Positions 1-64,000 are shown, counted from the first letter of the stretch. The stretch is DNA of 64,000 nt from TPA_inf: Saccharomyces (GCA_000146045.2 BK006939.2:1-64000), one strand, 5' to 3'. Numbers and translations: made by a program. The notes: generated by a model not told the origin, from the letters alone.

Positions 1-263
1 CGTCTCCTCCAAGCCCTGTTGTCTCTTACCCGGATGTTCAACCAAAAGCTACTTACTACCTTTATTTTATGTTTACTTTTTATAGATTGTCTTTTTATCC
101 TACTCTTTCCCACTTGTCTCTCGCTACTGCCGTGCAACAAACACTAAATCAAAACAGTGAAATACTACTACATCAAAACGCATATTCCCTAGAAAAAAAA
201 ATTTCTTACAATATACTATACTACACAATACATAATCACTGACTTTCGTAACAACAATTTCCT

Positions 264-3200
264 TCACTCTCCAACTTCTCTGCTCGAATCTCTACATAGT
301 AATATTATATCAAATCTACCGTCTGGAACATCATCGCTATCCAGCTCTTTGTGAACCGCTACCATCAGCATGTACAGTGGTACCTTCGTGTTATCTGCAG
401 CGAGAACTTCAACGTTTGCCAAATCAAGCCAATGTGGTAACAACCACACCTCCGAAATCTGCTCCAAAAGATACTCCAGTTTCTGCCGAAATGTTTTATT
501 GTAGAACAGCCCTATCAGCATCGAGAGGAATGCCGTCCAATGCGGCACTTTAGATGGGGTAACTCCCAGCGCAATCTGATCTCGCAAGTGCATTCCTAGG
601 CTTAATTCATATCTGCTCCTCAACTGTCGATGATGCCTGCTAAACTGCAGCTTGACGTACTGCGGACCCTGCAGTCCAGCGCTCGTCATGGAACGCAAAC
701 GCTGAAAAACTCCAACTTTCTCGAGCGCTTCCACAAAGACCGTATCGTCTTTTGCCTCCCATTCTTCCTGGCACTTTTTTTCGTCCCAGTTCAAAAAGTA
801 CTGCAGCACCTCTGTCTTCGATTCACGCAAGTTGCTCCATACTTTATAATACAACTCTTTGATCTGCCTTCCAGACATGCGGAAAACTTGGCTCCCTTGC
901 TTGCCTCTTGTCGAATCCAATACACTAATTGTTTCTCTTCTTCTAGTAATGGCCAGGTACCAAGCATAATTTCTCTGTATCTGAGAGTAGATCTCTCTCC
1001 TTTTTACGCTAAAATATTTCAAATATCCTACAGGGTCCCCATGATATGGCTCGATGTCTTCCAAGTATTCTTTGTATTCCTCGTCATTTCGCAGCATTCT
1101 CTCCACAGCTAGTGCTTCCCAAGCCATCCTCCTATACGATACTTTCTGGCCAGCCCAACAGACACAGAGCTCGAACATCTTTTGACAGCCCTTGCATAAT
1201 CCGTATTGTGTGAATACGCCCTCTGGGCAGAAGTATATGTCAATACCATAGAGGAAAAGATGTTTAATTTCGTCAGACCGAAATCCAAGAAACTGTAAGA
1301 CATTCATATTCTCGGAAGTATTGGGAAATTGTGCTTTCAGTTTCTTTCTCTCTAGCAAAACCATTTGACTCCCTTTCCGCTTATACGACTCTTTGTTAAT
1401 GTCGGTGACTGGATGGAATCTATTATCCTCAGCATTGCCATCTTTATTGGCGTCCTCCTTGGCACTAGCGTTGGTACTTTCAGTGGTAGTAGCATTAGTG
1501 CTGGAGTTGGTGCTAGCAGTGGTAGTAGCACTAGTGTTGGAGTTGGTACTTTCGGTGGTAGTAGCACTAGTGTTGGAGTTGGTGCTAGCAGTGGTAGTAG
1601 CACTAGTTTTGGAGTTGGTACTTTCGGTGGTAGTAGCACTAGTGTTGGAGTTGGTGCTAGCAGTGGTAGTAGCACTAGTTTTGGAGTTGGTACTTTCAGT
1701 GGTAGTAGCATTAGTGTTGGAGTTGGTACTTTCAGTGATAGTAGCATTAGTGCTGGAGTTGATACTTTTAGTGGTAGTAGCACTAGTCCTGACGTTGATG
1801 CTGGCAGTGGTAGTCGCATTAGTGCTGGAGTTGGTACTTTCAGTGGTAGTAGCACTAGTCCTGACGTTGATGCTGGCAGTGGTAGTAGCACTAGTCCTGA
1901 CGTTGGTGCTGGCAGTGGTAGTAGCATTAGTGCTGGAGTTGGTAGTCGCATTGGTACTGGCATTGGTAGTCGCATTAGTACTAGCATTGGTAGTCGCATT
2001 AGTCCTGACGTTGGTACTAGCAGTGGTAATCGCATTAGTACTGGCGTTAGTACTGGCATTAGCACTACCATGAATGCACGTGTTGCTGTCCTCATCACTG
2101 CTGCAATACTTTCTGTACCTGTCACTGCTATTGCTCTCCTGGAAGTTAGACGGTAACGCAACGATCGACATGGAAGCTGTCGCCTGTTTTTCAGCCAATC
2201 TGTCCATTCTTTCTATCAGTTCCACTGTGTCAGCAGACAGGTCTGTCCTGGAGCCACAGCATCCAACATGCTGGCCCTTTTTTCCTTTCTTTGATTCAAG
2301 TCCATAGAACTCGCGTACCTGTTCGGTTATACAGCCTTCCTTAATTGGTGGTAATTCACCCTTACGATTCCTTGCCGCCCAACTGTTTTTTCTAGATAAT
2401 AGATAACAGAGGCCCCCATCTCTTAGTCTCCCTACGCCTTGAATGAGCTCAATAATATTAAGTCTATTATCAAGCATGATCACCATCATCAATTGCTTAA
2501 TGTCAATTCCTTCAGTCACTAATTTCGTTCCGATGAGAACTCGCATGTTACCGTCCGTGACAAACTCCTTTGTGCGAGACACCTTTTCTGCAGCATCCAG
2601 CTTCCCGTGTATCCATACCACCCTAAAATACTTTCTCCAAGAGCAGGCCAATTCTTCCACTTCGTTGGTTGTGCTTGCAACTACAATGGCCTTCGACTCT
2701 GGTTCACTTTCAAAGAGGGCTAAAAGAAGCTTCAGTGCTTCTTCGGGCTGTGATTCCACTTTCTTCCGAATTTTATGAACATGCCCTAAAGGCACCTCGG
2801 ATTTCTCCTTGATTAGATTAAACATCCGTGTTGGATAGCTGGATAGACCTCTGCTGAGATCTTCCGACCGTTTGAGCTCGTTGATGTCCATCGATTTCTT
2901 GGCCAGTCCCGTAAGCCCAATACGCTGCAACGCAGCATCAGCTACAGCCTCAGGGGCTGTGCCGCTCAAAAAGATTGCTTTCTCAAAAGCGTCAAAATCA
3001 AGGTTAGTTATGCCCCCAAATTGCGACTGCCGGTAGACCTCCGTTTCAAAGTTGTGAAACTCATCTACAATGAGGTAACCCAATTTTACGTTGTTGGTCC
3101 TAAAGGTGCACTCAACAATATTCTCCCACGCAGCTATCCTGTCTGTGAAATTAGTGCTAGCAAGATCATCGTAGATCCCCACGTATAAATCAGTAACGCC

Positions 3201-4097
3201 ATCGTAACCTTCTTCAATAAAGTTTCTTACAGGGGCCACATTCAAGCAACCGCATCGGCCCAACCTGATCATGCAATTAGCAAGCAACACTGTGTACGGT
3301 ACAAACAGAAACGACACATATTTCACGTCGCCCTTAGACGCCAGTGCTATCAAGGGGAGATGAAATAACTCCGTCTTACCATAGCCCGGTGGGGCCTGTA
3401 CTGCCACAGAGGGTGTGTCTGCCATGTATATTTCATAACATAAGCGCAACTGATGCAAGTCCCTGAATTCAAAGGAGCTGCCAAAGAGTTTCTGGCCTGC
3501 AACGAGGATATCGTTTGTACTCTTGGGCTCTCGGGGCCTTTTTCGCGTTACTCTTGAGATTTTTTGGTGATGATCTGAACTCGCCGCCTCACCTGCCACT
3601 ACGTCTTCCGCATTCCGAGTACTAGAGAATGAACAATGGTAGTCGCTTTCAAGGCCTAACCATTGAATCCAGCGCTCGGAAGCTCGTTCCTGCAATAAAG
3701 TGGCGGTCGTCCCACTGACACTAGTTAACGAAAAGGAATCCACACCGTAAATATTTCGCCCTGTTTGAACGGAATGATTGGCCATGAGTTCACTCGTCGC
3801 CGACTCGTACAAATCTGTTTCAAATCTGCTACCTACGCAGTGCCGTCCTAGGGCAATCAACCCCTGACGCATCTCCCGAAAATTCAGCTTCTGAGGTGCA
3901 TTCTTCGGAAGTTCCCTCATGTACTGCCGAAAAGTTGCGTATTCAACCAGACAGCCCTTCGCGGTATTCAGAAACATGTAGGAATACAAAACTATCCTCG
4001 AAATGTCTCGATTTGTTACTTGATTTGGATCCTCAAATCCCACCACATCCATCCAAGGATCATGATTAAAAGCGTCATAACTGTTACCAAGCGTCAT
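264..4097 (-). CDS. YEL077C: Y' element-encoded DNA helicase-like protein (YRF1 family), 1277 aa from the first ATG.
   Basis: The 1283-aa ORF has a DEAD/DEAH-box helicase core and the Ser/Thr-rich [12 protein letters not shown] repeat block typical of Y' helicases. Its N-terminus, [10 protein letters not shown], matches YEL077C. The first ATG (CAT on the plus strand at 4095-4097) sits 6 codons inside the ORF-track start. Confidence 0.85.
630..1112 (+). CDS. YEL077W-A: Dubious ORF (160 aa) antisense to the Y' helicase.
   Basis: The ORF lies wholly inside YEL077C on the opposite strand and shows no recognisable domain. It is listed only because it is a long open frame. Confidence 0.15.
1440..2060. 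repeat. Array of about 17 tandem 36-bp repeats inside the helicase CDS, encoding 12-aa Ser/Thr/Asn-rich units.
   Basis: Near-identical units such as agtggtagtagcactagtgttggagttggtgctagc are visible by eye. The array creates spurious long ORFs on both strands and in other frames. Confidence 0.85.
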
Positions 4098-4184
4098 AAC
4101 TGTTACCAAGCGCACATATTTGCATTTGCCTTAGCACAGTGACAAAATAAAACACGTAATCTGAAGTGAGTCCGTCAAGCGTCT

Positions 4185-5114
4185 TTAGTCGAGGCTCCGA
4201 TGAACCGTTCTTGTTGTAATCAGTGTACAGTTGGATGCGTCTTGTTGTATCATCGACGTATACGTTGCGCTGAGGACCGGCAAAAGCGAGTAGCTGAAGC
4301 TCTGGATAACGGTAAGGGTATCCTACGGCAAAATGGATCATCCACATAAGTGGCACCGTAAGCTCGTCAATTGCAACAGCGACTTTATTTTTAAGAGCCG
4401 CGGTCATTTTGTTAGTATCTCTTCTCAACTTGGGCAGCACAATTTCACGATATTTAACAGGTATCATTTGAAGAAAAGAATCGTTTTCCAGATACTCGTC
4501 AATTCCTCGCTTCGGTTCTCTGAACAAAACTTCTCGATTACGCAAAATGAGGCTGGCATATGGAAGCAGTTGTTCAACTCTCCCCAAAGTTTTCCACATA
4601 CTGATATACCATCAGAAGAAGGTACCAAAGTTATTCTATAAGAGTCCTTCAGCGTGGTTTCCTGCGCTACTTCGTGGTACAGAATTTTGATCCATTTCCA
4701 CATTGCAACGCCGTTGTTGTCATCAAATATATCTAAATCCCTTGCGGTACAAGCACAAGACGACACCAATAAAGCTTTCACGGCATCTAGTGTTTTTCTG
4801 AGTCTTCGTGGAGTGTTAGGACTGCGCAACTTACATACTTTCAGGCCATGCTCGTCCACAGAGGGAATAATGGGTTCTTCATTCGTAATAGATCGATCCT
4901 CTTCGTCACCAGCGCCACCACGGGGACCCGCCCCGAAATTGAGTGCACATGCTCGCAAGATAATATGCAAAATATCACCCAATCGGTCCTTTTTGTTCAT
5001 CATATCGTTACATATCTGTGAAAAGTACTTTATCTCAATGGGTTTACGTGGGCATAGATCACGCTTCAGCCGCTCTGTGTCGACTTTCTTTTCGCCAGGT
5101 AAACTTGCTTGCAT
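4185..5114 (-). CDS. YEL076C-A: Y' element ORF interrupted by a spliceosomal intron. I read exon 1 as 5114..4602 and the intron as 4601..4323. Exon 2 is placed at 4322..4185 from recollection of the YEL076C-A annotation; I did not check its frame or stop in the sequence.
   Basis: The 216-aa ORF 4464..5114 corresponds to the YEL076C reading. A canonical GTATGT donor is read on the minus strand at 4601-4596. TACTAAC is read as plus-strand gttagta at 4411-4417. A TAG acceptor ends at 4323. This is the typical two-ORF organisation of Y' elements. Confidence 0.45.
4323..4601 (-). other. Spliceosomal intron of the Y' ORF (GTATGT...TACTAAC...TAG).
   Basis: On the minus strand the intron starts GTATGT (plus-strand acatac at 4596-4601). 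The branch point TACTAAC is plus-strand gttagta at 4411-4417, about 90 nt upstream of the TAG acceptor whose reverse complement is cta at 4323-4325. Confidence 0.6.
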
Positions 5115-5344
5115 AGCTCATCTACGTGTAGGCTGCCAAATTGTACCCATATTTCCTTATGGTGCTTTTCTGAAGACTCCTTACAATAGGTGCGCCGGAA
5201 ACAAAGTCAGTGAAAGTACGCATCGTAGAGCTGTCGTTCGGCCTAGCACTCGCTATTTCGTGACAACGTTCCAGGACACGGAAACTCAACTCATTATAGT
5301 ATCCTCTGTTGAGGTAAAAAAGAGAAAGGGTATCGTAATCCTTT

Positions 5345-5713
5345 CTATTGAATTTCAAAGTATGCACTTGAAACAACGTGTAGACCATCACGTGGTTTGT
5401 TTGAAGGGATTGGTCCGCCCTGGAAATCTGGTTCGTCTTCAACAAACGTCAGGAACTTTTTTACATTTTTCCCGACCATGACGGAAATGACAACTTTTTC
5501 AAAAGACCTTTTCCTATCCATTGCACCAGTTCTGAATTTTACCACTTTGATTAGGCCAGACTTTTCGTCTTCGTAGAATGACCGCACTTCCGTGGGGATC
5601 GATTCAAATAAAGTTATTGAGGGACAATGTACCAAGTCGTTTTTGTTATTTAGAGCCGACTCAAACTCGTCAAAGTTTGCTTTTTCAAACTTACGCCTAT
5701 CGGAAACTTTCAT
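5345..5713 (-). CDS. YEL075C: Small Y'-encoded ORF of unknown function (122 aa).
   Basis: An open frame inside the proximal part of the Y' element with no recognisable domain. Confidence 0.3.
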   Translation of the reverse strand: MKVSDRRKFEKANFDEFESALNNKNDLVHCPSITLFESIPTEVRSFYEDEKSGLIKVVKFRTGAMDRKRSFEKVVISVMVGKNVKKFLTFVEDEPDFQGGPIPSNKPRDGLHVVSSAYFEIQ

Positions 5714-6337
5714 TTTATTTTTGTAAGTTTCGAAATTAACAATAGTATGTTGATTGTTATGCTTTTTGACAAGAAATCCATCAATATAAACAAAAGATTG
5801 TCCAGTTTCCGTCTTATCATCATCTAAGAATGTAATAATTAAGCTATTGAGAAGATGCAGAATCTGCGCTATGCAGGTGCAGCAAAAGCAAACAAAATCT
5901 CACTAAGATAAGCGACTGTCTGTCCCCTTCAAGCACAACATAGAAAACAGAAGGATGTCTCATTCATCGCTTGATTTCCGGCCTGCAAAAATAAAGTAGT
6001 CGGTACGTACGTTCGTTTTCAATTTCCATGGTGCACAGTATCTTAACTATCTGCTTAGTCGAGGAGAACCAGGATTCTGTTCGTTGCTCAGCCGCTTCGT
6101 GGATATTCTGTTGGATACTTTAAACATGGACCTACGTTCCGCTCTCGAAAAGACCAATATAATAAAAAGTTATAAATTACATTTCCTTATTAGGTATACG
6201 ACCTCGCGCTTCGAAGTAAAGGAGCCCTTTTTGGCGTACCTACATATGGCGCGTCAGAAAGACAAACTTCTCCCAAAATGTATTACCCCGCCGAATAAGA
6301 AAGCAGACCCATTCACCAACGACGTATCAAGTTACTT

Positions 6338-6363
6338 CACCCACACCCACACCCACACACCAT
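6338..6363. repeat. Internal telomeric repeat tract (C1-3A/TG1-3) at the Y'/X junction.
   Basis: The sequence is cacccacacccacacccacacacc. Short internal tracts like this separate Y' from X elements. Confidence 0.7.
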
Positions 6364-6699
6364 GCTCACCTTCACTTGTATACACTTATGTCAATACTAC
6401 AGAAAAATCACCATCAAAATCACCTAAACATAAAAATATTCTACCTTTCAACTTCACGAAATAAACACTTTGACTTGAAGTATGAATACTACCATGGCGT
6501 CATTAACTTAAAAGTTCCTTAATATCGTCATACCTCTATACTCTATTCAATATATTGTAATATAAATGCACTCTATAGTCATACAAATACTTTTACTTCA
6601 CCCTATCTTCGCATACCATTGTCATAGAATCTCACACTGACGCATGATTAAAACGAATAATTTTACTATAAGGCCTCCCATCCGTGCTCTATCCTTTTG

Positions 6700-7195
6700 T
6701 TTGCAATATTTATATACAGAATCTCAAAACAAGCGGGAGAAGTGGTAATTACCCAGAGGTCATGCATGATCTTAGCACCACCGTACCTCTATGAAGCTGC
6801 ACAAATGTTATATATCATACCAGGAATACACATAAGTGCAAATGCTATTCTACAATATCCTCATCTTACCAGCTCACTCACAAAATATTCTTACTCCGAG
6901 TACGACCATAAAGCAATGCCGACGAATAGTCATACTAAGGTACTATAAAATCTTTCCGTGCGCTTAAGCGGACACCATGCCATAATGTTAAATGTAATAA
7001 TTTAAAAGCATCATAAGAGTAATTTTCCAGTATTGCTTCAGTAATGCAAGGCCTAAAGAAGAACGCATTTTGGTATGGTAAACCTCCAACCTACTAGTAA
7101 TTAAAAAGCTTTAGTTTAACCTGCAGTTCGGGACACACTTCGGGCATAACGTACGTTTATTATAAATTTTTTATATCTCTTGCGTACCCATGTAT
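6700..7195. repeat. Subtelomeric X element core, approximate span, with its ARS consensus / Abf1-site region at the centromere-proximal end (about 7050-7195).
   Basis: The position follows the internal TG tract. The stretch ggtatggtaaacctccaacctactagtaattaaaaagctttagtttaacctgcagttcgggacacacttcgggcataacgtacgtttattataaattttttatatct resembles the conserved core-X end that contains the ACS and Abf1 site. The boundaries are from memory and are not aligned. Confidence 0.45.
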
Positions 7196-7229
7196 ATTCC
7201 AGAACAGTCAATGCACTTTTGTGAGCCAT

Positions 7230-7553
7230 TTATGCTACTTTCATATTCCCCATTAAAACAGGTACTACTGTTGAAAAGGCATAATAACCTGAAGTTTCGT
7301 ATGGGTTAGTTACACTAGGTGAAGGATCGTTTGCCTCCATATGGTCAAGCCATTCGCGGACATTGATAATAGCTGGGACAATTCTGGTTTCATAAAGGGT
7401 TTCATTCATCCAGATTACGGATACATTCAAATAGTAGTCGCCAAATCCTGATGCCTCATCAAAATGAAAATATGTCTCTAACGGAACTGTATTAGACCAT
7501 GCGCTCAGCGTAGCTGCAGTCGCGTTGGTTAAAACGTTAGCTAAGTTTACCAT
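7230..7553 (-). CDS. YEL073C: Small uncharacterised ORF (107 aa) at the X-element border.
   Basis: An open frame immediately proximal to core X with no recognisable domain. Confidence 0.3.
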
Positions 7554-10500
7554 CGTGTTAGTAGATGATCTGTTATTTCGTTAATAGATAACTTTACAGA
7601 AGCACCATCTCGCTACCATTTATACGCTTTGGAATAAAAATCAGCCCTTGTAAATTTCACATGCTCGACCGTTTAGGAGATTATGCATTTTAAGTCGTTC
7701 ATTAATATTACTGTAGCGAGGAAGATGATTATTGATTTCGAGGGGTATAATCATATGCGGCGTGAAAAATAATGACTTGGGTTGGAAGCCGTTAGGATAG
7801 TATTTATACTGTCACGAAATTTACAGGAAGTTGTAAATATGTTGCATAAAATTTTTGATAGCAAAGCCACCGACTCTTCATTATGGAGTTTTTTTTCTCT
7901 TATTCTCCTGTTGCCTTCGTACTGTAAACCCCAGTCATGTAAAATGCCATATGGAGGCTAGAAGAATGAAAAATCAATTTATATTTTATAATACAGTGTC
8001 AATATTGATCGAAGGATGCATAATATATACACTGGATTGACCATTCGAATTATATATCTATCTATTCTATACATCCGTGTAACTTAGTAAGAACCAGACA
8101 CCAAAATTATTTTTTTATAGAAGATCCTTCTTGTCTTTCATGTACCTCTTTCAGATACCACTGAGTAATATGACTTTAAAAGCTCTACTGATATCATTTA
8201 TGTATTAACATGTCTGAACAATAAGTATCTTTTTAACTGTATAAGAAAGCATGAGAATTGTTTCAAAAACCTCTCATTTATATATGGAAGGAAATTAGAG
8301 AAATATTGTTCGTAGTGTATTCCTTAAATTTACGGCAGGAAGAGTTAAAAAGAAAATAATTCAAGATTCTCTACTTAAATTAATGCATCCTTTCCATTAA
8401 TAGTTTATAACTGGCGCGATGCAATACACTGGAAAAAATTAATAATAGTTATAAGTACGAGAAATATCTACTCCTAAACCAAATAATGTGACATAAAGTA
8501 TACAGCAAATATCTCTTCAAGTTTAATTTTGATATGGCTAAAAAATGCTTATTCGGGATGGAAGTGAAGCAACTAGCCTACCAAACGCAACCATTTTAAA
8601 AAAGCCACCAGCATCCATTGCATAACAAGTCACAGTCTGCTATAAACGTTTCAGGGCAATGCTCACAGTGAGCACAAGCACTAACAATTTTTAAATAATG
8701 TCTAACTCACCATAGGCCACACTATAATGGCCTGATTTCCCTCAATATATGTGGCTGTTGAATTTGCAGATCATCACCCTGTGCGTTTTACAAGATATTC
8801 CTTAATAGAACAATCTAAATTATTCTATTTGAAAAAAATGAACAATAATTAACACGAGAATTTAAACCATACTCGGCCGGATTAGCGATCATTTCGTTAG
8901 TAATTAAAATTAACATTTCCATGTGGGACTCTAACTGCTGCATCGCCAAGTTGATAAGCCATGAAATCACCAATATCAAAGATAGCAATCCAACTGGAAA
9001 AATTATTCTCGGCATATGGGTGATGATAAAAAGCGTAGCTTAACAAACACCAGTGCTGGTTATTATCTGTAAAATTTGATTAGATTTCAAGGGAAAATCT
9101 GTTTGAAATTGCGTTTCCTTGTTGGCCTGCCATACTTTAATTGAATAAAAGCTCCGTATATGCTTCTTAAAAATAAGCAATAGATCCAGCTGACTCATTT
9201 CCTGTATTTCTAAGGGGAAATGCGTAGGGAAGACCAATTTCATGACGATAGATTGAAACGGCAATCAACATCTGAAGAAAAGAAAGTAGTATGACAGCTT
9301 GATGTCTTATCTCATTTACTACTTTAATGACTTCGTACAACTTCACTGAGCTAATTTACGCCATTTTTACGCAGATTATGATATTCATTTCTTGAGATAT
9401 GAGGTCGACTGGCAATGCCTACTCTTATAAAGAGAAAGTTTTTGAAAACACAGTACGTTTACAAAACGATATCAATGAAGGTTGTAGCTACATGCTCTTC
9501 ACCAGACTAATATATCCTCTTAGTAAAGCGCTATATAATAGTAACTCAATATTTTGTAAATACAATAAGGTTAACGGCGTTATTCATTTTCGTCTGATAT
9601 TCATTTGCAATTTGCAGTTCAACTTTTCAATGATGATTTAGAATGATCTAACACTGGAAGTTGAAGTTTTTCAAAAATTTGCTGTAAAATTTGACCGATT
9701 TGTGAGATTCTTCCTGGCTGTCAGAATATGGGGCCGTAGTATATTGTCAGACCTGTTCCTTTAAGAGGTGATGGTGATAGGCGTTGAGTATGTGTAGTGT
9801 TTGACCCGAGGGTATGGTTTTCACAAGTACTGCGCACTGTATTGTGAAAGCAGCTTCGGGGTGCGTGATTAAAAAATGCGACCAAGAATAAACAGGTACA
9901 TCATAACAAGGGCCATTTGAATTGCATTTATCAGGATTTGTAACCTTGTTCTAAAGAGGCATCGTATAGTTTAAGTTCATTTTCCACCCAATTTGATGAC
10001 GGTGTGGACCTTAACCTATTGTCTTGAAATTTAGGTTATCTCTTAGATATCACATGTGATTACCCCAGTGAACGCGTATAAGCTTACAGAAAGGAAAACC
10101 GGTTGGCTCAGTCAAAACTGTTGCAGATTTGGGCTCCCCTGAATATTTGAGACATCCCTAAAATGAAGAGATATATACAGCTAATTTTGAATGAAAATTT
10201 AAAATTCGCAATGAACAGTACTAGAGATGAGCTTTTGAAGTCCTTTCAAATTATTTGTTCTTCCAGTTGATATTTTTTATTTTATATACCAGTACCAAAT
10301 ATAATCTTGCCATACATTTACCTTTTTGAGGTTGTTCAACGGAAATCCAGTGTATTTACACATTCTTGGAAACCCATCGCTTATAATACGAACTAATTTA
10401 TTTATGAACAAAGGCTTTGGAAAAGTATCCCTACTTTTTACGACGCTAAATCATGATACGAAACTTTAGGAAGATTAACAGTCACTCCATAAAATCAGAA

Positions 10501-13500
10501 AGTATTCGCTAATAGTGGAAAGAAATGGTTATATAAAGATGGAAATATCTTGAAAGAGACAGTTTAACCCGAAGTTCTGTCAAAGTGTTTGATTTGAATT
10601 GAATAGTATCACAGAATGCGTTAGCTATGTACAAAGAATCTATCGGCAAGTATGGGGTAGCAAGCTGCTTAAAGCTTCTTATCACACTGTAACCTCTGTT
10701 AAAGCAGCTGCGTTGTTCTTGCACTCTGCACGTAAATGACGACGGCCAATGTAAAAATAGCAGTCACTGCAGGCCTCTTGGATTGTACCCGTAATTACAG
10801 CAATTGCCATTAGATTTACGAAGTCATTTAATTAAATGGTTTGATTTATCTCCTTAAATGCTTCCAGAAATGGGACTAGACTTTTTTCACTCAAACCTGT
10901 TCACAATTATTGCTCTTTTTCAATTATAAGGTAAACAAGGCCATCTATCAGCAACACAGTGCTCGCATTTTTTAATTAAACTATATAAAACCAACTATTT
11001 GTGGTTGCGACTTCACTTTTTGTTGAATTACTACCCAATCATTAATATTGAAGATGTGAGATCATAGATTTATTGGCTTTGGGCATCTCAAATCCCAAGA
11101 GGTCATTTTAACCAACAACATTTTAAAAAGTAGATTTGTCTGCCTCAGCTATGAGATGCGCATGTCCCTAGCATCTCATATCTGGTTATATTATTTTTTC
11201 CACTTGGTGAATGTTGAAAAAAACACCACTCGTCCAATTTATCAGTTTGCAGGTCTAATGTCCTTCCCTGTTATTTAAACTGTATATTGTAAGCATGTCT
11301 TATCGAAACAACTTACTCAGTTGTCCGAAAACAAAACTGCAAATTCTGTGTGTATTCACGTACTAGAATCCTGTCAAATTGGATCTTGATTTAAGCTTTT
11401 ATAGCAACGAACTTTGCATACTAAGTTTTTTTTGTTAACCGGAACTGCCAAGAAGCATTCAGTAAAATACATCTTCATCATTTACTGATAATACTCATTC
11501 AGACTCATATCATACTATTTCGAATTCATTATACATCCTCAAAAACCATATTCTTCAGTTGTAATAAAAGATAGAGCCTGCATTTGATTCGATTTCCGTA
11601 ATTTGGGGGGCCAAGTCCTAGGTTGACTTCATCTTGGATGTCTATCGCGATGCATTTAGTGTGGCATAGAATTTCTCTCTTCACGAGCAGGGAAGGAATT
11701 GTATTATATTATTTGGTAATCGCCTAGTCACAGTCATTTAGAAGAAACTTAGCATCATTATTCCAGCATCATGCACCAGAACAGGAAAATGCCATTTCTA
11801 AAAGTATTCTCATAGCCATTAAACGATTCAATACTTTTTTGGTAGCTAAGTCAATGCCTCTCTGAATATTGTATACTATATGAATAAAGTGATCCCATAA
11901 TCAGACTACCCAGCACTTAGTAGCGCATTTTAGAACTAAATATATATTGCCTTTTTAATACTGTAACTTGAGAATTCTTAATAAGGAACAACAATGGTCC
12001 AGAAGGTGTTCGGTAGAAAGATAGAAAATTTTAAACCATACACTATCAAGCAATATTATACTTGTTCTTTAATCAAGAGGGGATTGTACTTTTATTTGAT
12101 TTGAGGCCGGGTATCTTGATTTCACTTATGTTATACTGTCTCTTAGTTGATAAATTCAATGTTACATTTGCTATCTCATTTTCAGGTCAGCAGCTATATT
12201 GACCTTGCTTACATTCAGCGCGTGTGAGGCACTACCTTTAAAACTCTTGTGCTCCTTATTCACCATAGTCTGTTATCCGTTTGTTCTTACGGAGGAAACT
12301 GCAATTGATCATTTATGAATCTTTTAGTGAAATTTAGACACTATTAAAATTTAATAATAGGCAAAGTACGTCAATTATCATTCTTGGTTCCTGAAAAGTT
12401 GAATCTGTTATGAAGTCTGATATTTGGGGTTAGCATTGTATACTTCCCTTGAGTAATGCATTATCCGTAACGCCACTTTTACCATATTCAAGTGCAGGTA
12501 TATTTAGCATTTTTTACATATAATATACTGACCTCCGAAGCTAGGTGAGAGAAAGCAAAGGTTTTGAGGGCTATTTTCACCATTGGAACTAAGATCGTAC
12601 ACACTAATTAACTCTCTGCCGGAGGCGCGCGATATATGGGCTGGAGCGGTCCTGACTAAAGTCCTGCTGGAATATTGGTGAAGTGTCTCAAAAAACTAGT
12701 AAGGTCAATATCAGGGAAGGAACTATTATTGGCCGAGGCGGCAGCTAGGTTAAAGAATCTAGCCGTCAATGCAACGAAGGTTATCAAGTACATTCAGTTG
12801 GATACATTAAAAAAGTTGAATACAATATCAATTCTAGAAGATTGTAGCAAGTTTGGTGAGATAGTTTACGCCTATAATATATAAGTGCTAACTCAATGTT
12901 CAGTTAGTAGAATCACAGCCTGAATATTCTGTGCATCGTTTACTCAGGGACAGATGCGATCTCAATGCAGGGACGAAAAACAGTCTTATATGCGCACGCC
13001 AGCAAAATCTTTTTTTGCGGCACCTAAGATCTCTCGCATGATAAAAGCATAATATCTTTGCCCCACAAAGTCAAGGCGTATTGGAAAAGCTACTTTAGTT
13101 AATAATGAAATGATCGCCCATCCGGGTAAAAATGGTTACAATTCCAGTGTTGATTATTGTTCGTTTTTCAGAGAGAATAATTTAGATGCTCCTATTGAAG
13201 AATATCTTGTTAGCGCATAGGGCAATCATCTACGACTTTAACCGCAACTGCGTCTGTTACCGACATTGGAGGATTGTATGCTCAAATGACCCCTGTGGTG
13301 AAGATGAACACTTCTTGCACACTATGGTTGAATCTTGACGGTACCCTCACTCAGAGTTTTATAGTATCACACGACGCTACTCTCCCGCTTGTACATTCAT
13401 TCTGGCTAGTTTATAATAACGTTAAGGAAATGACACCCATACCTCTCAGAAATCCAATTGGAAATAATATTTGTAAAAGCACGTGATATTGCCTTTTTCT

Positions 13501-13719
13501 TTTATCTGGTTACCAATATGGGATCAATAACTTTACTTTTGAAGATCTTGTTTTTCCTTCAGATAAGAAATCAAAAAAAGAATATATGCACAAAACAGTA
13601 TGGATATAATACACCTTACTCTTGGTCGTGATTGAAAACGTAAGGTTCTACATAAATTATTGAGAAAGACTTATTTGAAGATATCGAGAGTCTATCATGC
13701 CCTTTGCACAACAAAACTA

Positions 13720-14415
13720 ATGTCAGCTTGCCCTTGCAACATCGTTATACTCCCAGTCGAGATTTTGAAGAATTCATCTAAAGATACTAAGTATAGCTTG
13801 TATACAACAATTAATCGAGGATATGATGTCCCAAGACTCAAATATGGCATCATAGTTAGCCCTCGAGTGCACAGCCTTGAGACTTTATTCAGTGATCTGG
13901 GCTTTGACAAGAATATAGAGAAATCCTCGCTTTACTTATTATTAAATGATCCTACCTTAGCATACCCTAATTTCCATGAACATTTTGAACAGCTTAAAGG
14001 TGAAACAAACAAAGATTTATCTCTACCGACATATTATATTCCGAAGGTCCAGTTTTTGACAGAGGCATTCGATTCAGAACATACCCTAGCAACCATCGGC
14101 TACAAACCAAATAATAAGGAGAGTTATGAGATCACAGGTTTTACATCCATGGGTAATGGTTATGGTATAAAACTATTCAATTACAGTGTAATTCATATGA
14201 TGCGGTCTCATAAGTGTAAAAGAGTGGTTGCAGATATTATCATGGAGCATGACCTATTGGGTTACTATGAAAAGAAGCTTGGCTTTGTAGAGGTGCAAAG
14301 GTTCAAAGTTCTCAAAGAACAGCACCAAGTAAAGGTATTTGACGATAAAGTTGACTTTACCAAAGACTTTCATGTGATCAAAATGATTAAAGAGTTGGGA
14401 AATCATAGATTGTAG
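13720..14415 (+). CDS. RMD6: RMD6-like protein (231 aa from the first ATG).
   Basis: The 251-aa ORF reaches the known size from an internal Met (MSACPCNIV...). It is an isolated gene in the AT-rich subtelomeric region. Confidence 0.6.
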   Translation: MSACPCNIVILPVEILKNSSKDTKYSLYTTINRGYDVPRLKYGIIVSPRVHSLETLFSDLGFDKNIEKSSLYLLLNDPTLAYPNFHEHFEQLKGETNKDLSLPTYYIPKVQFLTEAFDSEHTLATIGYKPNNKESYEITGFTSMGNGYGIKLFNYSVIHMMRSHKCKRVVADIIMEHDLLGYYEKKLGFVEVQRFKVLKEQHQVKVFDDKVDFTKDFHVIKMIKELGNHRL

Positions 14416-16354
14416 TGGTATAGTCCCGTACACACTCTATTTGAATAAACTGTAGGTTCTGCTGAGCAACATATTGATATAAACAGTAAAAAGAAGTGGG
14501 TTCCTTGTTTTCCTGCAATTATAACTAACCGTGCTTACTACCAAAAAAAAAGTGCGTATAAATATTCACTATTTACAATGTTGAAGGTTCCAGATGGATA
14601 CAGAATAGGAATCCTAAATATAAACACTATATTTATTTATTTTTTTCGAATAAAAGTCATGTTAGCAATATTTATATAGTTGATTTTCCTGCATTTATTA
14701 TATAATTGGCGGCATAGTAACATCAAAAAAAAAAAAAAAAACATTCAAATTGCACTACTTATAGCAGTAGCATCTATAAAAGTTTTATGATATAAACCTT
14801 TACAGTTATCTCAAATGGTTTTGGGATTGTCCATCAAATCAAGCGTGATTCATCTATACGTTATTATTCTCCTACAACCCCCTTAGTTTGGAGAGCGCTT
14901 AGAGAAATAAAGCATCGATGTTTTCTTACCTTCACTAAAATCAAAATAAAAAAGCTTTTCTATAGTTCACGAATTACGCAATTTATTCTATCATCCTTAA
15001 AGTTGATCAATTGCGATTTTAACACACATTTTCAAATGTCATTTTGCGCTTGTATAATAGGTGCCATCTGGACACTTTATAAAAAATAAAGGAAAAGTAA
15101 AATATAATGCTGAAAATATAGTTGCCTTAAAATGCCATTGATATGATTTTTTTTTAACCTTAAATCTATTGGCCTATAATATTCGCGGCAAAATGAGCAT
15201 TTGAAAATCAGTAATAGAATGCTATCAAACTTCGTTCATGACCTTTTTAGCATCATAAGTGTTGAATCGAATCTATCAGTTCAGTAATTAAAAATACTAT
15301 TTTTCTGTCAGCACAGAACGTAACGACTTTTCCTTATATCCACTATTGATTTCTCTTTAAAGTGCTATGTAAAGTACCTAAAAAACTTGTTATAGAAGTC
15401 TCATTCGAAAGCATGTGGGCTCAAAAATTGTGAATAAGATACATAGAAGGAGCCGCTGATCGACACATAATAGTAGAGTTGAACCTAGTTGGTTCAACCA
15501 TTATCATAGTTATACGAATAAAGCCACAATATAAATGGCCAACCGCTGTTGTCAAACAAGACTATAGGTTCATTTTAACCTGGCGTGCAGTACGCTGGTC
15601 TTGCTAACGCCTCTACAATACGTACAGTGCAGGTTTTGACGAATGAAAGTGGTTAGAAGATTAATGTGATAGAAACAAGAATTTTCTCGCAAAGATCTGT
15701 ATGAAAGGAAACGTTTGGTAAGAACTCTGCGATCCAAATTCTACTGAATGAATAGAAGGCTTCTACAGAACAAGTTGTATCGAAATGATTGTTGGCGACT
15801 ACTATATTTCTATAGGCATGAAAGTTACTCATAAACAGGAAAGACGCATTTTAGTAGCTTGACCTGGTCAGATTAATCAGCTTCCAACGTTACTTCCCTT
15901 TCGCAAGAATCTACCCAAAATGTCTCGAGCATCTTGATAATTACAGTATCGTTCGTCCCGACTTGGCATTTGTTTAAATTTCTAAGATGCTTCCTATAGG
16001 AACATAATTGTCAAGAAAGCACAACAAATTGTCTGCAATGTCAACAGGAGTGGCGCATTTTATGTTTTTTCATTTTTTTTTTTTTGTGCGTGATCATTAA
16101 GCGGGATATTGTCCACAGTCATCTAAAAGAATGACCATTTCGACGACTTAGTTCGGAAAATATTTCCAGCGGATGACACCACTTGCCACAGTTGGTGACC
16201 GCCAAATCTAAGTCACGCGCGGAAACTGAAAGGTTGTGAGTATATAAGTGATCACTCGCTTATATAACTGACGAGGCAGAACAGGGTGCCAAAATGCTCC
16301 TCAATATTTTATTCATTTGAGATTCAAGGCTTAAAGACAGCATATATAAGAATT

Positions 16355-17845
16355 ATGACGGCCGCACATCCTGTTGCTCAGTTAACTGCCGAGGCATACC
16401 CTAAAGTCAAGAGAAACCCAAATTTCAAAGTTCTCGACTCGGAAGATTTGGCGTACTTTCGTTCGATTTTGTCAAATGATGAAATCTTAAACTCTCAAGC
16501 TCCAGAAGAGCTTGCTTCGTTTAACCAGGACTGGATGAAAAAATATAGAGGCCAGTCCAATTTAATTCTCTTGCCAAACTCCACTGATAAAGTGTCCAAG
16601 ATTATGAAATACTGTAACGATAAAAAGTTGGCAGTAGTACCACAAGGTGGTAACACCGACTTGGTCGGAGCCTCTGTTCCGGTATTTGATGAGATTGTTC
16701 TTTCTCTAAGAAATATGAACAAAGTCAGAGATTTTGATCCAGTTAGCGGGACTTTCAAGTGTGACGCGGGTGTCGTTATGCGTGATGCGCATCAATTTTT
16801 ACACGACCATGACCATATCTTCCCATTGGATCTGCCTTCTAGAAACAACTGTCAAGTGGGCGGTGTAGTTTCAACAAATGCAGGTGGTTTGAACTTTTTA
16901 AGATATGGGTCTCTACACGGTAATGTTTTGGGTTTGGAAGTGGTGCTACCCAACGGTGAGATTATCAGCAATATCAATGCCCTAAGGAAGGACAATACTG
17001 GTTATGACTTGAAACAATTATTCATCGGTGCAGAGGGTACTATCGGTGTCGTTACTGGTGTATCCATAGTTGCAGCAGCAAAGCCAAAAGCCTTGAATGC
17101 CGTATTTTTTGGTATTGAGAATTTCGATACCGTTCAGAAATTATTTGTCAAGGCTAAAAGTGAATTATCTGAGATTTTATCTGCTTTTGAATTCATGGAC
17201 CGTGGCTCCATTGAATGTACGATAGAATACTTGAAGGACTTGCCTTTCCCTCTGGAGAACCAACACAACTTTTATGTTCTTATTGAAACGTCAGGGTCCA
17301 ATAAGAGACACGACGATGAGAAGCTGACTGCTTTCCTCAAAGATACCACAGATTCTAAATTAATTTCGGAGGGTATGATGGCTAAGGACAAAGCCGATTT
17401 TGATAGACTTTGGACCTGGAGAAAATCTGTTCCAACAGCTTGTAATTCTTACGGTGGTATGTACAAGTATGACATGTCACTTCAATTGAAAGATTTATAT
17501 TCCGTATCTGCGGCTGTGACGGAGAGATTAAACGCAGCCGGTTTGATTGGTGATGCACCAAAACCAGTTGTTAAATCATGTGGTTATGGTCATGTCGGTG
17601 ACGGAAACATCCATTTAAATATCGCGGTAAGAGAATTTACAAAACAGATTGAGGACTTACTAGAACCATTTGTTTATGAATATATTGCATCAAAGAAAGG
17701 TTCCATCAGTGCTGAGCATGGGATCGGTTTCCATAAGAAAGGTAAGTTACACTACACCAGAAGTGATATTGAAATTAGATTTATGAAGGATATCAAAAAT
17801 CACTACGATCCAAATGGAATCTTAAACCCATACAAGTACATTTGA
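16355..17845 (+). CDS. DLD3: FAD-dependent D-lactate / D-2-hydroxyglutarate dehydrogenase (496 aa).
   Basis: The protein has an FAD-binding oxidase fold ([12 protein letters not shown]...). The ORF-track start at 16286 is GTG. The first ATG, at 16355, gives [17 protein letters not shown] at 16241 and TATATAAC at 16261 lie just upstream. Confidence 0.9.
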
Positions 17846-19588
17846 ACTTTGTTAATTTTTAACTTTCAAAGAGCAAACCCTTTTTCTTTACAGTATTATA
17901 GATTTACATATATGTATTTATCAATTTATTATTGATCAAAATTAATATACCATAAAATATTTATCTTAAGCCGTTGTTCTTGAACGATTTTCGGTGAAGA
18001 AACCTAAGAGACCATTTTTTGTGGAAAAAGGTCTCGTTTTCTATAGATCTGCGACCAGGAATCTCCTGATTGCGTACTTCAAAAAGTGTTCGTCCATTTT
18101 TTCTTTACTACATTAGATAATTATACATAATCCAATTGGAGTAGTGACATGAGTATTGGTATAACCTTAATCCAACAATTTTAAACACGTACTAAAGTGA
18201 TCTGGACTCATTAAAACTCAAATCTCGTCCAGTTTTTTCTTCATTTGTGATCAACATCCAGGGAGACACGGAGATTATAGTAGTAGTTAATAACACTTCG
18301 CAATTACTTATTCAAGTATGTTATTAAATAGTGAAGAGGAATGAGTTTTCAGATCACATGTTATTCTCCAAGAATAATTACATAAGTTGCCATTTCAAAT
18401 GTGCGCAAACTACCTTCTGTATTCTTTGCGCTAATGCCTTACTCAGTCTCCCACTTTTAACGTTTATTTCTTGTAAGAGTCGAAACTAAACCTTAGTTGA
18501 GCTTAAATTCAATCAAGTTCAAGAAGCGTTCTGGCCCACACTTTAAAGCGACTACAATTAGGAAGAGCTCACTAGGACCAACGTATTCAATGTGGATATC
18601 ATGAAAAATTTCATCTCCAAAAAGCCAAAATTCTACTCATAATGACAGTGGTGAGAATTAGCAAGGTAAAATATTGGCATTATGTGGCAGGAGAAGGGAA
18701 ATACGAGAGCGGAGATAAGTTGGATATTAATGAGCTTTAGATGTTGAAAAAAAAAGAAAGCGTTACAATGCTCAATAAAACAATGACTTCCCGGAAAAGA
18801 TTTTTTGATTATTTTATTCCGAGAAAGGCCGATGTATGCTGAACCAACGTGTTGCTTGCCAACTTCAGCATACTTTGTTTGCCACCCTACTAGGAAGTGA
18901 CCCCGAGAACTTTATTTTCTGCACCCATGGGTGCCTAAAACTTATTTTTCTGCAGGGCGTTTGAGAAATAAGGGATATGGCAAAAATCGAAACGTGGGGT
19001 AGTTTCGTGCCTTCTTATGTGCCTATCTTGATTTTTGCCTTTGTGCCTTACTCTCCTTACCCCGCGATACCCCACCGTATATTTACTCTCTCCTTGGCAC
19101 GGACCTAAAAATAACTGTAGAATGAGCTCAACAAACAGGTAACTTTACGTAAACTGTTCTTTTTATCTTTCAGCTCGCCATTTTCTGATGCAGTACATAG
19201 AACTGTGATACGTCATTATATAGACTTTTCGCACACACAACCAATTAAGCTTGCGCATCAGTGGTGGATATATGGACGGATACCTCGTATATTCTGTTGT
19301 TGTCGTGGGAGAGGGCATCGCAAAGTCTAGAAGTAATTAAATTACTTTCAGCGTTTCCAAATGAGTTCGAGAACAATTATATTCTAGGGGGAAGGAGGTT
19401 ACAGCGGTTGCAGACTCATAGTTCCAAATTCCATTTATTTTTTACATATAAATAGCCAACATTTATCATCCAATTGTTAAGATTTTCACTTTGTCTAGAT
19501 CTTTCCCTAGATCTTCAATAAAAATAAATAAAAATAATCAAAGAAAAGGAAAAAGAAAAAGTAACAATTTAAACAAAAAAAAAAAAAT

Positions 19589-21097
19589 ATGACAAAATCA
19601 GACGAAACAACAGCTACCAGCTTGAATGCTAAAACTCTAAAGAGTTTTGAATCAACTCTTCCAATACCAACTTACCCAAGAGAAGGTGTTAAACAAGGTA
19701 TTGTTCATCTGGGAGTCGGTGCATTCCACCGTTCCCATTTAGCTGTTTTCATGCACCGTCTGATGCAGGAGCACCACTTAAAGGACTGGTCCATATGTGG
19801 TGTTGGTTTAATGAAGGCAGATGCACTTATGCGCGATGCCATGAAGGCCCAAGATTGCCTATACACCCTTGTGGAGCGTGGTATCAAGGACACTAACGCT
19901 TATATCGTCGGTTCCATTACTGCTTACATGTACGCTCCCGATGATCCAAGAGCTGTTATTGAAAAGATGGCCAATCCAGACACACACATTGTTTCTTTGA
20001 CGGTCACAGAAAACGGTTACTACCACAGTGAAGCAACAAACTCCTTAATGACAGATGCTCCCGAGATTATCAATGATTTGAACCACCCAGAAAAGCCAGA
20101 TACTCTGTATGGGTACCTATATGAAGCCCTGTTGTTGCGTTACAAGAGAGGTCTTACCCCATTCACTATTATGTCATGTGACAACATGCCCCAAAATGGT
20201 GTCACAGTAAAGACCATGCTTGTTGCATTTGCCAAGTTAAAGAAGGATGAGAAATTCGCCGCCTGGATTGAAGACAAGGTTACTTCTCCTAACAGCATGG
20301 TGGACCGTGTGACCCCACGTTGTACCGATAAAGAGCGTAAATACGTTGCTGACACCTGGGGAATCAAAGATCAATGTCCCGTTGTCGCAGAACCTTTCAT
20401 CCAATGGGTTCTTGAAGACAACTTCTCCGATGGCCGTCCTCCATGGGAACTTGTTGGTGTTCAGGTCGTCAAGGATGTCGATTCCTACGAATTGATGAAG
20501 TTGCGTCTACTTAACGGTGGACATTCTGCTATGGGATATTTGGGATACTTGGCAGGCTACACCTATATACATGAGGTTGTCAACGACCCAACTATCAACA
20601 AGTATATCCGTGTTTTGATGCGTGAGGAAGTTATCCCATTATTGCCTAAAGTGCCAGGTGTTGATTTCGAAGAGTACACTGCATCAGTGTTGGAAAGATT
20701 CTCCAATCCAGCAATTCAGGACACTGTCGCACGTATTTGTTTGATGGGCTCTGGTAAGATGCCTAAGTATGTTTTGCCATCAATTTACGAGCAGTTGCGT
20801 AAACCAGATGGTAAGTACAAGTTGTTGGCAGTATGTGTTGCTGGCTGGTTCCGTTACCTGACTGGTGTAGACATGAATGGGAAGCCATTCGAAATCGAGG
20901 ATCCTATGGCACCAACCTTGAAGGCAGCCGCAGTTAAGGGCGGTAAAGATCCTCACGAACTGCTTAACATTGAGGTGCTTTTCAGTCCTGAGATTCGTGA
21001 CAACAAAGAATTCGTTGCACAATTGACCCACTCCCTAGAAACAGTTTACGATAAAGGGCCAATTGCCGCTATTAAGGAAATTTTAGACCAAGTGTGA
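19589..21097 (+). CDS. DSF1: Mannitol dehydrogenase family oxidoreductase (502 aa).
   Basis: The protein has long-chain mannitol dehydrogenase features (VHLGVGAFHRSH...). It lies convergent with HXT13, as in the subtelomeric mannitol-utilisation gene pair. Confidence 0.9.
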   Translation: MTKSDETTATSLNAKTLKSFESTLPIPTYPREGVKQGIVHLGVGAFHRSHLAVFMHRLMQEHHLKDWSICGVGLMKADALMRDAMKAQDCLYTLVERGIKDTNAYIVGSITAYMYAPDDPRAVIEKMANPDTHIVSLTVTENGYYHSEATNSLMTDAPEIINDLNHPEKPDTLYGYLYEALLLRYKRGLTPFTIMSCDNMPQNGVTVKTMLVAFAKLKKDEKFAAWIEDKVTSPNSMVDRVTPRCTDKERKYVADTWGIKDQCPVVAEPFIQWVLEDNFSDGRPPWELVGVQVVKDVDSYELMKLRLLNGGHSAMGYLGYLAGYTYIHEVVNDPTINKYIRVLMREEVIPLLPKVPGVDFEEYTASVLERFSNPAIQDTVARICLMGSGKMPKYVLPSIYEQLRKPDGKYKLLAVCVAGWFRYLTGVDMNGKPFEIEDPMAPTLKAAAVKGGKDPHELLNIEVLFSPEIRDNKEFVAQLTHSLETVYDKGPIAAIKEILDQV

Positions 21098-21536
21098 TTT
21101 TAAAGGTGAACTGATCTACGCGCCCTCGATAGTAATGACTAAATATCTTGGGTAGAGTATATATAATGTCGTATTTTTGTATATTGTTTTATTTAGACAA
21201 ATAGTAACGTGTTATGTTCCTTCAATCGCATCTTTCATGATCTTTAATCGATCGTCAAATGGATCCATTTAGAGTTTCTCATCACCATCCCCATATCATT
21301 TCACTCCACCCCGCTTTACGTAAAAAAAAAAAAAAAAATTGAATAAATGACTAAGAATTAGACACAATTTTGTCTTAATGAATGCTTTTTACTTATGACA
21401 CATGCCAGTTTGTACATATGTTGATCTTCATAGCTCCGATAATCTTCATAAATTCGTGACAAATTAAAATTACACATTATTATGTAAACTATAATATACA
21501 ATGTTGCCTATCAAGACAAACATATGCACTCTATGA

Positions 21537-23231
21537 TCAATCAGAATTCTTTGAGAACTTCAAAAATTTCTTCCAATCCTTCTTCTCGGTCTTACTTTCT
21601 TCGGAAGAAATACCTCTCCTAGAAGGTGGGACCCAAGATGCAGATTTCCATGGTTTTATACCTTCTTCGTATAGTAATTGGATTTCCTCCAAAGATAGAC
21701 CAATCGTTTCTGGTAAAAAGAAGAAAACGTACAAAAACATAGCAACCAAACAACCTACGAACACATAACCATAATAGAAGTGGATAGACCCAGTAATGAA
21801 TGGTGTGAAAAAACCGATCAAAAATTGCCATAACCAGTTGCATGCAGTTGAAATCGACATGGCTCTAGACTTGACCTTCGAAGGGAACGACTCGGCAACC
21901 ACAATATAAGCAACAGGAGCCCATGTCGTTGCAAAGCAGAATATATAGAAACAAGTGAACACAATCATGGCATTACCTGCACCTTTCGAAGAAGGACCGT
22001 CCTGGCCATGAGGGTAAAGACATTTCACCCCGATACTTGCAAATATGACCATACAAGCCATCATCCCAGCTGCACCAAATAACAGACATTTACGACGGCC
22101 AATTTTGTCTACGACCATAACAGCAATAATAGTGGAGAAGAAGTTCACTGTACCTAGGACGATCGACGTCTCAAACCCATCAGTAAGACCGACTGATTTA
22201 AAAATGGTAGTTCCGTAGAAGAAGAAGTAGTTTTCACCAGTAAGTTGCAAAAAGGTTTGCACAAGAATACCTGTGATCAAACGTTGAAGGACTTTAGTTT
22301 TTACAGAGAAAAGTTCTTTCCATGAAGCTTCTCCTAGTTCCCTTTGGGCAAGGACACCGGCGTTGATTTCATCAGCCTGTTTGAGTACCCATGGATCCTC
22401 TGGTGAAACCTTGTTGATTTTGGCAATGGAAGCACGGGCCTCTTCGTGTCTCTCACATTCAATCAGATATCTTGGGGACTCTGGAACCAATAACATACCA
22501 ATGATGATAATCAAAGCCCATAAAAAGCAAAGCCCAAGGGGGACTCTCCATTGTGCAGTGTTATCGTATTTTCTCGTACCATAAACGCTACAATAACCCA
22601 AGAAAATACCGAACGTCATGTTCAGTTGGTACAATGAGACCAGTCCACCTCTCAAATCTGTGGGGGCTATTTCAGACAAAAGCATTGGACACAACACCGA
22701 ACAGCCACCAGCACCAAGACCGTAGATGATCTTACCGACAAAGTACTGGTACCATTTGTGATTTGAACTGATCTGAATAATTGCACCAACCATATATACC
22801 AACACCACGATCACAATTGCCAGCCTTCTACCTAAAGTATCAGCAAGACGGGCAAAAATAAGGCCACCTATGGCACATCCAATACTGAACATAGCCACAA
22901 GAAGACCCATACGCACGTTGCTCAAATAATATTCACCAGTGCTATGCTTGTAAGAACCGAAGTTCATTTTAAAGTTGTCCATGTTAATGAAACCTGCTGT
23001 GATACCACTATCCCAACCAGGCAGGAAACCCCCAAAGGATATTGGATAACACAGTAAGTAAATGACAAGATAACCTATGAGCCCTCTTTTTGGTGGCTCA
23101 ACGTTATCCCCGTTTATGACTTCGTTGTCATCAAATCCATCTGACCACTCTTTTTCCACGGGTGGTGCGACATGAATATCAGCATCTCGAACATCTCCAT
23201 CGCTATCAATAGAGGATTGCGCACTAGACAT
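21537..23231 (-). CDS. HXT13: Hexose/polyol transporter of the MFS sugar-porter family (564 aa).
   Basis: A 12-TM sugar-porter sequence with PESPR and PETKG-like motifs, in subtelomeric context next to DSF1. Confidence 0.9.
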   Translation of the reverse strand: MSSAQSSIDSDGDVRDADIHVAPPVEKEWSDGFDDNEVINGDNVEPPKRGLIGYLVIYLLCYPISFGGFLPGWDSGITAGFINMDNFKMNFGSYKHSTGEYYLSNVRMGLLVAMFSIGCAIGGLIFARLADTLGRRLAIVIVVLVYMVGAIIQISSNHKWYQYFVGKIIYGLGAGGCSVLCPMLLSEIAPTDLRGGLVSLYQLNMTFGIFLGYCSVYGTRKYDNTAQWRVPLGLCFLWALIIIIGMLLVPESPRYLIECERHEEARASIAKINKVSPEDPWVLKQADEINAGVLAQRELGEASWKELFSVKTKVLQRLITGILVQTFLQLTGENYFFFYGTTIFKSVGLTDGFETSIVLGTVNFFSTIIAVMVVDKIGRRKCLLFGAAGMMACMVIFASIGVKCLYPHGQDGPSSKGAGNAMIVFTCFYIFCFATTWAPVAYIVVAESFPSKVKSRAMSISTACNWLWQFLIGFFTPFITGSIHFYYGYVFVGCLVAMFLYVFFFLPETIGLSLEEIQLLYEEGIKPWKSASWVPPSRRGISSEESKTEKKDWKKFLKFSKNSD

Positions 23232-25645
23232 TTTTTTTTTTTGGTTTAACTTTTGTTTCTTTTTTCTTTTTTTGATTGTTATGCCTTACGTGCAAAGTAG
23301 GAATAGAAATTTTACCTCAAACAACTCTGTTTCATCTGCCTCTTTTATATGACTTTTTAGTTGCAATTACTTGCTGGAAGATACGACCTCACACCCTTGA
23401 ACGATAAATTTCGACAAACACTATGTTCATTTGCGCATATATCCAGGGGAATCAACCCTAGAGAGTACTGTCTTTTCATTGGGTTCTGAATATCCGTAAA
23501 CCAGGAGTTAAAGGATATTATTATCTAATATTATCCTCGAATATCTACGTCATGCCGGGCTAGGGCGGATTCAACCTCACCATCTTGCCTACCTACAACC
23601 CACCGCACAAGAAAGCATCCCACGCCGCGTGGTGCCTTTGTTCCTTGGTTCCTGAACTGATGATTATACTTTCCCCACGCACATGAAACGCATACCCCAC
23701 CCCCACATTTCTCATTTAATATTTTTTAGTTTTAACTCCGGTGCGCGCCCCTTGAAGTTAAATTAAACTAACTGTCTGCATAGTTCAATAAACGATGTCG
23801 ACAACGATTAGGTGATTGGCTAGCCATCGCAACAAGCAGACATCAACTGAAACTCTAAAATGTAGTCCTACAGACAAAAAAAAATTGTTGTTTTCAGGCT
23901 TATGTTCAAGGAAAGGAACACGACAAATGATTGTCAATAGTATGTTTCTCTGAAGGCACAGGTTACTTTTTATTGAATGTATTTCAAACTGCCTTTAGTA
24001 AGGAAGGTGCTTTTGCAACACTTTGCCCCTTCGTTGTGAAGCATTTGGCAGTACAGCGATAAATCCTAGACATTATTAAATTGGTAAAAGGGTGCCATAG
24101 AAGGACACGACAACCAGAGCTCGTACCATTACTATTTTGTTCCATTCTAAAATTATAGAATTCGCGTTAAAATGTCCGGGTTTCTCAGCACTTCAGATTA
24201 TAGACATTTTGTGAAATAGCAAATTGCAGCACGATCGGTGATTAGCAATAACGGTGTCCGAGTCCTTTCCCTCTCATGTTTTTTTTTCAACTACAGTAAT
24301 TCTCAGCAGCTGCAGCCTTGAAAACTATAGGTCAATGATAATATGTATTAATAACCAACTCTTGGCGCTTACAAAATTGATTTATTTAGTCAATTGACCC
24401 ACATGGAAGGGTAAAACCGCATACAAAAATTTCTCTTACAAAGGATCTTATGAACATATCAAATCAATTATAGAAGCCGGAAAGACTGTCATCCTATATA
24501 GGGTGGCAATGTTATTATCAGGAAGGGTAAATCTCATTTCTAAATTGCGGAAGGAGCTTTGCTCTGGTTGAAATTATTATCATTATCGCTACTTCAGCGA
24601 TTTCAATTTTGCTTACTAGATACCAGCGTCAAGGTCCTATCTTTTGTTGTGTTGCTGCCTCAAACATGTCAGTTTAAGTTTGAAGGTTGACACTGTAAAA
24701 TTTACTTTGTATATTGCATTTATGGATGATTTACAGTGTTTCAATTATGCTCTATTGAGGATAGTGCTTTTGCAGAATATTTCACTTGAGGCCACGCATA
24801 CTGGCCTAAGGCATTACATTTTGAAATAATCTTCGCATGGGGCTTGTCACAGTCATGAAAGGGGAAATAGCTTCTAGTATCTGGCATGATATGTCCTTAC
24901 AGAACTTGATCTTTCACAGCATAAGAATTATTACATCCTAATATAGATTTCCGACACTGCAGTGAGGCAGATGCCAATATTGAATCGAAGTTTTGATTAA
25001 GGTATGTGAGAGTGTGATTGTTTGACATCCCTCCAGTTGTTCGAAGATATCAACGGCGCAGGAAAGCCGCTGATAAAATGGTCGCTCCGTGGTTGAAATT
25101 GTAGTAAATAACCACTTTTTCTTACGTAGAACTTTATCCTTTTGGCTGTGGTTTGAAATTATTCGTTTTCTTCCCAAACGTTGCAGGGAAATAAGAAAAA
25201 AGAAGGAGAAATAATACCTGACAACGTAGCAGCGAGCCTTAGTTCATCTGCTCAGGTTGAAAAACATTGATCTTGAGCATTTTCATCTTGCGCTTTAAAT
25301 CTCTTGGAGTATAATTAAGAGCAAATTGTAACAGTATTATGACATTTGCAGGACTCACACCCAGAAGTCCTTTCCACCACTTCAGTACTGTAACTTGAAA
25401 AAAAAAGGGAGAGAATTGATCTAATTAAAATTATATAGTTATTCAAATTGGAAGTAAATAAATAAGGACTGCCGGCCCATTTTTCTTTTTTTTCTCTTAA
25501 CTGACCTGATATTTTTGAAACACTTAACGCCGTTTTCTTCAATTAAATCAGAAGTGCAATTAGTGGTGCTATGTTAACATATGTTTGAGAGCCTACTAAA
25601 TGTTAGAGTGGACAGTTCTTGCTTACAATGATTAAGAATTGATGG

Positions 25646-25978
25646 CTAGTAATGTGGGCGGTCGCATCTCGCTTGTCTAAGGATGGAGTTCCTAAATTCT
25701 TCACGATCGGGAACAGGTCCTTTGTCCCAACTTGCCAGTTTATCGTCAACGAGTTTATCAATCTCGTCGTAGTGGATAGTAATCCATGGATGATCTTCAT
25801 TACCGCAAGTAGTCCAATTCACTGGTGGTAGTTTTACGCTCCAAAATCTCTTATCATAATCCGCTATGCGGTAAAATGTCGATGTATTATGCGTAAAATT
25901 GTTATAATTGTCTGTTGTATCCGTACAGCATACCAATGCCAAGCCTTGAAAGGCGACGGCTAGTGCCAAAATTTTCAT
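25646..25978 (-). CDS. YEL068C: Small predicted secreted protein (110 aa) with an N-terminal signal peptide.
   Basis: The sequence starts MKILALAVAFQGLALVCC, a hydrophobic signal sequence, followed by Cys/Trp-containing sequence. It stands alone in a 2.4-kb intergenic region. Confidence 0.45.
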   Translation of the reverse strand: MKILALAVAFQGLALVCCTDTTDNYNNFTHNTSTFYRIADYDKRFWSVKLPPVNWTTCGNEDHPWITIHYDEIDKLVDDKLASWDKGPVPDREEFRNSILRQARCDRPHY

Positions 25979-26666
25979 CCTTTCAGTATACCTGATTTTG
26001 GCTTTATCCTTTCAATGTGCCTGATTTTGGCTTTCTCGTATCTTTCGCCTGATAATATGAAAAAGTATATACTGTGAAAAAACAACCGTTGGAGAGCTAC
26101 GACCGACTGAAAAGATAAAAATGCTTGAGTTTTTCAGGTTAGCATGCCGTCTAGTAGAATTAAACCATTGTAGTTCTTCACTTTTGTATTAAACGTAGGA
26201 TTGAGGCGGTGGCTGCTTTTGGTTTACTATGCGTTGTAAGGGGATGGGGAAATGGAACGTCCAGAAGAAAGTTATAGTTCCCGTTTGCATAACAGCAGAG
26301 ACAAAAATGGTCGAGCACTTCCGTGTTGACTGTATATCTGTGCATGGTTGACTAATTGTTGTTTGATGGCCTGAAGTTCTTGTCACACTCTGCAAATTAT
26401 CCCGACATTCAGACGTACACGTACAAAACACGAATGCTACTCTAGCATATCCAATCGATCGCACTGAAGCGATCAGCTGATGATCAGGCGGTACATTGCA
26501 TACTCTGCGTAAGGCCTTTTTCACCAATTGACCGCATCGTATATTTCCCAATCCGGTTATTAAATCGTTATCAGGCGGAAACCTTCGCGAACAGTATACT
26601 GGAGAGTGTTGCGACAAGATATTTAAAAGCGGAAAACGGGCATATAAAATAGATGAGTGCAGACTA

Positions 26667-27206
26667 ATGAAAAAGACCCCAGACCCATCTCCACCTTTTG
26701 CAAGCACGAAGAACGTAGGCATGTCAAACGAAGAACCGGAAAAAATGGTTAACGATCGAATTGTGGTGAAGGCCATCGAGCCAAAAGATGAGGAAGCCTG
26801 GAACAAACTGTGGAAGGAGTATCAGGGTTTCCAAAAAACGGTTATGCCTCCGGAAGTAGCCACCACTACCTTCGCAAGGTTTATAGACCCTACGGTCAAA
26901 CTATGGGGTGCTCTAGCCTTTGACACCGAGACCGGCGATGCAATTGGCTTTGCACACTACCTGAACCATTTGACGTCGTGGCATGTCGAAGAAGTTGTCT
27001 ACATGAATGACTTATATGTCACTGAACGCGCAAGAGTCAAAGGCGTAGGTAGAAAGCTCATAGAATTTGTATACAGCCGTGCCGATGAGCTCGGTACGCC
27101 TGCAGTGTACTGGGTTACAGACCATTACAATCACCGCGCACAGTTGCTGTACACCAAAGTGGCTTACAAGACAGATAAGGTTCTTTACAAGAGAAACGGA
27201 TACTGA
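26667..27206 (+). CDS. HPA3: GNAT-family D-amino-acid / histone N-acetyltransferase (179 aa as drawn). The true start may be the internal Met at 26721.
   Basis: The protein has a GNAT fold ([14 protein letters not shown]...). Its paralogue HPA2 begins MSN..., aligning with HPA3 Met19 (MSNEEP). The first 18 codons overlap the antisense ORF 26189..26806. Confidence 0.8.
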
Positions 27207-27468
27207 AACCGCTGTGTAATGTAGACTACTGTGTATAGAGATAACTCTAGCTTCTATAGGCTCACTTGCGAAGCTTTTTTCCCACTTTTTCCCAGTGAAA
27301 TAGTTTCTTATTGGCTTTTCATAGTTTGTTCTCCGATTTAATCGCAAGCGCCGTACGGCGCAGGCACAGAATGACTTGCAGCTTAATCCAGGTGCATTTT
27401 AAGAAACTTATCTGCTGGGAAGACCCCGAAGTTCATCGTTTACAATGTGCCGTAAAGAACACATTTGA

Positions 27469-27475
27469 GGGTGCA
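27469..27475. promoter_or_regulatory. Aft1/Aft2 iron-responsive element (GGGTGCA, which is TGCACCC on the other strand), about 185 bp upstream of SIT1.
   Basis: The motif matches the PyPuCACCC core. SIT1/ARN3 is a classic Aft1 regulon member. Confidence 0.5.
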
Positions 27476-27656
27476 ATCTGGTTCGTCTTTTGCCATAATT
27501 AGTAGTGCTCATCCGTGATCCTTTAATTTACTTTTGTGATGCGATGATTTGCAGATACTATATAAGCAATGGACACCGTCCATCACCGATGAGGCTAGAA
27601 CATCGTAGTGCTTTGTAAAAGAACTGTTAAAGACCCAGTACGAAAATTTTTCCATA

Positions 27657-29543
27657 ATGGACCCTGGTATTGCTAATCATACCCTCCCCGAGGAATTTGA
27701 AGAGGTTGTCGTTCCCGAGATGCTGGAAAAGGAAGTAGGAGCCAAGGTCGATGTCAAGCCAACGCTAACCACATCTTCTCCAGCACCTTCTTACATTGAA
27801 TTGATAGATCCAGGTGTGCATAACATCGAGATTTACGCAGAAATGTACAACCGCCCGATCTACCGTGTCGCATTATTCTTCTCACTTTTCCTCATTGCCT
27901 ATGCTTACGGATTAGATGGTAATATCCGTTACACTTTCCAGGCGTACGCGACTTCGTCGTACTCCCAGCACTCGCTGCTATCGACCGTCAACTGTATTAA
28001 GACGGTTATTGCGGCTGTAGGCCAGATCTTCTTTGCCAGATTATCAGATATCTTCGGCAGATTTTCCATTATGATTGTCAGTATCATTTTTTATAGCATG
28101 GGGACCATCATTGAGTCGCAAGCGGTGAATATTACAAGATTTGCAGTTGGTGGTTGTTTTTACCAATTGGGTCTTACCGGTATTATTCTAATTTTGGAAG
28201 TTATTGCTTCTGACTTTTCCAACTTGAACTGGAGGTTGTTAGCCTTATTCATTCCAGCTTTACCATTTATCATCAACACCTGGATTAGCGGGAACGTAAC
28301 AAGTGCCATAGATGCTAATTGGAAATGGGGTATTGGTATGTGGGCTTTTATACTGCCGCTAGCTTGTATTCCGCTTGGAATTTGTATGTTGCACATGAGG
28401 TATTTAGCAAGAAAGCATGCTAAAGATAGATTGAAGCCCGAGTTCGAAGCGCTAAACAAATTGAAGTGGAAGTCCTTTTGTATAGACATCGCATTTTGGA
28501 AATTGGATATCATTGGAATGTTATTAATTACTGTATTTTTCGGGTGTGTATTGGTTCCATTCACCTTAGCGGGTGGTTTGAAAGAGGAATGGAAAACTGC
28601 GCATATTATTGTCCCTGAAGTCATTGGTTGGGTTGTAGTGTTACCACTGTACATGCTATGGGAAATAAAGTACTCGAGACATCCATTGACACCTTGGGAC
28701 TTGATTCAAGATAGAGGTATCTTTTTCGCTCTACTCATCGCATTCTTTATCAATTTTAACTGGTATATGCAAGGTGATTACATGTATACTGTACTAGTCG
28801 TTGCAGTTCATGAATCCATAAAGTCCGCTACAAGAATTACCTCCTTGTATTCATTTGTTTCTGTTATCGTTGGTACAATCCTCGGGTTCATACTGATTAA
28901 AGTTAGAAGGACTAAGCCTTTTATTATATTTGGCATTTCTTGTTGGATCGTCTCATTTGGTTTGCTGGTCCATTACCGTGGTGACTCCGGTGCTCATTCC
29001 GGTATCATTGGCTCTTTGTGTCTATTAGGTTTCGGTGCAGGTTCATTTACCTATGTGACTCAAGCTTCCATCCAAGCATCCGCTAAAACTCATGCAAGAA
29101 TGGCGGTAGTAACCTCATTATACCTTGCCACTTATAATATTGGTTCTGCATTTGGTAGTTCTGTTAGCGGAGCTGTCTGGACTAATATCCTACCCAAAGA
29201 AATTTCAAAAAGAATTTCCGATCCAACCTTAGCTGCACAAGCGTACGGTTCTCCATTTACATTCATTACAACTTATACCTGGGGAACACCAGAAAGAATA
29301 GCTTTAGTCATGTCTTACCGCTATGTTCAAAAGATTTTATGTATCATAGGTTTGGTATTCTGCTTTCCTTTGTTAGGTTGCGCATTCATGTTGAGAAATC
29401 ATAAACTAACAGATTCTATTGCTCTTGAAGGCAATGATCATTTGGAAAGTAAAAACACCTTTGAAATTGAGGAAAAGGAAGAAAGTTTTTTGAAAAATAA
29501 ATTCTTTACGCACTTTACAAGCAGTAAAGATAGGAAAGATTAA
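27657..29543 (+). CDS. SIT1: Siderophore (ferrioxamine) iron transporter of the ARN family (MFS), 628 aa.
   Basis: A 14-TM MFS protein matching SIT1/ARN3. Confidence 0.9.
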   Translation: MDPGIANHTLPEEFEEVVVPEMLEKEVGAKVDVKPTLTTSSPAPSYIELIDPGVHNIEIYAEMYNRPIYRVALFFSLFLIAYAYGLDGNIRYTFQAYATSSYSQHSLLSTVNCIKTVIAAVGQIFFARLSDIFGRFSIMIVSIIFYSMGTIIESQAVNITRFAVGGCFYQLGLTGIILILEVIASDFSNLNWRLLALFIPALPFIINTWISGNVTSAIDANWKWGIGMWAFILPLACIPLGICMLHMRYLARKHAKDRLKPEFEALNKLKWKSFCIDIAFWKLDIIGMLLITVFFGCVLVPFTLAGGLKEEWKTAHIIVPEVIGWVVVLPLYMLWEIKYSRHPLTPWDLIQDRGIFFALLIAFFINFNWYMQGDYMYTVLVVAVHESIKSATRITSLYSFVSVIVGTILGFILIKVRRTKPFIIFGISCWIVSFGLLVHYRGDSGAHSGIIGSLCLLGFGAGSFTYVTQASIQASAKTHARMAVVTSLYLATYNIGSAFGSSVSGAVWTNILPKEISKRISDPTLAAQAYGSPFTFITTYTWGTPERIALVMSYRYVQKILCIIGLVFCFPLLGCAFMLRNHKLTDSIALEGNDHLESKNTFEIEEKEESFLKNKFFTHFTSSKDRKD

Positions 29544-29796
29544 TATTATCTCACCCAAATAATTTCATACATGCACATATAGCTACTACATAGTCAAGAA
29601 CATATCATAACATTTGGTATAACAGTCTTTATATCAGTCTTTGCATGGCTTTGCATCTGATGCTGGCTCTACCGACTTCTCGGCGATAAAATACCAAAAG
29701 AATTTGACGTATATACTATCCAAAGTGGATAAATATTTGAGTTCCAATGAGGTAACTAAACTAGTTTTTTAAAACCCAGCAGAAAGAAAAAATACC

Positions 29797-31239
29797 CTAT
29801 ATTTGGCAGTGCTGTCCATCAGAACCATTAACTGCATCAATAATAGTTTGGGTGCTGCTGATTATCATAATCATGAAACCAAAGCATATACAAAGATAGA
29901 AAGGAAGCCTTTCCTTCCAACTCTTCTTCTTACTAGTTAACAACAAATTTGTGTATGGCGGCAAAATGTAAGCCATAGTCGATGCCGTAGTGGCCCCAAT
30001 CAGTTCAAATAATGCTCCTAAATTACATGTAGTTAATGATATACCCATGGTGATGAAGACTAGTGAAGAAGTTATAACGACGTGCTGTTTACCTGATAAT
30101 TGAGTGTGTTCGTCATAATTTTTAATAAGGTTGCATTCATGTAACAAGTTACCGACAACATCTCTCAAAACAAAAATTTCCATGGGGAATGTGGTTAGCA
30201 TGTTAAATCCGAAACAGAGTCTGGCTATGTTGATAGCAGTGTCTGTTCCTGGGAAACTGTTTAAAACATTGCCTTTTGTTTTTTCTTTGAAAACTGCAAA
30301 TCCCGAATATCCCATTAGTGCACAGCATATTACTGAGATAATGATACTGATATGCGTTAACCTGGTAAATTTTGCCACACTTCTATTCCTCATGGAAAAG
30401 AAAATAAAACTAGTATTATGATGACAAACCAACGCAAAGGAAATGACAGAGAGACTTCTGAATATAGTAGCTTTCATGAAAAAATCAGATAACTTCAGAG
30501 AATGACCTTTCCAATCATAGGGCAGCATAGGTCCTCTAATTACCACTGTCAGTACAATTATAATCATACTTATAACGGCCAAGAAAGATGCCTTTGATAG
30601 TGCCTCTATGTTTCTCTTCATTGATAACGGAAAGGAAATGAAAGTAGTGACCATTACAATTATGACATTTCGCCTGAGCCAAAAATGTACATTACCATCG
30701 TTCTGGCTGAATATAGCTCTGAGTACGTGGGGTATCGTATCCCCAATAATTATGCAATAACCAATACATCCACCAAATGCAAATAACCCGTTTGTAAATA
30801 GAATCAGCAATTTCCCTTTTTTACCCATTACATGTTCGACCGTACCCTGGTATGTTCTCTTGCCAGCAAGAGTCAAGTTAATGACAATAAGTCTTAACGT
30901 CCAATCAACTATAAATCCGAGGGCTACGTATGATAATAGCCCGCCTAATATACCAGCATTTTTGATCGCGAACGGCTGAGTAATTATTCCGGCACCAAGA
31001 ATAGAGTTTGCTAGATTCATAAAAGCCATTCTCATACTAGACTTTTTATCGTTTTCTCGAAGTACATCATTAACCAGAGTATCATCCATGTCAGGAGTAA
31101 TGATATTCAAAGAGTTCTGCCCTTGGCTTCCGTCATCGGAGTCGTTATCAGTTGTGCCTGGAAAAGGAAAATTTGTCAATTCAAACTCCGTTCTAAGCTC
31201 TTTGTTTTCTAATTTAGAATACTCACCTAACTCAGACAT
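29797..31239 (-). CDS. AVT2: Vacuolar/ER amino-acid transporter of the AVT family (480 aa).
   Basis: The protein has an Aa_trans domain with multiple TM segments, and its size matches AVT2. Confidence 0.85.
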   Translation of the reverse strand: MSELGEYSKLENKELRTEFELTNFPFPGTTDNDSDDGSQGQNSLNIITPDMDDTLVNDVLRENDKKSSMRMAFMNLANSILGAGIITQPFAIKNAGILGGLLSYVALGFIVDWTLRLIVINLTLAGKRTYQGTVEHVMGKKGKLLILFTNGLFAFGGCIGYCIIIGDTIPHVLRAIFSQNDGNVHFWLRRNVIIVMVTTFISFPLSMKRNIEALSKASFLAVISMIIIVLTVVIRGPMLPYDWKGHSLKLSDFFMKATIFRSLSVISFALVCHHNTSFIFFSMRNRSVAKFTRLTHISIIISVICCALMGYSGFAVFKEKTKGNVLNSFPGTDTAINIARLCFGFNMLTTFPMEIFVLRDVVGNLLHECNLIKNYDEHTQLSGKQHVVITSSLVFITMGISLTTCNLGALFELIGATTASTMAYILPPYTNLLLTSKKKSWKERLPFYLCICFGFMIMIISSTQTIIDAVNGSDGQHCQI

Positions 31240-31461
31240 TATCGGAACATGTATATCTGTTAGATTCTGGTCGAGATATTCTTTAATGGTTTAGTGTATG
31301 TTGCGCTTACTACTTTTTGGCGTTTTTGCCTATTTCACTATTTACATATCGTGAAAATGACATTTGGTTCTAGGTTCGGGTGACGTGAAGATAACGAAAA
31401 ATGAGTAAAAATTATCTTCTAATTATACATTAGTATTAGCGTGAAAATGTACACATATACA

Positions 31462-31484
31462 TATATATATATATATATATATAC
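31462..31484. repeat. (TA)n dinucleotide microsatellite of about 12 units in the AVT2 promoter.
   Basis: The sequence is acatatacatatatatatatatatatatatatac. Confidence 0.8.
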
Positions 31485-31693
31485 TTGAAGGTCTGAAGGA
31501 GTTTCAAATGCTTCTACTCCGTCTGCTTTCTTTTCGGGAGCAAGATTGTTGTGGTGAATCATCGATAAAAATAAATATACTGAGATTATAGTAAGCTCAT
31601 TGATCCCTTAAACTTTCTTTTCGGTGTATGACTTATGAGGGTGAGAATGCGAAATGGCGTGGAAATGTGATCAAAGGTAATAAAACGTCATAT

Positions 31694-33565
<1,872 letters not shown>

Positions 33566-33710
33566 CTATAAGTATAATAGTAACTTATATATTTCTGTTC
33601 CAGATATATACGTAAAAAAAAGAAAAGGATAATTGATGTTTTTGCAAAAAGGGATTCCCTGATTCGGTTTACTCTGTTCGCAACCACTCTTCTTTCTGCT
33701 AATTTGTGCT

Positions 33711-33753
33711 TTATCTCGTATCATTCTCTTATCTACTTATCTTAACCTTATCG
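33711..33753 (-). promoter_or_regulatory. Cluster of four GATAA(G) motifs (Gln3/Gat1/Dal80-type NCR elements) about 250-290 bp upstream of CAN1.
   Basis: On the plus strand ttatct is at 33711 and cttatc is at 33729, 33738 and 33748; each reads GATAAG/AGATAA on the CAN1 strand. CAN1 is known to be under nitrogen catabolite control. Confidence 0.5.
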
Positions 33754-34406
33754 TCTTCCTCGAAATTTTCATTGATAGAGACAACTGCAAAAAAAGAAAT
33801 TCAAAAAAGCCGTATGACTCACCCGGAAACCACACAGAAACCCTAGATTTCTATAGGGCAAATTTCAGGGTTATACTAAAAGATATATTATTGACCTTGG
33901 TTATTCTTCAAGTTCGCCCTATTGAAAATTCGGACACTTTAGGGTTTGGAATCTGTTAAAGATATAAGTAAATATGATGATAAAGAAATAGGTTTAATTT
34001 ATACGCACTTGCCAGTAAGTGATTGATATTGCAGAAGTAACATGAATACGGTTCTGTGGCCTTTGCTGTTTGCCGTTATTTTATTTCTTTTTTTTGTTTT
34101 TTTTCTTTTTTTCAGCACTATCAAGGCTAATAAGGGACAAGAGTTCTTACTCAGTGTGAACGTGTTCTAAATAAGTTCTTGTTCTAATTAATTGTAACTA
34201 TTTTTATGCATTTCTTGTAAGAGGAACTGGAGTAATCGTATCTCGGAAATACATAGAGGTGCGTATTCATAATGGGCCCTCTATCACTTGTTGCCTGTAT
34301 CTCCGAATAGGACTGATAAGTGATAAAAAAAAAGAAAACTGGGTTAGCTTGAAGCGACTTTCTTTCTCTACTAAAGGGAATGGTCAGATCATCAGGCCAA
34401 CGGCAA

Positions 34407-36254
34407 ATGCTAAGCTATTTCCAAGGGTTTGTGCCCATACACACAATATTTTACTCCGTGTTCCATCCTACAGAAGGTTCTAAGATTAAATACGAGTTTC
34501 CGCCAAATAATTTGAAAAATCATGGTATTAATTTCAACACATTTAAAAACTACATCATACCGAAGCCTATATTATGCCACAAGTTGATCACTTTTAAGTA
34601 TGGTACATATAGGATTGTATGTTATCCTGTGACAATCAATTCTCCAATATATGCTAGGAATTTTTTTAGTTTTAATTTTGTATTTGTATTCCCATATGAT
34701 TGTGAGACGTCTCCCTACGAACCAGCTATTACTAGGCTGGGCAAAATGTTCAAAGTTCTTGAAGAACAAAATCAATTGCTATCCAAATCGGAAAGAGATC
34801 CAGTTTTCTTCGATTTGAAGGTGTTGGAAAACTCCACAACAACACCCTCCACTGCAGGTCCTTCATCCACGCCAAATCCTAGTAGTAACACCACACCAAC
34901 TCATCCTACATCCGAAAAGGATACAAAGGATATGAGAAGCAGCAGATACAGTGACCTTATCAAGGATTTGGGCCTTCCGCAATCCGCATTTTCCATACAA
35001 GATTTATTGATGAGAATTTTCCAAGACCTGAATAACTATTCCGAATGCCTCATACCAATTGATGAGGGAAATGCAGTAGACATAAAGATTTTTCCGCTGT
35101 TGAGACCACCGACAACTTGTGTCTCATTAGAAGATGTGCCCCTGTCGTCTGTAAATTTGAAGAAGATTATTGATGTCAACTGGGATCCAACCATGATGAG
35201 TATAGTCCCTTACATTGATGGCTTAAACAGCATTGCCAAAATTTCTAAACTAAGCAACAGTGATCCTGGCCTAGTGATAGAGTGCATACGTCACTTAATA
35301 TACTATAAGTGTGTTACATTATCAGATATTTTCCAATTTTCTAACATATACGCTCCTTCTTCATTAATTAGGAATTTTTTGACTGATCCACTAATGGCTA
35401 GTGACTGTCAATCTTATGTTACGTTCCCAGAAGTGTCTAAAATATCGAACTTGCCCTTAAACAAAAGTCTGGGTTCAGGTGACCAAGACTCACCATCATT
35501 TTCTGTACGAAGAAAATCCAAATCATCTAGCATACCGTCAAACCCGGATTCTAGAACTACATCTTTTAGTTCTACCAGTAGAGTTTCTCAAAACTCCTCC
35601 TTAAATTCCTCTTTTTCATCAATTTATAAAGACTGGAGGCAATCACAAACCTCCTGCTCGAGTTCAAATATTCATGTCATCAACAATCGTAACCGATTCC
35701 TACCAACAAGATCATGCCTATTTGACCTTTATAGGTCACTTTCACAAGGTCAAACGCTGAAAACATGGTATGAGTCGAAATATATGATTTTAAAAGAAAA
35801 TAACATTGATATAAGAAGGTTCATAACGTTTGGCCTGGAAAAACGTATCATTTACAGGTGCTACTCTTTTCCTGTAATGATAAATGCAGGTTCACGTGAA
35901 CCAAAAGAAATGACACCAATAATAACAAAAGATTTAGTGAATAATGATAAGTTACTTGAAAAAAGAAATCACAATCATTTGCTTTCAGCCACAGGGTCTA
36001 GAAATACGGCACAATCCGGCAACTTGAAACCAGAAAGACCATCAAAGGTTTCATTTGAAATGCAAAGGGTAAGTTCGTTGGCAACAGGCAAAAGTACTAT
36101 GCCGAAACTCAGCGACGAAGAAGAAGGTATTCTTGAAGAGTCTATTAGGAATGCCGAAACATTTGATAAAATTTGCGTTTTACTGAGCAAGCCTAAATTA
36201 GAAGTCGAAAGCTACCTAAACGAATTAGGAGAATTTAAGGTAATTAATAGCTGA
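34407..36254 (+). CDS. NPR2: SEACIT/Iml1-complex subunit, nitrogen permease regulator (615 aa).
   Basis: The known start, MLSYFQGFVPIH, is the internal Met at codon 10 of the ORF. The protein has a Ser-rich central region. Confidence 0.85.
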   Translation: MLSYFQGFVPIHTIFYSVFHPTEGSKIKYEFPPNNLKNHGINFNTFKNYIIPKPILCHKLITFKYGTYRIVCYPVTINSPIYARNFFSFNFVFVFPYDCETSPYEPAITRLGKMFKVLEEQNQLLSKSERDPVFFDLKVLENSTTTPSTAGPSSTPNPSSNTTPTHPTSEKDTKDMRSSRYSDLIKDLGLPQSAFSIQDLLMRIFQDLNNYSECLIPIDEGNAVDIKIFPLLRPPTTCVSLEDVPLSSVNLKKIIDVNWDPTMMSIVPYIDGLNSIAKISKLSNSDPGLVIECIRHLIYYKCVTLSDIFQFSNIYAPSSLIRNFLTDPLMASDCQSYVTFPEVSKISNLPLNKSLGSGDQDSPSFSVRRKSKSSSIPSNPDSRTTSFSSTSRVSQNSSLNSSFSSIYKDWRQSQTSCSSSNIHVINNRNRFLPTRSCLFDLYRSLSQGQTLKTWYESKYMILKENNIDIRRFITFGLEKRIIYRCYSFPVMINAGSREPKEMTPIITKDLVNNDKLLEKRNHNHLLSATGSRNTAQSGNLKPERPSKVSFEMQRVSSLATGKSTMPKLSDEEEGILEESIRNAETFDKICVLLSKPKLEVESYLNELGEFKVINS

Positions 36255-36534
36255 GTTAAAATTAGAGAAATTCATTGTCCATCAAAATGTTTTTTTTTTT
36301 TTTTAATATTACAACTTATTTCCGTAAATAAAGATAGTACACACGAATCCAAACGTTTATATAGTTAGCTCTGTGAAAATTTGATTTAGGTTCATCTCTT
36401 GGTGTGTTTGGTAGAGGTGGTTTCACACCCTTCTCTTCTGTCTTGCCTTCTAATGAATAACTGAGTATTCTTTACATACTTTGTTTTTATTAACCACTAG
36501 TTTGAATATATATTCGACTGAAAGGCAATATCAA

Positions 36535-39500
36535 CTATTCAATCTTTAACATTTTTCTCGAGCCCTCATTGTCCACATTTTCACTGGATTTGTTTTCATC
36601 TTCAATTGCATGCTTTTTGGGCGATATTACACTTTGCACTGAATTGCTATTTATGTTTGATAACCTTAACGGCATTTTCTTACTTAGATTTGGTATTTCC
36701 TTCAATATGTTCTCGATCATTTCGTCTTTGGTAGCGTTTTCCTTGTTACCATAGTTTTTCATTATGTTTTCAATCGTATTATAGATATCATCCACATTAG
36801 TTATATGAGAGTGTGTTGATGTTATCGAATTTTTAATGTTATCTTTCAACATGTTATGCTTGTTAATAAGCTGCTCAAATTGATCATTAAATTTGGTATT
36901 GTTCTTCAAAAGGGATATAGCGTTCTCCGATTCTTCCACTTGTCCTTTCATGACTGAAATAGACTCATTCATCGAATTTGATGATGTATCAACAGTACTC
37001 TTGATTTGCGATAGCGTCGCTGCCATGCTATTATAGAATTCGTTATTCATGGAGTCACAATCATTTATCAGATCAAATGAATTTTCCCATTTAACGCGCT
37101 TGGGTTCAAACAGATCCATTTCTTGATCAATAACCGCGCTGGTTGCAGTTGTCAGATTCTGCATTATTAGTTTTTTATTTTCGTCAAGGTGGTCATTTAG
37201 GACCTTTTTAAAGTTCTCAACAAACTCGTTTGTTCTCTTCTCAATATTTTCATAAGTAGAATCCACATGACGATTCAGTAATTCTTGATGGTTATTCTTG
37301 AAAAAATGGTTTTTTAAGTACTGTTTCATGTTGTTATTTTCTTCGCTAATATCAGAAAGATTCTCGGCTATATTTTTATAAAATTTTTGGAAATCTACTC
37401 TTATTATGTCGATTTTCTCAATAACAACATTGAAGAATTTAGGAGATTCGTTTAAAATTTTCTTCACACAGTCTTTGTACATTAGTTCAGCTTTTTCTTG
37501 CATGGTTCTCATAAGAGTCAGTACTTCATTTTTGATCATATCAAGATTTGGTTGGATATTAGTCTCTTGAAGAATACTTTCCTGTTGCATAGTGTTTAAT
37601 TGTAAAAACAGTGTAGATTTCAATTTTTTAATTTCTTTAGTAATATGCATTTCAAACTTTTGATTAAGGTCAAGTTCTCTTTTTTTGTAATCATGTAGGG
37701 CCATTTGCATTACCTCAGTCAACTTCTGTAGTTTGTTATTAAAATCGGATATTTCAATTTCAGTTTTATGCTGTTTATCTAGTTGTGCCCTTAAATGATC
37801 TATGGTAGTTTTCAATGATTCTATTTGGCAATTTTGAGATTGAATAGTTTCTTTTGACTTCAATTTATCTTTTACTAGCAATGCATTTTTCGATGTCAAA
37901 CTTTCAATTTCTCTTTTACATTCTTGAACTTCATTTTTATAACTTTCTAAATCACTGTTCAAATTTTTGTAGTGATCTTGGCTCATATATATTCCTTCTT
38001 TGGACTTTGTAGAGAGTAAATCGGATTTAATCTTTGCTAATTCCATAGTTATATTTTTAACCAAAATATCCTTCATTATAAATGAACCCAGTTGCGGCTT
38101 GTTCTTAATGTTTTTAGCCTTCGAAGCATACTCTAATGTACTGCAGGTTTCTTCAGAAGTTACCTTTGCAGGCGATATAGTAGCAATTAGTGCGGTTTTC
38201 GTATTACCACCCAGGGAATCTTGAAGCAGGCGGGTCAATTTCGATTCACGGAAAGGTATATGGCCGCTTTTATCTACGAGTGCGTTTATGACCCTGCCCA
38301 GCGTCAATAGACTTTGGTTGATTGAACCAGCTTCTTTGGCACGTTGATTTAATGCTCCGGATCTGTTGATGTTTTCTGAACCAGCTAAATCCACAAGATT
38401 CATTTTGGAAATTCTAAATAGTTCATCCTGATGCTTCTTATACAAAGTGATTGTAAAAATGGTATGAGATCTACTGGAAAAATCGTTCATTTTAGTGGAC
38501 GCTACTTGCCTATGCTTTAAGCCTTTTTGTAATAGGTTTAGCCCCTCCATAGCATTTGTTATGTGAAATTCTTGCAAATTCTGGATGTATATACCATTAG
38601 TTTGGTCATTTGGAGCCATCGAACTTCTTTGACCGTTATTTGTGTTGGTGTTACTAGAAGCATTATTAGTGGTAGAGCCAGAGTTAGAGGAAGAGTTGTT
38701 CCTGGAATTCACTGCCTGTTGTTGTTGATACTGTTGCTTGATGGTATTCGGCAGTGATTTTGTCCTTAACCTTTTTCTTAATAGAGCAGCTTTAGGTGTT
38801 AGATCATTTAATGACCTCGGAGAACTGTTCCTAGAATTACTCCTGGAACTACTAGCACTGTTGCTAGTGGTATTATTTGCTGTGCTTGAATCAAAAATCC
38901 TCAATTTTTTCATAAATTGGCCGTCAAAGCCAGTATTACTAGAGCCGTTGCTATTGCTGTCCAAGAGGTCCTTCAATTCTTCGTTGTAGAGTTCAATGAA
39001 CGAACATTTTACTACGTAATCGTTCTGTTGTAGTTCCAATGTGTCAAACAACTTCAAAAGAACCCTCGGTATAATTCCTGCTGCATCGCTCAATTCACCA
39101 TTATATAACTTTTCGTCGCCCGTCATTGTATATGTTTTACCTGTTGACGTCATACCATATACCAGTACGGTGCAATTGTAACCTTTAATGAAATCCTGGA
39201 ATAATGGGCCCGCCACTTCATCAAAAATTAGATCCTGGGAAGCGCCGGGACCGAAGACTTTGTCCACTGTGTATCTCTTGGCATTCATTTGAGCAGTTAT
39301 ACCGGTATCTCCCGTCGTGTTAATGGAAATTTCTTTAGAACCTGTAATATCTGGAACATTTACCACAACGGAGCTTTTCATACTAATTTCCCTTTCATTC
39401 CTTCCTCTGCATCGCACAGCTACAGTGATGTTCAGTTCCTCATTAGGAACAGTGTGACATCCAACCTGAGAGTTGCCATTTTTACTGATGCTGTTGGAGC

Positions 39501-39537
39501 TTCTATCTTGACCCGTATTTTGGTTTTCCGCTGGCAT
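36535..39537 (-). CDS. CIN8: Kinesin-5 (BimC family) mitotic motor (1000 aa).
   Basis: A kinesin motor domain with GMTSTGKTYTM, SSRSH and LVDLAGSE motifs and a long coiled-coil tail. The ORF-track start is GTG at 39684; the ATG is at 39537 (MPAENQN...). The large Asn/Ser-rich loop-8 insert is present. Confidence 0.92.
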   Translation of the reverse strand: MPAENQNTGQDRSSNSISKNGNSQVGCHTVPNEELNITVAVRCRGRNEREISMKSSVVVNVPDITGSKEISINTTGDTGITAQMNAKRYTVDKVFGPGASQDLIFDEVAGPLFQDFIKGYNCTVLVYGMTSTGKTYTMTGDEKLYNGELSDAAGIIPRVLLKLFDTLELQQNDYVVKCSFIELYNEELKDLLDSNSNGSSNTGFDGQFMKKLRIFDSSTANNTTSNSASSSRSNSRNSSPRSLNDLTPKAALLRKRLRTKSLPNTIKQQYQQQQAVNSRNNSSSNSGSTTNNASSNTNTNNGQRSSMAPNDQTNGIYIQNLQEFHITNAMEGLNLLQKGLKHRQVASTKMNDFSSRSHTIFTITLYKKHQDELFRISKMNLVDLAGSENINRSGALNQRAKEAGSINQSLLTLGRVINALVDKSGHIPFRESKLTRLLQDSLGGNTKTALIATISPAKVTSEETCSTLEYASKAKNIKNKPQLGSFIMKDILVKNITMELAKIKSDLLSTKSKEGIYMSQDHYKNLNSDLESYKNEVQECKREIESLTSKNALLVKDKLKSKETIQSQNCQIESLKTTIDHLRAQLDKQHKTEIEISDFNNKLQKLTEVMQMALHDYKKRELDLNQKFEMHITKEIKKLKSTLFLQLNTMQQESILQETNIQPNLDMIKNEVLTLMRTMQEKAELMYKDCVKKILNESPKFFNVVIEKIDIIRVDFQKFYKNIAENLSDISEENNNMKQYLKNHFFKNNHQELLNRHVDSTYENIEKRTNEFVENFKKVLNDHLDENKKLIMQNLTTATSAVIDQEMDLFEPKRVKWENSFDLINDCDSMNNEFYNSMAATLSQIKSTVDTSSNSMNESISVMKGQVEESENAISLLKNNTKFNDQFEQLINKHNMLKDNIKNSITSTHSHITNVDDIYNTIENIMKNYGNKENATKDEMIENILKEIPNLSKKMPLRLSNINSNSVQSVISPKKHAIEDENKSSENVDNEGSRKMLKIE

Positions 39538-40045
39538 CAAACAAATTCTTTCTTGTTGTATTTTTTGCGCTTTTATATACTTTTTATTACTTTTTCCTTT
39601 GAATTGCTTGCTTCTGTATCTATACTCAACGTTACTTTCTGGCCATACCATAAGTTCTACACCCGCTGTTGAGAAGCGGGTCACAAAGGAAGTCTTTAGA
39701 TGATGTTATTGTTGCGGCCTTGTTTGTTTGTTTTGTTTATTTCGCGTACCTAATACATCGTCACCACACACGAAAACGAAAACATTTGATCAGATAAGTG
39801 ATCTGCAAATAAGATATAATAAAAGTAACAGTTATTTATTTAATTAAAAACGCAAATATGTAGTAATACGTGGGACATATAAATTTCATGAATTAAAAAA
39901 AAAAAATGAAATTCAGATTGAAAATAATGGGGATATAAAAAAAGTGGACAAACGATAGTGAAGAGGGACTCCGACTTGTAACCTCGAGACGCCTAAGGAA
40001 AGAAAAAGAAAAAAAAAAGCAGCTGAAATTTTTCTAAATGAAGAA

Positions 40046-41953
40046 TTAAATAATATTCAATTTATCAAGAATATCTCTCACTTGATCAAAGATTAAATCG
40101 GTCTTTGATCCAATGAATTCATCCATGTTCAATTCTTGCTTGAAACCAGATGAATGGGACTTTTTGGTATCATTCCAGAAAGCGGACAAATCTTGACCAC
40201 CACCGTTGTAGATTAAAACATTTGGAGTGTCTTCAGGGATATCGAACAAAATGTCCTTTGTACTGTAATGAATTAGCTTCTTTTTCAATTGCTGAGGAGT
40301 CAAAGAATCCTGGCCCAATTCGAAAAATTCACTATCAGAACCTGGTTGCAAAGACAAAAAGTAGGTCAACAAACCAGCAACGTGAGGGGAAGCCATTGAG
40401 GTACCCGATAAAGTGGCGGTGGCGTCATCACTTCCAATGTAGGTGGACAAAATGTTTAAACCTGGGGCGAAAACGTCGACACACTTACCCCAGTTGGAAA
40501 AGTAGGCTCTGTCATCGCTCAACGTGGAAGCTCCGACGGTGATGGCCTTGTCAGCAGAAGCTGGGGAGGTATTACAAGCGTCTTGGTTTTCGTTACCAGC
40601 AGCCACGGCAAAGTGAATACCGACTTCAACGGCTGCATTAACAGCCAAGTCCAAAGCTGGGGACTTGCCACCACCAAGCGACATATTGGCTGTGGAACCT
40701 TTGAACCCCTTTTTCTTTTCTTGGGCTTCTTTTTGGTGCGCCTTTGCGGCATATTCGACACCTTTGACGACATCAGACATGGTACCAGACCCGTTTGATC
40801 TCAAGACTTTCACCGCAACAACGTTGGCATTTTTAGCGACACCGTAGTGTTTGGAAGCGATAGTACCGGCACAGTGGGTACCGTGGCCGTTACCGTCGAG
40901 ATCTTCGTCGTTAAGTGGGATGGTTTTCCCCCAAATGGCTCTCTTTTCGAAGTCCTTGTGGTTGATGTTGACACCCGTGTCAATAACATAGGACGTGACA
41001 CCGCGACCGGCATCATCATCGTAGAGATACTTGTTGAAGGACCCCAGGTTGAGGCGCTCTCTGTGGGAAATACGGGCCAACCCCCATGGGGCGCTATTTT
41101 GAGTGTCAAATTCTGTAGCCTCGACAATAGAGTCTCTCTCAACAAAGTCTACTAATGGGTTTTGACGTATCAAGTCGACAATCTCTTGGGTGAAGTAACC
41201 GATGTAACCGGAGAAAAGATTATCGATGTTGAATGAGTCCTGGATACCGCCAGCCTCAGAGGTGGACAAGGAGGTGTCTTTAGTAGAAATGAAGAAAGCG
41301 TCTTCGGCAGATAAGTTCTCTACGGATTGAAGTTGTGCCTGCTGGACGTTTTCCTTGTGGAAATCGATCTCTTCTTGAGGGGCACCTCTCTTGAAGACTA
41401 TAATGTAGCGGTTGGGGATGATCTTGGAGATCGCGTCTGGGTTGAATTGTGCAGTGGACACGAGAGGAGCCAGCCTGTTGTGGTGCCTCCCTTTCTCCAA
41501 CGTCTTTTCGTGGTGCTTCTTGCCCTTGACTTTCTTACCTTTCATCTTCTTCTCCTCCACCTTATTTTCGTGGCAGCCACCCTTATGGTGAGGCTTCTTC
41601 TTCTTATCATCATTATCATCATCATTGGAACTTTCATGCTTAGGCTTCATGCCCTTTCCTCCCTCGTGGGCGCTCCCATGAGAGCCACTTGCACGTTTAC
41701 CGTTGAATTCCGGAGACTCCTTGTCTTGGCCCTTGCGGCCCTTCTTATGGAACTTTCCATGTTCTTTATCTTCAGAGTCAGATGGCTCCTCATCATCGTC
41801 CTTAGTGAATTCCACTTTTCTGGGTCTCTCGTGGTGATCTTCCTTGTTAATCAGTTCGTGGTGGTCGGCGGCATTTTCAAGATTTGGGATGACCAAAGCA
41901 GCAGAGATGCTCCCTAGGGCACCGAGTGTAAATAGAGTATTTTCTAACTTCAT
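40046..41953 (-). CDS. PRB1: Vacuolar proteinase B, a subtilisin-family serine protease precursor (635 aa).
   Basis: A signal peptide, a long Lys/His-rich propeptide and a subtilase catalytic domain (DTG...HGTHCAG...GTSMASPH). Confidence 0.92.
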   Translation of the reverse strand: MKLENTLFTLGALGSISAALVIPNLENAADHHELINKEDHHERPRKVEFTKDDDEEPSDSEDKEHGKFHKKGRKGQDKESPEFNGKRASGSHGSAHEGGKGMKPKHESSNDDDNDDKKKKPHHKGGCHENKVEEKKMKGKKVKGKKHHEKTLEKGRHHNRLAPLVSTAQFNPDAISKIIPNRYIIVFKRGAPQEEIDFHKENVQQAQLQSVENLSAEDAFFISTKDTSLSTSEAGGIQDSFNIDNLFSGYIGYFTQEIVDLIRQNPLVDFVERDSIVEATEFDTQNSAPWGLARISHRERLNLGSFNKYLYDDDAGRGVTSYVIDTGVNINHKDFEKRAIWGKTIPLNDEDLDGNGHGTHCAGTIASKHYGVAKNANVVAVKVLRSNGSGTMSDVVKGVEYAAKAHQKEAQEKKKGFKGSTANMSLGGGKSPALDLAVNAAVEVGIHFAVAAGNENQDACNTSPASADKAITVGASTLSDDRAYFSNWGKCVDVFAPGLNILSTYIGSDDATATLSGTSMASPHVAGLLTYFLSLQPGSDSEFFELGQDSLTPQQLKKKLIHYSTKDILFDIPEDTPNVLIYNGGGQDLSAFWNDTKKSHSSGFKQELNMDEFIGSKTDLIFDQVRDILDKLNII

Positions 41954-42399
41954 CTTTGCTTGTTAGAATTAGGTTTAGTTTGTTTTTTTATTGGCGATGA
42001 AGCTAATTGGACTCTTAAGTTTGTATGGGAAGAACTCCAATATAACGGGACGTAACATTGGCCCCCTTTTATATTCATCGCGCTCTTTATCGCGGGTGTG
42101 TTTGCCCCCGCCACTCCCGCAGTCCTGGCGTGATAAGCCACTGCAGTGGCATTACTGAGCCCAAATTTTGCTTTTTCAACAAGTCACCTAAATTTCCAAA
42201 GCCGAAAGCCCTGCTACTCTGCTAACCCGGAGCGTTTAAAGTCCACGGACATTTCCCAGCCCTCGTTTTTTCTCCTCCCGGGACCCCGGGCATAAGTGCA
42301 TAGTAGGCACAGACCTGATCTGTCGGGTGCAGTTTAAAAAAGTCTTGGCAAAATTTTTTATTTATCACACTACTGTGCTATATAGAGTATATGTAATTT

Positions 42400-42624
42400 T
42401 TAACTATTGGTATATGTGTCCGTGACCTCGTAGTTAGTGGCTGATTTGTCGGGTGCAATGCAGTGTTCAAAAAGCCTCTTAAAAGGCGAGCAGACGTATT
42501 CGGCTCCTTTGAATTGGCACTCCCATTGCACAAGCTCTTTCAGCCGGCAGTTGGTTTGTGAGTCAAGCGTTGCTAACGGTGCGAGCGCTTGGTCCCTAGT
42601 GCGGATGGTGGTTGGAGGCGCCAT
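42400..42624 (-). CDS. SOM1: Mitochondrial inner-membrane peptidase complex subunit (74 aa).
   Basis: The 74-aa ORF, MAPPTTIRTRDQALAPL...CSPFKRLFEHC, matches SOM1. Confidence 0.7.
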   Translation of the reverse strand: MAPPTTIRTRDQALAPLATLDSQTNCRLKELVQWECQFKGAEYVCSPFKRLFEHCIAPDKSATNYEVTDTYTNS

Positions 42625-43251
42625 GAGGGTTGATTGTCTTATCTGCGATAGATGAGTCTTTCTTTCCTTCTCTTTTCCCCTTTTCTCCCCCCCTGTTTCT
42701 CGTCCATCTCTATCTGTCTATCTGTCTTATCTACTGTTAGTTTTTTTTTCGCTTTCACGATACCGCATTACGTACTGCGCTGCGGAAGTGTGGATGAGTG
42801 GCATATACACTCTTCTGCAGAGGATTTTCGTACACAACGGTGTGTGTGTGCTGTGAAGCTGTCTGCTTCCTTACTTGGCTGTTTGCTTGCTTGTGCGTCA
42901 TGGTCACTTTTGTTAGAAGTGAGCCGCATAAAATGGCATGTCGGCACAGCCTACAGTTAAAAATTAAGCATATCTGACTGTTTATCTGTTTATCTGTTTA
43001 TACACGGTGAACTGTCACGAGAACCCTTACTTGCACGATTAGCAGATTGTTCAGAGAGCCTCGCTCGTTGAAGTTCTTCTATATGCCAGCGTGTTTCATG
43101 TAGCAGGAAACGTTGCTCTATTTATATCTTTTCTGACATTTTGCGTCGTCGGGAAAAAAAAGATTAAGTAAGAACAAAAAACCGTTAATGGTTTCAGCAA
43201 TCGAGACAAGTACAAGGACCAAGGCAAAGGTCAGCAGTAAGCTTAGAGACG

Positions 43252-44925
43252 ATGAAGGTTGATTACGAGCAATTGTGCAAACTCTACGATGACACGTGCC
43301 GCACAAAGAATGTGCAGTTCAGTTACGGTACGGCCGGATTCAGAACGCTGGCCAAGAATTTGGATACGGTGATGTTCAGTACTGGTATACTGGCGGTTCT
43401 CAGGTCGCTGAAGCTTCAGGGTCAGTATGTGGGGGTGATGATCACGGCGTCGCACAACCCATACCAGGACAACGGGGTCAAGATCGTGGAACCAGACGGA
43501 TCGATGCTTTTGGCCACATGGGAGCCATATGCCATGCAGTTGGCCAATGCGGCCTCTTTTGCCACTAATTTTGAAGAATTTCGTGTTGAGTTGGCCAAGC
43601 TGATTGAACACGAAAAGATTGATTTGAATACAACCGTCGTGCCTCACATCGTGGTTGGGAGAGACTCTAGGGAAAGTAGTCCATACTTGCTGCGCTGCTT
43701 GACTTCCTCCATGGCCAGCGTCTTCCACGCGCAAGTTTTGGACCTAGGCTGTGTCACTACGCCTCAATTGCATTACATTACTGATTTGTCCAACAGGCGG
43801 AAACTGGAAGGAGACACAGCGCCAGTTGCCACAGAACAGGACTACTATTCGTTCTTTATAGGAGCCTTCAACGAGCTCTTCGCCACGTATCAGCTGGAGA
43901 AGAGGCTGTCTGTCCCAAAATTGTTCATAGACACAGCCAATGGTATCGGTGGTCCACAGTTGAAAAAACTACTGGCCTCCGAAGATTGGGACGTGCCAGC
44001 GGAGCAAGTTGAGGTAATCAACGACAGGTCCGATGTTCCAGAACTGTTGAATTTTGAATGCGGTGCGGATTATGTGAAGACTAACCAGAGATTACCCAAG
44101 GGTCTTTCTCCATCCTCGTTTGATTCGCTATATTGCTCCTTTGATGGTGACGCAGACAGGGTTGTGTTCTACTATGTCGACTCAGGATCAAAATTTCATT
44201 TGTTGGATGGTGACAAAATTTCCACTTTGTTTGCAAAGTTCTTGTCTAAACAACTAGAATTGGCACACCTAGAACATTCTTTGAAGATTGGTGTTGTGCA
44301 AACTGCCTATGCAAACGGCAGTTCCACCGCTTACATAAAAAATACGTTGCACTGTCCCGTGTCTTGCACTAAGACAGGTGTTAAACACTTGCATCATGAA
44401 GCTGCCACTCAGTACGATATTGGCATTTATTTCGAAGCAAATGGACATGGTACGATTATATTCAGCGAAAAATTTCATCGAACTATCAAATCTGAATTAT
44501 CCAAGTCCAAGTTAAATGGTGATACGTTAGCTTTGAGAACTTTGAAGTGTTTCTCTGAATTGATTAATCAGACCGTGGGAGATGCTATTTCAGACATGCT
44601 TGCTGTCCTTGCTACTTTGGCGATTTTGAAAATGTCGCCAATGGATTGGGATGAAGAGTATACTGATTTGCCCAACAAGCTGGTTAAGTGCATCGTTCCT
44701 GATAGGTCAATTTTCCAAACCACGGACCAGGAAAGAAAATTGCTCAATCCAGTGGGGTTGCAAGACAAGATAGATCTTGTGGTAGCCAAGTATCCCATGG
44801 GAAGAAGCTTTGTCAGAGCCAGTGGTACGGAGGATGCGGTGAGGGTTTATGCGGAATGTAAGGACTCCTCTAAGTTAGGTCAATTTTGTGACGAAGTGGT
44901 GGAGCACGTTAAGGCATCTGCTTGA
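43252..44925 (+). CDS. PCM1: Phosphoacetylglucosamine mutase (557 aa).
   Basis: A phosphohexomutase family protein with the active-site motif TASHNP and the correct size. Confidence 0.92.
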   Translation: MKVDYEQLCKLYDDTCRTKNVQFSYGTAGFRTLAKNLDTVMFSTGILAVLRSLKLQGQYVGVMITASHNPYQDNGVKIVEPDGSMLLATWEPYAMQLANAASFATNFEEFRVELAKLIEHEKIDLNTTVVPHIVVGRDSRESSPYLLRCLTSSMASVFHAQVLDLGCVTTPQLHYITDLSNRRKLEGDTAPVATEQDYYSFFIGAFNELFATYQLEKRLSVPKLFIDTANGIGGPQLKKLLASEDWDVPAEQVEVINDRSDVPELLNFECGADYVKTNQRLPKGLSPSSFDSLYCSFDGDADRVVFYYVDSGSKFHLLDGDKISTLFAKFLSKQLELAHLEHSLKIGVVQTAYANGSSTAYIKNTLHCPVSCTKTGVKHLHHEAATQYDIGIYFEANGHGTIIFSEKFHRTIKSELSKSKLNGDTLALRTLKCFSELINQTVGDAISDMLAVLATLAILKMSPMDWDEEYTDLPNKLVKCIVPDRSIFQTTDQERKLLNPVGLQDKIDLVVAKYPMGRSFVRASGTEDAVRVYAECKDSSKLGQFCDEVVEHVKASA

Positions 44926-45019
44926 AAGCATTATTCGATGTATAGTATAGCTATTTAGATATACAGAGAGATAAATGAAAGAGAAAAAATATTGGTATCA
45001 ATCAACGTTTGTTACAGGC

Positions 45020-45721
45020 TTAGACTTTGGTTTGGTAATTGAAATTCATGGTAGTGGAAATAAACAAAATTTTCCTCTTCAATTTTTTTCGTCGTTTCGC
45101 TCTGCAATCGAAAATCAAATAATCTTCATAAAAGAAATCACTTTCAATAAATGAACTTCTCACTACCATAATGGATGATGTGGCCGATTCGAAAGCAATA
45201 CGGTTGATTAACACGGAAACCCCGAGTGATAAGTCACCAAAAAAAATTCTCTTTACGATGAATGTTCCGAATTTGTTCTCCTCTTTACAGTTTTCGTTGG
45301 AAAGGTATTTATATGTAATTTCCTTCAGAATTCTCTTGTTTTCTATGTTGGCATTGTCGAGATGAACCTGTTTCAGTATGGCATTGGGAAAAAGTGTAGC
45401 TTGTAACTTTAAAACTTGATCATGCAGTGTTGCAGCTAAATTATCCAGAGTAAAAATTTCCTCTTTGGAGTAAATGCCTAGCAAGTTTTTCAGCTGACTA
45501 CTCCAACCTCGCCTGGCCCTGTGCTTTCTACTTACACAATCTTTGTGATTTGGTGGTAAGGTTTTTGGAAAATGAGGAAGAGTATCTAGTTGTTGGGTAA
45601 TGTTTCTTTCCAAGAATGATATTTTTTTCATTATGACGTCAATTTCTTTAGAATAAGCCGAGAACTGTACAGTTTTAAAACCCTTTCTGTTGTCATTCCT
45701 CTGAATCCCATCATTTGCCAT
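45020..45721 (-). CDS. YEL057C: Protein of unknown function (233 aa).
   Basis: A clean ORF with no recognisable domain. Its position between PCM1 and HAT2 matches YEL057C. Confidence 0.5.
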   Translation of the reverse strand: MANDGIQRNDNRKGFKTVQFSAYSKEIDVIMKKISFLERNITQQLDTLPHFPKTLPPNHKDCVSRKHRARRGWSSQLKNLLGIYSKEEIFTLDNLAATLHDQVLKLQATLFPNAILKQVHLDNANIENKRILKEITYKYLSNENCKEENKFGTFIVKRIFFGDLSLGVSVLINRIAFESATSSIMVVRSSFIESDFFYEDYLIFDCRAKRRKKLKRKILFISTTMNFNYQTKV

Positions 45722-47167
45722 TTAATTTTCAATTTAGTTACTAGTCAATTTTCTTTTTCGCCTTTTGTATTCCATAATATGAATATAAGCTTGGGCTTGC
45801 CGATTTTCTCCGCTTAATATTAAGCCTACGCATGATGTAGGTTACATTTTGAAGGGTTTCTTTTAACTTCCTTACTTATTTATATATGTATGAACCTACA
45901 CAAGGCATTTTACCCTTATTTCTTCCCGCAACATTTGATAAAAAGTGGAAGACGTTTGTGATTGTTATTATCGCCCCAATTTTCTCCTTTTTTTCTTTTC
46001 CTTCAACGTCAATCAATTGCACATTCAGCCGATTGGCTTTCTTAGCGCAGGATAGGGTGTCGGGGATACCTGTGGGAAGTTAGTGACACTTTTTTTTCCA
46101 CTCTCTTCATGGAATCCCCGGACGGCAGCCGCCCGTCCCAATTTTGGCAAAATTGACATCCTAACTGCACGAATTCTCATCGCGTATCAGAACTCTTGAG
46201 CCTTCAGTTTTACTACTCAATGCTCTGATTTATCTATATATACATAAATGAAAATAATACGTGCGCATTTATAAGACAAAAAGTTAGAATTCTGACCACG
46301 ATTGCATGCTGTAGATAATTGTCGTGTTCATTCTCTCTTTAACGGCGCCTCAAGAAGAATATAAAATAATTGCTCTTGCAGTCTCAATGAGTCGGTATGT
46401 TCAAAGTGGTGCCCAACATTTACTAATATTGGACTGCGGTACAAAATCGGCGGCTAAACTGTCTACCGATAAAATACTCTTGATTTATAAGAATGAAAAA
46501 GAAAACAAAAAGGGATGACCCCTGAAAAAGTTTGTTTTCTTTACCCTTTTTTATGTTAAATTTTACATTTATTACCGTTTACGTCAATCGCAATATACAG
46601 GTGGGGCATTGTTATTTGATTTCATAATCTGGTGAGAACGTTATCACGCGGATTATTTAGTTTTTTTAAACCATGTGCGAAGAAATTCTCATATATTGTA
46701 GGCATTTCTGACTCAAACTTCTGCTGCTTAAAATAGCTGTTTTCACCTTTTTTTTCCTCTTGTTCTATTTGACATGCTCCCTTTCTTCCTCGGTCCTTTC
46801 AACCATTTCCATGCTCCTGTAGGCTCAGGAGCAGAGCGAGGAAAAAACTTCCCTACAGAAAGCTTTCATGTTTTTAACCGGTTTCCTTTCAGCTTTTTCT
46901 TTTGGAGTAATCTAGAAAGATTAGGTCATTTGTTCAGTCTATTTGATACTTGATGAGTAGCTCGTCTGTTCTGTTCAAAATAACAATTTGTGAGGTGTAC
47001 GGATGTTTTCACTGGCATTCGTCGACATGACAAAGACAAACCTTGAAAATAATAATGGAGAATAACTAGAAAGACGTTACTATGCCTCTAATACTTCTGC
47101 CTCTCTTATCTCTCCTATCAATTGTGGTTAGCCTAGTAGTCACCAAATAGCAAATTACCAATCAACT

Positions 47168-48373
47168 ATGGAAAACCAAGAGAAACCGCTTTCTGTAGAC
47201 GAGGAGTACGATTTATGGAAATCCAATGTTCCATTAATGTATGACTTTGTTAGCGAGACACGTTTAACATGGCCATCTTTAACCGTCCAATGGCTCCCTA
47301 CTCCTGTTCAAGAATTAGATGGTGGCTTTATTAAACAAGAATTAATCATCGGTACGCACACTTCTGGTGAAGAAGAAAACTATTTGAAATTCGCAGAAAT
47401 TAATCTACCAAAGGAAATTCTTAGTAATGAAGACCCACAAGAAGAAGCAGGAGAGGAGTATCAGTCCTCTCTACCTGCTCCTAGGTCAAATATAAGGATT
47501 ACCGCTAAATATGAGCACGAAGAAGAAATCACTAGAGCCCGATATATGCCTCAAGACCCTAATATTGTCGCCACAATAAATGGGCAAGGCACAGTTTTCC
47601 TCTATTCTCGCTCAGAAGGTCTTCAGTCAACACTAAAATTTCATAAGGATAACGGTTATGCTTTATCATTTAGCACTTTGGTCAAAGGGCGATTGCTTTC
47701 CGGCTCAGATGATCATACAGTCGCTCTCTGGGAAGTGGGGAGTGGCGGTGACCCTACAAAACCAGTACGAACTTGGAATGATTTACATTCTGATATTATT
47801 AATGATAATAAATGGCACAACTTCAATAAAGATCTATTCGGCACTGTTTCAGAAGATTCTCTCTTAAAAATAAATGACGTCAGGGCAAACAATACTACGA
47901 TCGATACTGTGAAATGCCCGCAACCTTTCAACACATTAGCATTTAGTCATCATTCCTCAAACCTCCTTGCGGCCGCAGGTATGGACTCGTATGTTTATCT
48001 ATATGATCTAAGAAACATGAAGGAACCATTACACCATATGTCGGGTCATGAAGATGCAGTGAACAATTTGGAATTTTCAACCCATGTTGACGGTGTAGTT
48101 GTATCCAGCGGGTCAGACAATAGATTGATGATGTGGGATTTGAAACAAATTGGAGCAGAACAAACACCTGATGACGCGGAAGACGGCGTTCCTGAATTGA
48201 TCATGGTCCACGCAGGTCACAGAAGTTCAGTGAATGATTTTGATTTGAACCCTCAAATACCTTGGTTGGTAGCAAGTGCTGAAGAAGAAAATATTTTACA
48301 AGTTTGGAAGTGTTCCCATAGTCTACCCATCGTGGGAGGTCCACCAAAGGTGAACAAGGATATAATAAGCTAA
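47168..48373 (+). CDS. HAT2: Histone acetyltransferase type B subunit 2, a WD40 protein of the RbAp46/48 family (401 aa).
   Basis: WD40 repeats (e.g. LSGSDDHTVALWE, SGSDNRLMMWDL) and the size match HAT2. Confidence 0.9.
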   Translation: MENQEKPLSVDEEYDLWKSNVPLMYDFVSETRLTWPSLTVQWLPTPVQELDGGFIKQELIIGTHTSGEEENYLKFAEINLPKEILSNEDPQEEAGEEYQSSLPAPRSNIRITAKYEHEEEITRARYMPQDPNIVATINGQGTVFLYSRSEGLQSTLKFHKDNGYALSFSTLVKGRLLSGSDDHTVALWEVGSGGDPTKPVRTWNDLHSDIINDNKWHNFNKDLFGTVSEDSLLKINDVRANNTTIDTVKCPQPFNTLAFSHHSSNLLAAAGMDSYVYLYDLRNMKEPLHHMSGHEDAVNNLEFSTHVDGVVVSSGSDNRLMMWDLKQIGAEQTPDDAEDGVPELIMVHAGHRSSVNDFDLNPQIPWLVASAEEENILQVWKCSHSLPIVGGPPKVNKDIIS

Positions 48374-48470
48374 TATATAGTTTTTTTATTGTTTCTTTGG
48401 CGAAAAGGCGTAATTAAACAAAGATCAACATACATAATCCGATTTTGAGGAGTGATAAAATATACTTAGA

Positions 48471-51400
48471 TTATTCCTTATCCATTACAGTTTGCTTTTT
48501 TGAAGATAGCCAATTGATGAAATCAATAAAAATGTTAGGTCCACATTTTCCTTTTTGCATCCACTCTTTGGTAGTTGCAGTATACAAGTCAATCAATTCG
48601 TCAAGCTTGTCGTTACCACCGATTTCAACGTATAACTTACTCAAAAACAGTGAGCTGGTTGAGCACATTGAATAAAACACTGCAGCATGCTGACCTGGCT
48701 TAGAAGTCAGCATCAGCTTGTGTGTTTTTTTCAACAAATCCATAAGCTCGATGTCTTTGTTCATGTCTTTGAATGCAGTTACTTTTATCTTGAATATTTT
48801 ACCCTTCAACAATTTAGAAATTTTGTCGGCAAGTGGCCTATCAAGAGTTTCATTGACACATTTCAGCATTGGGATAATAAAATAAACGAGCTTGCTTAAT
48901 GAGCCTCCTAAATTGTTGGAATGTTCACTTTTATTAGCAAGAGTCAATTTTTCACAATATTTGACGTAAACGGCTAACATGTCGACAACTCTATGCTTGA
49001 ACGAGATAACGTTTTCCCTAGATTGTTTTACCTCAAATTTCCTCTGGTTTCCAGTAGATATGCTTGATAATGCTTCCTTACGACGTTTGAAAATTTCGGA
49101 TAACTGATCATCTAATTCCATCATTTTTTCATCATCCATAGACTCCTCATCTTCATCGTCTCCACCGTCGTCAGAAAGCCCTTCGAGTTGGTCTAAGTCA
49201 ACTTCCCCTTTATCATTAACTATGTTATCGGGTAAATTTAACGCCTTCACTAAGGCGCTAGTGGCCTCTTTATCAATATTCAAAATATCTTCATTTGCCT
49301 CGTCTTCTTCATCTTTTTCATCAGCATCATCGCTATCACTCTCACTTTCACTTTCACTTTCACTACCAGTTTTCGATTCGTCTTCACTGGCATCATTTTC
49401 TTCCTTAATTTCTTCAAATTCTTCTTCTCCTTCGAATAGCTGGGCAAAACCTTGCTTGTTTTCTCTCGCTTTTAAAATATCTAATAAAATTTGCAATTCT
49501 TCCAAACCAACTTCTTCAATAAACTGCTGCCAGATTATTAAACTCAATTTCCTGAGTAAGGCCTTCTTTTGGGCTAAAAGTGATAGTAAGATTTCAGTGA
49601 TGCCTACCATTGAGTTATTCTCGTGTTTGGAAAATTCGCAAAGTTCTTCGATCACAGAAATAGAATCGGTGTCACCTGCATATAATTGTACTAAGCACAT
49701 AGATAACAACGTGCTTAGACCCCAAGATTGAGCAGTTCTTGATCTGCAAACTTTACTCAAGCAAGATATAGCTTCGTTTTTTATATTTTCTAAATTTTCG
49801 TCCAGTGGATTGATTAAATCTCCTACATGAGAATTTTCAATGTCCAGTATTAACTTTAATGTCAGATATTGCCATGAGTTTATTTCAGGATCTTTGCAAC
49901 GTATTTCTTTGTTTATTGTCAACTCTCCCAGGATGGAATAAAGTCTTTCCTTGGCTAATTCGTGTAGCTGTTCTAACTTCAGATCATCTGATGTATGTTT
50001 GAAGAAAGCCATATATACGATGGGTCTCAACACGGGCTTCATTATGTCCATGTCATTGATTTCGACTTTGTGTGCACGAACTATATGAAGGATGGAATCA
50101 AGAGCAAAAAGGGTATGAGATAAAACTCCCTTTTTATCTTGTAACTGTAGAAAAAACACATCGAGTAATTGGGCAAGAACAGTAGAAGGTAATTCTTTAA
50201 TTGCAATAAGTTTGGAAACGGTGCCAGATTTTGTTAACTTATCAAAGTTTATGGAACCGTGAGGACCAAATAACATTGCATTTAAACAAGGTACTAGTCT
50301 GTTTGCAGAATCTTCTTCACAAGCCTTCACTATGGAGTCTAAAGTTAACTGGGAAATCTTATTTAAAACTCTTTGTGAATCTATTGATTGGTTGATCAAT
50401 GTTCTCATAACGTTTTGGCTGAAGCAAAACCCGATGTACGAGCCAGGAACTGCCTTGAAAGCCGCGTCGATTATTAGAAAGCCTAAATATTTTCTTTCAC
50501 TAGAAGCTTTCTCATTGAAAAATGATTCGTCCACGGCCATTTTCCAAAACTCTGGAAATTGAATTGAATTCTGAACCTTTTTATTGTTGGTTTTCTTCCT
50601 TTTCTTCGAAATATGACTAGTGTTCTCTAATTTTCCATTACCAAACAACGGTAGCAGAACACTCCAAACAAAATGCAGCCTAGGGTTCCAATTCGTGTTT
50701 TTTTGTTTTTTCGTCTCTTTTAAACCTCCATTGGCATCCGGAATTACAGAAGAGTTTCTCAATACTTTTGTTAAAAGGGGCAGATTTCCTCTTGCCAGAG
50801 GGTCGTTATCCTTCCAACCTGGATTTTTCAAATCCAACACCGAGGGAATTAGACTTTCATCACCTTCATATTTCAGCAACAAATAAGTTGACAGTCCCTC
50901 ATTTGTCAGAGTCAGGTCATATTTATCATATATCAGAAGAATTTTTTCAGCGGAACTTTCATCCATAAAAGGTAGCAGCATTTTCATAGTCTGGAAAAGG
51001 GTAAAAAAGCATGGTTCTTTGATCCAGTTTTTCTTCAGGGCCAGATCAATTAGCTGTTCCGTGAATCGAATGAAAAACTCGGTGTTTCCTTTTTCCAAAT
51101 CTTTAACAAATATTTCTGAGAATAAAGGTTCATTTAGTAGAGATTTCAAGCCAAATAACTTCCCAAATAAAATTCCACGCTCATCTTTGCCCTTCATGGA
51201 TTTTTTTGTTCCCTCATTGACATTAACGTTCAAAATGGTTGATAAGGTGCTCAAGAACTCGTTCGTTGATTCTAAACCTTTTGGTCGTTGACCTGGTGGC
51301 ATATTAACAGCTAAATTGATTACTTCCGTCAAACATAAAGAAAATCCTAACCTCGCGCTATTTCTGTCAGACGACAAACCCTTGATTAAACGATTCAATA

Positions 51401-51539
51401 CATAAGACCATTCTTCTGCATCGTCGGGCAAATCTAATGCGGATAAGTCCTTTATTAATGCGACAGCTGCATGTAGACGCTCTTCTCGAAGATCAGAAGC
51501 TAGTTTAAAAAAAAGGTCTCTGTTGACTTTCCCTGTCAT
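48471..51539 (-). CDS. POL5: Pol5/Myb-binding-protein-1A-like nucleolar protein required for rRNA synthesis (1022 aa).
   Basis: The known N-terminus, MTGKVNRDLFFKLASDLR, is the internal Met at codon 29 of the ORF. The protein has an ARM/HEAT-like body and an acidic SESESE/DE-rich tail. Confidence 0.85.
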   Translation of the reverse strand: MTGKVNRDLFFKLASDLREERLHAAVALIKDLSALDLPDDAEEWSYVLNRLIKGLSSDRNSARLGFSLCLTEVINLAVNMPPGQRPKGLESTNEFLSTLSTILNVNVNEGTKKSMKGKDERGILFGKLFGLKSLLNEPLFSEIFVKDLEKGNTEFFIRFTEQLIDLALKKNWIKEPCFFTLFQTMKMLLPFMDESSAEKILLIYDKYDLTLTNEGLSTYLLLKYEGDESLIPSVLDLKNPGWKDNDPLARGNLPLLTKVLRNSSVIPDANGGLKETKKQKNTNWNPRLHFVWSVLLPLFGNGKLENTSHISKKRKKTNNKKVQNSIQFPEFWKMAVDESFFNEKASSERKYLGFLIIDAAFKAVPGSYIGFCFSQNVMRTLINQSIDSQRVLNKISQLTLDSIVKACEEDSANRLVPCLNAMLFGPHGSINFDKLTKSGTVSKLIAIKELPSTVLAQLLDVFFLQLQDKKGVLSHTLFALDSILHIVRAHKVEINDMDIMKPVLRPIVYMAFFKHTSDDLKLEQLHELAKERLYSILGELTINKEIRCKDPEINSWQYLTLKLILDIENSHVGDLINPLDENLENIKNEAISCLSKVCRSRTAQSWGLSTLLSMCLVQLYAGDTDSISVIEELCEFSKHENNSMVGITEILLSLLAQKKALLRKLSLIIWQQFIEEVGLEELQILLDILKARENKQGFAQLFEGEEEFEEIKEENDASEDESKTGSESESESESDSDDADEKDEEDEANEDILNIDKEATSALVKALNLPDNIVNDKGEVDLDQLEGLSDDGGDDEDEESMDDEKMMELDDQLSEIFKRRKEALSSISTGNQRKFEVKQSRENVISFKHRVVDMLAVYVKYCEKLTLANKSEHSNNLGGSLSKLVYFIIPMLKCVNETLDRPLADKISKLLKGKIFKIKVTAFKDMNKDIELMDLLKKTHKLMLTSKPGQHAAVFYSMCSTSSLFLSKLYVEIGGNDKLDELIDLYTATTKEWMQKGKCGPNIFIDFINWLSSKKQTVMDKE

Positions 51540-51711
51540 TTTTTTTGTGGACAAAAAGATGCACTTGTGGAAAGAATCACCCTTGTTAATGGATACCCGA
51601 TTCAAACTTCGAATTAAGTGCAAACCGCAGCCTCAGATTAATGTTAAATTGCCCTCTAAGGCAATTCTGGCCATCGCAATAAAATTTTTCGTGTTATTCA
51701 CGCTTTAAAGG

Positions 51712-51719
51712 CCGGGTAA
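51712..51719. promoter_or_regulatory. Reb1 binding site (CCGGGTAA, which is TTACCCGG on the other strand), about 175 bp upstream of the POL5 ATG.
   Basis: An exact match to the Reb1 core TTACCCGG. The RRPE-like AAAATTTTT is 20 bp away, at about 51686-51694. Confidence 0.4.
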
Positions 51720-52720
51720 AATGATAGCGTCCGTTGATTTTGAAGACTATTACTTTTGCGGATATTTTATGTCCGGTCTATCATATTTACCAATGCAAAA
51801 TAATATTTTGATAGTTTTTACCGCAGAGGCAGCCAGTAAGTTGGGAAGTTGCTCAGACCCATAGATACATACGCAGGAAAGGTTTTGTTTTCCTCCTTTC
51901 ATTATTGCAATTAACGTATACATAACTTGAAAAGCTGATGGGTGTCAAGCACGCCCATCAGCGCATCTGAAAGTAGCCTTGAAGGAACTGTAAGTTTCCA
52001 CTTTTCGAATCAGTTATTGGTCGTCAACCATTAGCAGAAGTAAGTTCAGATATTTAGATATACCCTCCCTCAACTATAACGATTAACAAGTGTTTACGAA
52101 CTAATGTAACAGACCAATCCCAAGAGAGTACGTACTAAGAGAAAATGTAAGGCTATGAAATGGACTAATATAACCATAGTAGAAATAGGTATATCTTAGT
52201 GAGTAATCGCCTAAATTAATCTTGTTTGCAATATAAATTGGAACTAAGTACAGTGAAAGACATCGATGGAAATAAAAAAATAACCATCGAAACTTGGTCC
52301 CAGAGTGTTGTCAAACGTTCAAGATGGTTTCTTTTCTAATAAAAAGCAAATTAGAAAACTATTTCACAAGTTAGTAATAATAGTAAAGAATCAAGCATGG
52401 AAAGCAAAGTAAGAAAAAAGAATGAAGTGAAAAGCAAAAAAAAAAAAAGATAAAAATGAAAAAACAAAAAAACGGAGGGTATAATCACATGCAGATATAA
52501 TTTTCGGAAATACATTATAGAAATATAATGTGTCACTTATCCTCTTCATTGTGGTTATCCAGAGAGGAAGAGAAGAGACAAAACAGATAGAAAAAGTATA
52601 ACCCTAGAATCGAAATCAAAAATTAGAAAATAAACGTATTGGAATTTTGTGCAATTATCATATTAAAATACAAAAACAATAAAAAAACTAAAAAGCTTTG
52701 AAACTTTCTTTAATTTTTTT

Positions 52721-53218
52721 CTAATTTTCTGGGATTTCGATTTCACCAGCATTAATGCCTTCAATGATATCATGGGGATTCTTGAAGTCAACACGACAGC
52801 CGACAGATTGAGCAGTACCTAAGATTTCCTTAGTAACGGAAGCCAAAGTTCTACCGAAGGATTTGTCTCTCATTTGTCTGGCAATTTCAATAATTTCATC
52901 CAATTGAATGTTACCACTGTGCTTGACGTTTTTGTCCTTCTTTCTGTCTCTTGGTGGTTCCTTCAAAGCAGTAATGACCAAAGAGGAAGCAGATGGGACA
53001 ACAGAGGCAGCAGCTTGTCTGTTTTGGATCTTTAATTGGACGGTAACCTTGATACCCTTGAATTCTTTGGTGGCCTTAGCAATATCTTCACCAACCTTCT
53101 TTGGCGATAGACCTAAAGGACCAATCTTTGGAGCCAAAGCAGCGGAGGCACCGACTTCACCACCAACGGCTCTTAGGTACAAGTATTTAACTTCATTAGG
53201 ATCAAACTTTGGAGGCAT
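52721..53218 (-). CDS. RPL12A: 60S ribosomal protein L12 (uL11), 165 aa.
   Basis: The full-length sequence [41 protein letters not shown]... is the L11/L12 family. No intron. Confidence 0.93.
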
Positions 53219-53718
53219 TTTTGTATATCCTTTGTTCTTGTTGTCGACTTTCTAGACCCCAAAAGAAAGTTCCTTTAAGGTGTAATAGTAACGAACTGTA
53301 ACTCAAAGAAGCCTTGAAATTTACCAAAATTCTAGACTTTGAATAATTTTTTCAGTATTAGGAGATGTCCATTTCCAGCAGTGTTAACGGATTCCAAATT
53401 TTCTTCCGGGATTTTCCCTTCGGTTACCAAGAGTGTCTCTCCAGCTCTAGGGAGAGCCCAGGAGTAATTGCCGCCGCGTCCGCCTAAGTCTAGGCAGCAA
53501 GCCACAACTGTACGGACGGAACTCCCAGCCAAGTAAGTTTGGCCCGAACTCACAACGGGGGAACGCACTGCATTTTACCAGCTTACAACAATAACGCCGT
53601 TGTAGGCGGCTTGTAGGTACAATCGCAACGATATCTGGAGTAGATGGCATTGAAATTGAGCTGATACTGTTATAGTTTACAAGCAGTACATTGTCTCATT
53701 ACATTGTCTCTTTGTTTG

Positions 53719-53732
53719 ACACCCACACATAT
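53719..53732. promoter_or_regulatory. Rap1 binding site (ACACCCACACATAT), about 500 bp upstream of RPL12A.
   Basis: The site matches ACACCCRYACAYM at all 13 positions. Rap1 sites are the rule upstream of ribosomal protein genes. Confidence 0.55.
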
Positions 53733-53900
53733 TTGGTGTTCGGATGTTAAACAGGGTATTTATCTTGTTTTAGACTGGTACGAATGGGATAATGGCATAA
53801 GGTGGCTTCATTTGTTTGAGTATAAAGGTCTCCTTTATAATAATTAAATAGCGGGTATATAATGCTAAATATATTTTGTACAGTTAGGGTAAATTCCAGA

Positions 53901-56102
53901 TTATTTATAGCGGTCTTGCTTTATTCTCAATGTTTGTATGGGGAAATAGTTCCATCCTTCTGTTGTATGAACTAATTCAACCTTGTATTCGTGGGAGTCC
54001 TTGTTTTTAATGTTCTTTTTCAAAGTGTTGACGATAACTTTTGAGTTGACTGATAATGCTTTAGAAGTATGTTTTAGTTTACAATAGTACTCCAGAGAGA
54101 GCTCTTGAACCAGTCTTGTTCCTGTTACTAGAACGCCGTTATTATCGCCTCCCTTGATTCCTTGCATTATCTCATCAATAGAACTAACGACATTGCGCAC
54201 TTCAGTTTCGATAAAGTTAGTGGCCCTTTCTAACTTTATATCAAATGCAGCTCCTTTTTCTTCAATGACAAAATCTTTTAAAGTTTGTTGAAATACTTCA
54301 TATTCTGGTAACTCAGGAACACCAATTGAATTAAATGGCTTGAATCTCAAATTATGGATTAACCGTTCATTAGAGAATTTTGACGGAGTACTATTCTTGT
54401 TGTCAATTAAACCAAATGACTTTAAAATTGCAAATTGGAAAACCTCTATTAGACATAAAGATTTGGTAATGTTAATTTCCTTCAAAAGATAGTTTAAAAA
54501 TTGTTTGGTAGCTTGTAATTGTTCCATTTCATTATCCATAGCAAACCTGTACTTTAGCCTCAATTGGTCCTTCTTTTCACCAGCTTTCAATTTTTTAAGT
54601 TTTTTGTTCATGGAATGAATGGCATTAATATTTGATTCAATATCATTTTGACTATCTTTCAAAAAGGTTTCTAAGTGGTGACTTAAATAATAAACATACC
54701 AAAACATAGAGTATGCTTCAAAGGGTTTGTAAATATCCAAATCAAACCCCTTTAAAGAGAATTCGATCATACTTGATAGTTTCATAAAATATGTCCACGA
54801 ACAGTAAACTTGTGAATTGACACTTTCAAACTGGGCTTGAAGAGAATCCCATAGAATAAGTTGCCTGTTAAAACCTTGTCTATATCTACATGTGTTTTGG
54901 GAGCAGTTTTGGTACCATTCTAAAAGCATATTAGAGCTTTCTTGGATAAGTTCATTACCAATAGAGGATTCAAATTCAGATGGAGTTTGTGCTGAAAACT
55001 CCTTGACATGTAGCAAATAAAATTGGGTATATGAAAATTTACCCAAAACTGTTCTGTCGTCTCTAATGAAAAATAAGGGGAATAAGATCCTTGCAATGAC
55101 ATGCCTTTGTTCCAACTTGTTGAAGAATTTGGCAAACTGGTAGGTCTCCAACGCAGACTCGGCTTTATCTACAAGGAGTATTGTTTTAACATCATTTGCC
55201 AGTGTAATAAAGCCGCTGTAATCCGTCGGTAACTTCGTAATCTTCCTGGGAGGGAATTGATTAGACCTGTGCTTTTGTATATATGTTGAGAACGCACCCT
55301 TTGGTGGAGACAGCTGTAATTGTGGAAATATGCCATTAACCGAGTTAGCGTTTTCAATTAGCTCATCCAGGTGGCTTGTCTTTGTGGAATAGTCTGTCAG
55401 ATGGTCTTCTAAGTGGACTAAGCAAATGATAATTTTTAGTATATGCTTCAGCATAGTTAAATGTAAGCTATCATCAGAATATGCCTCTAATATCTGAAGG
55501 CTCTCGGTGAGAGAATTGATAACAACATCTTGCCCCGGCAAATTATCGAATGTATTAAACCCCATGTTATTAAAATTTAAATCCTCCTCTTCAAAAACAA
55601 TACCAGCACTCAAGAGTTTCTGCACAAATTTTGTTAAATAACAAACGCCAAGTATGCAACTTCCTAGTACTTTATCATACAAAATATTCCCTGTACACCA
55701 GGACGAACCGGCAGTTGTTCCCTTAACTAATGACGATAATAAGCTTTCTGTATACCTGCAGCTTAATACAGTAGTGGGTAAAGTCTGGTAGTCATTCAGC
55801 CAGGAGATAACACATCTAAGTAATCTATCCGCTATGGCTGCTACACTTGCCAACGGTGGATCGTAGGCCACGTTCACATCAAATTCTATTTCTTCTGCTG
55901 TCAATTCTATCAGACTGGAGTCTAATTTGGAGTTGTTGACCTCTAAAGAATGTGTACCCTCGAACAAATCAAACCTGGGATCTTTCACGATAGCCTCTGG
56001 TTTTAGTTTTGAACACAATTCATCAAACAGACTTGTGACGTCAACCAATTGGTCAAAATCATCAGTTATGCTCAAGGAACCTAATATACTGTCTACTTCC
56101 AT
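53901..56102 (-). CDS. MAK10: NatC N-terminal acetyltransferase auxiliary subunit (733 aa).
   Basis: The known start, MEVDSILGSL, is the internal Met at codon 10 of the ORF track. The size and sequence match MAK10. Confidence 0.85.
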   Translation of the reverse strand: MEVDSILGSLSITDDFDQLVDVTSLFDELCSKLKPEAIVKDPRFDLFEGTHSLEVNNSKLDSSLIELTAEEIEFDVNVAYDPPLASVAAIADRLLRCVISWLNDYQTLPTTVLSCRYTESLLSSLVKGTTAGSSWCTGNILYDKVLGSCILGVCYLTKFVQKLLSAGIVFEEEDLNFNNMGFNTFDNLPGQDVVINSLTESLQILEAYSDDSLHLTMLKHILKIIICLVHLEDHLTDYSTKTSHLDELIENANSVNGIFPQLQLSPPKGAFSTYIQKHRSNQFPPRKITKLPTDYSGFITLANDVKTILLVDKAESALETYQFAKFFNKLEQRHVIARILFPLFFIRDDRTVLGKFSYTQFYLLHVKEFSAQTPSEFESSIGNELIQESSNMLLEWYQNCSQNTCRYRQGFNRQLILWDSLQAQFESVNSQVYCSWTYFMKLSSMIEFSLKGFDLDIYKPFEAYSMFWYVYYLSHHLETFLKDSQNDIESNINAIHSMNKKLKKLKAGEKKDQLRLKYRFAMDNEMEQLQATKQFLNYLLKEINITKSLCLIEVFQFAILKSFGLIDNKNSTPSKFSNERLIHNLRFKPFNSIGVPELPEYEVFQQTLKDFVIEEKGAAFDIKLERATNFIETEVRNVVSSIDEIMQGIKGGDNNGVLVTGTRLVQELSLEYYCKLKHTSKALSVNSKVIVNTLKKNIKNKDSHEYKVELVHTTEGWNYFPIQTLRIKQDRYK

Positions 56103-56570
56103 TCTCGGAAACGTACCAGCTATTATCAAAGTTGCTCTACACTAGCACAGTTGTTTTCAATCTCAGCGCCACTCTTCTTGCTATTGAAGAGCTGCTATTT
56201 TACTTGTATCTCTTCGTGAAATTTCACTCCATCTCATAATTATTACCCGAAAACATAACAATGTGAAATAATCGTATTATGTAAAGGTTAGATAATATAA
56301 CAACTACTAGATAATACAGTACTCTTATTCATTTATTTAGGCACCTGATTCCACTATTACCTATTCAATAGGTGTGCCGAGTTCCTTTGTCTTACGTAAT
56401 TTTACACATCTTTTATGGGTCATATTTCGATATGTAAGGTAATAACGGGAATCTCCGGATTTACTTTAAAGTGGGAGGGAGAAGTTCCTTTCTTCTGATT
56501 TGCGGGTGCTCCGAAAGAACAAAGAATAAATAGGTAAAGCAGTGAAACATAGTATTTGCTGGTTAAAATC

Positions 56571-58100
56571 ATGATCGCTTTGAAGCCCAATGCTGTTCGA
56601 ACCTTCCGACAAGTGCAGCATTGCAGCTTTCGCATTTGTCGGTATCAATCTACGAAGTCAAATAAGTGTCTGACGCCCTTGCAAGAGTACGACAGACTGG
56701 TGAAGTTGGGGAAGCTACGGGATGATACATATCAGCGTGGTATCATCTCTTCCTTAGGGGATTTGTATGATTCACTGGTTAAATATGTACCTCCGGTTGT
56801 CAAGACACCCAATGCTGTCGACCAAGTTGGCGGTTGGTTGAATGGTCTTAAATCCGTATTTAGCCGTGGCAAACCTAAGAACATTGGGGCGTATGTGGAT
56901 GTATCCAAAATTGGTAACTCGATACCTCGAGGAGTTTACCTATATGGAGATGTTGGCTGCGGAAAGACAATGTTGATGGACCTTTTTTATACTACAATTC
57001 CCAATCATTTAACAAAAAAGAGAATACATTTTCACCAGTTTATGCAATATGTTCACAAAAGGTCGCATGAAATTGTTAGAGAGCAAAATTTGAAAGAACT
57101 AGGTGATGCAAAAGGAAAAGAGATCGATACGGTTCCATTTTTGGCCGCAGAGATTGCAAATAATTCGCATGTTCTTTGTTTTGACGAGTTTCAAGTCACT
57201 GACGTGGCAGATGCAATGATATTGAGAAGGCTGATGACTGCCTTACTATCCGATGATTATGGTGTCGTACTTTTCGCAACCTCGAATAGACATCCAGATG
57301 AGTTGTATATCAACGGTGTTCAAAGACAATCATTTATTCCTTGTATTGAACTGATAAAGCATAGAACTAAGGTTATCTTCTTGAATTCGCCAACAGATTA
57401 CCGTAAGATTCCAAGACCTGTGTCCTCAGTTTACTATTTCCCATCCGATACGAGCATAAAATACGCATCAAAGGAATGTAAAACCCGTCGAGAAACTCAT
57501 ATTAAGGAATGGTATAACTATTTCGCACAGGCTTCCCACACCGATGATTCCACTGATTCACACACGGTGCATAAGACATTTTATGATTATCCATTAACTA
57601 TTTGGGGGAGAGAGTTCAAAGTCCCTAAGTGTACCCCACCTCGAGTCGCGCAGTTTACTTTCAAGCAGTTGTGTGGTGAGCCTTTGGCCGCAGGAGATTA
57701 CTTGACGTTGGCAAAAAATTTTGAAGCCTTTATAGTGACCGATATTCCATATTTGTCCATTTACGTTCGTGATGAAGTGAGAAGATTTATTACATTTTTA
57801 GATGCTGTATATGACAGTGGCGGGAAACTGGCCACTACGGGTGCAGCGGATTTTTCTTCCTTGTTTGTGGAACCTGAACAGATACTTAATGATTTTGAGT
57901 TACGCCCAACAACCAAAGAACCTGATAGCGTCGATACTGGTATGGTAGATGAGATGGTTGAGAAACACGGTTTTTCGAAAGAGATTGCCAAGAAATCGCA
58001 GATGTTTGCTCTTGATGAAGAAAGATTTGCCTTTGCCCGTGCCTTAAGCAGGCTGTCACAGATGAGCTCCACCGATTGGGTTACTAAGCCTACATACTAA
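56571..58100 (+). CDS. AFG1: Mitochondrial AAA-family ATPase Afg1/LACE1 (509 aa).
   Basis: A Walker A motif (GDVGCGKTM) and an AFG1-like ATPase domain. The first ATG consistent with a 509-aa product is at 56571. Confidence 0.85.
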
Positions 58101-58377
58101 ACCCTATGTAACAAAAGTGTTTATTTATATTCTTGTATTTATTCTAAACACGAACTTTGATCGTCTAACAATTGCCGCAGTTACACCTTTAACAATAGTG
58201 CTTTTTATTACTGATATTACTCACCTGATTTTTTGTTACCCGAATGCAAATTTGATTAGGAACGGGGATTGTTAAAAGACAATGGCAGTACAGATAAAGG
58301 TTAGATGAAGCAGCAGTAGAATAAATCAGCATCTGTAGTACATAGGTTCCTAACAGCATTGTGAAAAAGGTTCAAAA

Positions 58378-59148
58378 ATGTCTGGTAATAGAGAGCAAGT
58401 CTTTCCTACGCGTATGACGCTGGGTTTGATGAAGACCAAGTTAAAAGGTGCCAACCAAGGTTATTCTTTACTAAAGCGTAAGTCTGAAGCCCTAACAAAG
58501 AGATTCAGAGATATTACCAAAAGAATTGATGATGCTAAGCAAAAGATGGGGAGAGTTATGCAAACTGCTGCCTTTTCCTTGGCCGAAGTTTCCTATGCAA
58601 CAGGTGAAAACATTGGCTATCAAGTGCAAGAAAGTGTCTCTACTGCAAGATTCAAAGTGAGAGCACGTCAAGAAAACGTTAGTGGTGTGTATTTGTCTCA
58701 ATTTGAGTCCTACATCGACCCTGAAATTAATGATTTCAGATTAACTGGTTTAGGTAGAGGTGGTCAACAGGTTCAACGAGCCAAGGAAATCTATTCAAGA
58801 GCCGTTGAAACTTTAGTTGAATTAGCCTCTTTACAGACTGCATTTATTATTTTGGATGAAGTGATTAAAGTGACGAACAGAAGGGTTAATGCTATCGAAC
58901 ACGTTATTATCCCAAGAACTGAAAACACAATTGCTTACATTAACAGTGAGTTGGATGAGTTGGACAGAGAAGAATTTTATAGATTGAAAAAGGTCCAAGA
59001 AAAGAAGCAAAATGAGACTGCAAAATTGGATGCTGAGATGAAATTGAAGAGAGATAGAGCAGAACAAGATGCTTCAGAAGTAGCTGCTGATGAGGAACCT
59101 CAAGGTGAAACATTGGTTGCTGATCAAGAAGACGATGTTATATTCTGA
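58378..59148 (+). CDS. VMA8: V-type ATPase V1 subunit D (256 aa).
   Basis: The full-length coiled-coil protein, [25 protein letters not shown]..., matches V-ATPase subunit D. Confidence 0.92.
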
Positions 59149-59536
59149 AGTTTCAGGCAGAACAAGACCCTTTTCAAAAATATGTAAGCCATTATTAAAA
59201 AAAAGGATATTTTGTATAATTGTTTAATAAAATAACATCTTTTTAAACAATCATAAATAGCACTTCTTATCATACAACCTCAAATCATATCGGTCCAAAT
59301 TTGCTCAAATTGTACATGAGATATAACTTTTTCTTCTAATGCTTTCATTTCAGAGTTTGTTTTTTTTTTTTCTTTTTTTTTTTTTTCCTTACCGGAGTCT
59401 GAATCTCTTACTTCCTTAACTTAGATGTTAGTGACTAAAATCTGATGGACAGTATCAAAATGTAAATATTGTACCTAAAAAGAAAAAAGTATTAAAGTGG
59501 TTTGCCATAAATTTTAAACAAGTGAAAAGTTTCAAT

Positions 59537-59547
59537 ATTTATATTTA
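59537..59547. promoter_or_regulatory. Perfect 11/11 ARS consensus sequence (ATTTATATTTA). It is a candidate replication origin (possibly ARS507) in the VMA8/RML2 intergenic region next to a T11CT16 tract.
   Basis: The motif matches WTTTAYRTTTW exactly. A long poly-T tract at 59343-59390 and an AT-rich, nucleosome-free-looking intergenic region flank it. The ARS name is from memory of an origin near 59 kb on chromosome V. Confidence 0.4.
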
Positions 59548-59669
59548 CATGATTGTGGACAAGCGGCATTGTCTACAGGCTGTGCAAAATTATATAGTAC
59601 AGATAAATGTAACCAGAACAACGAAGAAAAGGTCCCTATGTTGCTTCTTTTCTACTAAAATTAGCCTAT

Positions 59670-60854
<1,185 letters not shown>

Positions 60855-61351
60855 TCATAAACACTTAAATTATCTTCTCTGCGTATTTCTGGACTAGTTT
60901 ACAACGTTCTCTTTTGCTTAGTTAGAACTCGCTTTCAGTTTCCCATACGTTCCCTTTCTCTTTCAATTATAGGTTCAAGCCCTAACTTTCCACCTCGCGT
61001 AGTCTTTTTTTTGCATGGAAAATTTTTTTTGAGTATTTAAAGAACAGAGGTTCTATTCAAATTTAACCGTAGAATATACTTATTCATCTTAAATACCAAG
61101 CGCTTCAACCTGTACGTGGATGGTAACATATAGATATTTCTATAGAATGTGTTAAGGAACAGGAGTTCCTGACAAACAAAAATAGATCGTACTAATACTT
61201 TTTTTTTCGAACTATACTGTTTGCGTATGCTTATAAAGCCAAGAGGGGGATGTTTGTGTATTACTTTCTTTACTTTTTTCTCTTCTGCATTATTGTTCCT
61301 TTAGAGATGATAAAGACAACTTACAAGTACAGTTTTTTGTTGGTATCTCAT

Positions 61352-61433
61352 TAACATGATGACTAAGTTGTCGCCCCAAGCGGATCTTTGAAATGACTGA
61401 TTTTACAAACAACAAACACTGAAAATTCTGAAA
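61352..61433 (+). ncRNA. SNR67: C/D box snoRNA snR67. Its rRNA 2'-O-methylation guide function is known from the literature, not read here.
   Basis: C box ATGATGA at 61356-61362, an internal CTGA (D') at 61397-61400, a D box CTGA at 61428-61431 and a terminal stem ATTAA/TTAAT flanking the C and D boxes. The length is about 82 nt. Confidence 0.55.
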
Positions 61434-61698
61434 TTAATGAGATATTTACACATTAAACATCAAAAGTTTTCTCAAGGAACATGTATTTAATGCAAGAAAA
61501 GGATTGCTGAAGAAAGGAATCTTTTCTCAAACATTTTACCTCTTTTGCCTCATTTGTACACAGCGGTACGGTTGGATTAAGAAAAATATCCATTCGACCT
61601 AGTTTTTTTTGTTAAGCACAATTTGGTTTCAATATCAATTCTTACTGTTATATAAAAAATTGTCTTAATTGCCATTATCACTCCTCTTTTTTTTTTTT

Positions 61699-61789
61699 TT
61701 TGATGATGATTACACTCCATGCTAATCATGAACGTGTTCGATGTAAATTTGAATACGATGATTAAAATTGTTGTTTACGCTTTCTGAAA
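61699..61789 (+). ncRNA. SNR53: C/D box snoRNA snR53, the downstream member of the snR67-snR53 dicistronic unit.
   Basis: C box ATGATGA at 61703-61709, a C'-like GATGAT at about 61757 and a D box CTGA at 61784-61787. A T17 tract lies just upstream. The position about 265 nt after snR67 fits a shared precursor. Confidence 0.55.
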
Positions 61790-61889
61790 TCTAAACTAGA
61801 AAAGAAAAGGAACTATCAAAGAATTAGGCTCTTCGTATTGGAATTAGTTGACAGTTGCTCATGAAATGAATGGATTAAAAAAATAAAGC

Positions 61890-61960
61890 TGCGCAAGCCC
61901 GGAATCGAACCGGGGGCCCAACGATGGCAACGTTGGATTTTACCACTAAACCACTTGCGC
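61890..61960 (-). tRNA. tG(GCC): tRNA-Gly (anticodon GCC), 71 nt, no intron.
   Basis: The reverse complement reads GCGCAAGTGGTTTAGTGGTAAAATCCAACGTTGCCATCGTTGGGCCCCCGGTTCGATTCCGGGCTTGCGCA. It has A/B box features, the anticodon loop TTGCCAT and discriminator A. A T7 Pol III terminator follows on the tRNA strand (plus-strand aaaaaaa at 61877-61883). Confidence 0.93.
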
Positions 61961-62141
61961 TTACTATTTGTTGTTATTCAAAAAATAAAGAACCCACAGA
62001 ACATAGATTAGAACATAACCTTGGAGTATCAACTTGATTCACAAAATATTATTCGTCGTATATCATGGCATATAGAATCTTGCTGGAATAAGAAGCAAGT
62101 TTCATCTTTGATCTTATGTATATAGTATTAATATGTATTAT

Positions 62142-62474
62142 TGTTGGAATAAAGATCAACTATCATCTACTAACTAGTATTTACGTTACTAGTATATTAT
62201 CATATACGGTGTTAGAAGATGACGCAAATGATGAGAAATAGTCATCTAAATTAGTGGAAGCTGAAACGCAAGGATTGATAATGTAATAGGATCAATGAAT
62301 ATTAACATATAAAATGATGATAATAATATTTATAGAATTGTGTAGAATTGCAGATTCCCTTTTATGGATTCCTAAATCCTCGAGGAGAACTTCTAGTACA
62401 TTCTACATACCTAATATTATTGCCTTATTAAAAATGGAATCCCAACAATTATCTCAAAATTCACCCACTCTTCA
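62142..62474 (+). mobile_element. Solo Ty1 delta LTR (333 bp, TGTTGGAATA...CTCTTCA), about 180 bp upstream of the tRNA-Gly gene.
   Basis: The element starts tgttggaataaagatcaactatcatctactaactagtatttacgttactagtatattatcatatacggtgttagaagatgac... and carries the TG...CA termini and internal landmarks typical of delta. Confidence 0.8.
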
Positions 62475-62762
62475 ATTATCATATAGGACAGAATTAGTTG
62501 ACAAAAAGTACGATGGGAAACAGCTATCAAATTTAAAGGAAGCTGAAATGCAAGAATTAATAATGTAATAGGGTAGCGAACGACAAAGTATAAAAGGAAG
62601 GAGGATGAAGTTACATAATTATGTAGCACTATCGACTTCCTTTTGGGCATTTCTATAATCTCGAGGAAATCTTCTAGTATATCCTGTATACCTAATATTA
62701 TTGCCTTCAACACAGACGGAATCCCAACAATTATCTCAAAATTCACCCATTTTTCACTCTCA
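62475..62762 (+). mobile_element. Second, diverged and 5'-truncated delta LTR abutting the first one.
   Basis: The element starts attatcatata... and aligns with delta from position about 68 onward (gaagctgaaatgcaag..., ...tctcgaggaaatcttctagtatatcctgtatacctaatattattgcc..., ...caattatctcaaaattcaccca...). The small ORFs 62314..62568(+) and 62417..62746(-) are repeat artefacts. Confidence 0.6.
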
Positions 62763-63727
62763 AATCTGAATCTAAGTAAATAGTGGCAGTGAAATCCGGA
62801 TCAAAATTCAGTAACTTTTGTGATATCTCACATTGACATACCACGGTCGGAGGTGAATTTCTTCACCATTAACATATAATATGATCATCTATGTAAATTT
62901 TATTGCTGTTATTCTATTAGTAGTAATGATCGAAAATAGTAGAGGTATCAACGAGGTCAATGGATCAAAGAATGCCTTGAACCTGGTTAGTCTATAAATT
63001 TTCGTTTACCTACGTATGTCATATTCAACGTTCTTTCTTTCTCAATTTCTGCAATGATCCCACCGGAGTATATGAACGAACTATTTTATCATTATAGCTA
63101 GCTCTAAACGGCTGCAAAAACTAATTCCTTGAAACAATGTGCCATTAATTATCTAACGCGTGCTTCGTCCTACTGATTATTATCCCTTATTCGTTTGATT
63201 CACATAGTAGACAACTCTTGATCACCCATATAGTACCAGACGACGCTAATTCAAAATTAATCGACATTACGCATGTTTCTAATTTGGGAAAAAAAGGCCA
63301 AGCTCCGATATCCCGTTTAAGGTCAACGCTTGAACAGTGGTTTCTGAACGAACACTCATATCATATTACTTCGACTCAACTGCTGAGCTAGCAGACTGGA
63401 AATATTTCAGGGACTCAAAAAAGGTTCAACTAGTCTCCACTGTAAGCACATTCTTGCATTCTGAATATACGAATGAGTATCATTAACTCAAAACCGCGCC
63501 CTCTTATACGAGACCTCCAAAAATGGATCGTTCATGAGTAAAGGCATCTCAATAACAATAGCAATAACAATAATGTTCATGAGGTGAAAGGTGGCCCCTC
63601 GTTCATGTAAGAGAAGCTGGCCGAGAAATTCATATAAATTGAACTGCTTTGGTTACCTCTCTTTGGTATATGCCTCCACTCTTCTCTTCCTAGTTAAGCT
63701 TATATCAGCACAAACAAAACAAATAAA

Positions 63728-64000
63728 ATGGTCAAATTAACTTCAATTGCCGCTGGTGTTGCCGCCATCGCTGCTACTGCTTCCGCAACCACCACTCTAG
63801 CTCAATCTGACGAAAGAGTCAACTTGGTTGAATTGGGTGTCTACGTATCTGATATCAGAGCTCATTTGGCTCAATACTACTCTTTCCAAGCTGCTCACCC
63901 AACTGAAACCTACCCAATTGAAGTTGCTGAGGCCGTTTTCAACTACGGTGACTTCACCACCATGTTGACTGGTATTGCCCCAGACCAAGTGACCAGAATG
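63728..64000 (+). CDS. PAU2: Seripauperin (PAU/DAN family) gene, 5' part only; the CDS runs off the window end.
   Basis: [91 protein letters not shown] is the highly conserved PAU N-terminus. The ORF is absent from the track because no stop codon falls in the window. Confidence 0.75.

Follow-up and report, generated by a model that had tools for sequence, protein, structure and literature searches.

The stretch of DNA that we analysed (the window, 64,000 nt in all) appears to be the left arm of chromosome V of S. cerevisiae, numbered as in the native chromosome, judging from the identity of POL5 and from published snR80 coordinates that fall inside the interval studied here. This interval is bounded by two protein genes, both on the minus strand. 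On its upstream side an ORF at 52721..53218 encodes a 165-aa ribosomal protein of the L11/L12 type (RPL12A), and on its downstream side lies the ORF of POL5, which has its ATG at 51539 and a product that is 99% identical to S. cerevisiae proteins. The gap between them is 1097 bp when counted between the listed ORF ends, in agreement with the 1.1 kb given by an earlier model reading of the same DNA (the sequence-only reading), and 1181 bp when counted from the RPL12A stop to the POL5 ATG. It is made up of the 3' flank of RPL12A together with the snR80 promoter, then snR80 itself with its terminator, and finally the promoter of POL5, with SNR80 transcribed in the direction of RPL12A and POL5. 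Read along the minus strand, the order is a conserved block (52689-52479), a T-rich tract, a TACTAAC motif with an inverted repeat, snR80, motifs of the Nab3/Nrd1 type, about 400 nt of poorly conserved sequence that includes a palindrome at 51934-51962, and then Reb1, RRPE and PAC-like motifs. We consider it close to certain that the interval is an ordinary, fully occupied stretch of chromosome V and that SNR80 is the only RNA gene in it.

The RNA gene was identified by scanning the whole window with Rfam at gathering thresholds, where RF01269 (snR80, H/ACA box, clan CL00033) matched 52320..52145 on the minus strand. The match covers the full length of the model (positions 1-176 of 176) and scores 223.2 bits with an E-value of 1.9e-39, compared to a gathering score of 40. 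The Rfam model ends 2 nt before the 3' end at 52143, which we placed by the rule that an H/ACA RNA ends three nucleotides after its ACA box. From the match and this rule the gene is put at 52143..52320 and the mature snR80 would be about 178 nt long (approximately 52320..52143). A permissive Rfam scan of the interval (E-value up to 10, both strands) found no other family near its gathering score, and the extra matches that it returned were only sub-threshold C/D snoRNA noise (E-values of 1.4 to 9.6, far below gathering). The published record agrees with this placement, as the Fisher paper lists 'V 52135<52357 ... snR80' in Crick orientation (PMC2551606), a span which contains the Rfam match. 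The gene found here likewise sits on the Crick strand of chromosome V between RPL12A and POL5. When it is compared to snR80 as recorded in SGD (SNR80) and Rfam (RF01269), the family model is matched almost perfectly over its full length, the position, the orientation and the two rRNA targets are the same and there is no difference of substance; it is the gene itself. We are thus highly confident that the RNA in the POL5-RPL12A gap is the known snR80, on the minus strand. The sequence-only reading had placed snR80 between these two genes, and both the full length RF01269 match and the coordinates in PMC2551606 bear this out. Its suggestion that the gap holds an unannotated small RNA does not survive, as snR80 is already known and is a curated, experimentally studied gene.

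The architecture of the RNA can be followed on the minus strand from one end to the other. The segment 52320..52143 has a minimum free energy (MFE) fold of -31.8 kcal/mol (z -2.3) with the shape hairpin-hinge-hairpin-tail. The 5' hairpin, as drawn by the structure line of the Rfam alignment, occupies 52226..52314 and carries the first guide pocket, whose strands are ACAACACUC on the 5' side (52311-52303) and AUUUAUAUUG on the 3' side (52238-52229). The H box ACAAGA (52220..52225), which conforms to ANANNA, lies in the unpaired hinge of both the MFE and the consensus folds. It is followed by the 3' hairpin (52150..52212, placed from the Rfam alignment and the MFE fold) with the second pocket, whose strands are GAUUACUCA on the 5' side (52208-52200) and UCCAUUUCAUA on the 3' side (52164-52154). 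The ACA box at 52146..52148 and a final UUU (52145-52143) complete the molecule, and both boxes are invariant in the five species compared below. The minus strand therefore has the two hairpins, the H-box hinge and the ACA at 3 nt from the inferred 3' end that define the H/ACA architecture.

We extracted the pocket sequences from the Rfam structure line and scanned them against every U of one fungal rDNA unit. This unit was the metagenome contig OLNP01004951.1, a complete fungal rDNA unit on which Rfam annotates a 5S in opposite orientation, an 18S exactly 1800 nt long, a 5.8S and the initial 2.3 kb of the LSU, and which matches the yeast numbering of both sites. Among all the U residues of the contig, the best site for pocket 1 was 18S U759 (4+7 bp) and the best site for pocket 2 was 25S U776 (7+7 bp). 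A match as good was seen in 0.4% of the shuffled rRNAs for pocket 2 and in 12.6% of them for pocket 1. The complementarity of pocket 1 is modest (11 bp) and would be unconvincing if taken alone. The best sites of both pockets coincide with the published targets, SSU-759 and LSU-776. Torchet 2005 assigned these two sites to snR80, and the Fisher paper (PMC2551606) gives a positive Northern blot for the RNA; the findings of Schattner 2004 and Torchet 2005 are cited here by way of PMC2551606 and PMC9045821. Strains deleted for SNR80 are described in the literature as losing the expected modification sites in nanopore profiling. The second-best match of pocket 1 was 25S U777 (6+4 bp), which adjoins the target of pocket 2.

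By our own count on the Rfam structure line, the distance from the top of the pocket to the box is about 14 nt for the H box and 16-17 nt for the ACA box. Both pockets pair with rRNA around an unpaired U-N, with the U at roughly the 14-16 nt from the box that H/ACA pockets have. The likeness to canonical H/ACA guides such as yeast snR5, snR8 and snR82 is extensive: they share with snR80 the hairpin-hinge-hairpin-tail shape, the ANANNA H box and an ACA 3 nt from the end, as well as bipartite pockets flanking an unpaired U-N, independent Pol II transcription and NNS termination. Where snR80 departs from them is in its ACA distance, which is at or slightly past the usual 14-16 nt, and in its 5' pocket, which pairs only 4+7 bp. 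By analogy with its family, snR80 would be part of an H/ACA snoRNP with Cbf5, Nhp2, Gar1 and Nop10 and would pair with pre-rRNA through the two internal-loop pockets. The 5' pocket would then set 18S U759, and the 3' pocket 25S U776, at the base of the upper stem, where Cbf5, going by what is established for the family, would isomerise each target U to pseudouridine.

The sequence-only reading had placed its H/ACA snoRNA on the plus strand, at about 52085-52255, with ATAGTA as the H box, a 3' hairpin closed by CTTAGT/ACTAAG, and an ACA at 52250-52252. The motifs it named are present within one base of where it put them, and the segment overlaps 113 nt of the real gene and is for that reason conserved. 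ATAGTA is indeed at 52176-52181, but CTTAGT is at 52195-52200 and does not begin at 52194, and the ACA does not follow immediately on ACTAAG (52243-52248), as there is a T between the two. No H/ACA family was found on the plus strand by Rfam, even at E-values up to 10. For the segment 52085-52255 the fold is no more stable than those of shuffled sequences (z +0.39), and the proposed closing stem is missing from its MFE fold. The composite pattern of an H-like box, 6-bp closing arms and an ACA is seen 16 times in the window, and the plus strand of 52085-52255 has by itself 8 matches to ANANNA and 3 to ACA. We rejected the plus-strand snoRNA, and we would give it practically no chance of being correct. 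The proposed stem in fact joins the 3' arm of the true hairpin 1 to the 5' arm of the true hairpin 2, and the published orientation, '52135<52357' (PMC2551606), is that of the Crick strand. None of the three proposed elements is genuine. The actual gene runs on the minus strand from 52320 to 52143, and its own H box and ACA are found there at 52225-52220 and 52148-52146. Every feature of the H/ACA family that can be tested computationally was found on this strand and none on the plus strand, and the plus-strand pattern of H box, stem and ACA is a product of chance. The biological significance of this outcome is small, as it confirms a curated gene. It is more useful as a case for calibration, in which the right gene was named and yet a model on the wrong strand was built from motifs (ANANNA, ACA and a 6-bp stem) that chance produces many times in a window.

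To look at conservation we reached the orthologous loci of a paradoxus-like Saccharomyces, S. mikatae, S. kudriavzevii and S. uvarum through their POL5 orthologues, which were used because a look-up with the RPL12A protein yielded only RPL12B loci (chromosome IV). The arrangement of RPL12, about 1.1 kb of spacing and then POL5 is present in all four. Each of them has at the syntenic RPL12-POL5 site, and in matching orientation, an snR80 that scores 205-215 bits. The snoRNA is nearly invariant in the five-way alignment. Its RNAalifold consensus, computed from 5 highly similar sequences, has 40 pairs, of which 2 show compensatory double changes, and only 4 broken cells. The compensatory changes are in the apical stem of hairpin 1 and occur in S. 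uvarum and S. mikatae. The structure is thus conserved, with support that is thin in five sequences this similar, and the independent study of Gao et al. reports three significant covariations for snR80 by R-scape. The linkage of POL5 and snR80 does not extend to Nakaseomyces, Kazachstania, Zygosaccharomyces and Kluyveromyces. In the loci of Nakaseomyces bracarensis, Kazachstania africana, Zygosaccharomyces rouxii and Kluyveromyces lactis there is no RPL12 upstream of POL5 and no snR80 within 4 kb of it, which made these four loci unusable for the covariation analysis, and they were left out of it.

How snR80 is transcribed and terminated is largely described in the literature, where SNR80 is listed as 'capped H/ACA' with no 5' extension and is reported to be independently transcribed, NNS-terminated and hrp1-sensitive. 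Roy et al. 2016 name SNR80 among the snoRNA genes whose NNS termination is roadblocked by Reb1p (PMC5052057). Placed on the interval, this would have Pol II transcribing SNR80 independently from a start at or near 52320 and the Nrd1-Nab3-Sen1 pathway terminating the transcript, backed by the Reb1 roadblock. The motif scan offers candidate NNS motifs at 52094..52140 on the minus strand, all within 50 nt of the snR80 3' end (UCUU at 52140-52137, UCUUG at 52125-52121 and GUAA at 52097-52094), which could play this role; the TCTT at 52125-52122 is invariant in the five species. The roadblock would most likely be the TTACCCG at 51719-51713 (minus strand), the only copy of this motif in the interval, with TTTACCCGG invariant in the five species. 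A single conserved TTACCCG downstream of the snoRNA is in keeping with the Reb1 roadblock given for SNR80 in that study. The candidate site lies 424 nt from the snR80 3' end. It is a promoter element of POL5 and probably also, if we are right to match it to the published roadblock, a block to snR80 read-through.

The POL5 promoter also contains two motifs on the minus strand at 51671..51689 that are invariant in the five species, AAAAATTTT at 51689-51681 and GCGATGG at 51677-51671. We take these to be an RRPE and a PAC-like element, motifs of ribosome-biogenesis promoters. Just upstream of the conserved Reb1 site, about 50 bp (about 51724-51776) are inserted in S. cerevisiae and absent from the four other species. 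This insertion contains CGG-N11-CCG (CGGACATAAAATATCCG, at 51759-51775 of the window), with the spacing that Gal4-type zinc-cluster sites typically show. Compared to the window, a second S. cerevisiae strain has 10 differences, all in the 540 nt downstream of snR80 (51540-52075). Nine involve a single base, with a 1-bp indel among them, and the tenth is an 8-bp indel at about 51899-51906. The two strains do not differ in snR80 or in the 400 nt upstream of it, and there are 0 differences over the 640 nt that take in snR80 and its upstream region.

On the upstream side of the gene, the motif scan of the entire interval found no consensus TATAWAW, either elsewhere or in the 40-120 bp upstream of 52320 where it would usually lie. 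We place the core-promoter region of snR80 at 52332..52376 on the minus strand, on the basis of two elements. One is a TACTAAC (52376-52370) that lies 50-56 nt upstream of the snR80 5' end and is invariant in the five species. The other is an inverted repeat, TTTTCTAAT/ATTAGAAAA (52358-52350 and 52340-52332), whose pairing is kept in all five Saccharomyces species via compensatory changes (TAAT/ATTA, TAG/CTA and TGGTAT/ATACTA). Because SNR80 is reported to be capped without a 5' extension, this region is probably promoter DNA, and TTACTAA is also a Yap-type site. The same absence of a 5' extension disfavours taking TACTAAC as an intron branch point or as part of a processed 5' leader. The splicing reading also finds little to work with upstream, where the only hexamers that resemble a 5' splice site are GTATTT and GCATGT, which are non-consensus or unconserved. 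If the TACTAAC and the inverted repeat were a true RNA element, they could act, for example, on RPL12A read-through transcripts.

Between the RPL12A stop and snR80 there is also a nearly invariant block of about 210 nt (52479..52689, minus strand), whose conservation across the five-way alignment approaches that of the snoRNA. This block is presumed to be the RPL12A 3' UTR with its poly(A) signals, overlapping a distal part of the snR80 promoter. The motif scan found a Tbf1-like CTAGGGTT in it at 52607-52600, and it also contains an 8-bp palindrome, ACATTATA-TTTC-TATAATGT, at 52531-52512. The possibility that the block is a 3'-UTR element common to the RPL12 paralogues was rejected, as it has no similarity to the 3' flank of RPL12B.

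The remaining feature is the palindrome at 51934..51962. The sequence-only reading described this hairpin exactly, as GCTGATGGGTG (51934-51944), tcaagca and CGCCCATCAGC (51952-51962), which on the plus strand form 11 bp with one G-U. An extra T-A pair extends it to a near-perfect palindrome with a 12-bp stem and a 5-nt loop, CAAGC. It is not a part of snR80, whose 3' end is 181-209 nt upstream of it, and the POL5 ATG is 395-423 nt downstream. Folded as RNA it reaches -21.7 kcal/mol on the plus strand and -19.6 kcal/mol on the minus strand, where the G-U wobble becomes an A.C mismatch, and z is about -6 on both. With a first-order Markov model of the window, about 2 hairpins of such quality are expected per 64 kb (both strands) and 0.034 per 1.1 kb, and 5 such loci were seen in the window. 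The palindrome is thus locally unusual but is unremarkable for a 64-kb scan. Its arm is not a dispersed repeat, having no second copy within the window.

This hairpin had been offered by the sequence-only reading as a signal of a small RNA, and here the comparison with the other species is decisive. In the five-way alignment none of the four other species can form the palindrome, and the columns it occupies rank with the least conserved ones of the interval. The fold of the paradoxus-like equivalent is no more stable than those of shuffled sequences (z 0.04), and the second S. cerevisiae strain has an uncompensated SNP in the stem, G-to-A at 51959. A conserved structured RNA would keep its pairing in the orthologues, and the 51934-51962 hairpin has no such pairing in the four other species, so that nothing supports a conserved small RNA at this site. 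What looked thermodynamically striking is a young, unconserved palindrome that is specific to S. cerevisiae and, as the alignment indicates, arose in its lineage.

The paradoxus-like sequence suggests how this could have happened. The right 18 nt of the palindrome (the loop and right arm, minus strand) agree at 15/18 positions with the left 18 nt of the paradoxus-like sequence once these are reverse-complemented (P ~4e-6), compared to 7/18 for the positional paradoxus-like orthologue. Template switching creates a perfect inverted repeat in one step, and short template-switch mutations and the correction of quasi-palindromes have reportedly been treated in a model by Ripley and by Loytynoja and Goldman in 2017. 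The most likely mechanism would be a short template-switch error in replication, in which 18 nt were replaced by a reverse-complement copy of the 18 nt next to them, and a later single substitution (T to C, minus strand) would have given the one G-U (A.C) pair. As with other short template-switch mutations, the clustered differences from the sister species would be explained by one reverse-complement copying event. Unlike in the reference cases, the origin is read here from one outgroup only and an extra point change is needed. The palindrome looks like a template-switch product, mainly from this single paradoxus-like outgroup sequence.

Given such an origin, we have to ask whether the palindrome could nevertheless be doing something, either as RNA or as DNA. 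As RNA it could be a functional stem-loop in 3'-extended pre-snR80 that aids 3'-end formation, either as a block to the exosome or as a nuclease or terminator signal. It is worth about -20 kcal/mol on the transcribed minus strand, it lies between the NNS motifs and the Reb1 site and would be expected in read-through transcripts, and it exceeds the local chance expectation given above. However, the four other species lack it despite having the same snR80, the downstream UCUU and the Reb1 motifs, its stem is disrupted by the uncompensated SNP within S. cerevisiae, and its surroundings are the least conserved part of the interval. The signal for Rnt1 (RNase III) is a long stem capped by an AGNN tetraloop, and the loop here reads CAAGC (plus strand) or GCUUG (minus strand). 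A processing stem-loop for Rnt1 is rejected on this account, and SNR80 is moreover listed as capped without an Rnt1-processed 5' extension. Because snR80 is NNS-terminated and Reb1-roadblocked, the stretch that holds the palindrome would be crossed only by unstable 3'-extended snR80 transcripts. Taken together we consider an RNA role very improbable.

A role in DNA fares no better, and we hold it to be just as improbable. The palindrome could be bound by a dimeric factor as a distal element of the POL5 promoter, or it could be a cruciform or a fragile site. In favour of this, the palindrome is near-perfect as DNA, lies some 400 bp ahead of the POL5 ATG and has the CACCCA core of a Rap1-type site in one arm. 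The Rap1 consensus is matched in this core only. The element is also unconserved in a promoter whose Reb1, RRPE and PAC-like motifs are invariant, and it is polymorphic in S. cerevisiae. A role specific to the lineage may be compatible with the lack of conservation. Most likely, then, the palindrome is without a selected function. There is some room, though not much, for the palindrome to have a lineage-specific effect on snR80 3'-end formation or on read-through into the POL5 promoter, or for the promoter inverted repeat and TACTAAC to be an undescribed core-promoter or RNA element, the two being taken jointly. Both are of mild interest, the palindrome for its apparent template-switch origin and the TACTAAC with its inverted repeat for being conserved upstream of snR80.

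Elsewhere in the window, the Rfam scan placed two C/D box snoRNAs near each other on the plus strand, snR67 at 61352-61433 and snR53 at 61699-61789, and a tRNA gene at 61890-61960 on the strand opposite to these two.
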